Assembly (NCBI GenBank): GCA_963771175.1
Contig: CAVYSY010000047.1
Coordinates: forward strand, 32,001-96,000
Direction of reading: 5' to 3'
Length of the DNA: 64,000 nucleotides
Source: an uncultured delta proteobacterium
GTDB lineage: Bacteria; Myxococcota; Myxococcia; Myxococcales; Myxococcaceae
In this document: positions 1-64,000 of the stretch, piece by piece
How positions within the stretch are numbered: the first letter of the stretch is position 1
Layout: each line of letters opens with the position of its first letter
Position numbers and translations under genes: made by a program
Notes under the pieces: model-generated
Databases searched by the model: none
The model's input: only the letters and a program-made list of their open reading frames with translations
What the model was told of the DNA's origin: nothing

Positions 1-185
1 GCCGGGCGGACATCGTTCTCGGGCAGCCGGACTTCACCTCCGCCCTCACGCACGACCCAACCACCATCGGTGGCAACCCGAGCGAGCGCAGCCTCTATCA
101 GCCGGGCGGGGTGCTCCTGGCCTGGCCCCATCTGCTGGTGTCGGACAACAAGAACAACCGCGTCCTCGTGTTCAAGAGCCGTTGA
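1..185 (+). CDS. 3' end of an NHL-repeat (beta-propeller) protein, partial and frameshifted
   Basis: Reads ADIVLGQPDFTS near the start and VSDNKNNRVLVFKSR* at the end (TGA 183-185); both are typical NHL-repeat motifs. Confidence 0.6.
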   Translation, partial: RADIVLGQPDFTSALTHDPTTIGGNPSERSLYQPGGVLLAWPHLLVSDNKNNRVLVFKSR

Positions 186-459
186 GCCGTCCCTGCAGCT
201 CCGCCTGCCTGGCCGCGCCCCCCCGGGGGGCTGGCCTGGCGGGCGTGAGCCGCTGGCGTCTGGGAGGGAAGCACCTCGTACTGGGAGTGTGATCCGGTCC
301 GGGAGGTCGCCGACTATCCGATTTCCACCATCCATGTATGATTCCACTCATGGGTGGGGAACAGAGGATGGCGCGGGATTCCCGGTGGTCGGGGCTTCTC
401 TCGTTGAGTCCTCGCATTGCCCCTGGTTCGTGAACGCTTCGTAGGGGACGTCGCTGGAC

Positions 460-3466
<3,007 letters not shown>

Positions 3467-3470
<4 letters not shown>

Positions 3471-4681
3471 GAAGAGCCGTGAGAATGGTGATGAACAGGT
3501 CCAGGGTCGCCCTCACCGTGACGATGGCATTGCTGGCGCTGTGGGCGGAGCCAGCGGAGGCGCAGCGGTCGCGCGCCAAACAGCGGACGGGCACCGCGCA
3601 ACAGTCCGTCTCCAAGAAGAAGCCGCGCGGCAAGCAGCCTTCCACGGACGCGTCCAACCCCGAGCCCGTAGCCGCCACCCAGGAGGCCGCCCCTCAGCAG
3701 CCCGCCTCCACGCCCCCGCCCTCCTCCACTCAACAACGGATGGGCACGACGCTCGAGCCGGCGGGCAATCGCCCCTGGGCCCGGAACGTCACGAAGAATG
3801 ACCAGGAGGCCGCGTACGCGCTCTTCCAGGCGGGCAATACCCTCCTGAAGGAGTCCATCTTCCTCAAGGCCGTCGAGAACTACCGCAAGGCGCTCGCGCA
3901 CTGGAACCACCCCGCCATCCACTACAACCTGTCGCTGGCGCTGATGAACCTCGACCAACCCATCGAGGTCCACGAGCACCTGGTGGAGGCGATGCGCTAC
4001 GGCCCGGAGCCCCTGGAGCTCGAGAAGTTCGAGTACGCCCGCAACTACAAGACGCTCATGGAGAAGCAGCTCGCCCAGGTGGAGATCTCCTGTGACTCGC
4101 CCGGCGCCATCGTGACGATGGACGGCAAGACGCTGTTCGTGGCCCCCGGTCGCCACGAGGCGCTGGTGCGTCCCGGCGCGCACAGCATCCTCGCCACCCG
4201 CGAGGGCTACCTCCCCGCCGACATGAGCCGCACCATCCTCCCCGGCGAGACGACGAAGCTCGACCTGAAGCTGTACACCGAAGAAGACCTCATCCATTAC
4301 AAGCGGCGATGGTCGGCGGCGACGCCCTGGCTGGTGGTGGGCGCGGGCGTGGCCGTGGCCGCCGGCGGCGGCTTGCTCCACCTGCAGGCTCGCGACAACC
4401 TGGTTGCCTTCGACAGGGGCATCGACGAGCGCGGGGGCATCCAGCTCGCGCAGGTTCCGGACCTCCAGAGCACGCTGAACCGCGGCAACGCCTTCCAGAC
4501 CGTCGCCATTGGCGGATACGCCCTTGGCGGGGCCGCGCTGATCACCGGCGCGGTGCTCGTCTACCTCAACCAACCCCAACCCTACCGTGTCGACCCCAAC
4601 CAGAAGCAGGCGGAGGCGGTGACCATCGCCCCTCTCCTGGGTGACGGGACGCACGGTGCCCAGGCCCTTTTCCGTTTCTGA
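3467..4681 (+). CDS. Secreted TPR + PEGA domain protein with a C-terminal hydrophobic hairpin
   Basis: Signal peptide (LLALWAEPAEA); TPR-like helices; PEGA-like SPGAIVTMDGK...VRPGAHSILATREGY; two Gly-rich hydrophobic segments; terminal Phe (ALFRF); GTG start overlaps the kinase stop. Confidence 0.8.
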
Positions 4682-4689
4682 GGTGACCG

Positions 4690-7627
4690 ATGAGACGAGA
4701 GTTCCCCTTCCACCTCGGCCACATCGCCACGCTCGTACTGGCGCTCCTGGCCCTCCCCTCCTGCTTCGAGCCCGTCAGCGTGTTCTGCCCCTCGGGCCTG
4801 GTCTGCCCCGCGGGCCAGAAGTGCGCCACCAAGCAGGACGTCTGCCTCAAGACCGACTGCGGCGACGGCATCATCCAGGCGGGTGAGTCCTGCGACGACG
4901 GCAACATCGTCGATGGCGATGGCTGCAGCCTCGACTGCAAGTCGACGGAGATCTGCGGCAACAGCGTCGTGGACGTCGCCGCGGGTGAGAAGTGCGACGA
5001 CGGCAACACCCAGAACGGAGACAGGTGCAGCGCGGACTGCCGCTCCAATGAGGCGTGCGGCAACGGCATCTCGGACACGGCCATCGGCGAGAAGTGCGAC
5101 GACGCCAACAACACCAGCGGCGACGGCTGCAGCGCGGACTGCTTGTCGAGCGAGATCTGCGGCAACAGGTACGTGGACACGGTCAAGAACGAGAAGTGCG
5201 ACGACGGCAACAACGAGAGCGGTGACGGCTGCAGCGGTGACTGCCGCTCCGAGGAGATCTGCGGCAACGGCTACGTGGACGTGGCCAAGGGCGAGGCCTG
5301 CGACGACGGCAACAACGTCAGCGGCGATGGGTGCAGCGTCGACTGCAAGTCCAACGAGACGTGCGGCAATGGCATCAAGGACACCGCCGCCGGGGAGCTC
5401 TGCGACGACGGCAACAACGTGAGTGGCGACACGTGCAGCGCCGATTGCAAGTCGGGCGAGGGCTGCGGCAATGGCATCGTCGACTCGGCCAAGGGCGAGC
5501 AGTGCGACGACGGCAACACCAGCGACGAGGACGACTGCCTCAACACGTGCGTGTTCGGCATCTGCGGTGATGGGAAGACCGACCGCGTGGAGCCGCGCGT
5601 CGAGCAGTGCGACACCTCGGTAGAGACGAGCACCTGCAACAACAACTGCACGGTGCAGAAGTGCGGTGATGGCATCGTGAACTCCAAGGCCGGCGAGCAG
5701 TGCGACAATGTCGGCCCCACGAACAGCGCCACCTGCGACAGCAACTGCACCATCGCCTACTGCGGCGACAGCTTCACCAACCCCCTGAACAGCGAGGTCT
5801 GTGACACGGGAGGCAACTCCACGACGTGCGACTCCGACTGCTCGCCGGCCGCCTGCGGCGATACCTTCCTCAACACGGCGGCGGGTGAGCAGTGCGACAC
5901 CGGTGGCGCGGAGACCTCGCTCTGCGACAGCAACTGCACGCTGGCCGCCTGCGGTGACAGCCACACCAACACGTCGGCGGGCGAGCAGTGCGATGACGGC
6001 AACGCCGGCAACGACGACGACTGCCTCACCAGTTGCAAACCCAACGTCTGTGGCGACGGACTGCGCAACACCCTGGGGCCGGCTCGCATCGAGGCCTGCG
6101 ACGACGGCAACACCACCACCGAGTCCGCGTGCCCCTATGGCACCCCCACCTGCTCCGCCTGCAACTCCATCTGCTCGGCCTCCCTGAGCCTGACGGGCAA
6201 CTACTGCGGCGACACCAAGGTCACGAACGCCGAGACGTGCGATGACGGCAACACCACCACCGAGTCCGCGTGTCCCTACGGCACGCCCACCTGCTCCGCT
6301 TGCGACGCGGCCTGCTCGGCGAACCTCAGCCTCACGGGCAATTACTGCGGCGACACCAAGGTCACGGACGTCGAGGCGTGCGACGACGGCAACACCACCA
6401 CCGAGTCCGCGTGCCCCTACGGCACGGCCACCTGCACCCCCTGCAACTCCACCTGCTCCGCCACCCTGAGCCTCACAGGCAACTACTGCGGCGACACCAA
6501 GGTCACGAACGCCGAGACGTGCGACGACGGGAACGCCGTCGACGAGGCCTCCTGCCCCTACGGCACGGCCACCTGCACCTTCTGCAACTCCACCTGCACC
6601 GCCAACCTGAGCCGCACGGGCAATTACTGCGGCGACACCAAGGTCACCGACGGCGAGACGTGCGACGACGGCAACACCACCACCGAGTCCGCGTGCCCTT
6701 ACGGCATGGCCACCTGCACCCTCTGCAACTCCACCTGCTCCGCCACCCTGAGCCTCACGGGCAGCTACTGCGGCGACAGCATCGTCAGCGATGGTGAGGT
6801 CTGTGACGAGGGCGACACGGTCGACGAGACCTCGTGCCCCTACGGCACGGCCAGCTGCACCCCCTGCAACAAGACGTGTACGGGCAGGCTCAACCTCACG
6901 GGTAACTACTGCGGCGACACCAAGGTCACCGATGGCGAGACGTGCGACGACGGGAACACCATCGACGAGGCCTTCTGCCCCTACGGCACGGCCACCTGCT
7001 CCCCCTGCAACTCCACCTGCTCCGCCACCCTGAGCCGCACGGGCGCCACCTGTGGCGACAAGGTCGTCAACGGCCCCGAGGCGTGCGACGACGGCAACAC
7101 CAACGCCTGCGGCACCTGCAACAACACGTGCATGGCGTCCCAGCTCTCGGCGGCCAGCGGTACCCTCACCTACGAGGCCAGCTCGTACAGCAGTTCCCTC
7201 AACGATCGCGAAACCTTCATGATCAGTGACGGCATCAACCCGCCCGTCACCTTCGAGTTCGACAAGAATGGGAGCTACGACAGTGCGCGGGTTCGCGTGA
7301 ATGTGGCGAACATTCTCGGGCAACCCGCTCTCGGCGAGCCAGGTGGCCACGGCCATCACGGATGCCATCAATGGCTCGGCATTCACCTTGAACATCACAG
7401 CGGTGGCCAATGCGAACATCGTGCAGCTCACGAACAACCAAGCGGGTTCGTTCGGCAACCAGGCCATCACCGAATCGGTCAACACCAGCCGCTTCACCGT
7501 GAGCGGGATGAGCGGTGGCGCTGGCTTCGACTGCTCGAGCGGCACCGGGTGCACGCGAAACGAGGACTGCGCTCCCGACCTGGTGTGCCTGGCCGACAAC
7601 ACCTGCGGAGTCGCCCCTCCTCCGTAA
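4690..7627 (+). CDS. Large Cys-rich repeat lipoprotein (Myxococcus cysteine-rich repeat/DUF4215), frameshift near 7310
   Basis: Lipobox-like LALPSC; many CGNG..E.CDDGN..SGDGCS..C repeats; the C-terminus continues in another frame to TAA 7625-7627. Confidence 0.88.
4954..5565 (+). repeat. Intragenic tandem repeat, 102-bp (34-aa) unit, about 6 copies
   Basis: TGCGGCAA recurs at 4954, 5056, 5158, 5260, 5362 and 5464. Confidence 0.85.
6097..7083 (+). repeat. Intragenic tandem repeat, 141-bp (47-aa) unit, 7 copies
   Basis: The unit [47 protein letters not shown] starts at 6097, 6238, 6379, 6520, 6661, 6802 and 6943. Confidence 0.92.
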
Positions 7628-7759
7628 GACGTAGCCAAGGCTGAGAGGCCGCCGGCACGACCTGACGCCTCCCCCGCGGGAGCCTCTGGCCGTTGCCGGC
7701 GGTGTCGTTTCCACCTTCACTCCCAGGATGGGCGCGCGCTTCGGATAGAGTCCGCGCCC

Positions 7760-8581
7760 ATGTCATTCCAGCGAATCTGGAAGGTGGGCCTCTGCCTCCC
7801 CCTCCTCTCCGTCGGGGTGTTCCATCCCCGGGTGGCTCGGGCCGAGTCCCCCGCCCGGCAAGCCAACGAACTGCAGACGTACCTCCAGGCCGCGCTCCGG
7901 CTGTACGAGAGCCTGGATTACGAACAGGCCCTGGAGAAGCTCGCGCGCGCCAAGGGCTACGTGCGCGACCTGGAGGACGACGCCCTCCTCTCCTTCCATG
8001 AAGGCATCATCCTCTCGGAGCTGAACCGCTGGGAGCAGGCCAAGGCTGCCTTCCGTGCGGGTCTGCTGTTGAAGCCGGAGGCACGGCTTCCGCTGAAGGT
8101 ATCGCCCAAGGTGGAGAAGGAGTTCGAGGTGGTACGCGCCGAGGTGCAGCGGGAGCTGGCCGCGCAGCAGGCCAGACAGGGGCCAGAGGCCCGTCGCCCC
8201 TCGCTGGAACCCACCGTCTCCACTCCCGGCCTCACGGCGACCTCCATGTCGCGCCCCCGGGTGCTCTCCTATGCCCTGATGGGCGGCGGGGTGGCGATGA
8301 CCGGAGCCGGCGTCTACCTGGGCCTGTCCAGCCTCTCCTTCAACGCCCGGAAGCGGGAGATGACGATTGACGAGGCCGTGGGGGCTCGGGCCACGGCCGG
8401 GACCCAACTGACGGTGGGCTCGGTGCTGCTGGGAGCGGGGCTGGCGGCGCTCGGTACCGGCACGGTGCTGCTGCACCTGTCGGAGGGCGGCACTGGAACC
8501 GCCGCTACCGACTCGAAGACCCTTCTGGTCCTGGTCCCCCAGCCCGGCGGCATCGCCCTGGGCTCGGCGGGGAGTTTCTAG
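7760..8581 (+). CDS. Secreted TPR protein with a C-terminal hydrophobic hairpin
   Basis: Signal peptide (ARA); TPR-like AALRLYESLDYEQAL and LPLKVSPK motif; two Gly-rich hydrophobic segments; ends LVPQPGGIALGSAGSF. Confidence 0.75.
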   Translation: MSFQRIWKVGLCLPLLSVGVFHPRVARAESPARQANELQTYLQAALRLYESLDYEQALEKLARAKGYVRDLEDDALLSFHEGIILSELNRWEQAKAAFRAGLLLKPEARLPLKVSPKVEKEFEVVRAEVQRELAAQQARQGPEARRPSLEPTVSTPGLTATSMSRPRVLSYALMGGGVAMTGAGVYLGLSSLSFNARKREMTIDEAVGARATAGTQLTVGSVLLGAGLAALGTGTVLLHLSEGGTGTAATDSKTLLVLVPQPGGIALGSAGSF

Positions 8582-8604
8582 CTCTGGCTCCGCTCGAGGA
8601 AGAA

Positions 8605-9897
8605 ATGCGTGCTTGGCTGTTTCGCTGTTGGGGGTTGTGTCTCGTCGTACTGGCGGGCTGTAGCGGGCTGCTGACGGATTACGAGGGCACGCTCTGCAAT
8701 CCGGGGGGCGGCTGTATCGAGGGCTACCACTGCGTGGAGCAGACTGGGCGCTGTGAGCCCGACACGGAGAAAGAGTCCGTGTGCGGCAACGCCACCGTCG
8801 AATTCGCGGGGGGTGAGAAGTGCGACGACGGCAACACGCACTCGGGCGATGGCTGCAGCGCTGACTGCCTGTCCAACGAGCTGTGCGGCAACGGCATCGT
8901 GGACCGGACCGTGGGCGAGGTGTGTGACGACAGGAACACGCGCTCGGGCGACGGCTGCAGCGCCGACTGCCTGTCCACAGAGTTCTGCGGCAACGGCTAT
9001 CTGGACTTCAACAAGGGCGAGCAGTGCGACGACGGCAACGCCGAGAGCGGTGACGGCTGCAGCGGCGACTGCAAGTCCAACGAGACGTGCGGCAACCGCA
9101 TCGTGGACACGGCCAAGGGCGAGGTCTGCGACGATGGCGGCCCCACGAGCGGCGACGGCTGCAGCTCCGACTGCAGGTCCAACGAGACGTGCGGCAACGG
9201 AGTCAAGGACACGGCCAAGGGCGAGGTCTGCGACGACGGCAATACCGTGAGCGGCGACGCCTGCAACTCCGACTGCAAGGGGGGCGCGGGCTGCGGCAAC
9301 GGCGTGCTCGACCCCGGGGAGCAGTGCGACACGGGAGGCCCCCCCTCCGCCACCTGTGACAGCGACTGCACCATCGCCTATTGCGGCGACGGCAGGGTCA
9401 ACACCCCGAGGGGCGAGCAGTGCGACACGGGAGGCAACTCCAAGACCTGTAACGCCGACTGCACCATCGCCTCCTGCGGCGACAGCAGGGTCAACACCGC
9501 GGCGGGCGAGTTCTGTGACGATGGCAACACCGCCAACGAGACCTCGTGCCCCTATGGCACCCGCGAGTGCGCCCGGTGCAACTCCTCCTGCTCGGCGGGA
9601 CTGAACCTCACGGGCCGCTACTGCGGTGACAACATCGCCACGGACAACGAGGCCTGCGACGATGGAAACACCGTCACCGAGACCACGTGCCCCTATGGCA
9701 CCGCCAATTGCGTCACGTGCAACTCCTCCTGCTCGGCGGCACTGTCCCTCACGGGCCGCTACTGCGGCGACGGCAACACCACGGACGCCGAGGCGTGCGA
9801 CGACGGGAACACCGTCACCGAGACCGCGTGCCCCATGGGCGTGCCGAGCTGCACCGTCTGCAACGCGAGCTGCTCCGCCACGGTGAGCCTCCCCTGA
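8605..9897 (+). CDS. Cys-rich repeat lipoprotein (DUF4215), shorter paralog of 4690..7627
   Basis: Lipobox VLAGC; the same 34-aa and 47-aa repeat classes. Confidence 0.88.
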   Translation: MRAWLFRCWGLCLVVLAGCSGLLTDYEGTLCNPGGGCIEGYHCVEQTGRCEPDTEKESVCGNATVEFAGGEKCDDGNTHSGDGCSADCLSNELCGNGIVDRTVGEVCDDRNTRSGDGCSADCLSTEFCGNGYLDFNKGEQCDDGNAESGDGCSGDCKSNETCGNRIVDTAKGEVCDDGGPTSGDGCSSDCRSNETCGNGVKDTAKGEVCDDGNTVSGDACNSDCKGGAGCGNGVLDPGEQCDTGGPPSATCDSDCTIAYCGDGRVNTPRGEQCDTGGNSKTCNADCTIASCGDSRVNTAAGEFCDDGNTANETSCPYGTRECARCNSSCSAGLNLTGRYCGDNIATDNEACDDGNTVTETTCPYGTANCVTCNSSCSAALSLTGRYCGDGNTTDAEACDDGNTVTETACPMGVPSCTVCNASCSATVSLP

Positions 9898-9900
9898 CGG

Positions 9901-9950
9901 AAAAGACGAAGGCCCCCGGAGCGCGTGTCCCCGGAGGCCTTCTTCACTTC
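9901..9950. terminator. Probable bidirectional intrinsic terminator
   Basis: GAAGGCC-CCCGG...CCGG-AGGCCTTC inverted repeat between convergent genes, with an A-run on one side and a T-rich tail on the other. Confidence 0.6.
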
Positions 9951-9972
9951 AGCTCGGCGTTACGTCAGGGCC

Positions 9973-12225
9973 TCACTGGGCCTTGAGGTCCACACCGGCG
10001 TACGCGGAGTAGCCGCGGAGCATGATGTGGTAGGTGCCCGTGGACGGAGCCGTCAGCGTGCACGTCTCCGAGTTGCCGCTCTTGTAGGGACGGCAGTCGT
10101 ACGAGGTGGTGGTCGGCTGCGTGCCGAACTTCACGTACAGGTCCACGTCGCCCGTGCTGCCCGCCGCGTTCGGGGTGATGGTGATGGACACCGACTGGCC
10201 CGCCGTGGCGTTGTAGGTCCAGTACTGGGTCGAACCAGAAGCACCCGAGATGTTGCTCACGGACAGCGGAGTGCTACCACCCGAGCCCGCCGTGTACGCG
10301 CCCTTCAGGCTCATGCCCGAGGTAGCCGTGTAGCCGTAGATCTTCACGTACCAGGTGCCGGCGCTCGGGGCGGCGAAGGAGCAGCTCTCCGTGTTACCGC
10401 TGAGGTACGGACGGCAGTCATACGCGGTGCTGGTCGGCGCGGCGCCGAACTTCACGTACATGTCGCCGTCACCCGTGCCACCGCTCAGGTCGAACTTCAG
10501 GTTGGTGGAGCCCGCGGGCACGTTCAGCGTGTAGGTGCAGCTCCAGGTAGCCGAGGCCACGGAGATGTTGGACACCGTCCCACCGTTGGTGAGCGCCACC
10601 GGCGACGAGCAGCTCGGCGGCGGAGTGGTGCCGCCGCCCACGCCCACGGCCTCCCAGGTCTTGGTCACAGCGACCTGCTCAGCCGAGCCTGCGCCGTAGA
10701 GCGTGCCAGCGGCCTGCTCCGTGTAGGTCTTCGCCTGGGCGAAGGTGGTGGAGGACGTGAAGAGGTCCACGTTGGCCTTGTAGAAGATGGCACCGGCCTT
10801 CTGCACGCCGAGGCTCGGCACGCTCACGGTCGTCTTGGAGCGCGGGTGCGTGCCGCCCGTGGACAGCAGCTTGAACGCCAGGTTGGCGATGCCCGAGTTC
10901 CAGTGCACGCCGCCGTTGTCGGAGGCGCCCGTGTAGCGCTCGGGGTAGTAGTCCTTCGACGAGCCGTCCTGCGTCGGGTTGCCCATGTAGCGCAGGGCGT
11001 CACCCGCGGTGTTCGGCGTCCACACGTCGTCGCCGATCATCCACACCGCCGAGTCCATCGCCCAGCTCTTCGTCCAGCTCTCGCAGTAGGCGGAGAAGAT
11101 GTCGCTCATGCCCTCGTTGAGCGCGCCGGACTCGTTGGCGTAGGTGAGGTTGGACTCGGAGCTGGTCACCGCGTGCGTCAGCTCGTGCACCGTCACGTCC
11201 AGCGACTTGCCCAGCGGCGCGGACTGCACGCCATCGCTGTCGCCGTACACCATCTGGCTGCCGTTCCAGAAGGCGTTGGTGTAGCTGCTGCTGTAGTGCA
11301 CCGTGCTCTTCAGCTGCGCGCCCGCGTTGTTGTACGAGTTGCGGCCGAAGTTGGTGGAGTAGCAATTGTAGGTGGTGCCCAGGTGGTCGTAGTTCATGTC
11401 CACGTGGGTGTCACCGGTGGCCGCGCCGCCCTCGGAGCGCTTGAGCGAGCCGGGCAGGCTGCTGCCGTTGTTGGCCGAGTACACCGCGCGGTTGAGCACC
11501 GTGTGGATGTCGGTGGCGCGGCCGAGCACGGCGCCGTCGCGGGCGCTCACGAACACGTGGTCACGGATGGGCAGCGCGGCGCCCTCGCCCGCCACCACCA
11601 CCTCGTAGGCCAGCTTCAGGCGGTTGTCGCCCTCGGTGCGGTAATAGACGAGCTTCGCGCCCTCGGCGGACAGGCCCGTGCCCTCGGTGGCGCGCAGGGC
11701 CGCCTGCGTGGCCGCCTCGGGGGAGAGACGCGCCTGGGCCGACACGCTCTCGCCGTCGCGGGCCGAGCCGTTGGCGGCGTAGATGCGGCCGTCCTGGTCC
11801 ACGTGGACGATGAGCTCCTGGCCCACCACCTCCAGACCGTTCTTCGTCTGGGCATAACGGAGGTGGGTGTGACCCTGCTCATCCACGGTGGTGCGCAGCA
11901 CCACCAGGTCCGCCGCCTGGAGACGGAAGATGGGAGCAATCCGGTTGAGCGCCTCGCCCACGCGGGCGTGCGCGTCGCGGGCCGCGAAGCCACGCAGCGA
12001 CTGGCCGGTGGAGCCGAAGTCACCGCGCACGAAGTAGGGCACCTCGTCCGCGTGCTTGCCGAGGACCTCGGAGCCGGGAATGGCACTCAGAGCGGCCTTC
12101 ACATCGGAAGTGGACAGGGTGCCGATGTCGGCACTCTCCGTCAGCGCCTCGTTCGAGCCCTCCACACCACACGCCGCCAGGGGCAGGGCAAGGAGAGCAG
12201 CAGCCAGGAAACGATTGCGGACCAA
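9973..12225 (-). CDS. M4 (thermolysin-family) metalloprotease with propeptide and two PPC domains, lipoprotein
   Basis: NAFWNG, HELTH, GALNEGMSD, DNGGVHWNSG; two GDxDxYVKFG..P....YDCRPY PPC repeats; lipobox LAAC; TTG start at 12225 with AGGAGG 5 nt upstream. Confidence 0.93.
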   Translation of the reverse strand: MVRNRFLAAALLALPLAACGVEGSNEALTESADIGTLSTSDVKAALSAIPGSEVLGKHADEVPYFVRGDFGSTGQSLRGFAARDAHARVGEALNRIAPIFRLQAADLVVLRTTVDEQGHTHLRYAQTKNGLEVVGQELIVHVDQDGRIYAANGSARDGESVSAQARLSPEAATQAALRATEGTGLSAEGAKLVYYRTEGDNRLKLAYEVVVAGEGAALPIRDHVFVSARDGAVLGRATDIHTVLNRAVYSANNGSSLPGSLKRSEGGAATGDTHVDMNYDHLGTTYNCYSTNFGRNSYNNAGAQLKSTVHYSSSYTNAFWNGSQMVYGDSDGVQSAPLGKSLDVTVHELTHAVTSSESNLTYANESGALNEGMSDIFSAYCESWTKSWAMDSAVWMIGDDVWTPNTAGDALRYMGNPTQDGSSKDYYPERYTGASDNGGVHWNSGIANLAFKLLSTGGTHPRSKTTVSVPSLGVQKAGAIFYKANVDLFTSSTTFAQAKTYTEQAAGTLYGAGSAEQVAVTKTWEAVGVGGGTTPPPSCSSPVALTNGGTVSNISVASATWSCTYTLNVPAGSTNLKFDLSGGTGDGDMYVKFGAAPTSTAYDCRPYLSGNTESCSFAAPSAGTWYVKIYGYTATSGMSLKGAYTAGSGGSTPLSVSNISGASGSTQYWTYNATAGQSVSITITPNAAGSTGDVDLYVKFGTQPTTTSYDCRPYKSGNSETCTLTAPSTGTYHIMLRGYSAYAGVDLKAQ

Positions 12226-12751
12226 GGGGACCTCCTGCTGGCCGGTGACGAGGATGCCACCGCAGCCGGGGGGTGCTTTCAGCAGGATGCATGCCGTTCC
12301 ATGAAGGCACGACCTCCCTCGGAGCCCGTCTTTACAGGGAGTGCGAGTGGAGCATGGGTGTCCCACGCCCCGGCGGCCCGATGTATGTAAACCTTACAAG
12401 AACGGTGCCACGGGCCTGAAAAGACAAGAGTTTCTGACTCTCGTGCTGGCTGTCCTGAATGAATACACCCCAGGCTGGGAGGTGGTTCATTTCAACACAA
12501 ACAACCACTCAGGCGCTCGCATGCCCGTCTGGCCAATGCACGACCTGCACCACTATTCCCAGATTATCACATCTCGCGCGTGCATCGAAGCCCCCCAAGC
12601 CGCTCCGGCGCGTTGGAGAAGGCACACTGCGGCCAGGAGAGCGAGGGCCCAACCTCCCGATTCATTTGACTTTGCTCCTTCTGCGGAAGAATGGATGCGG
12701 CGCGTCGGCGGTATGCTGGGGCGTTCCCTCACCTCACTTCACCAGGTCTCC

Positions 12752-13472
12752 ATGACGTCATTCTTCCTCCTGGCCCAGATGGGCAACGAGCATGTCGGTT
12801 GGCTCAGCCACAAGCTGCTCAGCGTGACGCTCTCCAGCGCCGAGTGGGTGCTGTGGCTGCTCGTCGTGCTCTCCGTCGCTCTCGATCGCGGTGATGCTGG
12901 AGCGGGCCGTCTACTTCGCCACGCACCGGCTGCCGAACTCCGAGGAGCTGGCGCTGCAGCTGGCGCGCGGCGAGTTCGACGGCGGTGACGAAGGCGCCGT
13001 GGGCGACCACAAGGGCATGGAGGCCGCGGTGATCCGCGAGGCGCTCGCCGCGGTCGCGCAGGGCCCGGACTCGGTGGAGGAGGTCATCGCCTCCACGGTG
13101 GCGCGCGAGCGCCCGCAGTACGAGCGCTTCCTCTCCTTCCTGGGCACGCTGGGCAACAACGCCCCCTTCATCGGCCTGTTCGGCACGGTGCTCGGCATCA
13201 TCAAGGCCTTCCACGACCTGGGCGCAGGTGGGCGCCAAGGGCGCGGCCGTCCAGCAGACGGTGATGGCGGGCATCTCCGAGGCGCTGGTGGCCACGGCGG
13301 TGGGCCTCGCGGTGGCCATCCCCGCGGTGGTGGCCTTCAACGTCTTCAACCGCCAGCTCAAGACGCTCACCGCGCGCACCAACGCGCTGGGCCACGCGCT
13401 GGTGGCGCCTGCGCCCAGGCCACGCGCGGCGAGTCCGGTCCGCGCGCCGTGGCAGCCGGGGAGGCTCGCTAG
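12752..13472 (+). CDS. exbB: MotA/TolQ/ExbB proton channel protein (frameshifted)
   Basis: [21 protein letters not shown] and [24 protein letters not shown]. Confidence 0.85.
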
Positions 13473-13474
13473 CC

Positions 13475-13917
13475 ATGGCCGGCGGCGCGCAGGACGAAGC
13501 GACGAGGAGATCACCGGCATCAACGTCACCCCGCTGGTGGACATCGTGCTGGTGCTGCTCATCATCTTCATGGTGACGGCGAACTTCATCGTGCGCGAGA
13601 CGGTGGAGGTCGACCTGCCCCGCGCGGCCAACGGCGGCGAGACGGTGCAGGGCCTGGTCAACGTGGTGCTGGACAAGGACGGGCAAGCTCTTCTTCGACG
13701 GCGCCGAGGTGACGCGAGGACGAGCTGCAGGCGCAAGGTGGTCGAGGCGCTGGAGAAGGACAAGGACACGCGCGCCATCATCAGCGCCGACCAGACGCTG
13801 AACTACGGCACAGGTGATGCACCTCATCGACGTGGTGAAGGGCCAGGGCATCGCCAAGTTCGCGCTCAACATCCAGAAGGACGCGGCGCCCGCGGCTGCG
13901 CCCGCGGCCGCGCCTGA
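13475..13917 (+). CDS. exbD: ExbD/TolR biopolymer transport protein (frameshifted, end approximate)
   Basis: INVTPLVDIVLVLLIIFMVT, VDLP, AIISADQ. Confidence 0.85.
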
Positions 13918-13934
13918 ACGGGCGCCTCAAGGCC

Positions 13935-14745
13935 ATGAGCCAGGCCGCGCTCGACGAGGCCCGCTGTCCAGTCCCGCCGCGACGCGCTCGTCGCTGGCGG
14001 TGCTGCTGTTCCTGCTCGTGTCCCTCGGGGTGCACGGCGTGGGCTTCGTCCTGCTCTCGCGCATGCAGGAGCGCACGCCCGCGCCATGGTGCAGCGCCCG
14101 GTGGAGCTGGTGATGGTGGAGGTGCAGAAGCCGCCCCCGCCGCCGCCTCCGCCGAAGGAGGAGCCCAAGCCCGAGCCGCCTCCAAGCCGAAGGTGGCCCC
14201 GCAAGCCGCCGCCGGTGAAGGTGGCCAGGCGGAGAAGCCGCCTCCGCCGCCGCCGGACGACGCGCCGCCGCCGCCCAACGACACGCCTCCGCCCGAGCCG
14301 CCCTCGAAGCCGGTGCCGCTGGTGGTGGGCATCTCCATGTCCTCCACCACGAGCGCGGGCGGTTTCGCCGCGCCGGTGGGCAACACCGTCTACGGCAAGA
14401 CCGCGGACAAGGCGACGGACCCCAAGGAGGTGAAGGCCTACTCGGCGCCCAAGTACATGCCGGTGTACCAGGTGGACTCCGAGCCTCGGGTGGCCGGCGG
14501 AGGTGAAGATTCCCTACCCCGACGAGGCCCGGCGCGCGGGCATCGAGGGCCCGGTGGTGCTCTCCATCACCGTCGACAACGAGGGCCGCGTGGTGAAGGC
14601 CGTCAAGGTCATCACCGGCCCCGGCTACGGGCTCAACGAGGCGGCGCGCGACGCCCTGCTGCGCTTCCGCTTCAAGCCGGCCATCAAGAACGGCGAGGCC
14701 GTCTCCACGGAGATGAAGTACACGTACACGTTCCTCCTGGATTGA
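13935..14745 (+). CDS. tonB: TonB-family energy transducer (frameshifted)
   Basis: N-terminal TM with SLGVH; Pro-rich linker; C-terminal YPDEARRAGIEGPVVLSITVDNEGRV...FKPA. Confidence 0.82.
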
Positions 14746-14758
14746 TCGAGGTTGCCGG

Positions 14759-15098
14759 ATGACGCTCTCCACCGAAGACCGCTTCAACATCGAGGTCATC
14801 AAGCTGCTGCTCCAGGTCGCCTGGGTCGACCGCGAGCTCTCCCAGTCCGAGCGCCTGGTCATCATGGGCCTGGGCCGGAGCTGGAGCGTGCCCGAGGGGG
14901 AGCTGAACACCCTGCTGGACGTCCTCAAGGCCGGCGGCAGCCATGCCCGAGCCCGACCTGGAGGTGCTGCGCACGCGCCCGGACGACGTCCTGGAGGCCG
15001 CGCGCGCGATGTGCGTCTCCGACGGTCAGCTCGCCCAGGGCGAGAAGGCCCTGCTCGAGCGCATCACCGGCCTGCTCGGCGCCCCGAAGCAGGGCTGA
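14759..15098 (+). CDS. TerB-like small helical protein (one frameshift near 14941)
   Basis: Two TerB-like motifs, VAWVDRELSQSE and MCVSDGQLAQGE; stop TGA 15096-15098. Confidence 0.6.
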
Positions 15099-15122
15099 GC
15101 CAAGCGGAGGCCCGGGCGGGGC

Positions 15123-15542
15123 TCAGGCCACCGCCGGCTTCGCCGTGGGCGCCAGGTGCACGTTGATGTTCTGCGTGCCCGTCACCCCCAGGAACGTCTC
15201 CACGCTGCCCTTGCCGCCCTGCTCGAAGGTGATGACCTGCGAGCGCGAGCCGTACTTCGCCTCGATGGTCAGCTTGTTGCTGGTGGCGGTGTACGTGGCC
15301 TGCGCCGCCCTGTTGCCGTTGAGGCTGAGCTCGGCCTTGCCATCCTCGAGCAGCTTCAGCGTGAGCGACAGTTCCCCCTTGTAGAAGACCGTGTCGATCT
15401 TCCCCTTGAAGGCCGCCTGGGTGGAGCCCAGGTCCAGGAACTCGCCGCTGCCCACGTTCACGAAGAAGAGAACCTGTGCGAGGACGTTCAGCTTCGTGCC
15501 CGCCGCGGTGCCACGCCCGATGAAGTTGCGAAGGTCGACCAT
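15123..15542 (-). CDS. Hypothetical beta-rich protein, 139 aa
   Basis: Clean ORF with protein-like composition and GC3-biased codons. Confidence 0.65.
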   Translation of the reverse strand: MVDLRNFIGRGTAAGTKLNVLAQVLFFVNVGSGEFLDLGSTQAAFKGKIDTVFYKGELSLTLKLLEDGKAELSLNGNRAAQATYTATSNKLTIEAKYGSRSQVITFEQGGKGSVETFLGVTGTQNINVHLAPTAKPAVA

Positions 15543-15728
15543 GTTGTGCTCGTACGATGTCGCGATGAGAAGCGGGCTTCAGCTCCCGCCAGGATCGCGC
15601 GCATCGTAAGCGAGGCCCCCCGCCCCCGCCGGGCTTTCACACCGGGCGGCGACCCGCGCCGGGAGGGCCGCCTGCTCTGGGAGCGGGCCTCGCGCGCCCG
15701 CTCGCCCACCAGGGACCCACCGGCTCAC

Positions 15729-16349
15729 TCACTGGACATCGGCCTTCCCGCCCAGGGCCACGTTGCGCGGCCGGGCGAAGCGGGCCAGCGAGACGGTGGG
15801 CGAGTAGGTGTTCGTCGTGTTCACCAGCATCAGCGTCATCAGCGCGGCCCTCTCGCCGAGCGGTCGCTCCATCAGGGGCGCGGGGAAGGCCACCTGGAGA
15901 TCCGCCTCCAACGGCCCGCCGCAGCTCCGCCGCCCCGAGTACCCGGCCTCGGTGCGCTTGAGGACGTAGCCGCAGCCCCCCACGTGACCGTGGAGCCAGT
16001 CCTTCTCCACGATGAAGTCCACCGACGCGCCGCCGAAGATGCCCGAGACGCGCGTGTCATCGCCCTCGGCGAGCTCCAGGTACGTGCCGCAGTTCCCCAC
16101 CGCCCCGGAGATCTCCTGGTAGTTCCACTTCAGGGACACCGGCATGTCGCGGAAGCGGCCACGCATCGCGTCATCCGAGACGACCAGGGACGAGGTGGGG
16201 CCGGTGATCGCCGAGCCCTGAACCAGGAGCGGCTCGCCCGCGGGCTGTCCCAGGGGTAGCGCCGGCTCTCCAGCGCGTGAAGCGGAACCGGTGCTCGCAC
16301 AACCAGCGCCGAGGATGATGAGACTCGACAGCAACATCAGACGCGACAT
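15729..16349 (-). CDS. Hypothetical lipoprotein
   Basis: MSRLMLLSSLIILGAGC lipobox; Cys pairs; clean ORF. Confidence 0.7.
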   Translation of the reverse strand: MSRLMLLSSLIILGAGCASTGSASRAGEPALPLGQPAGEPLLVQGSAITGPTSSLVVSDDAMRGRFRDMPVSLKWNYQEISGAVGNCGTYLELAEGDDTRVSGIFGGASVDFIVEKDWLHGHVGGCGYVLKRTEAGYSGRRSCGGPLEADLQVAFPAPLMERPLGERAALMTLMLVNTTNTYSPTVSLARFARPRNVALGGKADVQ

Positions 16350-16530
16350 GACAGACCCCTGGGTATCTGGAGGTTTCACCCGGAGAACGCAGGGGCGGGA
16401 AACGGCATATCGGCGGGCCCCGGCGCGAAAAAAATTCGGGGAAATACGGAATGAAATCCGGCACGCAACTCACCGCCTACCCGCGCGGACAATTCAGCAG
16501 TCCATCCCCTCAAGCGCCCCGAGGTCCCCC

Positions 16531-17580
16531 ATGTCCAACATTTCTCGCGCCTCCCGCTCCCCGGCCCACGGTGGCCTGTCCCGAGCCCAAGGCCACGACA
16601 AGACCCACGGGCCGCACCACGAGAAGCACGCCCACAAGGCCGGCTCCCGCGAGGACAAGCTCCAGCGGCTGGCCGAGGCCCTCAAGCAGGACGGAGCCGG
16701 GCGTGCCGGTGAGGCGAACGGCAAGAAGGGGCACAAGTACGAGGCCGACCAGGGCGACACCCTCAAGCTCATCGCCGAGCTGCTCAAGTCCCTGGGCTTC
16801 CCGGGCTCGGTCGAGGACATCGTCAACCAACTCAAGTCCCTCAACCCCCAGCTCAAGGACGGGAAGCTGAACGCGGGTCAGCCGCTGCGCCTGCCCAGCC
16901 CGGGCGGCATCAACGGGGACAGCACCTTCACCCCGGCGCCGAGCCGCTCCGGTCCGGACCTCGGCAGCCCCGTCTCCTCCGCTCCGGCGGCGCCCTCGAC
17001 CAGCCCGTCCTCGCCGCTGTCGGGCACCTCCGGCTCCGCCCCCATCTCCGGCGGCCAGCACGTGGTGGGCCGTGACCTGCCCTACATCAGCCAGCTCAAC
17101 CCGGTGGGCGCGGAGGGCGGCTACACCAACGGCGCCATGAACTGCGGCCCGACCGCCATGGCGATGATCGCCCGCGGCATGGGCTTCGGCGAGGGCATGA
17201 CGGATGCCCAGCTCATCAACTACCTGGGCCAGATGGGCGGGACGACGGCCGGGGGCACCACCACCAACGGTATCGCCGCCATGGCCCAGGCCATGGGCAC
17301 CAACGCGCAGATCCACCAGGGCACGGACGTGTCGTGGATGGCGGAGCAGCTCCGCCAGGGCAAGCAGGTCGTCGCGCTCGGTGACTACCACGCCATGCCG
17401 CCGCACCAGGACGAGTCCCGCACCTCCGGCCACTTCGTGACCGTCACCGGCATGGACGCCAACGGCAACTTCCTGGTGCGCGACCCGGCCGACCCGAACG
17501 TGCGCACCGTCAGCCCCGAGCAGATGGCCCACTTCCTCGGCTCGCACGAGGCCGGTGGCCACCAGATTGCGGTCGGCTGA
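16531..17580 (+). CDS. LysM-like domain plus C39-like (papain-fold) peptidase
   Basis: YEADQGDTLKLIA...LNPQL...LNAGQPLRLP (LysM-like); PYISQ, NCGPTAMAM, GHFVTVTG, VRDPA (C39 Q-C-H-D motifs). Confidence 0.8.
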   Translation: MSNISRASRSPAHGGLSRAQGHDKTHGPHHEKHAHKAGSREDKLQRLAEALKQDGAGRAGEANGKKGHKYEADQGDTLKLIAELLKSLGFPGSVEDIVNQLKSLNPQLKDGKLNAGQPLRLPSPGGINGDSTFTPAPSRSGPDLGSPVSSAPAAPSTSPSSPLSGTSGSAPISGGQHVVGRDLPYISQLNPVGAEGGYTNGAMNCGPTAMAMIARGMGFGEGMTDAQLINYLGQMGGTTAGGTTTNGIAAMAQAMGTNAQIHQGTDVSWMAEQLRQGKQVVALGDYHAMPPHQDESRTSGHFVTVTGMDANGNFLVRDPADPNVRTVSPEQMAHFLGSHEAGGHQIAVG

Positions 17581-17602
17581 GCGCATCCTCTAGGGTTGGC
17601 CC

Positions 17603-17821
17603 ATGACCACCCAGAAGAACGCGGCGAACAAAGAGGTGTGCCTCTCCTGTAAGCGGGAGGCCTCACCCCAGCTTATCGGTGCCTGGTACAACGCCAAGGG
17701 CTCCAACGGGATGCTCGTCTCCTTCTGGATGTGCAACCCGTGCGCGATTCCCCTCGGCGTGAGCCAGGGCGCCATCGACATGGAAGGCGTGGGAAAGCCC
17801 GCCGCCGGTCAGAAGAAGTAA
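17603..17821 (+). CDS. Small protein with two CxxC motifs (possible Zn ribbon), 72 aa
   Basis: CLSC and CNPC; starts 22 nt after the peptidase stop. Confidence 0.5.
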   Translation: MTTQKNAANKEVCLSCKREASPQLIGAWYNAKGSNGMLVSFWMCNPCAIPLGVSQGAIDMEGVGKPAAGQKK

Positions 17822-17878
17822 CGCGCCCCGCCCGGGCTCAGCGCCGGTGCCGCTCCACGCGTACCGCGGAGCGGCCCG

Positions 17879-18847
17879 CTACTCGGCCGGGATGAGGAAG
17901 TCCTTGATGACGGCCATGTGCTGCATGTTGGTGGCACCGCTGTCGGTGCTCAGCGCCGGGGAGATGTCCGAGAGTGGCGAGTACACGCGCGTGTCCACTA
18001 CGAGGCCCGCGCTGAAGGAGCTGGAGCCGATGACGGTGGACGTCTGGTAGGCGCGCAGGTCCGAGTCCACGAGCACATGGTCGTACGGCTTGGCGCGGGT
18101 GGCGTTGGTGTTGCCGTTGCCGTTCTTGTCGACCGGGTACGGGCCGCTGGTGGTCACCACCTGGCTGAAGGTGCTGAAGCAGCTCTCGGTGCGGGTGCCG
18201 GTGTTGAGGTCCCCGCCGATGGCCAGGTAGTCGCCCGCGGGGATCTTCGACTTGATGAACGACACCAGCGAGGTGGCCTCGTTGTTGCGCGTGGTGGCGT
18301 CCGAGGTGAGCAGATGCACGCTCACCACCCAGAGGTCCTTGGGCCCCGGCACGTCGATGCGCGCCCAGGCGAAGTCGCGGTTGGTGACGTACGGGTCATC
18401 CCACTCGCCCGAGGCGAGGATGGGCCAGCGGCTGATGACGCCGTTCGGAATCTGCGCGCCGGCCTCGCGGTAGAAGGAGAAGCTCGTCCCGAACGCCGTA
18501 TCCACGAAGCCCCGGATGGCGCTGGCCGAGTTGTCGCCGTAGTTGAACTCCTGAATCATCACCACGTCCGGCTTCGTGCCCTGGAAGATGCGGAGGCCGT
18601 GGCCGGGGTCATAGCTCTGGTAGTTGCCGCTGGAGGTATTGGCGGCCATCAGCCGCACCCGGGCGGTGATGAGCAAGGACTCGGGGGAGGTGGCCTCGGG
18701 GGAGGTGGCCTCGGGGGAGACCTCGTTGCCCGGCTGGGGCTCGACGTCCGTGCCGACACCGCACGCCGAGAGTGAGAGGGTGAACAGGGAGAGCAGCAGC
18801 TTGGAACCGAAGCGGGTCTTCTTCGAGAGGGGGGAGAGCTGGCGCAT
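17879..18847 (-). CDS. Endonuclease/exonuclease/phosphatase (EEP) family lipoprotein
   Basis: MAANTS, PDVVMIQE, SVHL, GGDLN, YDHVL, QHMAV; lipobox LSAC; SPEAT 15-bp repeats at 18681-18719. Confidence 0.85.
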   Translation of the reverse strand: MRQLSPLSKKTRFGSKLLLSLFTLSLSACGVGTDVEPQPGNEVSPEATSPEATSPESLLITARVRLMAANTSSGNYQSYDPGHGLRIFQGTKPDVVMIQEFNYGDNSASAIRGFVDTAFGTSFSFYREAGAQIPNGVISRWPILASGEWDDPYVTNRDFAWARIDVPGPKDLWVVSVHLLTSDATTRNNEATSLVSFIKSKIPAGDYLAIGGDLNTGTRTESCFSTFSQVVTTSGPYPVDKNGNGNTNATRAKPYDHVLVDSDLRAYQTSTVIGSSSFSAGLVVDTRVYSPLSDISPALSTDSGATNMQHMAVIKDFLIPAE

Positions 18848-19009
18848 GAGTTCCATCCTGTCCGCGGGAGTGTGGCGCGAGGGGAAGGCTACGCGCAAAC
18901 CCCGGCAAGCCACAGGTGTGTGTCAACGGATGGAGGCCGCACGGGTTCGTTCCCGGCGGCCTCAACCCTGTCGCACCTCGGCGCGAGCGCCTCGTGGGCA
19001 GGTGGAGAC

Positions 19010-20155
19010 TCAGTTGGACTCGGGCTCCGGGGCCAGGCCATGGCAGGTGGCCGGCATGGCATCGAGGCGTCCGTACAGGCCGTGCGTCTCGTCATCCGGA
19101 CCCGACGTGAAGAACAGCGTCTCGGTGGGCTGGTTCAGCACGCCGTTGCCGAAGCTCAAGCCCCACAGGCCATCGATCTTGATGGGCTTCCCGTCGGGCC
19201 GCTCCAGCCGTCCCTCGCAGTGACCATTCTGCGGATCGTAGACGTTGATGATGCCGTCGCCGAAGTTGCCCACCAGCAGCTTGTTGCCGAACTTCCCGAA
19301 GCTGGCGGGCGCCAGCGCCAGGCCCCAGGGCGCGTTCAGCTTGCCGCGAGAGATGAGCCGCCGGACGAGGCGGCCGTTCGTGTCGAAGATGTTGACGTAG
19401 CCAAGCCCCTTGCCGGTGACATCATCCTCCCGGTCCTCGTCCTGCTTGGCGTAGGTCACGTAGAGGGCGCCGTTGATGTTCTGGATGCCGAAGGGCGCGA
19501 AGCCGGCGGGAATGGTCGGGTCCGAGAACGAGCCCGACAGCGTGGCCGGCGCGAACGTCCTGTCGAAGACGTCGATCTTCCCGTTGTGGAAGTCCGTCGC
19601 GTACAGGAAGAAGCCCGTGCCGTTGCCCGCGAGGGCGAGGCCCTTGTAGATGGCGCCCGACGCGGAGTTGTCCACGGCGAGGATGGCGTGGGTGAGATCG
19701 ACACCCGGAGACCAGCCCGAGATGGTCCCGTCCTCGGTCGCGAAGATGAAGCGGCTGGGGCCAGAGGCCCCGCCACTGGTGACGACGAAATCCGCCGAGA
19801 CGCTGAAGACGATGCCGGTCGGGCTGCCCGTGCCCGTGTTGCCCGGAGCCGTCGGGATGGAGACGACGAGGCTCTCGGGAACACCGTCCCCGGTATAGAG
19901 CGTCGAGACGCCCGTCTTGTTGTCGGAGACCCACACGTCGCCCACGGGGTTGAATGCGATGCCCCACGGATTGACCAGGTTCGGGTCAACGTGCGCGGCG
20001 AACCCCGGCCTGTCCGCGACGAGGTTGCGCTGCACGTAGGCGTTGGGCGCCCGGCACGAGTTCTCCGCGGCGCTCACCGCGGGCACCAGGGACGCGGCGA
20101 GCGTCAGTGCCAGGACAGGGCTCCGCCACGACAGTCGATTGAATGAAGCCTTCAT
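19010..20155 (-). CDS. TIGR03118-family secreted beta-propeller protein
   Basis: DPNLVNPWGIA, GSPTGIVF, FIFATEDGTISGW, AIYKGLA, LNAPWGLA, IDGLWGL; signal peptide. Confidence 0.88.
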   Translation of the reverse strand: MKASFNRLSWRSPVLALTLAASLVPAVSAAENSCRAPNAYVQRNLVADRPGFAAHVDPNLVNPWGIAFNPVGDVWVSDNKTGVSTLYTGDGVPESLVVSIPTAPGNTGTGSPTGIVFSVSADFVVTSGGASGPSRFIFATEDGTISGWSPGVDLTHAILAVDNSASGAIYKGLALAGNGTGFFLYATDFHNGKIDVFDRTFAPATLSGSFSDPTIPAGFAPFGIQNINGALYVTYAKQDEDREDDVTGKGLGYVNIFDTNGRLVRRLISRGKLNAPWGLALAPASFGKFGNKLLVGNFGDGIINVYDPQNGHCEGRLERPDGKPIKIDGLWGLSFGNGVLNQPTETLFFTSGPDDETHGLYGRLDAMPATCHGLAPEPESN

Positions 20156-20460
20156 GTGTCTCCCCCCTCACGAGGCAGCCAGGATGGCGGCCTCGACGGA
20201 CGGGAACCTGGGGGTAGACACGGGGGCCGACAACCGGCCCTGGAGAACGTGAGCGCGGAGGAAGGCCCCTCGCCCCACCCGCGAGGGTGAGCCCCGAAAT
20301 CCCCCCAGCAGGGGCACCGCCGCGCGCCTGGAATACGAGCGGACAGGCGGGGCCCTGTGCTTGTTGCCCTGTCTTCCCGTGCACATCTCGGAGACGACGA
20401 CGGCCGCATGGGACGGCGGGTCAGGGTCCCGCTCGCGGCCACTCGGGGGAGCGACGAGCG

Positions 20461-20820
20461 ATGCGAAAGGCAATCGTGGGCGCGGTGCTGCTGCTGGGAC
20501 TGGTCGGCTGTGCCACGGCGCGGCCGGTGCCAACGGAGCAGTTGGTGGACTCGGAGGTCTCCATCCGCCAGGCGGAGGAAGCCGGAGCCGCGCAGGTGCC
20601 GGACGCGGCGCGCCACCTGCAGTGGGCCCAGGAGCAGACGCGAGAGGCGCGCAGGCTGCTCGAGAAGAACAAGCGCGACCAGGCGGCGCTCTACCTGAAG
20701 CGGGCCGAGGCGGACGCGGAGCTGGCCCTCGCCCTGGCCCGTGAGGCCCCGGCTCGCGCCGAGGCCGAGCGCGTGCGTCAGCAGGTGCAGCAGCTCCAGC
20801 AACAGAACACGGTGCAGTAG
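20461..20820 (+). CDS. DUF4398-domain lipoprotein
   Basis: Lipobox LVGC; AEEAGA...RAEADAELALALAR. Confidence 0.8.
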   Translation: MRKAIVGAVLLLGLVGCATARPVPTEQLVDSEVSIRQAEEAGAAQVPDAARHLQWAQEQTREARRLLEKNKRDQAALYLKRAEADAELALALAREAPARAEAERVRQQVQQLQQQNTVQ

Positions 20821-20871
20821 CCACGGACACACGGAAGGCGCATCGAGCAATCGATGCCGGAGGACACGGTC

Positions 20872-22023
20872 ATGTGGGGATGGAAGCGTCTGACGTGGGG
20901 CGTGCTTGGCGCCGCTGTCATCGCGGGATGCGCGGCGAGCACCCCGCGCGAGCTGCTGGATGCGCGCTATGCCTATCAAAAGGCCTCCACGGGGCCCGCG
21001 GCCCAGTACAGCCCCGAGTACCTCGCCGAGGCACGCGAGGCGCTCGATGCGGCCAACCGCTCCTTCGAAAGCGAGCGGGACTCGGAGCGCACACGCTCGC
21101 TGGCGTACATCGCGCTGCGCAAGGCCCAGACCGCCGAGACGCGCGCCCAGCTCGCCCTCTCCGAGCAGGAGCGCCAGCTCGCGGAGCATCAGCTCGCCGC
21201 GGCCCGCTACTCCGACCAGGAGCGCATGCGCCAGGAGCTGGACAAAGCACGCGCCGAGCTCGCCGAGGCCCAACGCATCCGCGAGGAGGCGGAGCAGCGG
21301 CAGGCCCAGCTCCAGCAGGAGCAGCAAGCGGCGGCACAGCAGGCGGCACAGCAGCAGGAGGTGGAGCGGGCCCAACGCGAGGAGGAGGAACGACAGGCGC
21401 GGCTCGCCGAGGCCCAGGCGCACATGGACCAGCTCAACACCCAGCTCGAGCAGGAGCGCCAGGCGCGTCTCCAGGCCGAGCAGCGCGCGACCCAGGCCGA
21501 GGCCGAGGCACGCGCCCAGGCGCAGGTCGCCCAGGAGTTGCGCAACATCCAGCAACTGCGCGTGACGGAGGAGCCGCGAGGGCTCGTGCTGACGCTCTCC
21601 GGCAGCGTGCTCTTCCGCTCGGGCAGCTCGGACCTGCTGCCGTCGGCGAAGCGGCGGCTCAATGAGGTGGCCGAGGCCCTGAAGAAGGCCCAGAACCCGC
21701 TGGTCATCGAGGGCCACACCGACAGCCAGGGCCCCGATGAGTTCAACGAGGAGCTCTCGCTCTCACGTGCCGACTCCGTGCGCGACTACCTCATCGACCA
21801 GGGCGTGGACAGCGAGCGCATCCGCACCACGGGCATGGGCGAGGCGCGCCCCATCGCCTCCAACAAGAACCCCGAGGGTCGCGCGAACAACCGCCGGGTG
21901 GAGATCGTCATCGAGCGCGGTGTGGGTGGTGCCGGTGCCCAGCAGGAGCAGGAGCAGGAACAGGAGCAGGCTCCGAGCACTCCAGAGCAGTCGGCCCCGG
22001 AGCAGCCCGTGCCGACGCCGTAA
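20872..22023 (+). CDS. DUF4398 + coiled-coil + OmpA-like peptidoglycan-binding lipoprotein
   Basis: Lipobox IAGC; IEGHTDSQG, NEELSLSRA, GRANNRRVEI; GGAGGA RBS. Confidence 0.9.
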   Translation: MWGWKRLTWGVLGAAVIAGCAASTPRELLDARYAYQKASTGPAAQYSPEYLAEAREALDAANRSFESERDSERTRSLAYIALRKAQTAETRAQLALSEQERQLAEHQLAAARYSDQERMRQELDKARAELAEAQRIREEAEQRQAQLQQEQQAAAQQAAQQQEVERAQREEEERQARLAEAQAHMDQLNTQLEQERQARLQAEQRATQAEAEARAQAQVAQELRNIQQLRVTEEPRGLVLTLSGSVLFRSGSSDLLPSAKRRLNEVAEALKKAQNPLVIEGHTDSQGPDEFNEELSLSRADSVRDYLIDQGVDSERIRTTGMGEARPIASNKNPEGRANNRRVEIVIERGVGGAGAQQEQEQEQEQAPSTPEQSAPEQPVPTP

Positions 22024-22044
22024 GCCGCGCTGCGTTTTCAAATG

Positions 22045-22078
22045 AAACGGCCCCGCCACCTCGAGGGCAGCGGGGCCG
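22045..22078. terminator. Hairpin between convergent genes (probable terminator)
   Basis: CGGCCCCGC...GCGGGGCCG stem with AAA on its left. Confidence 0.55.
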
Positions 22079-22101
22079 ATGGCTACCGAACGGCGTGGGC
22101 C

Positions 22102-23313
22102 TTACGGCTTGGCCGGGGCGGCGGTGAGCTGCGAGGGGTGCGTGGGCACCTGGAGCTCACCGGAGACGATCTTGCCGCGCAGCTCCTCGACCTTCTGGAG
22201 GGCCTCGGCCTTGCCCGGGAAGTCCACGCGCACGGGAGCGTAGGTGACGCCGCCCTCCTTCAGGCCCAGCACCACGTCCCCGCCCTGGAGCTTGCCCTCG
22301 GCCAGGTCACGCACGGCCTCGTAGACGCCCAGGTCCACGCGCTTGATCATCGAGGTCAGCACCGCCTCCGGGGCCACGTGGGACTGGTCCGAGTCCACGC
22401 CGATGACGAACACGGGCTTGCCGGCGGCGCGCGCCTCCTTCACCGCCTGGATGACGCCCAGGCCGTCCGAGCCGGCCGCGTGGTAGACGATGTCCGCGCC
22501 CTTCGTCACCAGGTCCTGGCCCACCTGCTTGCCGGCGGCCACGTTGTCGAAGCTACCGGTGTAGTTCACCAGCACGGTGGCCTTGGGGTTGGTGGCGGCC
22601 ACGCCCGCGCGGAAACCGGCCTCGAACTTCTTGATGAGGGGCACCTCCATGCCGCCCACGAAGCCCACCTTGTTGTTCTTGGTGGTCAGGCCGGCCAGCG
22701 CGCCCACCAGGAAGCTGCCCTGCTCCTCGCGGTACATCACCGAGCGCACGTTGGGCAGGATGTAGGGCTTGCCCTCGGCATCGGCCAGGGTGCTGTCGAT
22801 GAGCAGGAACTTCGTGTCCGGGTTGCGCTTGGCCACCGTCTCCACGGCGTTCTCGAGCATGAAGCCCACGCCGATGGCCAGGGACACGCCCTGGTCCACC
22901 AGGAGCTGCAGGTTGGGCTCGTAGTCCTCCGGCACCTTGCTCTGCAGCACCACCGGGGTGACGCCCACCGGGGCGATGTTGCGCGAGGCCAGGTCCTGCT
23001 GGAGCGTCTCCTTCAGCTCCTCCGGGGTGGCGTCCTTGTAGCTGCCACCCTCCATCTTCTTGCCCGCGCCCCACAGCTCCAGGCCGCGCAGCGCCGAGTC
23101 GTTGAAGGAGTGGTCACCGCGGCCGCCCACGTCCGTCACGAGGCCAACCTTCAGCGCCTTCTCCTTCGGAGCGGCGGCCGGAGCGTTCACGGCGGCGGTG
23201 GTCTCTGCGGGCTTGGCGGCCTCGGGCTTCGCCTCCTCCTGCTTCTTGCAGGCGGACACGAGCAGCAGGCCAGACATCAGGGAGATGCGCAGGGCGGAGC
23301 GAGCAGTAGGCAT
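22102..23313 (-). CDS. BMP-family ABC transporter substrate-binding lipoprotein
   Basis: GGRGDHSFNDSALRG, EQGSFLVG, VIGVDSDQ, SMIKRVD; lipobox VSAC. Confidence 0.92.
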   Translation of the reverse strand: MPTARSALRISLMSGLLLVSACKKQEEAKPEAAKPAETTAAVNAPAAAPKEKALKVGLVTDVGGRGDHSFNDSALRGLELWGAGKKMEGGSYKDATPEELKETLQQDLASRNIAPVGVTPVVLQSKVPEDYEPNLQLLVDQGVSLAIGVGFMLENAVETVAKRNPDTKFLLIDSTLADAEGKPYILPNVRSVMYREEQGSFLVGALAGLTTKNNKVGFVGGMEVPLIKKFEAGFRAGVAATNPKATVLVNYTGSFDNVAAGKQVGQDLVTKGADIVYHAAGSDGLGVIQAVKEARAAGKPVFVIGVDSDQSHVAPEAVLTSMIKRVDLGVYEAVRDLAEGKLQGGDVVLGLKEGGVTYAPVRVDFPGKAEALQKVEELRGKIVSGELQVPTHPSQLTAAPAKP

Positions 23314-23351
23314 GGCGCGGCCTCTAGCAGAGCCGCGCCCTCCTCTTCAAG

Positions 23352-24281
23352 TCACGCCAGGAGTGCCGCGCCGATAAGACCACTGTCGTCGCCCAGCTCG
23401 GCATCGCTGATGAGCAGCCCCTCGCGCGAGGTGTTGGAGGCATAGGCCTGCACGCCCTCCAGCACGCGCCGCCGCATGCCCGGGCAGTGCGACAGCACGC
23501 CGCCTCCCAGGATGAGCCGCGCCGGGTTGAGCACCGTCACCTGGTTGGCCACGGCGAGAGCCAGCATGAGGCTGGCACGCTCGTAGATCTCCCGCGCCTC
23601 CAAATCACCCGCGTCCGCCGCCTGCTCCAGCATCACCGGCGTCACCCGGGAGGGGTCTCCGTCCGTCAGCTCCTTCAGGATGAGCGAGTGCCCGGTGGCC
23701 AGCAGCTCGCGCGTCTGCGCGATGAGGTTGTGGCCGCCCGCATACGCCTCCAGGCAGCCCAGCTCGCCGCAGCCGCACCGGCGCCCGTTGGGCACCACCT
23801 TGATGTGGCCCAGCTCGCCCGCCACGCCCCCGCCACCATTCACCAGCCTGCCGCCGGCGATGATGGCGCTGCCCACGCCCGAGCCCACGAACACCGTGAA
23901 CATGTCCAGGGCCCCGCGCCCGGCTCCGGCGTTGAGCTCGCCCCAGGCGGCGGCGGACAGGTCGTTCACCACCCGGACGCTGAAGCCGAGCCGCACCCGG
24001 AGCATTTCCCCCAGCGGCACGTTGCGCCAGCCGAGGTTGGGCGCCACCGCCAGCACACCCGACTCACCGTGGATCTGCCCGGCGGCACCCACGCCACACG
24101 CCGTCACCGGCATTCGGGCCGACGCCACCGCGGACTCCGCCGCGTGGGCGATGGACTCCACCACCGCGGAGGGGCTGCGCTCGCCGAGCGCGACCTTCGA
24201 GGCGACGATGATCTTCCCCTGCTCGTCCACCACCGCCGCGCGGGCGAACGTGCCTCCCAGGTCGATTCCGAGCGTGGGCAT
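23352..24281 (-). CDS. ROK-family sugar kinase (glucokinase-like)
   Basis: GIDLGGT, VVND, GELGH, CGCGELGCLE. Confidence 0.92.
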   Translation of the reverse strand: MPTLGIDLGGTFARAAVVDEQGKIIVASKVALGERSPSAVVESIAHAAESAVASARMPVTACGVGAAGQIHGESGVLAVAPNLGWRNVPLGEMLRVRLGFSVRVVNDLSAAAWGELNAGAGRGALDMFTVFVGSGVGSAIIAGGRLVNGGGGVAGELGHIKVVPNGRRCGCGELGCLEAYAGGHNLIAQTRELLATGHSLILKELTDGDPSRVTPVMLEQAADAGDLEAREIYERASLMLALAVANQVTVLNPARLILGGGVLSHCPGMRRRVLEGVQAYASNTSREGLLISDAELGDDSGLIGAALLA

Positions 24282-24350
24282 GTGGGTCCTCCGGTCGGGC
24301 AATCAGCCCTTGAGCATGGAGACGAGAGCCGCGAGGCAGGTGCGCCTGCC

Positions 24351-25721
24351 TCAGGTGCCGACTTCGCGCTGCATCTTCGCCACCGTGCCCTCGATGAGCT
24401 GGCGGATCTCCTCCAGCCGCTCGGGAGTACGGGCCTCGAAGCGCAGCACCAGGATGGGCTGGGTGTTGGAGGCGCGGATGAGGCCCCACCCGTCCGGGAA
24501 GGTCACTCGCACGCCGTCCACGTCCACCAGCGAGTAGCCCGCCGCGCGCAGCCACTCGGTGGCGCGCTTGACGATCTCGAACTTCTTCTCCTCCACCGTG
24601 TCCACGCGCAGCTCGGGCGAGGCGTACGTCTTGGGCACGTCCGCCAGCAGCTCGGACAGCGTGGCCTTCTCGTGGGTGAGGATCTCCAGCAGGCGCGCCG
24701 AGGAGTACACGGCGTCGTCGAAGCCGAAGTAGCGGTTCTTGAAGAAGATGTGGCCGCTCATCTCGCCGGCCAGCTCCGCGTGCTCCTCCTTCATCTTCGC
24801 CTTGATGAGGGAGTGGCCCGCCTTCCACATCACCGGCTTGCCGCCGTGCTTCGCGATGTCGTCATAGAGGGTGTAGGAGCACTTCACCTCGCCGACGATG
24901 GCCGCGCCCGGGCTCTCCTTCAGCACGTAGCGGCTGAAGAGGATCATGATCTGATCGCCCCAGAGGATGTTGCCCTGGTCGTCCACCACGCCGATGCGGT
25001 CGCTGTCGCCGTCGTAGGCGATGCCCACCTCGGCCTTCTCGCGCTTCACCGCCGCGATGAGGTCCTGCATGTTCTCCACCACCGTGGGGTCCGGGTGGTG
25101 GTTGGGGAAGGTGGCGTCCATCTCGCAGAAGAGCGGGACGACGTCGAAGCCCATGGCCTCGAAGAGCGGCACGGCGATGGCGCCGCCGGTGCCGTTGCCC
25201 GCGTCGATGACGATCTTCATCCCCTTGCGGCCCACCTTCACCGTCTGGCGGACGAAGTGGTTGTACGGGGTGATGATGTCGAACTCGCTCACGGTGCCCG
25301 GCTTGTCGGAGTGCTCGAAGTCGCGCGCCTCGATGAGCCGGCGCAGCGCCTGGATCTCGTGACCGTGGAAGGTCGTCTTGCCGGCGCCAATCTTGAAGCC
25401 GTTGTACTCGGGCGGGTTGTGGCTGCCGGTGATCATCGCCAGGCCGTCCACCGGCAGGGTGTTGGCGGCGAAGTAGGTCAGCGGGGTGGGCACCACGCCG
25501 ACGTCGAGCACGTTGAGACCGGTGGAGGTGAGGCCACGGCAGAGGGCGTCGCGGAAGCGGGTGGAGGACTCGCGGCAGTCGCGGCCGACCACGATGGAGC
25601 GTCCGCCCTGGCGCCGCACCACGGTGCCGAGTCCCTTCCCCAGCAGTTCCACCACCTCGACGGTGAGGTCCTTATCCACCAGGCCACGGATGTCGTACTC
25701 GCGGAAGATGTGCGCGTTCAT
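24351..25721 (-). CDS. Phosphomannomutase/phosphoglucomutase
   Basis: IFREYDIRG, TGSHNP, DGDSDR, GEMSGH, RASNTQP. Confidence 0.95.
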   Translation of the reverse strand: MNAHIFREYDIRGLVDKDLTVEVVELLGKGLGTVVRRQGGRSIVVGRDCRESSTRFRDALCRGLTSTGLNVLDVGVVPTPLTYFAANTLPVDGLAMITGSHNPPEYNGFKIGAGKTTFHGHEIQALRRLIEARDFEHSDKPGTVSEFDIITPYNHFVRQTVKVGRKGMKIVIDAGNGTGGAIAVPLFEAMGFDVVPLFCEMDATFPNHHPDPTVVENMQDLIAAVKREKAEVGIAYDGDSDRIGVVDDQGNILWGDQIMILFSRYVLKESPGAAIVGEVKCSYTLYDDIAKHGGKPVMWKAGHSLIKAKMKEEHAELAGEMSGHIFFKNRYFGFDDAVYSSARLLEILTHEKATLSELLADVPKTYASPELRVDTVEEKKFEIVKRATEWLRAAGYSLVDVDGVRVTFPDGWGLIRASNTQPILVLRFEARTPERLEEIRQLIEGTVAKMQREVGT

Positions 25722-25893
25722 GAGGCTGTTTCCTGAAAGCCCTCGGGGGGCATGTCGAGGGCGGCGCACTGTACACAAGCGCGGGGCGGTGGAGTATGCA
25801 AGCGAGGTCTTTCCAACCCCTTGAAATCCGAGCCTTTCAGGTGGCGGACATGAGCGGGCCTTCTGACCTGCTTGCACTGGGGACGGGGGAGGC

Positions 25894-27045
25894 TCAGCCG
25901 GCGGTCCGGGCCTCCAGCTCGCGGTCGAAGTCCACGAGCGCCCGGACGATGTGCTCCCGCGAGTCGGAGAGCAGCAGGTACCGCGCGTAGTCGTGCCCCC
26001 GGGCGAGCTGCTCCAGGAGCGGGTAGACCGGGCGCGTCCGCGTCCAGAACTCCTGGCCCAGGAAGATCATCGGGCTGACCACGCCCACGGTGTTGTAGTG
26101 GTTCTGGCAGGCATCCTGGAAGACCTCCTGGATGGTGCCAGCGCTGCCCGGGGAGTAGATGACGCCCCCCTTCGCGATGGTGAGCAGGCCGTCCTCGCGC
26201 ACGCTGTTGGCGAAGTACTTGGCGATGTGGGTGGCGAAGGGATTGGGCGGCTCGTGGCCGTAGTGCCAGGTGGGGAGGCCCAGGCTCTCGCAGGCCGGGC
26301 GGTCCTCGTCCCGCAGCGGCCAGGCCGCGCGCACCTCGAAGGCCCGCGCGAGCCACTCCCGGTCCTGGTAGCTCGGGGCCTTGGACAGCAGCGCGAGGGC
26401 CGAGTCCAGCTCCGCCTCGCTCCGGCGGGCGAACCAGGCGCCCAGGTGCGTGGCCTCCATGGCGCCCGGTCCCCCGCCGCTCACCAGGAAGAAGCCGAGG
26501 CGCGCCAGCTCGCGGGCCAGCTCCGCCACGGCGCGGTAGTCGGGCTGTCCCCGGCGCATGGAGTGGCCGCCCATGATGGCCACCACCTTGCGCGGGCGAC
26601 CCTGGTGGGCGAGCACATCCTCCATGGCATCGGTGACGGCATGGTCATGGAGCCGCTGCGCCAGCGTCTCCAGCAGCGAGGGAGGGTTGGCCCCGCCGCG
26701 CGAGTTCCAATGGGCGTAGATGCGGGCGTCGGGCGTGTCCGCGTAGCTCTCGGGGCGCGCGGGGTCGAAGCCGGCGTACAGCTCCTCCGGGGTGTAGAGG
26801 CTCCCCCGGTAGGGCGAATAGGGCAGCCCCGAGAAGGGCGGGAAGACCATGGCCCCGTGCGCGAGGACGGCCTGCAGCGTGTCCTTCTCGAGCTGGCAGC
26901 CCAGGAAGACGGTGCCGGTGAGGTCCGCGGCCAGCAACGCCCGGGTGCGCCCCGTCAGGTCGAGCCCCTGCAGGATGACGTTGGCGAGGCTCCTCCCGCT
27001 CGCCAGGTGCTGCTCGAATACCGCGAGGCTCTCAATCTCGACCAC
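25894..27045 (-). CDS. LOG-family (Rossmann-fold nucleotide-binding) protein
   Basis: SGGGPGAMEA and PGSAGTIQE motifs. Confidence 0.8.
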   Translation of the reverse strand: MVEIESLAVFEQHLASGRSLANVILQGLDLTGRTRALLAADLTGTVFLGCQLEKDTLQAVLAHGAMVFPPFSGLPYSPYRGSLYTPEELYAGFDPARPESYADTPDARIYAHWNSRGGANPPSLLETLAQRLHDHAVTDAMEDVLAHQGRPRKVVAIMGGHSMRRGQPDYRAVAELARELARLGFFLVSGGGPGAMEATHLGAWFARRSEAELDSALALLSKAPSYQDREWLARAFEVRAAWPLRDEDRPACESLGLPTWHYGHEPPNPFATHIAKYFANSVREDGLLTIAKGGVIYSPGSAGTIQEVFQDACQNHYNTVGVVSPMIFLGQEFWTRTRPVYPLLEQLARGHDYARYLLLSDSREHIVRALVDFDRELEARTAG

Positions 27046-27158
27046 GCCAACCTCCCGTGAGTGCGAAGAGCATCGAGGCTATCAGGAGACCCTCGCCTCC
27101 GGGATGAATCCTCGGGCCTTCATGACCAATCCCGAGAAGCCGTGTTCGAGGGAGCACC

Positions 27159-28199
27159 TCATCTCAGCCTGTCCCGTCTTTGCCGTGTCAGCTCCGCTTC
27201 GAGTTCCTGGACGGAAGGCAGGCTCCTGGCAAGGTTGTTGGGCAATCGCTCGGTCAGCCTGTATGCGGAGACTCCGATGGGCCTTTTCGTGTCCCTGAGG
27301 GCGTACTCGACGATGACCCGGTCCCGCTCCTTGCAGAGGATGAGCCCGATACTGGGCTGATCACTCTCATGGCGGAGAGTGTCGTCCACAGCCGACAGAT
27401 AGAAGTTCATCTTCCCGGCGTATTCTGGCTCGAACTCGCCCGTCTTCAGCTCGATGACGACGAAGCAGCGCAGGCGCAGGTGATAGAAGAGCAGATCGAT
27501 GTAGAAGTCCTTCTTTGCTACTTCGATGGGCACCTGGCTGCCGACGAAGGCGAAGCCAACCCCCAGTTCCAACAGAAAGTCTCGAATGTGGACCAGCAAC
27601 TCACGCTCGAGCTCCCGCTCTCGAAGTTCCAAGCCGAACGGCAGGAAGTCGAGGGTGTACGGATCCTTGAGCGTCTGTTGAGCGAGATCTGACTGGGGCG
27701 GGGGCAGAGTCTGGGCAAAGTTCGTGATGGCATGACCCTGCCGCCGGTGCAGTCCCCCATCGATCTGGTGCACCAACACATTGCGAGACCAACCATGCTC
27801 GAGGGTCTGGCGCACGTAGAAGAGCCGGTGCTCCGGGTCACGGACACGGTCAAGCAACCGCACATGGTGGCCCCAGGGGATTCGTGCAACAAGTTGTTGC
27901 ACAATTGGCTCATCAGGCCACGCCTCGGCGAAAGCCCGCATGTACTGCAGATTGCGGACGGAGAAGCCCTTGTTCGAGGGGAAGGCCCGCCGCAAATCCG
28001 CGCTGAGCCGGTCAATGACCTGGGCGCCCCACCCTTCCCGGGCCTGCTGATCCAGGAGCTTCCGTCCAATCCGCCAGTACAGCAGGACGAGTTCGGAGTT
28101 CGCCGAGAACACCGCGCGAACCTGCGCTTGGCGGATACCAACCTTCAGATCCTCCAAGAACCTGGCGTAACCGGGGGGAACGAATGAGCGGGGAGACAT
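27159..28199 (-). CDS. YhcG/DUF1016 PD-(D/E)XK nuclease-domain protein
   Basis: LYWRIG, GFSVRNLQYMRAFA, KDPYTLDFL, FLLELGVGFAFVGSQ, IDLLFYH, VVIELK, GKMNFYL. Confidence 0.93.
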   Translation of the reverse strand: MSPRSFVPPGYARFLEDLKVGIRQAQVRAVFSANSELVLLYWRIGRKLLDQQAREGWGAQVIDRLSADLRRAFPSNKGFSVRNLQYMRAFAEAWPDEPIVQQLVARIPWGHHVRLLDRVRDPEHRLFYVRQTLEHGWSRNVLVHQIDGGLHRRQGHAITNFAQTLPPPQSDLAQQTLKDPYTLDFLPFGLELRERELERELLVHIRDFLLELGVGFAFVGSQVPIEVAKKDFYIDLLFYHLRLRCFVVIELKTGEFEPEYAGKMNFYLSAVDDTLRHESDQPSIGLILCKERDRVIVEYALRDTKRPIGVSAYRLTERLPNNLARSLPSVQELEAELTRQRRDRLR

Positions 28200-28327
28200 T
28201 CCAGACCACGAACCCTACTCTTCTGGTTCCCTATAGGCAACCCACCTTTCTCGTCACCCACCGAGCAGTCACACCTCTCGCAAGGAGGTGCCCGTCCATT
28301 CCAGCAACCATCCCACCTCCCAGGCCC

Positions 28328-30206
28328 TCAAGGCCCGGGCTGGCCGCCGAAGGACTCGGCGCCACGGGGCTGACGCCCGTACGCCTCGCCCGGCTTCAGC
28401 GGTGCCAGCCACAGCAGGTCCAGGGCCTGCATCCCGTCGGGCGAGTAGAGGGACACCTCGGGGCGCTCCGGGCTCATCGTCGCGCCCAGCCCCTCCGCGC
28501 CGGAGGCCCCCTGGCGGAAGGTGACGAGCTGCCCGGGCGCCACGGTGAGGGCGGGCAGCCGCCACTGGGTGGTCATCCGGGTATGTCCCGAGAGGTAGAG
28601 GCCGTCCAGGGACACCGACGCGCGCCCCCGGTTGTAGAGCTGCACCCAGAAGGCGCCGGAGGCGTCGCGGCCCACCCGGTCGATGACGAGCGGCCCGTTG
28701 CCCAGCGCCTCGATGGCGTGGAGGTGGCTGTGCAACCACGCGTTGCGCTCGTGCACGAAGCGGCGGAGGTAATCGGCACTGCGCGCGGCGTGCTCGGGGC
28801 TGACGTACGGGTCCACCGTCTTGCCGTCCTTGCCGGGGAGGATGTACGGAGCGAGCAGCTTGTGCATGGCCTCCACGCGCGGGCGGATGTTGGCCTCGGT
28901 GAACCAGGTGTCGAGCAACAGGCGCAGCCGGGCGACATAGCGGGCGCGCAGGGCCGAGTCATCGTAGATGCGCGTGGTCAGCGTGCTGTACGTGGGCTTC
29001 ATGTCCGTCACGCCGAGCACGTCACGGCGGAACACGAAGAGCTCGTACACTCTCGGGTCATAGGCGGTGTACGAGAAAAGCGGGTGCTCACCCTTCACGC
29101 CCTGGATGACGGCGTTGGTGCGGTTGTAGAGGGACAGCGCGTTGTTGAGGTCCCACGGCACGTACGTCCACCTGCCCAGCTCGCGGTCGTAGACGAGATA
29201 GCTGCGCGAGTCGCCCTGGAGGTCGTTGGCGATGAAGGCGTCCAGCGCCATCCACGTGAGGTAGTCCTCCAGCTCCAGCTTCTGCTCGGCGAAGGCGGCG
29301 AACCGGTGCGGCGGCGTGCGGTTCACCCCCTCGAGGAAGCTCCACAGCCCATCCCACGGCTCCTTCTCGTGGGTCTTCTTGTCCCACTTCTCCTGGTACG
29401 GCTCCTGGGGCGGCTGGCGCAGCTCGCAGTCGACCATGCCACAGCGGTAGAGGTCCCCGTCATCATCGAAATCGTGGGCCGCGAGGAAGTCCTTGTTGAT
29501 GGACTCCAGCTCGGTGAAGACGCCCTCGTACTTCGTGAGGACGCTCCCGTTGACCTGGACGATGTGGAGCTTCACGTGGACGTAGCGGGCGCTCGGCACG
29601 CGCAGGCCCACGCTGGCGGCCAGGTCGTACCAGAGCTTCTCGGTGAGGTAGCCCGAGTCCTTCCACGTCGCGAGCAGCTCGATGTTCTTCTTCCCCTGGA
29701 AGCGAGCCTCCTTGTCGAAGCGCACGTCCCAGGACTTCTTCACGATGCGCGGGTCCGTCTTGGTGGAGCGCCCGCGGAAGCTCAGCTCCACCGGGTACGT
29801 GCGGCCCTCGTGGAGGAACTGGCCCTTCACCTGGAATTTCCTCGAGGGAGGATCCGGAATGTGGTCGTAGAGGGCCTGGTAGTCCGCCTGACTCAGCGTC
29901 AGCTCGTAGGTGGGAATGGACGTCTGCAGTGCCGGCCACCGGGGCTTCGAGGGCGAGGGCCTCGAGCCCGTATGAGTCCCCGAGTCGGGATTGCCGGCAT
30001 CCGGTGAACCCGCGTCCGGTGTGCCCGCATCCGGTGTGCCCGCGTCCGGTGTGCCCGCGTCCGGCGGCTCGGGGCGCGTCCCGGAATCGGGAGGCTCGGA
30101 GTCGAAGAGGTCCGTGGGGTCCTCTCGCACGTCGCGTCGGGTCGCTCGAGCCACCGACACACGCCCCCAGGAGGAGGAGCAGTCCAGTGAGGAACGCGAT
30201 TCTCAT
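28328..30206 (-). CDS. CotH-family kinase lipoprotein with a C-terminal lamin-tail-like domain (frameshift near 30130)
   Basis: MRIAFLTGLLLLLGAC lipobox in an adjacent frame; DAGTP linker; FRGRST, KKSW, YVPWDLN; WVQLYNRG..VSLDGLYLS. Confidence 0.85.
29995..30064 (-). repeat. 15-bp tandem repeat encoding DAGTP-like units, about 5 copies
   Basis: CCGGTGTGCCCGC(G/A)T units on the + strand. Confidence 0.8.
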
Positions 30207-30258
30207 ACACCCGCCCAGAAACAAGTGATGCGCCAGGGTCGCGGCCCTCGGAGGGCAC

Positions 30259-32079
30259 TCACGGGGAAGGCGTCGCATGGCGCTCGGGGGCCTCGGCGGA
30301 GGCCGTGCGCAGGCGCTGCGCGAGCGAGTGGTAGTAGCGGTGCAGCGAGAGGTTGAGCGGATCGACGGTGAGGGCCTCGGCGTAGCGCGCCAGGGCGGCG
30401 TCGAGCACATGCTGGGCCTCCAGGAGGATGCCCTCGTCGAAGAAGGAGCGCGCGCGGGCCTCCGCGTCCGGACGGGTGGCGAGGAAGGCCTGACGCAGGC
30501 GCTCCACCGCGCTCAGCGACACCCCGGCGACGATGCAGCGGGCCACGCCCCGGAAGTTGCCCCGGGCCGCATCGAAGCGCGCGCGAGAGAGCGGATCGCC
30601 CAGCGTCCTCCGGGCCATCTCCAGCCGGTCGCGGAGCGACGTGAGGGCCTGGCGCTGCTCGGGAGGCAGGGGTCGATGCCAGAAGGGCTCGAGCCGGCGG
30701 TGGGCCTGGGTGACACGCTGTAGCACCTCGGCGAAGTCCGAGTGCGGGTGGATGGCCAGGAGGGTGTAGGGGTCCTGGCTGCTCGCGGCCGCGCGGGCCA
30801 GCAGTTGGGCGAGCTCCGGATCCGGCGTCGGCTCCGCGGGAGGAGGCGCCAGCGCCTGGGCCACCAGGCGGCGCACGTCCTCGGAGGGCTCGGAGAAGTG
30901 GAGGATGAAGCACTGGCGGCCGCCCCAGGAGCGCGCCTCCTCCGCGGGCAGCAGGCGCACCACGTCGCACGCGCATTCGAGCGCCCAGCCGTTGAGGGAC
31001 AGCTCCACCCGGAGGCGGGCGCCGAGCCTCGGCAACGGCGCGTCACTGGCGATGCGCAGGCCCTCCTCGCTCACGTCGTTGACGAGCACCGACTGCAGCC
31101 CGGGACGGTGCGGATCCTCGACCCGCACGCGGAAGGCGGGAGGCGCGATGCAGCCGAAGGCGGGACGCCGCATGGCCTCGCGCAGGGCCGAGCGGAAGGC
31201 CCGGGCGCTGACGAAGCGCTCGTCGGGGCGCAGGGACATGGCCTGCATCAGCAGCGTGGAGAGGGCCGGCGGCACGCGCTCCTCGAGGACGTGCGGCGGC
31301 AGCGGCCGGGTGGGCTTGTGGACGAGGAGCATCTCGCCCATGCGCCCGCCACCGCCGAAGGGCAGCCGCCCGGTGAGGAGCCGGTAGCCCACCACCGCGA
31401 GCGCGTACAGGTCCGCGCGCCCATCCGGCTCGGCGCGCACCCACAGCTCGGGAGCGAGGTAGGCGGGGCTGCCCACCACCATCCCGGCGGCGAGCTCCTC
31501 CTCGGAGAAGCCCGCGGCCAGGGGGCCGGCCATGCCGAAGTCGAGAATCTTCACGCGCCGCTCACCCTCCCGGTTGGTGGTGAGGACGAGGTTCTCCGGC
31601 TTGATGTCGCGGTGGATGACGCCGCACGCGTGCGCGGCCTCCAGGCCCTCCAGCACCTGGGAGAGCAGGAACACGGCCTCCTCGGGAGGCAGCGGCAGCG
31701 ACAACTTCGACAACGGGGTGCCGGTGACGCACTCCATGAGGAGGCAGTGGTGGCCGCTGGGCGCCTGACGCACGTCGAGGACACGGGCCACACTGGGGTG
31801 GATGATGTGCTGGGAGAGGTGCGCCTCCGAGTAGAAGCGGCTGAGCACGGCCGGGTTCTCGGCCAGGTGCGAGTGGAGCACCTTCACCGCGAAGTGCGCA
31901 CCCGAGGACGAGTGCTCGGCGAGGTACACGGTGCCGAGCGCCCCCGCGCCCAGCTTGCGAACGAGGACGAGTGGCCCGTAGCCCATGCCCGACAGGGCCT
32001 CGCTGTCACACGGAGGTCCCACGGGCAGGGTGCACGGTGCACTGGTTGGATGATCAACGAAGCAGTGGTTGCAACCCAT
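30259..32079 (-). CDS. Ser/Thr protein kinase with PilZ-like, DnaJ-like and TPR domains
   Basis: LGAGALGTVY, HRDIKPEN, DFGMA, YLAPE; NDVSEEG (PilZ DxSxxG); DPYTLL...LGDPLSRARFD. Confidence 0.85.
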   Translation of the reverse strand: MGCNHCFVDHPTSAPCTLPVGPPCDSEALSGMGYGPLVLVRKLGAGALGTVYLAEHSSSGAHFAVKVLHSHLAENPAVLSRFYSEAHLSQHIIHPSVARVLDVRQAPSGHHCLLMECVTGTPLSKLSLPLPPEEAVFLLSQVLEGLEAAHACGVIHRDIKPENLVLTTNREGERRVKILDFGMAGPLAAGFSEEELAAGMVVGSPAYLAPELWVRAEPDGRADLYALAVVGYRLLTGRLPFGGGGRMGEMLLVHKPTRPLPPHVLEERVPPALSTLLMQAMSLRPDERFVSARAFRSALREAMRRPAFGCIAPPAFRVRVEDPHRPGLQSVLVNDVSEEGLRIASDAPLPRLGARLRVELSLNGWALECACDVVRLLPAEEARSWGGRQCFILHFSEPSEDVRRLVAQALAPPPAEPTPDPELAQLLARAAASSQDPYTLLAIHPHSDFAEVLQRVTQAHRRLEPFWHRPLPPEQRQALTSLRDRLEMARRTLGDPLSRARFDAARGNFRGVARCIVAGVSLSAVERLRQAFLATRPDAEARARSFFDEGILLEAQHVLDAALARYAEALTVDPLNLSLHRYYHSLAQRLRTASAEAPERHATPSP

Positions 32080-32490
32080 CGCCGCCCCCAGCAGCGCTCG
32101 CCTGCACGGCAGCGCACGCGCGGAGCATTGCAACCTCCGTGCAGCCCCTGCTCCGTTGGAGAAGCGACGGCGCAAGCGTGGGAAGTGCCGTGATGAACCC
32201 CTGGAGAACGGGACGGGGCCGGTAATTCCTGCAAACCCACCCATGAAAAAACGACGGTCCCGCGGAAGCTCCGGCTCACCCCACCGCGGATGTGGGCAGC
32301 CCCTCCCCCAAGTCGGAGCTCAATGGAGACTTTCGGAAAGGTGGTCGAGGACGTGAGCCTGCCCCGAGGACAGGGCCCACACGCGGCCATGCAAGGCCGA
32401 CTCCGGCCCCGCGCACGCCAGCAACAGGAGCAGCAGGACGCTCCCGACTCTCCACCCCGGTGCGCCCCGCCTCCCGTGCATCACCACGTC

Positions 32491-33556
32491 CTACAGGAAC
32501 TTCTCGCGCTTGCGGCTCTTGAGCGCCTCGACCACCTTGCGCACGTCCTGGCTCTTGTCCTTGGGCACCACCAGCACCGCGTCGCCCGAGTCCACCACCA
32601 CCATGTCGGTGAGGCCCACCACGGCCAGCGGGCGCTTGTCGGCGAGCACCACGCAGCCCTTGCAGTCCACCACCACCGCCTCGGCCCCGAGACGACGTTG
32701 CCGTTCTCGTCCGCGGGGCGCACCTCGGGGATGGCGGCGAAGGAGCCCACGTCGGACCAGCCGAAGTCGCCCGGCAGCACCGCGATGTTGGAGCGCCTTC
32801 TCCATCACCCCGTAGTCGATGGAGATGGAGGGCAGCTTCGGGAACACGCGCTTGAGCACGCGCCGCGAAGGTGCGCTTCCCCGCCGCCTTGCGCAGCGCG
32901 TCCAGCCCCTTCTGCATCTCCGGCATGTGCTTCGCGAAGGCCTCCAGGATGACGTCCGCCCGGAAGACGAAGATGCCGGCGTTCCACAGGTACTCGCCCG
33001 ACTCCACGTAGCGCCGCGCCGTCTCCACGTCCGGCTTCTCGCGGAAGGCCCTCACCTGGCGGCTCCCTCCCTCGAGGGCGTCGCCCACCTGGATGTAGCC
33101 GTAGCCCGTCTCCGGGCGGTTCGGCTTGATGCCCAGCGTGACGAGATGACCCTTCTCGGCGACCCGCGCCGCCTCGGCGATGGTCTTCTTGAAGCCGGCC
33201 ACGTCCGCCACGTGATGGTCCGAGGGCAGGACGACCAGGATGCCCTCCGGGTCCCTCGCGGCCACCTGCAGCGCGGCCAGGGCGATGGCCGGCGCGGTGT
33301 TGCGCGCCACCGGCTCGACGAGGAGGTTCTTCTTCGGCAGGCCCTTCACCAGCTTGGCCGCCTGCTTCGCGTGCAGGGGGCCGCAGACGATGAGGGTGTC
33401 CTTCACCGAGGCCAGCCCCTTGAGGCGCCCCGCGGTGTCGGTGATGAGCGGGCTCTTCGAGGCCAGCGGGAGGAACTGCTTGGGGCGCGCCTTGCGCGAC
33501 AGCGGCCAGAAACGGGTGCCGGAACCACCGGCCATGATGACGGGATAGAGGGTCAT
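32491..33556 (-). CDS. manC: Mannose-1-phosphate guanylyltransferase (frameshifted)
   Basis: MAGGSGTRFWPLSR..PKQF, RNTAPAI, PSDH, PETGYGYI, WNAGIF, SIDYGVMEK, WSDVGS. Confidence 0.92.
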
Positions 33557-33674
33557 GGGCGGCGCAAGATAGCGCCTTGCCCGCCGCCCGCCAGGGGTCC
33601 GTCTGCCCGGCTCCTCCTCGACCGTTGGCAGGAGTTTTGACCGCACCCCAAAAAGCCAGTCTCATGCCGGCGCG

Positions 33675-36416
33675 TTGGAGTCCAAGCACACATCGGTCGG
33701 GTTGACGCTCGCCCTCACGGTGGCGCTGGCCGTGGGGCTGTCCCTTGCCCCCGTGCCGGAGGCGCTGCGCCCCCTCCCCAGCCTCGCCAAGGGGCCGGCC
33801 GTGCCGCAGCTCATCGCGCTCGTCACCACGTCGAGCGCCGCCTCCAAGCGCAAGGCCATTGGTGTCGAGCCCGACGCGGACAGAAACACCCCCGAGGTGC
33901 CCGTCCTCCCCGAGGAAGAAGAAGAGGCTCCCGAGCTGGCCGAGAACGGCACCTCCGACGCCGGGACACCGCTCCCAGCACCCGACGTCTCCACCGCCGT
34001 CTCCGATTCCCTGGGGCTGTCGGGCCTGGGCCCCACCACGCTCACCACCGCCCTGCGCATGGAGGCCCTGCGCGAGAAGATGGGCGCGAAGAACGTGGAC
34101 ATCGACCCGGGCTGCCGGCGCATGGGCGCCTCCGGGTGCGAGGAGAGCGGGCTGGCCCCCTTCTTCCAGGCGCTGGAGGCCCTGCGCGATGGCAGCCGCA
34201 CCCAGCCCGTCCGGGTCGAGCACCTGGGCGACTCGCTCATCGCCTCGGACCACATCAACGACGTGGTGCGCAACCGGCTGCAGGAGCGTCACGGCTCGGG
34301 CGGCAAGGGCTTCCTCTACGTCGACCGCCCCACCCGCTCCGGCCGCGGCGTGCGCGCCGGCCAGGCCTCCGAGGGCTGGGAGTTCATCCGCATCATCGAC
34401 CGCGCGCCCCCGAAGGACCGGCTGCCCTTCACCGGCGTGGCCTTCGTCGCTGGCGTCAAGGACCCCCAGGACGTGCGCTTCGCCGTCGAGGACGCGCGCA
34501 CCGCGGAGATCTTCTTCCTCGCGCAGCCGGGCGGGGGCACCGTGCAGGTCTCCGTGGACGGCAAGCCGCAGCAGCGCGTGCAGACGCGCTGGAGCCCGGC
34601 GGAGGTGGCCATCGCCAAGGTGAAGCTGCCGGCCGGGGCGAAGACGCTGTCGCTGAGGACGCGGGGCAAGGTGGAGCTGCACGGCGTCTCGCTGGAGAAC
34701 GGCAACCCGGGCGTGGTGTACGACACCATCGGCCTGCCGGGCGCCTACGCGGGCGTGTTCCTGCGCACGCACCGGCCCTACTTCCGCGCGCAGCTCCGCC
34801 AGCGCAAGCCGTCGCTGGTGGTGCTCATGTTCGGCGGCAACGAGGCCTTCCGCCTCTCGCGTGACTGGACGAAGCCGGAGGAGATTCGTCAGGAGGCGGA
34901 GCAGCTCGTGAAGCTGGTGCGCGAGTCCGTGCCGGAGGCCGCGTGCCTCGTCTGGTCTCCCATCGACGCGGCCGTGCGCACCCTCGGGGGCGAGCTGGTG
35001 CCGCGCCGGGGCTCGCGCATGGTGGCGGACATCTTCCGCGACGTGGCGAAGGAGGGCGGCTGCGCCTACTGGGACGCGCTCAGCGCCATGGGGGAGGAGG
35101 GCGCGGCCATCCGCTGGCTGTCCGCCGGCATGCTCAACGAGGACCTCATCCACCCGCGCGCGAGGGGCTCGGACCTGCTGGGCCACCTCTTCGACCTGGC
35201 CATTCAGCGCGCCTACGCCGCGAGCCACCCGCCGCGCGTCGCCACCGAGCCCCAGGGCTTCCAGCACGCCGACAAGTCCCTCACCACCACCCTCACGCGC
35301 CTGCTCGCGCTGGAGAAGGGCGAGAACACCCGGCTGGGCATCCTGCAGATGGGCGCCTCGCACACCGCCTCGCACTACTTCACGGACGCGATGCGCACCG
35401 CGCTGGCGAAGCGCTTCGGAGACGCCGGGCGCGGCTTCATCGCCGCGGGCAAGGAGTCGGACCGGCTGAAGCCCGCGGGTGTCGTGCGCGAGCTGACGGG
35501 GGAGTGGACGGTGGAGGACGCGCTGCAGGCCACCGAGCCCGGACAGGCCTGGGGCCTCAGCGGCATCCGCGCCGTGGGCGCTCCCGGGGCCTCGCTGCGC
35601 ATCCGCTTCTGCGACGGGTGCACCGCGGCCACCACGCCGCCCGCCCGGCTCTCGCTCTACTGGCTGGACGGCCCCGGCTCCGGGCAGATGGAGGTGAAGC
35701 TGGACGGCAACGCCCTGCCGCCCGAGCCGCCGCCGCCCGAGCCCTTCGCCACGCCCACGGTGCGCATCCGCTCCTTCCCCGTCACCGGCCCCGCCCATGA
35801 GGTGGAGGTGCTCAACCAGGGAGGCGGACCCCTCACCGTGCTGGGCGCGGCGCTGGACCTGGAGCAGCCCGGGGTGGCCTACGACGCGGTGGGCCTGCCG
35901 GGCTCCACCGCCTCCACCCTGGCCAGCATGGAGCCGCAGGCACTCGCCGCGCAGCTCTCCTCGCGCAAGCCCCAGCTCCTCGTCTTCTGGTACGGCACCA
36001 ACGAGAGCGGCCAGGCGGACCTGGACGCGGAGAAGCTGCGCGCCGAGTACGGTGCCCTCATCGCGCGCCTGAAGAAGGACGCGGGCGGCGCCGAGTGCCT
36101 CCTCATCGGCACCACCGACCGGCTGCAGCAGCGCGCGGACGGCGGGTGGGAGGAGGCTCCCGCGCTCGCCAGGGTGGTGAAGACGCTCCCCGAGGTGGCG
36201 CGCGAGCAGGGCTGCGCCTATTGGTCCGCGCGCGCGGCCATGGGCGGAGATCGCGGCATGCGGCGCTGGCAGCGGGACGGGCTCGGCCACACCGACGGCA
36301 TCCACCTGACGCCCGAGGGCTACGAGAAGCTCGCGGGCCTGTTCCTCTCCGACCTGCTCGCGGCCTACGAGACCTTCAAGGCCCATCCGCCAACGCTCAC
36401 CGCGGAGGGCGGCTGA
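33675..36416 (+). CDS. Membrane-anchored protein with two SGNH/GDSL hydrolase domains
   Basis: Domain 1: GDS, GGNE, DLIHP; domain 2: GASH, GTNE, DGIHL; N-terminal hydrophobic helix. Confidence 0.85.
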   Translation: MESKHTSVGLTLALTVALAVGLSLAPVPEALRPLPSLAKGPAVPQLIALVTTSSAASKRKAIGVEPDADRNTPEVPVLPEEEEEAPELAENGTSDAGTPLPAPDVSTAVSDSLGLSGLGPTTLTTALRMEALREKMGAKNVDIDPGCRRMGASGCEESGLAPFFQALEALRDGSRTQPVRVEHLGDSLIASDHINDVVRNRLQERHGSGGKGFLYVDRPTRSGRGVRAGQASEGWEFIRIIDRAPPKDRLPFTGVAFVAGVKDPQDVRFAVEDARTAEIFFLAQPGGGTVQVSVDGKPQQRVQTRWSPAEVAIAKVKLPAGAKTLSLRTRGKVELHGVSLENGNPGVVYDTIGLPGAYAGVFLRTHRPYFRAQLRQRKPSLVVLMFGGNEAFRLSRDWTKPEEIRQEAEQLVKLVRESVPEAACLVWSPIDAAVRTLGGELVPRRGSRMVADIFRDVAKEGGCAYWDALSAMGEEGAAIRWLSAGMLNEDLIHPRARGSDLLGHLFDLAIQRAYAASHPPRVATEPQGFQHADKSLTTTLTRLLALEKGENTRLGILQMGASHTASHYFTDAMRTALAKRFGDAGRGFIAAGKESDRLKPAGVVRELTGEWTVEDALQATEPGQAWGLSGIRAVGAPGASLRIRFCDGCTAATTPPARLSLYWLDGPGSGQMEVKLDGNALPPEPPPPEPFATPTVRIRSFPVTGPAHEVEVLNQGGGPLTVLGAALDLEQPGVAYDAVGLPGSTASTLASMEPQALAAQLSSRKPQLLVFWYGTNESGQADLDAEKLRAEYGALIARLKKDAGGAECLLIGTTDRLQQRADGGWEEAPALARVVKTLPEVAREQGCAYWSARAAMGGDRGMRRWQRDGLGHTDGIHLTPEGYEKLAGLFLSDLLAAYETFKAHPPTLTAEGG

Positions 36417-36417
36417 C

Positions 36418-37842
36418 GTGTACTTCCACAGCCCTCAGTTCATCTTCTTCCTCACCGTCACCTTCGCCCTGTACTGGGCGCTGCACCGCTACAAGTGGCC
36501 CCGGCTGGGCGTGCTGATGGTGGCGAGCGTCATCTTCTACGCGATGTGGACGCCGCTGCCGCTGGTGCTCTTCGTGGTGGCCACGGGCATCAACCACCTG
36601 TGCATCAAGGGCTTCCGGCGCTCGCAATCGCCCGGGGTGCGCAAGGCGCTGGTGACGGTGTCCATCGTCAGCACGCTCGGGGTGCTGTGCACCTTCAAGT
36701 ACGCGGACCTGTTCCGCGAGACGGCGGTGGTGCTGCTGGGCCCGCTGGGCATCCACGTGCGCACCGAGCCCTACGGGCTGCTGCTGCCGGTGGGCCTGTC
36801 CTTCTTCACCTTCCAGGCCATCAGCTACGTGGTGGACAGCTACCGGGGGCAGATTTCGAAGGAGCACACCTACTTCGAGCACCTGCTCTACCTGCTCTTC
36901 TTCCCGCACCTGGTGGCGGGCCCCATCGTGCGCGCCTCGCACCTCATCGAGCGCTTCGACGACACGCCCTCGCTGACGTCCGCGGAGGGTGGCCGAGGCC
37001 TGTACCGCATCGCGGTGGGCATGGTGAAGAAACTGGTCATCGCGGACGTGCTGGGCTCGGGCCTGGTGGACCCCGTCTTCGCATCGCCGGAGGCGTACAC
37101 CTCGGCCGAGTGCCTCGTGGCGGCGGTGGCCTACAGCTTCGAGCTCTACTTCGACTTCTCGGCGTACTCGGACATCGCCATCGGCACGGCGGCGCTCTTC
37201 GGCTTCAAGTTCGAGGAGAACTTCAACCGCCCCTACCTGGCGACGAACCTCTTCGACTTCTGGGGCCGCTGGCACATCAGCCTGTCGAACTGGCTGCGCG
37301 ACTACCTCTACCGGCCGATGGGCGGCAACCGGGTCTCCAAGCCTCGGGCGCTCTTCAACCTGATGGTGACGATGGGGCTGGGCGGCCTGTGGCACGGGGC
37401 GGACTGGCGCTTCGCCATCTGGGGCCTCGCACACGGAGCGATGGAGTGCGTCATCCGCGTGTGGTGGTGGATGACGGGCAAGCCGCCAAAGGAAGGCCCC
37501 ATGGCGAAGGTGCGCGCGGGGCTCGGCTGGGCGGCCACGTTCGCGGTGGTGGTGCTCACCCGCGTCATCTTCCGCTCGCCGACGCTGGCGCACGCGGGGG
37601 AGATGTACGCGCGGATGTTCGAGGGCAGCATGGGGTTCGCCAACGTGAGCACCCTCGTCTGGGCGATTCTGGCCGTGGCGGCGGTGAGCCATGTGCTGCC
37701 GCTGCGCTTCTTCTTCCAGGCGGGCGACCTCTTCGTGAAGCTGCCCGTGCCGGTGCGCGCGGTGGTGCTGGTGGCCATCGGCCTGGGCGTGCGCCACCTG
37801 TCCTCGGTGGAGACCCGCCCGTACGTCTACTTCCAGTTCTGA
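36418..37842 (+). CDS. MBOAT O-acyltransferase (AlgI/PatA-like)
   Basis: LPVGLSFFTFQ, FFPHLVAGPI, YFDFSAYSD, ENFNRPY, FWGRWHISLS, GLWHG. Confidence 0.93.
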   Translation: MYFHSPQFIFFLTVTFALYWALHRYKWPRLGVLMVASVIFYAMWTPLPLVLFVVATGINHLCIKGFRRSQSPGVRKALVTVSIVSTLGVLCTFKYADLFRETAVVLLGPLGIHVRTEPYGLLLPVGLSFFTFQAISYVVDSYRGQISKEHTYFEHLLYLLFFPHLVAGPIVRASHLIERFDDTPSLTSAEGGRGLYRIAVGMVKKLVIADVLGSGLVDPVFASPEAYTSAECLVAAVAYSFELYFDFSAYSDIAIGTAALFGFKFEENFNRPYLATNLFDFWGRWHISLSNWLRDYLYRPMGGNRVSKPRALFNLMVTMGLGGLWHGADWRFAIWGLAHGAMECVIRVWWWMTGKPPKEGPMAKVRAGLGWAATFAVVVLTRVIFRSPTLAHAGEMYARMFEGSMGFANVSTLVWAILAVAAVSHVLPLRFFFQAGDLFVKLPVPVRAVVLVAIGLGVRHLSSVETRPYVYFQF

Positions 37843-37863
37843 GTCACCCGACCGGGGCGGCCC

Positions 37864-39111
37864 TCACGCCGCCCAGCGGCGCACGATGCGGTCCGTCGCC
37901 TCGGCCTGCGCCGAATCGGTCTGGACGTCCAGGCCCATGCCCCGGGCGCTGAAGCGGTGCACCGCCCCCTTCACCGGAGCCGAGCCCGAGCGCACCTCGT
38001 CCGCGTGCCACAGCTCGCCACCGCTGGCGAGCACGGCCTGCCGCATGCGCGCGTCGAACTCCGCCTCGGGCAGCAGCCGCATGTGCTCCACCAGCAGCTC
38101 CACGGTGGCGTCCGCATCGGGCCGCTGCGCCTCCGGGCCGGCGAGGCTGCGGAAGATCTCCGCGTGGCGGTGGGCCGGGAGGAAGGCGGCGTAACCGGGC
38201 CGCAGCACCGCCACCCCGGGCTCCGCCCGCTGGCCGGAGCGCGCGGGCTCCGGGCGGCGACTGGCCGGGAGCACGGACACCTCGACCACCCGGGGCGAGC
38301 CATCCACCGCCCCCAGGAAGGGCGGACGGCGATGGAGGTCGAGCAGCGCCGCCAGCCGGCCGGCGTGGCCGGCATGGCGCACGGTGAAGGAGCGGTGGCC
38401 CTCGACGCGCACCTCGCCCCAGGCCGGCAGGGCGGAGATGCCACCGGGGGCGATGGACTCCAGCGACACCTGCACCGGCTCGCCGAAGCGCGGCTGCCAC
38501 ATCAGCCGCTTCGAGGTGAGCCAGAAGCGGCCCGAGCACCGCAGGTGGAAGTAGAGGAGGAACGCGCCGCCCGCGACGAGCAGGGGGCCGGGGTGGCCGA
38601 GCCGCGCCATCCAGTGGCGATTGGTGAGGGTGAGCAGCGCGAACACCCACGAGCCGGGCCACGCGAGGAGGTGGCGCCATCCCTGCGCGCCCTCGAGCAG
38701 CACGGGCTCATCCCGCCCGGGCGGCTGGGGCACGGGCTCGCGCACCAGGGCCTCCAGGGAGCCGAGCACCTCCCCCAGGGACGCCCCACCCCGCCGGGTG
38801 AAGCGGGCGAGCCGCTTGCGCGCGAGCACCTCCAGCCGGGCCCGCCGCTGGCGCAGCGTCCGCGGGGACTTCCCCTCCTCACCCAGGGCCAGCAGCTCGA
38901 GGACGGGGGCCTCCAGCTCCCGCGCCTCCCGCAGCCGCTCCGCGTGCGCGCGCAACAGGCGCTTCCAGCGGGGCGAGCGCATCATCCGCGAGAGCTCGGC
39001 GTAGCATGCGAGGGCCGGGTCCAGGGCCCAGCGGGCGCCGCGTACCTCGGACACGGGACGCTCCTCCGCCGGAGGCGTGCCAGAGCCAGCGTGGGGGGTG
39101 GCCAGGGTCAT
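37864..39111 (-). CDS. Hypothetical membrane protein (2 TM, PH-like cytoplasmic segment)
   Basis: Long ORF with two hydrophobic segments followed by GRFWLTSKRLMWQP. Confidence 0.6.
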   Translation of the reverse strand: MTLATPHAGSGTPPAEERPVSEVRGARWALDPALACYAELSRMMRSPRWKRLLRAHAERLREARELEAPVLELLALGEEGKSPRTLRQRRARLEVLARKRLARFTRRGGASLGEVLGSLEALVREPVPQPPGRDEPVLLEGAQGWRHLLAWPGSWVFALLTLTNRHWMARLGHPGPLLVAGGAFLLYFHLRCSGRFWLTSKRLMWQPRFGEPVQVSLESIAPGGISALPAWGEVRVEGHRSFTVRHAGHAGRLAALLDLHRRPPFLGAVDGSPRVVEVSVLPASRRPEPARSGQRAEPGVAVLRPGYAAFLPAHRHAEIFRSLAGPEAQRPDADATVELLVEHMRLLPEAEFDARMRQAVLASGGELWHADEVRSGSAPVKGAVHRFSARGMGLDVQTDSAQAEATDRIVRRWAA

Positions 39112-39271
39112 GGCGGGAATCCTCTCGCGAAGGGTCCCCTCCCAAACTGCCCGCTCCCCGCGTTTGAATCCAAGTCACGAATTCCCATCGAGGGTGGGTG
39201 GATGGAGGAAGCACGAGGGAGCATACCCTTGCTTACCCGCCTCCCGCCAACCCGTCCATCGCCGGCTCACC

Positions 39272-40598
39272 TCAGACCCAGCGCCGCCGCATGCCCCCGT
39301 TCGTGGCCGGCTCGTATTGAAGGAGCGGCGGCGAGCGCGGCAGGTAGAAGATGAAGCGGGTGCCCTGGCCTGGCTCGCTCTCCACCTCGATGCGGCCGCC
39401 GTGGGACGTGATGATGCCGTGCACCACCGACAGCCCCAGCCCCGTGCCCTCTCCGGCCGGCTTGGTGGTGAAGAAGGGCTCGAAGAGGTGCCGCTTCGTC
39501 TCCTCGGACATGCCCGTGCCCGTGTCGCTCACCTCCACGCGCACTCCCTTCCCCTCGCTGCGCGTGGAGATGCGCACCACGCCGCCGGACGCGGTGGCCT
39601 GCCCCGCGTTGACCAGCAGGTTCACCAGCACCTGGACGATCTGCCGCGGGCGGCCCACCATCGTCCCCACCCCGCCCAGCTCCTTCTCCACCCGGCAGTG
39701 GCCGAGCTGGCCGTGCGCGATGCGCAGCGCCGTCTCCACCTCCGCATCGAGCTCGTATCCGGTATGGGCCTCGGGGTCCCCGCGCGCGAAGCGACGCAGG
39801 TCCGCGACGATGGCGTTCACCCGTTTGATGCCATCCAGCGTGGCCGGGAGCACGTCGTCCACGTACTCCTTCATCGCCTCGGACAGGTTCGGCTCGTCGC
39901 GCAAGCTCCCTGAGCATCGAGTGGACGTTGCTCGTCACGAAGCTCATCGGGTTGTTGATTTCGTGCGCCACGCCCGCCGCCAGCATGCCCAGGCTGGAGA
40001 GCTTCTCCTGCTCGAGGGCGCGCTGGTGCAACTGCTGAAGCTCCTGGTGGGCCTTCTCGAGCTGCTCGCGCTGCTCCACCACCTGCCCCAGCATCCCGCG
40101 CAGCAGCGTGGCCCGCTTCTCCAACACCAGGTAGGCGCAGCCGCACAACAGGACACAGGCCAGGGCCATCTCCAAGCCCCCGCCGGTGGACAGCGCCACG
40201 GAGATCACCGTCCCCAGGTAGAAGGCGATGCGCAGGAAGACCCAGCCATCCATCCCGTGGAACCAGAGCAGGTTGTAGGGGACGAAGATCCACACCAGTG
40301 GCGACCAGTGGGTGAGGACGCCCATCACCGAGACGCCCACCAGGTTGGCCAGCATCCGCGCCGTCTCCGCCCAGCCCCGGCCGACGCGGGTGGCGAGCCG
40401 CTCGACGATCAGCAGGTTGAACAGGGAGAGCCACAACCCGATGCCCAGCACGCCGAGCACCACGGGCCACCGTCCCCAGTACCAGAGGATGAGCGCCGCG
40501 TTGAACATGGCCGGGCCCAGGCCCGCCATGGCTTGCACGCCCTGATGTACCTGCTCTGGATCCGCCTCCGGAACGACCTGCTTCGGTTGAGCGTTCAT
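39272..40598 (-). CDS. Membrane sensor histidine kinase (frameshift near 39905)
   Basis: Several TM helices; EKLSSLGMLAAGVAHEINNP; QVLVNLLVNA, DTGTG, FEPFFTTK, GTGLGL. Confidence 0.9.
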
Positions 40599-40619
40599 GC
40601 CCGAGGAAAGGAGGGGCGC

Positions 40620-41000
40620 TCAGGGCCCCGAGGTGACGGGGCCCTGTCCCCCGAGGAGGGCCCGGACATCGGCGACGAGCCGCTCATCGTCCCAGGGCTT
40701 GCTGATGAAGTGGGAGATGACGCCGGCCCCCGCGCCGCTGGAGGACAGATCCGCGTGGCCCGAGATGAGCACCCGCACCGTCTTCGGCGCCATGCGCAAC
40801 ACCTGCCCGAGCAGCTCCAGTCCGTTCATTCCCCGCATGCGGAAGTCGGAGATGACCACGTCCGCCTCGAAGCTCGCGAGCTTCTGGATGGCCTCCTCGC
40901 CATTGAGCGCGACCTCGATGGAGAAGCCCTCACGCCGCAACAATCGGCGGAGCGCTCCGACCACATGTACTTCATCGTCGACGATGAGAATCCTGGGCAT
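40620..41000 (-). CDS. Single-domain response regulator
   Basis: ILIVDDE, VISDFRM, ISG, KPW. Confidence 0.9.
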   Translation of the reverse strand: MPRILIVDDEVHVVGALRRLLRREGFSIEVALNGEEAIQKLASFEADVVISDFRMRGMNGLELLGQVLRMAPKTVRVLISGHADLSSSGAGAGVISHFISKPWDDERLVADVRALLGGQGPVTSGP

Positions 41001-41122
41001 GGGGGCTCCGAGCCACGCCGGCACGTATGCTCCACGCTACATCAGATGCGGGAGGTCCTACAGACGGCGAGCCTCCTCCATTCAGGTTTGGACGGAACAT
41101 TCGGGGGCTCCCGGAATCCAAG

Positions 41123-41707
41123 CTACGAGTTCCCGGAGAACTCGGAGGCCAGCCGCAGCAGGTCTCGGAGGATGCGGCCGGTGGCGCCCCAGATGACGTG
41201 GGAGCCGTAGGTATAGAAGTCCACCTCGTACTCCACGCCCCGGACACTGCGCCGCTCGGTGCGGCGGAGGGTCGGATCCATCAGGGCCGCCAGCGGCACC
41301 TCGATGATGAACTCCACCTCGTCGGGGTTGGGCCGGTACTCCAGGCTGTTGGGGATGACACCCACGAAGGGCTGGATGCGGAACTCGGTGAGGGTGGGCA
41401 CCTCGTCCAGGGCGCCGAGCACGCGCACCCCGGACACGTCGATGCCCAACTCCTCCCGCGTCTCGCGCAGCGCGGTGTGCAGCGGGGTGGTGTCCTCCGC
41501 GTCTCGCGAGCCTCCTGGGAAGGAGTACTGACCGGCGTGGTGGCGCAGCGTGGAGGGGCGCTTGGTGAAGAGGATGTGGGGCGAACCCTCGCGCACGAGG
41601 AGGGGCACCAGCACCGCGGCCTCGCGCAACACGAGTCCGGGGAGGTTGACGGCCCGAGGGGGCCGGGAGGCCAACCGGGCCTCCAGCGCGTCGAAGAGGA
41701 TGTCCAC
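41123..41707 (-). CDS. Nudix hydrolase, CoA pyrophosphatase type
   Basis: AAVLVPL, HAGQYSFPGG, ALRETREELG, IWGATG; GTG start just after the uppP stop. Confidence 0.9.
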   Translation of the reverse strand: MDILFDALEARLASRPPRAVNLPGLVLREAAVLVPLLVREGSPHILFTKRPSTLRHHAGQYSFPGGSRDAEDTTPLHTALRETREELGIDVSGVRVLGALDEVPTLTEFRIQPFVGVIPNSLEYRPNPDEVEFIIEVPLAALMDPTLRRTERRSVRGVEYEVDFYTYGSHVIWGATGRILRDLLRLASEFSGNS

Positions 41708-41709
41708 GG

Positions 41710-42603
41710 CTACTCCGTCAGCTGCTTCTCCACGGGAATCTTCAGGGGCTTCGCCGGGGTGTCCACGTTCTCCACGCCGGACATCGGGCGGAGCACGTTC
41801 ATCTGGAGCAACACCAGCAGCACCACGCCCAGCACCACCCGGTAGACGATGAAGACGAGGGTGGAGCGGGTACGCAGATAGCTCAACAGCCAGGCGATGG
41901 CCGCCCATCCCGAGCCGAAGGCCACCACTGTCCCCACGACGAGGGCCACGGTGGAGGGCCGCTCGGTGGCCTCCAGCAGGTGCTTGAGCTCGAAGATGCC
42001 GGCGAGGGAGGTGGCGGGAATGGACAGCAGGAAGGAATAGCGCGCCGCGTCCTCGCGCCGCAGCCCCAGCGACAGGGCCCCGGTGAGGGTGGTGCCCGAG
42101 CGCGAGGAGCCGGGGATGAGGGCCAGCGCCTGCCACAGCCCCACGATGATGCCGTCCTGCCACCGCATGTCGGCCAGGGTGCGCTTGTGGGAGGCCCGGC
42201 GCTCCACGATGAAGAGGACGATGGCCAGGACGATGAGGCTGCCGGAGATGATGTAGAGCGAGCGCAGCGACGTCTCGATGGCCTTCTTGAAGGCGAGCCC
42301 GCAGATGCCGATGGGCAGGGTGCCCACGAGGACGAACCAGGCGAGGCGCGACTCGGTGGTGGCGAAGGGCTGGCGCTGGAGCAGCCCCTGGAAGAAGGCC
42401 TTGCCCAGGACGACGATGTCTCGCCGGAAATAGATGAGGACCGCGGCCACGGTGCCGAGCTGGATGATGGCGGAGTACGCCGCGCCCGGGTCCTGCCACC
42501 CGAGCAGCTCCGGGACGATGCGCAGGTGCGCGGTGGAGCTGATGGGCAGGAACTCGGTCAATCCCTGGACCAGCCCGAGAACGATGGCTTGAAGGAGGCT
42601 CAT
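41710..42603 (-). CDS. uppP: Undecaprenyl-diphosphate phosphatase (BacA)
   Basis: VQGLTEFLPISSTAHL, PGSSRSGTT, FLLSIP. Confidence 0.95.
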   Translation of the reverse strand: MSLLQAIVLGLVQGLTEFLPISSTAHLRIVPELLGWQDPGAAYSAIIQLGTVAAVLIYFRRDIVVLGKAFFQGLLQRQPFATTESRLAWFVLVGTLPIGICGLAFKKAIETSLRSLYIISGSLIVLAIVLFIVERRASHKRTLADMRWQDGIIVGLWQALALIPGSSRSGTTLTGALSLGLRREDAARYSFLLSIPATSLAGIFELKHLLEATERPSTVALVVGTVVAFGSGWAAIAWLLSYLRTRSTLVFIVYRVVLGVVLLVLLQMNVLRPMSGVENVDTPAKPLKIPVEKQLTE

Positions 42604-42683
42604 ACGGTGTGGGGAACTGGATGTATGCGCTACCCTCCGGGGCAGCAAGGGCCTTCGCAAGGCCCTGTCTTCCAGGAACGCCC

Positions 42684-43178
42684 ATGCCCCCTGCCCCGCT
42701 CTGTCCCTGCTCCTCCGGCCTGCGCTACCGCCAGTGCTGCGCCCGCTACCACAAGGGCGAGGCGGAAGCGCCGGACGCCGAGGCCCTGATGCGCTCGCGC
42801 TACAGCGCCTTCGCCCTGGGCGAGGTGGAGTACCTGTGGCGCACGCTGCACCCCGAGCACCCCGACCGCGCCAGGCCCAAGGACGAGCTGCTGCGCGAGC
42901 TGCGTGCGGTGGCCCGTGGCCACAAGTACCCGCGGCTGAACGTGCTGGACCGGTGGCTGCCGCCGGACACCACGGGCACGGCGCGGGTGCTCTTCCACGC
43001 TCGCGTCTTCGAGACGGGAAAGGATCGCTCCTTCGTGGAGCGCTCCGAGTTCCGGCACGACGGCACGGGCTGGCGCTACCTGTCCGGAGTGGCCCTGGCC
43101 CCGAGCGCGCTGCCCGTCCCGCCCGAGTCCCTCACCCTCGCGAACTTTCCCTCTCCTGGCGAGAAGGGCGCGGGGTGA
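42684..43178 (+). CDS. YchJ-family protein (SEC-C motif + NTF2-like)
   Basis: CPCSSG..Y..CC, ALMRSRYSAF, ERSEF, WRYLSG. Confidence 0.9.
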   Translation: MPPAPLCPCSSGLRYRQCCARYHKGEAEAPDAEALMRSRYSAFALGEVEYLWRTLHPEHPDRARPKDELLRELRAVARGHKYPRLNVLDRWLPPDTTGTARVLFHARVFETGKDRSFVERSEFRHDGTGWRYLSGVALAPSALPVPPESLTLANFPSPGEKGAG

Positions 43179-43190
43179 GGAGCCCCGCTC

Positions 43191-44744
<1,554 letters not shown>

Positions 44745-44864
44745 CGAGGGACATCCTCCCTGGGGGAAGATGCGGACCCCGTGTCGACTGACAACCACTC
44801 GGCGAGGGATGGAAGACGGGCCGGAGGGCGCTCGCCCGCCGCTCCCCTCCCCTGGCGGTCGTGC

Positions 44865-46433
44865 CTACAGCCCGCCCATGTCGTAGCTGGAGGGCACGTC
44901 CACGTGGAAGGCGAGGTCCACGGAGCGCTGCTCGGCGGGGGCGAGCGTCACCTTCCAGGAGACGATGCCATCCATCGCCTCGAGCGCGTGGCCGCCGGTG
45001 GTCTTCTCCGAGTCCAGCTCCACCTTCACGTCGTCGAGCTCGGAGACGGGGATGTGCTCGGCCACCTCCACCACTTCGGGGCGCTCGCGGTAGTTGGCCA
45101 GGTTGAAGCGGTAGACGTAGCGGAAGCGGCGCCGGCCCCCGAAGAGGCCCTCGGTGCGGGCGATCTCCTCCACCACCACGCGCTCCACGCGCAGCGACTC
45201 CTCGAGGCCGAAGGTGAGCTCGAAGGCGCCGCCCTGGGGAACCTGCTCCAGTGACTGACGGCCGATGAAGCCCGAGGCGCGGAACACGTCCACGGGGCCC
45301 GGCAGCAGCGGGAAGGGAGCGCCGTTGACGAGGCTCGCCACGCGGAACACCACCGGGTGCAGCTTGGGCACGGCGCGCCAGACGAAGGAGGACTTCAGCT
45401 TCGTGCCCGCCACGCGCAGCCGCACGGCCGTGCCATCGCCGGGCACCTGCGCCAGCTCGGGCACGAGGAGCTGCACGGAGACGCCCTGCGAGGCCGCGCT
45501 CAGCGAGCCCTGCGTCTCCGCCGGAGCCTGCTTTCCGCCCCGGGCGTGCTCGTGCTGCTCGTCGCGCCGGACCAGCACCTTGCGCTCAGCGGGCCGCTCG
45601 TAGGCGCTCAGCGCCAGGGGCTTCAGCTCGGGTGGCGACGCGTTGGCGCGCGGCCGGGCGGTGGAGAGCACCAGCCGCACGCCGGACCAGTCCTCGCCGG
45701 TGGACTGGCGCACGGTGGCGAAGGTGGAGAGCTCCACCCGGCCACCGGCCTCGTCGGCGCGCGCCTCGTAGGAGGGGGCCCAGCCCGCGCCGCCCACCAC
45801 GTACTGCAGCTCCACGCGGGCACGACCCTCCGAGGGGCAAGCCAGCCGCACCTCCACCCGCCGCTCCATGCGCTCGGCCGACTCACCGAGGTACGACTCC
45901 TGCTCGCGCAGCCAGTCCAGCTCGCGCTGCACCTCGCGCATGCGGGCGGCCCGGGTCGTCACGTCACTGACGGCGCGCAGCCGGGTGTCCAGCGCGGCGT
46001 CGAAGGCGGCGGCCCACGCTCGGGTGTCCGGCTTGGGCTCGGCGAGCTCGCGCGTCACCCGCTGCCCGGACAGCTCGGCGAGACCCTCGCCCAGCTTCCG
46101 CAACGCCTCGGCGCGCGCGCGAGCATCCACCAACTCCGCCATCTCGCGCTCCAGGGCCTCGCGCTTCTTGCGCAAAGACTCCGTCTCGGGGCCGAAGCGG
46201 TGCTCCAGGGTGCGCTCCTCGGCCACGAGGCTCTCCACGGTGGCGTCCTCGGAGCGGGCGCGGAAGCTGGCGGGGTCCGCGGCGGGCGGCACGGACTCGA
46301 AGACGGCGAGCGCGCGGCCGGTACACGCCACCGTCTCCACCCGAGTCACCAGGGCACGATCCGGATAGACGACGACGGAGGACACCTTCGTGGGGGCGAC
46401 GAGCGCCAGCATCATCAGGGGAAGGGTGTGCAT
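44865..46433 (-). CDS. DUF4140/DUF4139 domain protein
   Basis: VVVYPDRALVTR, WAPSYEAR, QSTGEDW..V.L.LST, LTFG. Confidence 0.88.
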   Translation of the reverse strand: MHTLPLMMLALVAPTKVSSVVVYPDRALVTRVETVACTGRALAVFESVPPAADPASFRARSEDATVESLVAEERTLEHRFGPETESLRKKREALEREMAELVDARARAEALRKLGEGLAELSGQRVTRELAEPKPDTRAWAAAFDAALDTRLRAVSDVTTRAARMREVQRELDWLREQESYLGESAERMERRVEVRLACPSEGRARVELQYVVGGAGWAPSYEARADEAGGRVELSTFATVRQSTGEDWSGVRLVLSTARPRANASPPELKPLALSAYERPAERKVLVRRDEQHEHARGGKQAPAETQGSLSAASQGVSVQLLVPELAQVPGDGTAVRLRVAGTKLKSSFVWRAVPKLHPVVFRVASLVNGAPFPLLPGPVDVFRASGFIGRQSLEQVPQGGAFELTFGLEESLRVERVVVEEIARTEGLFGGRRRFRYVYRFNLANYRERPEVVEVAEHIPVSELDDVKVELDSEKTTGGHALEAMDGIVSWKVTLAPAEQRSVDLAFHVDVPSSYDMGGL

Positions 46434-46443
46434 GGGCGGCTCC

Positions 46444-48369
46444 TCACTGGCTCTGCTGCAGGCGCCAGCCCCTGGGGTGGCGGACCGTGTATACGAAGGA
46501 CACTGACTTCTTCTCCGAGGGCGGCACCGACAGGCGCCACTCCAGCGTGCCCTTGTCCTTGTCCTGCTCGGCGTAGGGCTCGGTGCGCACGAGCTTCACC
46601 TCCACGTCCTCATGGCGAGACAACGGCCACTGGTCGTGGATGCGAACCGGGAGGGCGAAGGGGTACGGGTTGGCCACCTCGATGGTGACGAGGTACTCGG
46701 TGAGGTCGTCCTTGCCGATGAGCCCCTTCTCCGCCGTCACGAGCTTCACGTTGCGCACCGGGCGCACCGCCGAGTCGATGCCGAGCGGCAGGGTGAAGGC
46801 CTCGCCCGGAGACACCACCGAGAGCCGGGCCTGGCCCGCGGGGTCGGCCCCGACGAAGAGCTGCGCCTCGCCGCCGGGCAGCACCTGCTTCGAGGGGCCG
46901 CGCAGCTCCGCCACGAGGAAGGCATTCGGGGTGAGGGCGGGGTACAGCTTGCGCTCCACCTGCACGGGCCACGTCTCGGTGAAGAGGGGCACACGCCGCT
47001 CGCCCCCGCCGCTGCGTACCGTCTCGCGGCGCTGCGCGGGGAAGGCCAGGGCGTAGCCGCCGGCGAGCGAGGCGGGCAGGTTCGGGTCCATCGCGGGCCG
47101 CCGCCAGCTCGCGGGAGGCGCGAGGCCCACGGGGACGGACACCTCCGGACGCGGCGCCGGGCGCGACACCGTGCTGCTTCTGGCGCCGCTGATGACAACC
47201 TCCTCAACCGCCTCGATGTAATCGTTCTCGGGAGTGGTCGCCGCCACCGGCGCGCTGGGGGCAGGTTCGAGGAACTCCTTATCGACGTTGGCGCCCGCGC
47301 TCGTGGAACCGACGTCGATAGAGGGCGGGGCAGAAGGCGGGGGCGGGGGCATACCCAACACCACGCCCGCCGTCGCGGTGGGGCCGATGAGCGAGAGGAG
47401 GCGGGAGCGAAGCTGCTCGTCCTCCTTCGGCACCTCGGGCGGAGGCGGAGGAACGGGCGGCGGGGAGCGCCAGGAGTCGGCGACCGGGGCGGGGGTGGGA
47501 ATGAAGCGCTCGCGCTGGCCGATCTTCCAGGTGGCGATCCTCGGCGCGGTGGTGGCGGTGGCGGGGAGGGCGGTGCTGAGCGTGAGCGCCGCGTCCTCCC
47601 AATCCTCGCCGCTCTCCTGGCTGACGCGACCGGCGAAGGCCACCTGGACGCGGTTGGACTCGGGCTCGAGCCGCAGCTCATAGGAGGGGTACCAGCGCGC
47701 ACCCGTGGTGACGTAGGTGAGCGTGAGCGTCGCGGAACCCTGGCCCGAGAGCGTGGGGACGACCTCCAGCCCCGGGCGCTGCGGAGTGCCGCCGAGCTGC
47801 CGCGCCTCCTGAACACGCCGCGAGAGCTCGCGTTCGAGCACCTCCTCACGCTGGCTCACTTCCCGCAGCTTCGCCTGGAGGTGGGAAGTGGCCGCCACCA
47901 GGAAGTCGGTGGCGGCGCGCCAGCCGGAGGCATCGAGCCGGGAGGGGCGCTGGGCGGTCGAAGTCGTGGAGGGAGGGGTGTTCTCCGGAGGGACGACGGG
48001 CTGAACCTTGCCGAGCGCCTCGAGCTGTGCGGAGTAGACCTCGCGCTCGGCGTGGGTCTGGGCGATCTGATCATCGAGCCGCTCCAGCTCGGTGACGAGC
48101 CGGCGGGCCTCGGTGGCGGGCAGGGATTTGGCATCGACAGGGCGGATGTCGACCCGAGTCACCTCGGCGCCCTGGGCCTCCACGCGAATGCTGGAGGGGT
48201 CCACCGAGCCAAGAAGGAAGGGCAGCTCCACGCGTTGGGTGCCGGAGAGGCTCACCCTGGCGGTGCGCACCACGCGGGCCCGGTCGCTGTAGACGGTGAC
48301 CGAGGTGACGGGAGCATCCACCGCGGCGAGCCAGAAGGCGCCCAGGGCTGAAAGTCCGAAGACGGGCAT
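46444..48369 (-). CDS. DUF4140/DUF4139 domain protein (paralog with a Pro-rich insert)
   Basis: VTVYSDRARVVR, WYPSYELR, QESGEDW, LPLGID; AGGAGG RBS before ATG 48369. Confidence 0.88.
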   Translation of the reverse strand: MPVFGLSALGAFWLAAVDAPVTSVTVYSDRARVVRTARVSLSGTQRVELPFLLGSVDPSSIRVEAQGAEVTRVDIRPVDAKSLPATEARRLVTELERLDDQIAQTHAEREVYSAQLEALGKVQPVVPPENTPPSTTSTAQRPSRLDASGWRAATDFLVAATSHLQAKLREVSQREEVLERELSRRVQEARQLGGTPQRPGLEVVPTLSGQGSATLTLTYVTTGARWYPSYELRLEPESNRVQVAFAGRVSQESGEDWEDAALTLSTALPATATTAPRIATWKIGQRERFIPTPAPVADSWRSPPPVPPPPPEVPKEDEQLRSRLLSLIGPTATAGVVLGMPPPPPSAPPSIDVGSTSAGANVDKEFLEPAPSAPVAATTPENDYIEAVEEVVISGARSSTVSRPAPRPEVSVPVGLAPPASWRRPAMDPNLPASLAGGYALAFPAQRRETVRSGGGERRVPLFTETWPVQVERKLYPALTPNAFLVAELRGPSKQVLPGGEAQLFVGADPAGQARLSVVSPGEAFTLPLGIDSAVRPVRNVKLVTAEKGLIGKDDLTEYLVTIEVANPYPFALPVRIHDQWPLSRHEDVEVKLVRTEPYAEQDKDKGTLEWRLSVPPSEKKSVSFVYTVRHPRGWRLQQSQ

Positions 48370-48513
48370 GCCTCCTTGTACCGTCCCCGCCTCGGTGCCG
48401 TCACCCGCCCATGGCCGAGCGCACTCGGAGTGCGGGGAAGCGGAGGCGCCGCGCACGACGTGCCCTGACGGGTCCCTTTCAATGTACCGGATGGCTCGCA
48501 TAGCGTCCGGTGC

Positions 48514-49923
48514 ATGGCGGATTTCGACCTGGTGGTGATCGGCTCGGGCCCCGCGGGCGAGAAGGGCGCGGTGCATGCGGCCCTTCACGGCAAGCGGGTG
48601 GCGGTGGTCGAGCGCGAGCCGGTGCTCGGCGGTACGGCGGCCAACACAGGCACCCTGCCCTCCAAGACGCTGCGCGAGACCTCGCTGTACCTCTCGGGCT
48701 TCCGTCAGCGGGGCCTGTACGGGGTGGACACGAACCTGCGCCAGGAGGCCACGGTCTCGGACTTCCTCTACCGCGAGCGCCGGGTGAAGGGCATCGAGCG
48801 CCAGCGCATCCTGGAGGACCTGAAGCGCCACGGAGTGGAATTGCTGTACGGCCGGGGCGAGCTGGCGGACGCGCACACGGTGGTGGTGCGCCGCGAGGGC
48901 GAGTCGGAGCGCAGGCTGACGGCGGACGTCATCCTGGTGGCCACCGGCTCCTCGCCGTACCGCCCGCCGCTGTATCCCTTCGGGGACCCGCGGGTGCATG
49001 ACTCGGACGAGCTCCTCGACCTGTCCGAGCTGCCGCGGGCGCTGGTGGTGGTGGGCGCTGGCGTCATCGGCTGCGAGTACGCGTGCATGTTCGCCGCACT
49101 GGGCATCCCGGTGACGCTGGTGGACCCCAAACCGGAGCTACTGCCCTTCCTGGACGACGAGTTCTCCGCGCTGCTCCGGCAGCGCATGGAGGCGGTCGGG
49201 GTGCGGATGCGGCTGGGGCGGACGGTGGAGACGGTGGACGTGCCTCCGGCCGCGAAGGAGCCCATCCGGCTGACGCTGTCGGACGGCGAGAAGCTGGAGG
49301 TGGACCAGGTGCTGGTGGCCTCGGGACGCTCGGCGAACACGGCGGGGCTGGGCCTGGAGGCGGTGGGCGTGAAGCTGGGAGCGCGCGGGCAGGTGGAGGT
49401 GGGGCCCGAGTACCAGACGGCGGTGCCCGGCATCTACGCGGTGGGGGACGTCATCGGCTTCCCCGCGCTGGCGTCCACGTCGATGGAGCAGGCGCGCATC
49501 GCGGTGATGCACGCCTTCGGGCTGGAGGACCCGAACAAGATGGCGCCGGTGCTGCCCTACGGCATCTACACCATCCCCGAGGTCTCCATGGCGGGCGAGA
49601 CGGAGGAGGCGCTCCGGGCCAAGGACATCCCCTACGTGGTGGGCCGCGCCGCGTTCTCCACCAACCCGCGAGGGCAGATCATCGGCGAGTCCCACGGACT
49701 GCTGAAGCTGCTCTTCCGCCGCGAGGACCTGCGGCTGATGGGCGTGCACGTGCTGGGCGAGCAGGCCTCGGAGTTGGTGCACGTGGGGCTGATGGGGCTG
49801 ATGACGGGCGCCACCGCGCGCATCTTCGTGGAGACGTGCTTCAACTACCCCACGCTCTCCGAGGCCTACAAGACGGCCACCTACGACGCGCTCGACAAGG
49901 TGCGCGCGCCGAAGCGGCCCTGA
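48514..49923 (+). CDS. sthA: Soluble pyridine nucleotide transhydrogenase
   Basis: GSGPAG, TGTLPSKTLRE, GAGVIGCEYA, GFPALASTSMEQ, FNYPTLSEAYK. Confidence 0.88.
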   Translation: MADFDLVVIGSGPAGEKGAVHAALHGKRVAVVEREPVLGGTAANTGTLPSKTLRETSLYLSGFRQRGLYGVDTNLRQEATVSDFLYRERRVKGIERQRILEDLKRHGVELLYGRGELADAHTVVVRREGESERRLTADVILVATGSSPYRPPLYPFGDPRVHDSDELLDLSELPRALVVVGAGVIGCEYACMFAALGIPVTLVDPKPELLPFLDDEFSALLRQRMEAVGVRMRLGRTVETVDVPPAAKEPIRLTLSDGEKLEVDQVLVASGRSANTAGLGLEAVGVKLGARGQVEVGPEYQTAVPGIYAVGDVIGFPALASTSMEQARIAVMHAFGLEDPNKMAPVLPYGIYTIPEVSMAGETEEALRAKDIPYVVGRAAFSTNPRGQIIGESHGLLKLLFRREDLRLMGVHVLGEQASELVHVGLMGLMTGATARIFVETCFNYPTLSEAYKTATYDALDKVRAPKRP

Positions 49924-49936
49924 GACGGCAACGGGC

Positions 49937-51245
<1,309 letters not shown>

Positions 51246-51254
51246 GGGCAACTC

Positions 51255-51315
51255 TCGCTGAAAAAGAAACGCGCGCGAGCCAATCAGAGGCCCGCGCGCG
51301 TCTTCAAGTCAGCGA
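51255..51315 (-). promoter_or_regulatory. Long hairpin in the metK-ahcY spacer (terminator or attenuator-like)
   Basis: Minus strand: TCGCTGA..GAAGA-CGCGCGCG-GGCC loop GGCT-CGCGCGCG-TTTCTTTT-TCAGCGA; it ends about 9 nt before the ahcY ATG. Confidence 0.6.
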
Positions 51316-51337
51316 ATCGTGAGGCGTTGACTCCGGG

Positions 51338-52509
51338 CTACACCGCCTTGAGGCGGGAGCCGGCCACGGCCTCGCGCAGCACGTCCTTCTTGTCGGTGCG
51401 CTCCCAGGTGAACTCCTTCTCGGTGCGGCCGAAGTGACCGTACGCGGCGGTCTTCTGGTAGATGGGCCGCAGCAGGTCCAGGTGCTCGATGATCTCGCGC
51501 GGCTTGAGGCCGAACGTCTGGCGGATGGCCGGCGGCGATCTTCTCCTCGGGCACGGTGGCCGTGCCGAAGGTCTCCACCAGCACGCTGACCGGCTCGGCC
51601 ACGCCGATGGCGTAGGCGACCTGCACCTCGCAGCGGCGCGCCAGGCCGGCGGCCACCACGTTCTTGGCGATGTAGCGGCCCATGTACGCGGCCGAGCGGT
51701 CCACCTTGGACGGGTCCTTGCCCGAGAAGGCGCCGCCGCCGTGACGGCCCATGCCGCCGTAGGTGTCCACGATGATCTTCCGGCCGGTCACGCCCGAGTC
51801 GCCCATGGGGCCGCCGATGACGAAGCGGCCGGTGGGGTTGATGTAGAACTTGGTCTTGGCGTCGATGAGCTTCTTGGGCAGCGCCTTGGCGATGACGTCC
51901 TCGCGGATGGCCTCGTGGATCTTCTTGTTCGAGACGTCATCCGCGTGCTGCGTGGACACCACCACCGCGTCGATGCGGACCGGGCGGCCGTTGCTGGTAC
52001 TCGACCGTCACCTGGCTCTTGCCGTCCGGGCGCAGCCAGTCGTGCTTCTTGCGGCGCACGTCGGCCAGGCGCTTGGTGAGCGCGTGGGCGTAGTGGATGG
52101 GCGCCGGCATCAGCTCCGTCGTCTCGTCGCAGGCGTAGCCGAACATCATGCCCTGGTCGCCGGCGCCCTGCTCCTTCTTGTTGTCCACGCCCCGGGCGAT
52201 GTCCTGGCTCTGGCCCTCGATGGCCACCATGACGCCGCAGGTGTGGCCGTCGTAGCCCATGGAGCTGTCGGTGTAGCCGATGCGGCAGATGGTGCCGCGG
52301 ACGATCTTCGGGATGTCGACGTAGCAGTTGGTGGTCACCTCGCCGGCGACGATGGCGAGGCCCGTCTTCACCAGCGTCTCCACGGCCACGCGGCCCTGGG
52401 GGTCCTTGGCGAGGATGGCGTCCAGCACGCCGTCGGAGATCTGGTCGGCGATCTTGTCCGGGTGGCCTTCGGTGACGGATTCGGAGGTGAACAGGTAGTC
52501 GGTCGGCAT
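51338..52509 (-). CDS. metK: S-adenosylmethionine synthetase (frameshifted)
   Basis: [49 protein letters not shown]; stop TAG at 51338-51340. Confidence 0.96.
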
Positions 52510-52564
52510 GTCTTCTTCAGCGATCGTGAGGGGGAACGCGCGCCTCGGCGGCGTGAAGCGCAGG

Positions 52565-52594
52565 ACACTAGACGTTGGGCTCTAGAGGAGTCAA
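52565..52594 (-). promoter_or_regulatory. Candidate sigma70 promoter of metK
   Basis: TTGACT-N18-TAGTGT on the minus strand, about 55 nt upstream of the ATG. Confidence 0.4.
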
Positions 52595-52750
52595 ACCCGT
52601 AAACCCTCCTGGTAATTCGCCCCACGACAGTCCTCCCTCGCAGGCAGGCGACCCGGCCCCCGGACCCCTCGCCGGGTGCCCGTTGAATTTCGCGCGCTCC
52701 GGGCCGTTCCTCTGGGCTACAGAGACTGCCCTCTTCCAGGAAGGATTCGA

Positions 52751-53347
52751 ATGATCGCTCGCCTCCGCTCCCTCGCCCTGCTGGCCACCCTGACCCTCGC
52801 CGCGCCGGTGCTCGCCGCCCCCAACGAGCCCGTGGCCAAGCCGGTGAAGACCCTCGTGCAGTCCGTGCGCTACAGCAAGGACGAGCTCGCGCTCAAGCAC
52901 TTCGACGACGAGGAGCAGGGGCGCTTCCTGCTCGGCGACGACTGGGCCAAGGGCACGGACGCCCAGCGCAAGGAGTTCACCCAGCTCTTCAACAGCCTCT
53001 TCGCCAAGATCGCCTTCCCGAAGGTGCGCGAGAACTTCAAGAACCTCGCCTCCATCACCTACGAGGACCCGGCGGTGGAGGGCGACACGGCGAAGATGAA
53101 GTCCACCATCGTCATCGAGCACCCGCTGAAGAAGCAGGAGATGAAGCTCCTGTACTCGCTGGCGAAGGACAAGGGCAGCGCCTGGAAGGTCGTGGACGTG
53201 GCGGTGCTCGGCGACTCGATGCTCACCGGCATCCGCGACGATCAGATCCGGCCCATCATGGCGCAGGGCGGCTGGGACCACCTGCTGGACCTGATGCGCA
53301 AGAAGAACGCCGAGCTGACCGCCCTGGACAACAAGGGCAAGAAGTAG
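52751..53347 (+). CDS. MlaC/Ttg2D (HpnM-like) periplasmic lipid-binding protein
   Basis: Signal peptide; W...TDAQRKEFTQLF; WKVVDVAVLGDSML. Confidence 0.8.
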   Translation: MIARLRSLALLATLTLAAPVLAAPNEPVAKPVKTLVQSVRYSKDELALKHFDDEEQGRFLLGDDWAKGTDAQRKEFTQLFNSLFAKIAFPKVRENFKNLASITYEDPAVEGDTAKMKSTIVIEHPLKKQEMKLLYSLAKDKGSAWKVVDVAVLGDSMLTGIRDDQIRPIMAQGGWDHLLDLMRKKNAELTALDNKGKK

Positions 53348-53432
53348 TCGCACCGCGCTCCGGGACCGAGCGGCCGGGCGCCCAGGAAGTGAACACGGTT
53401 CGAGGCACGGATACCGGCTAGACTCCTGGCCG

Positions 53433-55560
53433 ATGTCCGTGCCCCTGCCCCAGCCAGCCGACATGCGTGAAGGGCGCTCCTCCCGCGAGGTGGACGCCTT
53501 CTGCGTCCAGTTCGCTCCGCGAGCCCCGGGTCACCCCGCCGTCCGAGACCTGCAGCAGCTCCTGGCCGACGTCCCCCAGGAGGGCGCTCGAGGCGCGGCT
53601 GCAGTGGGTGGAGCGGTGGGTGGAATGGCTGCGCGACCCCAAGCCCGCCCTGGGGTTGATGGAGCCCGCCGAGCCCGAGGCCCCCGCGGCGGTCACCGCG
53701 CCTCGCGCTGCTGGTGCGGGTGCTGGAGGACCCGGGCCGCGGCCCGCCAGTCCGTGGGCGCCCTCGTGCGCGAGGTGCTCGCCGGGACGAGCGGGCTGAA
53801 GCTCTTCGCGCAGGTGGGCCTGCTCGCCGGTCAGGGCTTCCTTGGCGAGGTGTCGGACCGGCTCGCCCGCCGCCTGCTCCCCGCCCCGCCCGAGGACCGG
53901 CAGCTCTCGGCGAGCTGCTGCCGCGCCTCTTTCCGGAGCCGGAGGACGCCGCCTGGCTGGAGGCCCTGCCCCCGGCGCTGCTGGCACGGCTCTCCACGCT
54001 GCTGGGCGAGCGAGACCCTACCTCCGGCGCGCGGGCCCGCGGCAGATGGTGCGCGCCGACCTGGTGGACGCGCTCTGCCTGCTGGCCGTGCAGACGGCGG
54101 CCCTGGGCCTCACCGAGGACGTGCGGGACCGCTGCCCGGAGGTACGTCGCTTCCGCTCCTCGCCCTTCCTGCGCTGCGCCGGGTGAGCGAGGGCGTGCTC
54201 GCCCGCGACGCGCGCGCCGGACAGCGCTGCGGGAGCTGGGCCGACGTGCTGGAGGAGTGCCGGCAGGTGGTGGCCACGTGCACGCAGCCACCTGGAGACG
54301 TACGGGGTGAGCGTGGACCTGGTGTACCGGCTGGAGCGCATCCGCCGGAGCCTGGAGCGCATGGAGGCCATCGGCCGGGTGCTGGCGCACGCCGCCCGGC
54401 GAGGCCCGCTGGCGCGAGGGGCTCGCGCTGCTGGCGGACCTGCTGCGCCGCGCGCACGCGGACCGCTCGGTGCGCGCGGTGGTGGCGAGCAACGTGCGGC
54501 TGCTGGCGCGCAAGGTCATCGAGCGCGCGGGGGCCACTCGCGGCGAGCACTACATCACCACCACCCGCGCCGAGTACCACCACATGGTGCACTCGGCGGC
54601 CGGCGGCGGGCTGCTCACCGCCGTTCACCGCCGGCCTCAAGTTCGTCGCTCGCCACGCTCGCGCTGGCGCCCTTCTTCTACGGGCTGTCGCCGCGCTCAA
54701 CTACGTGGGCAGCTTCGTGCTGATGCAGTTGCTGGGCTTCACGCTGGCCACCAAGCAGCCGTCCATGACGGCGGCCACGCTGGGCGGGCGCGCATCGAGC
54801 CAGGGCGGCCGCGGGCGGGCGGCTGTCGCGCCTGGTGGAGCTCATCCCCCGCATCACCCGCTCGCAGCTCGCCACGGCGCTGGGCAACCTGGGCATCGTG
54901 CTGCCGGCGGCGGTGGGCGCTGTCGCTGGTCTTCGCAGTGGTGGAAGGGACGCCCGCTGCTCAACGACGGCCCAGGCGCAGTACGTGGTGGACAGCGCTG
55001 CACCCCTGGAAGAGCGGCACCCTCTTCTACGCGGCGCTGACGGGCGTGCTGCTGTGGCTGTCCAGCGCTCGCGGCCGGGTGGCTGGAGAACTGGGCGGTG
55101 TACCGGCGGCTCCCCGAGGCGCTCGCGCACCACCGGGTGCTGCGCCGGGTGCTGGGCGAGTCCGGGGCACGGAAGCTGGCTGAGCCTCTTCGCGCACCAC
55201 ATCGCCGGCACTGGGCGGCAACGTGAGCATCGGCGTGCTGCTCGCGCTGCCGCCCGTGGTGGGGGCCTTCTTCGGGCTGCCGCTGGACGTGCGCCACGTG
55301 ACGCTGTCCTTCGGGCAGCTCTGCCCTGGCCGGGTACGCGCTGGGGCCCGAGGCCGTGCTGCAGCCGGACTTCCTCGCGGCGGTGGCGAGGCATCGGGCT
55401 CACCCTGGCCATCAACTTCGGGGTGTCCTTCTCGCTCGCCCTGGCCGTGGCGCTGCGAGCGCGTGACGTGCCCTGGACGGACGCGCTGCGACTGGTACGC
55501 GGGGTGGGGGTCCGCTTCCTGAGGGAGCCGCGCTCCTTCCTCCTTCCTCCTCGGGAATAA
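53433..55560 (+). CDS. PF10136-like ('site-specific recombinase' Gcr) polytopic membrane protein (many frameshifts)
   Basis: GVSVDLVYRLERI, GEHYITTTRAEY, SAAGGG, FTLATKQPSMTA, RSQLATALGNL, GLPLDVRHVTLS, NFGVSFSLAL. Confidence 0.75.
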
Positions 55561-55566
55561 ACAGGG

Positions 55567-55599
55567 GGAGGGGGTTACGTCCCCCCCTTGACCCCCTCC
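55567..55599. terminator. Intergenic hairpin
   Basis: GGAGGGGGT / ACCCCCTCC 9-bp inverted repeat just after the stop. Confidence 0.35.
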
Positions 55600-55682
55600 G
55601 GGAGTGAACCTGGGCAGCCGAGCAGTCGGGGACACTGAAGCGTGCTTCAGACAGACGCGGTTCTCCTGTAGGGTCCGCGCCG

Positions 55683-58322
55683 ATGAGTGACTCGACCCAC
55701 AAGCCGCCGCGCCTTGCTCTCGCCTATGCCAGCCTGCTGGTCCGCAAGCCAGGAATGGTCCTCCTCGCGATCCTCGCACTGTTGGCCGTGTCGGGGTGGG
55801 CGATGTCGAAGCTGACCATCAACTCCAACCAGCTCGACCTCATCTCGCAGGACCTCCCCGAGGTCGTCGAGGTCAAGCGCGTCATCGACATGGTGGGTGG
55901 CAGCGGCTACCTCATGATGGCCTTCCGTTCCGAGAGCGAGCCCACGCTCAAGAAGGTGGCCGACGACATCGCCGCGAAGCTGCTGGCGGACAAGGAGCAC
56001 GTCCGCTTCATCACCTACAAGGTGCCGGTCGAGTTCGTGCAGCAGAACATGGCCCTCTTCATCAAGACGGAGGACCTGGCCGAGGGCAAGCGCCGCATCA
56101 TGGCGTACCTGAAGGATCAGCTGCGCCGCAACAACCCCTTCTTCATCGAAATCCAGAAGACCGAGCCGGTGAAGCTCGACCTGACGGACCTCATCGACAA
56201 GTACAGCAGCGTCGGCAAGAAGAGCATCCGGGATGACTACTACATCTCGAACGACCGCAAGATGATGCTCATCCTCATCAAGCCGATGTGGGACTCCAAT
56301 CAGCTCGGCCAGACCAAGGAGTTCGTCGAGCAGCTCCGCAAGGACCTCGCCGGCTACTCGGCCGGCGGCGTGAAGCTGGTGGAGGACTACGACAAGATGG
56401 GTGACGACAAGCTCGTCGCCTACGGCTTCACCGGCTCCTACAAGACGGCGGTGGACGACTCGTACGCCATCGAGGAGTCGCTGCAGCCGGTGTCGCTCAT
56501 CGCCTTCGCGGCCATCTTCGTCATCACCATCCTGGCCTTCCGCAAGTGGGTGCCCACCCTCATCGTGGCCAGCGGCACGGTGATCGGCACCGTCATGACC
56601 ATGGGCTTCACCTACGTCACCGTGGGCGAGCTCAACATGATCACCAGCATCCTCGGCGGCCTGCTGCTGGGGTTCGGCATCGACTACGGCATCCACTTCA
56701 TCTTCCGCACGCGGCTGGAGCTGGGCCAGGGCAAGCGCTACGACGACGCCATCCGCGACGCGGTCATCAACGCGGGCCGGCCGGCGCTGGTGTCCGCGGT
56801 GGTGACGTCGGGCTCGTTCTTCGTGCTGATGCGCAGCGAGTTCCGCGGCTTCAGCCAGTTCGGCTTCCTGGCCGGGTGCGGCACGTTCCTCATCGGCGTG
56901 CTGCTGTTCGCCTGGAGCCCGGCGCTGCTGGCGCTGCTGGGCCGCATCAACCCCGAGCTGCCCAAGAAGCTCATCGGCGAGATGAAGCCGCCGGCCACCC
57001 AGAGCGCCTCCACGGGCAAGGAGCTGCGCATTCCCCGGCCCGGTCTGATGCTCGTGGTGGGCACCATCATCGTGGGCTTCATGTGCGCCTTCGCCCTCCC
57101 CTGGAGCGACGTGGACGTGCCCACGGATCGTCCCGCCTCCATGGCCGATCGCATCAAGGCCGGCGTGCGCTTCAACTACAACAGCCGCGCCCTCATCCCC
57201 GAGGGCCAGTCGTCGGTGCGGCTGCAGGATGAGATCAGCGCGCGCTTCAACATCTCCAGCGATCCCATCGCCGTCTACACGAAGACGCTGGAGGAGACGA
57301 AGGCCGTCTACGACGAGCTCACCGATCCCAAGAACAAGGAGAAGTACTCCGCCATCGACCAGGTGGTGAGCATCTACACCTTCGTCCCGCCGCCGGGCAC
57401 GGCCGAGGCCAACGCGAAGATCCTCACGGAGTGGAAGGAAGAGCTGAAGGACATCGACGTGGCGGCGCTGCCCCCGGAGGCGCAGGACAAGGCGGCCCTC
57501 TTCATGAAGATGCTGGAGGCCAAGCCCTTCGACGTGCACGGGGTGCCGGACGTCTACGCCTCGCAGTTCCGCCACCTGCCGGAGACGAAGCCGGAGAACC
57601 ACGGCTACCTGACGTTCATCTACCCGAACGTGGACCTGTGGGACGGCAAGAAGATGCTCACCTTCGTCGATCAGACGAGCAAGATTCCCACGCCGGAGAT
57701 CAAGGATGCCTCGGGCAAGGTCATCGCCGCGTCACAGGATCGCCGTGCGGCGGGCTCGGCGCCGCTGTTCGCGCGGCTGGCGCGCATCGTGCTCTCCGAT
57801 GGCCAGTGGGCGGTGCTCCTCGTCACGCTGTGGATCCTGGTGATGCACTTCCTGGACTTCCGCAACGTGAAGCTGGCGCTGGCGTCCGTCATCCCGCTCA
57901 CGGTGGGCCTCGCCATGATGCTCGGCATCATGACGCTGGCGGACCTGCACCTGAACTTCATGAACATCATCATCCTGCCCATCCTGCTGGGCTTCGGGGT
58001 GAGCCACGGGCTGTACCTGCTGCACCGCTACCTGGAGGGCACCTCGCCGGTGGTGGCGCTGCGCAGCGTGGGCGCGGCGGTGGCCTCGTCCACGCTGACG
58101 ACGGCCGCGGGCTTCGCCGCCCTCCTGGCCGCCAGCCACAACGGCCTCAAGTCCATGGGCCTCGTGGCCTGCATCGGCCTCATCACCACACTGGTGGTGT
58201 CCTTCACGGTGCTCGCCGCGGTGATGCAGGTGATGTGGGACCGGCTGCCGCGCAAGCTGCAGGACGGCGTGCAGCCGCCGACTCCCGCCCACAAGCCCTC
58301 GGACAAGTCCGAGGCGGCCTGA
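55683..58322 (+). CDS. MMPL/RND-family transporter (HpnN-like)
   Basis: Two 1+5 TM halves with large periplasmic loops; LLGFGIDYGIH and LLGFGVSHGLY. Confidence 0.9.
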   Translation: MSDSTHKPPRLALAYASLLVRKPGMVLLAILALLAVSGWAMSKLTINSNQLDLISQDLPEVVEVKRVIDMVGGSGYLMMAFRSESEPTLKKVADDIAAKLLADKEHVRFITYKVPVEFVQQNMALFIKTEDLAEGKRRIMAYLKDQLRRNNPFFIEIQKTEPVKLDLTDLIDKYSSVGKKSIRDDYYISNDRKMMLILIKPMWDSNQLGQTKEFVEQLRKDLAGYSAGGVKLVEDYDKMGDDKLVAYGFTGSYKTAVDDSYAIEESLQPVSLIAFAAIFVITILAFRKWVPTLIVASGTVIGTVMTMGFTYVTVGELNMITSILGGLLLGFGIDYGIHFIFRTRLELGQGKRYDDAIRDAVINAGRPALVSAVVTSGSFFVLMRSEFRGFSQFGFLAGCGTFLIGVLLFAWSPALLALLGRINPELPKKLIGEMKPPATQSASTGKELRIPRPGLMLVVGTIIVGFMCAFALPWSDVDVPTDRPASMADRIKAGVRFNYNSRALIPEGQSSVRLQDEISARFNISSDPIAVYTKTLEETKAVYDELTDPKNKEKYSAIDQVVSIYTFVPPPGTAEANAKILTEWKEELKDIDVAALPPEAQDKAALFMKMLEAKPFDVHGVPDVYASQFRHLPETKPENHGYLTFIYPNVDLWDGKKMLTFVDQTSKIPTPEIKDASGKVIAASQDRRAAGSAPLFARLARIVLSDGQWAVLLVTLWILVMHFLDFRNVKLALASVIPLTVGLAMMLGIMTLADLHLNFMNIIILPILLGFGVSHGLYLLHRYLEGTSPVVALRSVGAAVASSTLTTAAGFAALLAASHNGLKSMGLVACIGLITTLVVSFTVLAAVMQVMWDRLPRKLQDGVQPPTPAHKPSDKSEAA

Positions 58323-58425
58323 GTGGGATGACACGCCGCATCGAGGCGTGTGACACCGCGCCGGATGAACATCTCCGGCGCAACCGATTGGAAGGGAGCC
58401 GTCGCCCCCGATGAGACGGAGCGCT

Positions 58426-58533
58426 TAGCAATCCAGCCCAGTCCACTCGCGGCGTCCGCTCCTTCTTCAGTTCCTCCCTCGCCGCGGCCTCAGGCGCCAC
58501 GCTCGCCCCCTCCTCTCCTGCTTGGGGGAGCAA
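58426..58533 (-). mobile_element. Fragment of an IS91-like (Y2/HUH) transposase C-terminal region
   Basis: LLPQAGEEGASVAPEAAAREELKKERTPRVDWAGLL resembles, from recollection, the C-terminal linker of myxobacterial IS91-family transposases; no start or ends are present. Confidence 0.6.
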
Positions 58534-58745
58534 GTGAATCTCGCAGGAAAGCAGCGAGGTGGTCAGTCCGTGTCGAATTCGCGCACCCTCTGGCGCGCTT
58601 CGGCCAGCAGCTTGCTGTTCCAAAGTCACCTTGCCTTCGCTCATCTCGACCGCCCAGCTCAGATTCCAACTGCCGGAAAGACCGAAATCGGCACCTGCTT
58701 TGTGCCGAAGCCGGCCAGCATCGGCATCTCCGCCGGATGTCCCCA

Positions 58746-58982
58746 TCACGACTTCATCTCCTCCTCGAGGATTCGCCGCCCTTCAGCGAGGAGCTGGACC
58801 AGTTGGTCATAGGAAAAAAGCTTGTTGGCTCCTCCCTCATGCAGCGCCACCTCGATCTCGCCTTCGTCAGTGGCGGAGATGTCGAACAGCACCGTGTCAC
58901 CCTCCACGAGCTCGAAGATCGGATGCTCGCGATCGAGGGGAGAGAACTTCCGAAAGTGTGGATTCCTTACTCGGCTGTTCAA
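58746..58982 (-). CDS. Small acidic protein, probable orphan immunity protein, 78 aa
   Basis: Lower GC; GAGGAG RBS and a TTG start overlapping the stop of the upstream toxin stub. Confidence 0.6.
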   Translation of the reverse strand: MNSRVRNPHFRKFSPLDREHPIFELVEGDTVLFDISATDEGEIEVALHEGGANKLFSYDQLVQLLAEGRRILEEEMKS

Positions 58983-59173
58983 GGTCTTCTCCTCAGGGAC
59001 TGATCACGCTGGAGGACCGCCTTGGAGGCATCGGCGCTGTCGCTGGCGGCGGCCAGCGTGGGCAGGCCCGACAGCAGCAGCACGAGGCAGGTGGCCAGCA
59101 CGCCCGCAGTCAGGGAGAGGCCTCTCCGCGCCCCGCCGCGAACCGGGCAGCCGCTCGTCGTGGCAGCGGACAT
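58979..59173 (-). pseudogene. Toxin stub: signal peptide and N-terminal leader followed by only 8 further codons
   Basis: MSAATTSGCPVRGGARRGLSLTAGVLATCLVLLLSGLPTLAAASDSADASKAVLQR is nearly identical to the N-terminus of the 59594..60446 toxin, then DQSLRRRP*. Confidence 0.7.
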
Positions 59174-59239
59174 CATCCACCCCCCCAGGCCCAACGAGAC
59201 GAAGGCGCCAGGCCTCAAGCTGGAGTCCGGCTGCGGGAA
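59005..59239. repeat. Direct repeat, copy 1 (235 bp)
   Basis: Aligns by eye to 60277..60510 with about 17 differences (roughly 93% identity). Confidence 0.95.
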
Positions 59240-59581
59240 TCAGAACGATTCGAGGCTCGACTCGAAAAAGTCGAGGTCGTTCTCGATGACCTTCATGCCA
59301 GCCGCCACGATGACGAAACGCTTCCCATGGCTCACAATCACATGCACATCCCGCTCAGCCACGTCCTCGCGAAAGGCGACATGGACTCGACGGAGGTCAT
59401 CGGCTGTGGGGTTGCTGATCTCAATCTCCCCGAGTTTGGTCGGGAGATTCACGAAGTCCACTCCCGCGAAGATGATATCCACGTTCTTCGGGTGCCGTTC
59501 GGTGCGTGCGCTTCGGAGCAGAAGCTGATCGTGGCTGACCCGGAACTCCCAGACGCGGAAGGTTCGTCCTGACAGATTCAT
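59240..59581 (-). CDS. Probable cognate immunity protein, 113 aa
   Basis: Starts 12 nt after the toxin stop; GAGGTG RBS; RTFRVWEFRVSHDQLLLRS...NVDIIF motif; lower GC. Confidence 0.7.
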   Translation of the reverse strand: MNLSGRTFRVWEFRVSHDQLLLRSARTERHPKNVDIIFAGVDFVNLPTKLGEIEISNPTADDLRRVHVAFREDVAERDVHVIVSHGKRFVIVAAGMKVIENDLDFFESSLESF

Positions 59582-59593
59582 CGAGCACCTCAA

Positions 59594-60446
59594 TCACTGA
59601 AACGGGTTCGGCACGACCTTGCCATCTCGGAAGAACGTGATCCGCTCCCACCACTGCGGGTTGGTCTTGATTTGGAGCAACTCCCAGTCAGTAGCTCCGC
59701 CGCGCCCCGCCGCTGAACGAGACACTGCGCGCCAAGCGTCATAAATTCCAGTCAGATTAAAACTGACGCGGTTCGCGGGGTTGCTCATGATCTCGGTGAA
59801 CGCCGACTTCCACTTCGTGGGATTGGCGCGAGCCCACTCCTTCCATGTGCTTCCACCGACCGACTTCGCGAAATCATCGAGGTGGTCGGCAAGGCCGAGC
59901 GCGATGTGCTTTCCCGGCGTTGCGGCAAGCTGGGGGGCCTTCAACACGGGCGGCAGGGCAGCAGCGTTCGTTCCCGCGGCCTGGCCTACGACCTTCAAGG
60001 TATCGGCCATGCCCTGGTAGTACTGGCTGCTCAGTTGCGCCTGTGCCTCGTCCAGCTCGTCGGTGCCGAAGTTCGCCGGCATCGGCACCTCCGGCGCGGC
60101 CTCCCGGAAGAAGGCCCGCCGCTCCTGGGGCGACATCTCCATGAGCTGGTCCGCCGTGACACGCTCCGCAGCCTCCGCACCTCCTCTCTCGGCCGGTAAG
60201 GGATGACCGGCCGGGTCGGCGGTGGGTGGGCGAGCGGAAACAGGGGCCGCCGCGCTGGCTGACTTGCGCTTCTTGCCACGCTGAAGGACCGCCTTGGAGG
60301 CATCGGCGCTGTCGCTGGCGGCGGCCAGCGAGGGCAGGCCCGACAGCAGCAGCACGAGGCTGGTGGCCAGCACGCCCGCAAGTCAGGGAGAGGCCTCTCC
60401 GCGTCCCGCCGCGAACCGGGTAACCGCTTATCGTGTCAGCGGACAT
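59594..60446 (-). CDS. Secreted polymorphic toxin-like protein, about 283 aa (one extra base near 60381)
   Basis: ATG overlaps the end of the barrel gene; signal peptide; lower-GC C-terminal domain IALGL...TDWELLQIK.NPQWW.RITF...NPF resembles RHS-type toxin tips. Confidence 0.7.
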
Positions 60447-60510
60447 AATCCACTCCCAGGCCCAACGAGACGAATGCGCTAGGCCTCAGGCTGGAGTCCG
60501 GCTGCGGGAA
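60277..60510. repeat. Direct repeat, copy 2 (234 bp), spanning the barrel 3' end and the toxin 5' end
   Basis: Near-identical to 59005..59239. Confidence 0.95.
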
Positions 60511-61778
60511 GAAGAGAGTGCCCCCTTGCGCCAGCCCGTAGAAGTGCCGGGCGAAGCGGCAGCGCACCTCCGCCGAAAAGGTGTAACGCGCGCCGGGCTG
60601 CCCCACGGCCGTCGCGATGGCGCTGAACGCCAGCCCCATGCGCCGCTGGGCGAGGTAGGTTGACACACGCGCGTCGGCGTCCACCCGGCCCCAGGTGAAG
60701 ACCTCTGCCGCCACCGAGAGCTCGAGGTTGCGCTCCGCGGCGTCGCGGTCGATGGAGTCCCACCCCACCACCAACTCCCCGAAAGCGGAGTAACCGTCCG
60801 GGAAGGGCGCCTCGGCCGCAGGCACCGGCGAAGGTCCAGCGGCGGTGAAGCGAGCGAGTTCGTAGTCCGGGCCGAAGAAGCCCTGGCGGAAGCCGCCCCG
60901 CTGGATCCGCGCCTCCAACCGCCCCCCAGCTCCAGCGTGGGGCTGCGTTGCTCCAGCCCGAGGCCCACCACCGCGCCCCATGCGCCAGGCCGTTCAGGGC
61001 GTGCGCCTCCTCCGGCCACCGCGTGCACCTGGAAGTCCTCCTGGAAGATGAACACCGCGTTGAGGTCCGCATGCGCCAGCGTCACCGGGGCGGAGCGACC
61101 ACCGGCCCGGCCAAAGTCGTGCACGGCCGACAGGGAGAGGGTGTAGCGTCCGGGCTCCCTGGGACGGCCTGCCACCAGGTGCACCAGGTCCAGTGCCACC
61201 TCGCCGCCCAGCAGGCGAGCCCCCAGCACGTCGCTCCCAAACAGCTCGGCGTACGCCGGACCCAAGGTCCCCGTGAGGTAGGCGCCGGCGGGGTGGTAGT
61301 CCGGGTTGGCGCGGTTGCTGTAGCGCCGCACCAAGTGCCCATTCAGCAGACTGTAGTCCTCCAGCGCCCCAACCCACAGCGCCACCGGGGAGGTGTCCTG
61401 GCCCAACCTCAGCGCGCGTACCACTTGGCCGAAATCAGACAGGCTGTCCCAGTCCTCCGCGCGCAACAACCCCCCGCCGCGCTCCGTCCCGGCGGCACCG
61501 CTCGCCACCCGCAGCCGCAGTGGCGCGCCCACGTCGAAGCCCCAGTCGTCGCCCCCGTCCAGGATGAAGCTCGGCGCCACCTGCGCGAAGACCTCGAGCG
61601 AGCCAGCCTGTGCTCGCGGTCGCAGCGTCAGCCCCGTCAGCTCCAGCCGAGCCCAGGAGTGCACCCCCTCGTCCACGGAAATGGAAGCCCCGCCATCCCC
61701 GGTCCGCGCCTCTCCCTGCTCCATGGCCCCCGCATCGCCCTGAGTCAGCAAAAGCATCACGAGAAGCGTGCTCGTCAT
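60436..61778 (-). CDS. Predicted outer-membrane beta-barrel protein, SitB-like, about 447 aa (frameshift near 60925)
   Basis: Short signal peptide; GGAGGA RBS; amphipathic strands throughout; EDWDSLSDFGQVVR and GHLVRRYSN motifs; ends FVSLGLGVDYVR*. Confidence 0.65.
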
Positions 61779-61821
61779 GGCTTCCTCCAAGCGATGGAGC
61801 GGGCTCGCCGCCGGGTAGACG

Positions 61822-62550
61822 TCAGGCCGAGCCCGTGGCCCTACGCCACGCCCCGAGGAGGTTGTCGACGACCTCCTGCAGGCCCACGCCCTTCGTCACC
61901 TGGGTGAAGACGAAGGGCCCCTCACCGCGCATCTTCCGCGCGTCGCGCTCCATCACCGACAGGTCCGCGCCCACGTGCGGCGCCAGGTCCGTCTTGTTGA
62001 TGACCAGCAGGTCGGACTGGGTGATGCCCGGCCCTCCCTTGCGCGGCACCTTGTCCCCGCCCGCCACGTCGATGACGTAGACGGTGTAGTCCGCCAGCTC
62101 GCGGCTGTACTGCGCCGCCAGGTTGTCGCCGCCGCTCTCCACGATGAGCAGCTCCGGCTTGAGCTCCTCCATGAGCTCCTCGAGCGCCAGCAGGTTGTGG
62201 CTGATGTCCTCGCGGATGGCCGCATGCGGACAGCCGCCCGTCTCCACCGCCCTGATGCGCTCGGGCGAGAGCGCCTTGTTGCGCACCAGGAACTCGGCGT
62301 CCTCCTTGGTGAAGATGTCGTTGGTCACCACGCCCAGCCGGTACTGGTCCCTCAGCGCCCGGCACAGCGCCAGCACCAGCGCCGTCTTCCCGCTCCCCAC
62401 CGGCCCGCCGATGCCGATGGTGAAGGACCTCGACGAGAAGTCGCGCCGCTTGGGCGCCTCACGCTCGTGGTAGTGGCCCGGGTGGTCCCAGTCCTCGTGC
62501 GTGTGGTCGTGGTCGTCGTCATGGCCGTGGCCGCGGTGGTCGTCGTGCAT
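61822..62550 (-). CDS. ureG: Urease accessory GTPase with a His-rich N-terminus
   Basis: [27 protein letters not shown]. Confidence 0.96.
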
Positions 62551-62558
62551 GGTTCACC

Positions 62559-63221
62559 TCAGGAAAGGAAGAGCCGCGAGTAGAGCCGGTCGTGCGTGGC
62601 GCCGAGCAGGTCCATCAGCGGCGACGTCTGCGCCAGCGACTCCAGGCCCAGCCCGGCGCAGGACTCGAGCACCGCGTCCAGCACCGGGGCGCACTGGTGC
62701 TGGAGCTGGTGGGACTCGTGCGTGCCCACGATGCCCAGCCGCACCGCCGCGGACAGCGCGCCCCGCAGGGTGAGGGACAGGCAGAGCCGCTGCGAGTCCA
62801 ACAGCTCGACGTCCAGGGCGCGCAGCACCGCGCCGAAGAGGGGCGCGTGGTGGTAGCGCGACTTCGCCTCCCGAACGGCCTGCCGCAGCGGCGCCACGGG
62901 CCCGGGGAAGATGCGCGCGCACGTGTCCAGGAAGGCCCGCCCCTGCGTGCGGCTCGCCCGGTTGGCCACGTGGTTGGTGAGGAACGCCTCCGTGCGAGCG
63001 TCCAGCGACTCCAGCGTGCCGGGCTCGCGCCAGGCCTCGCTCAGCAGCGGCAGCGCTCCGTACCCCGTCTGCCACAGCAGCTCGCGCACGAAGCGCTCCA
63101 GGCCCTCGCCGCCGCGCACCTCGCCCTGCTGCACCGCCGCCTCCAGGCCCCCCGAGTGCGCGAAGCCCCCAGTGGGGAAGCCCGAGTCGGCCAGTTGCAA
63201 CACCCTCCACGGGGAGCCCAT
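62559..63221 (-). CDS. ureF: Urease accessory protein
   Basis: LQLADSGFPTGGFAHSGGLE, SAAVRL, HDRLYSRLFLS. Confidence 0.93.
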   Translation of the reverse strand: MGSPWRVLQLADSGFPTGGFAHSGGLEAAVQQGEVRGGEGLERFVRELLWQTGYGALPLLSEAWREPGTLESLDARTEAFLTNHVANRASRTQGRAFLDTCARIFPGPVAPLRQAVREAKSRYHHAPLFGAVLRALDVELLDSQRLCLSLTLRGALSAAVRLGIVGTHESHQLQHQCAPVLDAVLESCAGLGLESLAQTSPLMDLLGATHDRLYSRLFLS

Positions 63222-63232
63222 GGCACCGTCCC

Positions 63233-64000
<768 letters not shown>

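Follow-up and report, generated by a model that had tools for sequence, protein, structure and literature searches.

A SitB-like barrel gene joined to a small putative toxin without a lipobox: a possible variant of the sitBAI locus

The locus described here raises the question of whether a predicted outer-membrane barrel of the SitB type can serve a toxin that has no lipid anchor, and by what route such a toxin would reach another cell. It lies on the minus strand of the window (the whole stretch of 64,000 nucleotides that was analysed), inserted 43 nt downstream of ureG, and adjoins the urease genes. The gene order of the initial annotation, namely a barrel gene, an overlapping toxin gene, a 113-aa gene, a repeat of the barrel/toxin junction, a toxin stub and a 78-aa gene, was recovered in full, with the coordinates collected in Table 1. 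Scans for promoters and terminators gave no signal above shuffled expectation. From the barrel, the unlipidated toxin, the pre-toxin module and the features of the toxin tip we read the locus as a variant of sitBAI in which, very probably, polymorphic toxin and immunity genes have been joined to an accessory barrel gene of the sitB type. For the identity as a SitB-like barrel locus taken jointly with the delivery mechanism proposed below, we put the probability at roughly 0.4.

Table 1. Features of the predicted barrel-toxin locus, in the coordinates of the window.
Feature	Position	Strand	Remarks
SitB-like outer-membrane beta-barrel gene (predicted)	60436..61778	-	two frames: 61778-60927 and 60930-60439
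Overlap of barrel stop and toxin start, 11 nt	60436..60446	-	ATG 60446-60444, TGA 60438-60436
Putative toxin gene	59594..60446	-	ancestral start ATG 60446; literal ORF 60373-59594 (259 aa)
Predicted type I signal peptide of toxin	60317..60446	-	Arg-Arg n-region, hydrophobic core, AAA then SD; no Cys
Pre-toxin module, predicted helical	59924..60172	-	residues ~68-150 of the 259-aa ORF; common to Rhs proteins
Putative C-terminal toxin tip, 105 aa	59597..59911	-	low GC, predicted alpha/beta fold
113-aa gene, candidate cognate immunity	59240..59581	-	12 nt past toxin stop; GAGGTG ribosome-binding site
Second copy of barrel-3'/toxin-5' junction	59005..59244	-	putative recombination footprint
Toxin stub	58979..59176	-	signal peptide to AVLQR, then 8 unrelated codons and stop
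78-aa gene, candidate orphan immunity	58746..58982	-	TTG start overlaps stub stop by 4 nt

The barrel gene has 404 relatives at E<=1e-3, mostly of about 440 aa, and among the 120 of these matches that were listed every one named by organism belongs to the Myxococcota. Pfam and NCBIfam searches with the two halves of the gene and with a full-length relative gave no match, the Omp85/POTRA and ShlB signatures being absent, and a profile search of the PDB sequences with the barrel profile also gave none. P0032, the full-length relative closest to it, has an AF2 model made up almost entirely of strands; with this model Foldseek returned 76 PDB matches at E<=1e-3, and those listed are all outer-membrane barrels, including AlgE, Wzi, FimD and the MOMP and OccK porins. 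Confidence in the model is moderate (pLDDT 65; TM-scores 0.3-0.45). As modelled, the product is a predicted outer-membrane beta-barrel of a large family that is confined to Myxococcota among the matches with named organisms. We call it SitB-like, an assignment by shared properties, SitB1-3 having been compared by their published description. A complex model built from the barrel, entered as two unaltered halves, and the mature leader of the toxin received a score of 0.01 and a mark of 0.32, and speaks neither for nor against binding.

The sequence GGAGGA lies 5 nt 5' of the barrel ATG (61778), and the two halves are 64-70% identical to relatives, with no stops and no breaks besides a single frame change. 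For the beta-barrel-like gene of the initial annotation the fold is borne out by prediction, but the gene is not a single open reading frame: tblastn with P0032 places the halves in two frames, splitting at residue 260 of that protein, and the change falls in a G6 run (60922-60927). The toxin gene has a break of its own, one extra T at 60380-60381 relative to the stub copy. A seventh G in the run and a single T at 60380-60381 would bring both genes back into frame. Elsewhere in the window the housekeeping gene ahcY is split between two frames, with breaks near 50240 and 51000, and a kinase/STAND gene over four; these breaks were called from split Pfam domain matches, the GC3-phase script being too noisy when used alone. 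Because frame breaks of this kind also affect other genes of the window, those in barrel and toxin are most simply, and probably, assembly indels. Many other long ORFs of the window are unbroken and do not bear out an error rate that is high throughout.

The ATG of the toxin gene at 60446 is preceded by GGGAG, 6 nt upstream. The literal ORF starts instead at GTG 60373, which lacks a suitably spaced ribosome-binding site and would give a signal peptide without a charged n-region. In the stub, the reading frame stays open from the ATG to the end of the signal peptide, across the stretch that is broken in the main copy, and the body of the toxin aligns with its relatives along the full length, without stops or further breaks. 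The passenger of about 283 aa proposed earlier needs qualifying in this respect: that length holds if one base is skipped, but the frame set by the ATG breaks off after 66 nt and the ORF as it stands encodes 259 aa. We are fairly confident, reading from the sequence, that the signal peptide is of the Sec type and would be cleaved by signal peptidase I. The main copy of this peptide has no Cys, and the equivalent position varies across relatives, in agreement with the earlier claim that a lipobox is missing. The stub has one Cys in its signal peptide, within the hydrophobic core; its position is also Cys in three relatives, and W, G, S or L in others. A cryptic lipobox at LATC was considered and rejected on these grounds, and a Tat signal was rejected on the ground that the Arg-Arg pair is not conserved among relatives. 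The protein most likely consists, in order, of the signal peptide, a low-complexity linker of about 45 residues, a helical module of about 85 residues and a tip of about 105 residues. Only some 130 aa separate signal peptide and tip, so a delivery region of SitA size is absent, as had been supposed. Nor is the arrangement peculiar to one strain, since 13 of the 25 toxin relatives and three of the ten phmmer matches to the module are proteins from other sources made of a signal peptide and the leader, one of them from Archangium lipolyticum.

The leader string of the initial annotation, LPSLAAASDSADASKAVLQR, was located in the main toxin copy, and the stub version carries one change (LPTL...). 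Its conserved part is, to judge by the sequence comparisons, not a barrel-specific export signal but a pre-toxin module common to Rhs proteins. A phmmer search with the module against 1.84 billion representatives gave ten matches, among them a 2069-aa Rhs protein and an Rhs tail; no lipoprotein of 400-800 aa was among these ten, in a search with the module region that serves as an indirect test for an escort domain. Carriers of the Rhs type are P0158, P0160 and a 2087-aa Rhs ORF at locus L002, the last with the domains RHS_repeat, SpvB and TcdB_toxin_midN. In the AF2 model of the toxin, pLDDT is about 80-90 over residues 70-120. Behind the module, 23 tails fell into nine unrelated BLASTP clusters (25 proteins were taken, and two left out as too short), which is the recurrence of the leader with variable C-termini that had been anticipated. 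A scan of genome contigs with the leader alignment confirmed two loci, L001 and L002, from 34 pattern matches; neither has a barrel, the candidate immunity gene or the 78-aa gene, and L001, which lies at the end of a contig, has only the later part of the toxin gene.

The boundary between module and tip coincides exactly with a drop in GC from 0.70 to 0.60. The GC content of the tip is 0.597, against 0.703 for the leader, and the lower-GC C-terminal tip of the original reading is therefore present; the 113-aa gene (0.576) and the 78-aa gene (0.570) may be compared with the barrel gene (0.708) and the window as a whole (0.693). The tip occurs behind 11 other N-termini, Rhs tails included: 11 of the 25 toxin relatives share just the tip, and two of these carry the Rhs-shell Pfam family PF25023. 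Pfam gave no match above noise for the window tip and the 11 tip sequences, NCBIfam gave none for the tip, a plasmid search with it found nothing, and the best hit of a PDB profile search had an E value of 0.25. The AF2 pLDDT of the tip is above 90. With the model of the whole toxin, Foldseek found no significant structural relative of the tip (best E 0.06, SEFIR/ACT1), and in the ESM Atlas the tip led to an ADP-ribosyl cyclase cluster (score 0.87, rank 12). A TIR/cyclase-like, NAD-using fold is a weak lead from these model comparisons, and we describe the tip as a predicted alpha/beta domain outside known families and a putative toxin.

Next to the tip, the 113-aa gene is a candidate cognate immunity gene by virtue of its position. 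Its size, its GC match with the tip and its membership of a conserved family are, like its position, all consistent with immunity; the family, counted with the protein of the window, comprises 28 members at E<=0.01, mostly of 113-128 aa and with a strongly conserved set of motifs. A plasmid search returned one distant, unannotated relative in an island of small genes on a Hymenobacter plasmid, with no tip nearby. Co-occurrence of the family with the tip was seen nowhere outside the window, and a profile search of the PDB sequences gave no match. The 78-aa protein matched nothing in Pfam, NCBIfam or the plasmid search; in the ESM Atlas it had a feature score of 0.92 to a cluster of 76-aa hypothetical proteins. 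By its position, its gene is a probable orphan immunity gene.

Between the two small genes the barrel/toxin junction is indeed repeated, as the first reading had it. Between 59005-59244 and 60277-60515 there are three collinear blocks of 90-97% identity, far beyond chance, and when the two copies are aligned pairwise over about 236 nt, 94% of the columns are identical, the differences being two indel events and 13 substitutions. The repeat begins right after the stop of the 113-aa gene, contains the last 23 barrel codons and the first ~55 toxin codons, and ends after AVLQR; of the toxin, the barrel-linked sequence takes in no more than the signal peptide and the stretch as far as AVLQR. Since both copies of the junction fuse barrel 3' sequence to the same signal peptide, barrel and toxin are linked in two diverged alleles. 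With the junction repeat, the stub and the 78-aa gene all present, the description as a polymorphic toxin locus with a displaced, or orphan, cassette stands. The tip and the 113-aa gene probably arrived together as a low-GC cassette, and the repeat of ~236 nt is probably the footprint of a recombination in which barrel-3'/signal-peptide sequence served as homology arm. Such an event would have displaced an older allele downstream, its remnant being the stub and the 78-aa gene.

With sitBAI the locus shares the order barrel, toxin, immunity gene of sitB-sitA-sitI, the immunity role here being a candidate one. In the available portions of the published accounts, SitB has a type I signal sequence, is a predicted outer-membrane beta-barrel without a known domain and is found in Myxococcales only; the window barrel agrees in its type I signal, in the lack of a known domain and in the predicted beta-barrel fold, and its family is Myxococcota-restricted among the named matches, with several copies per genome. 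The barrel/toxin overlap of 11 nt equals the 11 bp given for sitB/sitA in all three DK101 cassettes (PMC5562445, in part), which upholds the earlier remark that the order recalls sitB-sitA, and in both systems the C-terminus of the toxin is polymorphic. SitB increases the efficiency of SitA transfer, according to the excerpted text of PMC5562445 and PMC8546572. Other features set the two apart. Apart from those that are truncated, lie at the end of a contig or are split by an IS element, all relatives of SitA1-3 in the eLife supplementary tables have an xxGC or xxAC lipobox, and SitA is a lipoprotein, whereas the window toxin has no lipobox. The latter measures 259-283 aa, against 430-790 aa in most complete SitA relatives. 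Its pre-tip region of about 130 aa is common to Rhs proteins, whereas the SitA escort domains, of which six families appear in the part of the literature available, are about 375 aa long. Finally, the locus stands beside urease genes and not in an Mx-alpha-like element.

The same module and the same tip occur at the C-termini of Rhs/YD toxins, and, as in the orphan cassettes of those toxins, tip and immunity gene form a low-GC cassette with a displaced remnant downstream; the window toxin, however, has neither Rhs repeats nor a shell by Pfam, and a Sec signal peptide replaces the entire Rhs body. Nine C-terminal clusters after one module, and one tip on 11 other N-termini, are the pattern of polymorphic toxins in general. 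In CdiB/CdiA a barrel gene likewise adjoins a polymorphic toxin gene, orphan modules (cdiA-CT/cdiI) form via recombination at a conserved junction, and the C-terminal region has two parts, an entry part and then the toxin; unlike CdiB, the window barrel is not of the Omp85/TpsB type, and the toxin has no TPS domain or filamentous stalk. In Neisseria, MafA is a lipoprotein, and Maf loci hold arrays of alternative C-terminal cassettes with immunity genes. According to PMC7738311, MafB is a Sec-dependent polymorphic toxin whose N-terminal region is conserved and whose C-terminus varies, its neighbour encodes an outer-membrane protein, MafA, and such a neighbour can be the secretion route of the toxin. 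There the resemblance is functional only: neither barrel nor toxin has a Pfam or NCBIfam match to Maf families, and the window's accessory protein is a predicted monomeric beta-barrel, whereas MafA forms large oligomeric complexes (PMC7738311, in part).

We tentatively propose a single path of delivery that runs from Sec export through docking at the barrel, outer-membrane exchange and entry by the module to action of the tip in the cytoplasm. Sec would deliver the unlipidated toxin to the periplasm, where the SitB-like barrel, translationally coupled to it through the 11-nt overlap, would bind it and keep it at the outer membrane, standing in for the lipid anchor of ordinary SitA toxins. From there the toxin could travel out with the membrane in TraA/B outer-membrane exchange or, less likely, be handed to the cell surface in the way MafB is by MafA. 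Within the recipient, the module would carry the tip across the inner membrane, and the tip would act in the cytoplasm, where in kin the 113-aa protein would neutralise it.

Three other readings of the locus must be weighed against this. It may be decaying, with barrel and toxin start truly frameshifted, nothing delivered, and only the two small immunity genes useful, against relatives with a live toxin. Both breaks do stand in the sequence as given, the GTG start is poorly equipped in ribosome-binding site and signal peptide, the stub and the orphan gene mark one toxin already lost, a relative of the immunity gene sits as a lone orphan on the Hymenobacter plasmid, and the many unbroken long ORFs of the window fit as well. 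We nevertheless hold decay to be fairly unlikely: ahcY and the kinase/STAND gene of the same window are similarly broken, the barrel break lies in a homopolymer, and with one break each the barrel halves keep their identity to relatives and the toxin body its full length. A dedicated exporter, the reading first proposed and neither supported nor refuted by the analysis, would let a soluble toxin cross the outer membrane through the barrel and reach the cell surface or the medium without outer-membrane exchange, in a Maf-like pathway or a two-partner system of minimal form. It would suit a toxin that has no lipid anchor; the predicted barrel is large, its Foldseek matches include the entries named above (AlgE, Wzi, FimD, MOMP/OccK), and MafA/MafB offers a precedent (PMC7738311). 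This too is unlikely, given that Pfam and NCBIfam show neither a POTRA/Omp85 nor a ShlB signature in the barrel and no TPS domain in the toxin, that the barrel model is of moderate confidence, and that the sole SitB role in the available portions of the published work is more efficient outer-membrane exchange of inner-leaflet lipoproteins.

The barrel might also be a chance neighbour, if an Rhs-type cassette of module, tip and immunity gene had recombined into a former sitBAI locus and taken the place of the sitA body; it would then have no part in handling the toxin, which would stay in the periplasm or exit otherwise, for example in vesicles or by type II secretion. The occurrence of both module and tip on Rhs proteins, the restriction of the barrel-linked repeat to the signal-peptide region, and the fact that barrel and toxin were seen together nowhere outside the window (among the listed toxin relatives, 120 of the 404 barrel relatives and the two scanned loci) are all in keeping with this idea. 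Among the same listed relatives, no barrel entry has a longest contig of equal length to that of a toxin entry. Yet at least 16 proteins from other sources share the small architecture of signal peptide and module, which argues that it is a maintained form, the two diverged junction alleles tie the barrel 3' end to the signal peptide, and the coupling overlap has been retained together with a good ribosome-binding site; we consider such a chance association unlikely.

Should barrels of the SitB family serve cargo other than lipoproteins, a reading taken up below, the pre-toxin module would be a portable device for entry through the inner membrane, serving lipoprotein-type Rhs shells and minimal toxins alike, and the SitA-type and Rhs-type toxin worlds would be joined via one exchangeable module. 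The tip, whose fold is confidently predicted, and the 113-aa protein would form a putative toxin-immunity pair outside known families. The literature searched pairs SitB with SitA lipoproteins only, a scope that does not take in the 2019 PNAS survey of the SitA families, which may bear on the point; in the portions available, published work on SitB speaks only of raised efficiency of SitA transfer. It is possible, though doubtful, that the barrels of this family act as platforms for docking or export in general, with lipoproteins only part of their cargo. In that case the toxin, built of Rhs-type modules, would be kept at the barrel and be the first exchange cargo without a lipid anchor, or else be exported through it in a new Maf-like pathway. 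A SitB-type barrel with an anchor-free toxin would offer a clean test of barrel binding and of the need for a lipid in transfer.

The order of minus-strand features proposed in the initial annotation was recovered when the ORFs and the sequence were read directly (table below). The lower GC content described for the C-terminal tip of the toxin was likewise found: the value is 0.70-0.71 in the barrel and the leader (the toxin up to its tip) but 0.57-0.60 in the tip and in each of the small genes. Immediately upstream, in the same orientation, are the urease genes ureC (partial), ureF and ureG (61822-64000, minus strand). The toxin locus sits just after ureG, the barrel gene starting 43 nt beyond the ureG stop.

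Features of the barrel-toxin locus and the genes that border it
Feature	Coordinates	Strand	Remarks
ureG	62550-61822	minus	cobW/UreG domain; borders locus upstream
Barrel gene	ATG 61778, stop 60436	minus	GGAGGA 5 nt upstream of ATG
Toxin gene	ATG 60446, end 59594	minus	ATG 11 nt ahead of barrel stop (11-nt overlap)
113-aa gene	59581-59240	minus	12 nt past toxin end; GAGGTG site
Junction repeat	59244-59005	minus	directly after 113-aa gene stop; last 23 barrel codons and first ~55 toxin codons
Toxin stub		minus	repeat copy, then 8 unrelated codons and stop
78-aa gene	58982-58746	minus	4-nt overlap with stub stop
MMPL transporter gene	55683-58322	convergent to locus	borders locus on other side

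An ORF on the far side of the MMPL gene, ~4 kb from the toxin locus (53433-55040, plus strand), partially matches the site-specific recombinase profile PF10136 (positions 334-394 of 639); it could mark a mobile region, or the partial match may reflect another frame break. DUF4215 cysteine-rich repeats, a feature typical of myxobacterial secreted proteins, are present at the N-termini of two adjacent ORFs of 984 and 430 aa (4690-9897, plus strand).

The barrel has no match in Pfam, NCBIfam or PDB sequences. A word-seeded HMMER search yielded 404 relatives at E<=1e-3; among the 120 listed, most are ~440 aa and all named ones are Myxococcota. They occur in Corallococcus, Archangium, Myxococcus, Pyxidicoccus, Cystobacter, Stigmatella and Hyalangium, several genomes having more than one. 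The AlphaFold2 model of P0032, the closest full-length relative (pLDDT 65, pTM 0.60), consists almost entirely of strands and gave 76 PDB matches at E<=1e-3 with Foldseek, those listed all being outer-membrane barrels, including MOMP, AlgE, OccK, Wzi and FimD; since TM-scores are only 0.3-0.45, the fold is best described as a generic large barrel. SitB, as described in PMC5562445, is a predicted barrel with a type I signal and no detectable homology, whose gene precedes sitA and overlaps it by 11 bp in each of the three DK101 cassettes. The window barrel fits this account, including the overlap with the toxin, and, judged by these shared properties, probably belongs to the SitB family.

The barrel had been read as a single gene, but it is not one open reading frame in this sequence: full-length relatives in an alignment, and P0032 in tblastn, place a change of frame at a G6 run (60922-60927), the N-terminal 284 residues and the C-terminal 164 being read in different frames. 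With the stub copy as reference, one extra T (60380-60381) takes the toxin out of its ATG frame after 22 codons, so the literal ORF comprises 259 aa from GTG 60373, a start with neither a usable ribosome-binding site nor a charged n-region; the 283-aa product originally proposed is obtained only if one base is skipped. Assembly indels are the probable cause of both breaks, because split Pfam matches disclose similar ones elsewhere in the window. The ahcY product, S-adenosylhomocysteine hydrolase (49940-51223, minus strand), is split over at least two reading frames, one covering profile positions 70-138 and NAD-domain positions 1-131, another NAD-domain positions 135-161 and hydrolase positions 220-291, which suggests that the assembly contains indel errors here. 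A protein-kinase and STAND NTPase gene (500-2500, plus strand), whose matches to Pkinase (positions 1-41, 81-152 and 155-204) and nSTAND1 (positions 1-32 and 94-242) fall in four stop-to-stop frames, is a pseudogene or else lies in sequence of low quality. Many other long ORFs in the window are intact. True decay of the barrel and toxin retains a smaller share of the probability, the same kind of break in the hydrolase and kinase/STAND genes speaking against it.

Read with the stub as guide, the toxin begins with a signal peptide (Arg-Arg n-region, hydrophobic core, AAA then SD), followed by a low-complexity linker, a helical module (residues ~68-150; pLDDT ~80-90 over residues 70-120) and the tip, a predicted 105-residue alpha/beta domain (pLDDT >90). 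No lipobox was found in the toxin, as first noted: the main copy has no Cys, and the Cys present in the stub and in three relatives falls within the hydrophobic core, where other relatives have W, G, S or L. In contrast, all SitA1-3 relatives in the eLife supplementary tables, excluding truncated, contig-end and IS-interrupted ones, carry xxGC or xxAC, and those that are complete are mostly 430-790 aa long; escort domains of SitA are ~375 aa (PMC8546572). Two defining features of SitA are thus missing, the window toxin having no lipobox and, on indirect evidence, no escort domain.

The whole-toxin search returned 25 proteins, cleanly divided on alignment: 13 match the toxin in its N-terminal part alone and end in a different C-terminus that has an AHH-containing motif, 11 match it in the tip alone, and one is the window's own toxin. 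When 1.84 billion representatives were searched exhaustively with the leader (residues 1-155) in phmmer, ten proteins were found. Besides the window's own, they comprise two Rhs sequences (a 2069-aa protein and a 328-aa tail), three further signal-peptide forms, three pieces that lack a start and have other C-termini, and a fragment that starts within the module. A genome scan added a Corallococcus locus, L002, where a 2087-aa Rhs ORF with SpvB, FG-GAP, TcdB-mid and RHS domains precedes a 90-aa gene. In the Rhs proteins ~70 residues separate the repeat shell from the module, and the toxin tip follows the module immediately. The suggested check for variable C-termini was answered positively: of 25 module-bearing proteins, 23 have a tail of at least 50 residues, and these tails form nine BLASTP clusters. 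The conserved leader core, found on Rhs proteins and before nine tail clusters, is therefore a portable pre-toxin module, not a barrel-specific address; of the toxin, the barrel-linked repeat takes in no more than the signal peptide and ~13 residues after it.

The two repeat copies are 94% identical over ~236 nt and differ by 13 substitutions and two indel events. The repeat starts exactly after the immunity-gene stop, its two copies break off at the same residue, and a crossover in barrel-3'/signal-peptide sequence would leave such ends. An incoming unit of barrel end, toxin and immunity gene would have been placed upstream of an older allele, since reduced to a signal peptide and small gene. 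Because both alleles carry barrel sequence fused to the same toxin signal peptide, linkage of the barrel to this type of toxin would predate the recombination. This linkage is documented only in the window, in two alleles and with two frame breaks, which is the main weakness of the case. Just downstream of the 78-aa gene (58690-58735, minus strand), 31-34 nt share 82-84% identity with the best-conserved stretch of the module; the in-frame translation, EMPMLAGFGTKQ versus EVPMPANFGTDE in the toxin, is a weak match (tblastn E 0.04, 560-nt search space) and may represent a third, older remnant.

The tip belongs to no known family. Invariant residues in the alignment of tip carriers include the His of HLDDF and the Glu of ATDWELLQ, and weak leads to SEFIR/TIR-like and ADP-ribosyl-cyclase-like folds allow a guess at NAD-using activity. 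The 113-aa family is well conserved (28 proteins at E<=0.01 including the window's own, most of 113-128 aa). Among the matches listed no link was found between its members and tip carriers, so the pairing rests on position, 12-nt spacing with GAGGTG and shared low GC, and the 113-aa protein is a candidate cognate immunity protein. An unannotated ORF on a Hymenobacter sp. HDW8 plasmid (NZ_CP049908.1, 3974-4354), 32-35% identical to this candidate, lies in an island of annotated small hypothetical genes with no tip nearby. Orphan immunity genes usually appear in such a setting, and the region has the look of an immunity-gene island. For the 78-aa protein, a similar cluster of 76-aa hypothetical proteins was found (score 0.92).

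The locus combines this architecture and modularity with a coupling overlap, and its toxin has no lipid anchor. The toxin would be exported by Sec, lose its signal peptide, be captured by the barrel and be transferred by outer-membrane exchange, with the barrel taking the place of a lipid anchor; entry into the cell would proceed via the pre-toxin module, and the 113-aa protein would neutralise the toxin. To the exchange route we assign a probability of roughly 0.35-0.4; it is favoured because the only published activity of SitB, in the parts of PMC5562445 and PMC8546572 consulted, is to raise the efficiency of SitA transfer. Alternatively, the toxin may be exported in the manner of Maf toxins (PMC7738311). 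The locus resembles Maf and CDI systems in logic only.

Cargo modules are shared with Rhs toxins, whereas the window toxin has no Rhs shell. Both the L002 ORF (2316-8579) and P0160, another Rhs protein bearing the module, show the same domain mix and start with a lipoprotein-like signal ending LVASC; these would be outer-membrane-anchored Rhs shells in myxobacteria. The literature searched contained no SitB without SitA lipoproteins. With outer-membrane exchange as the preferred route, the locus would work like a sitBAI cassette, yet it appears to depart from those known in having a toxin without lipobox and escort domain and with Rhs-type modules.
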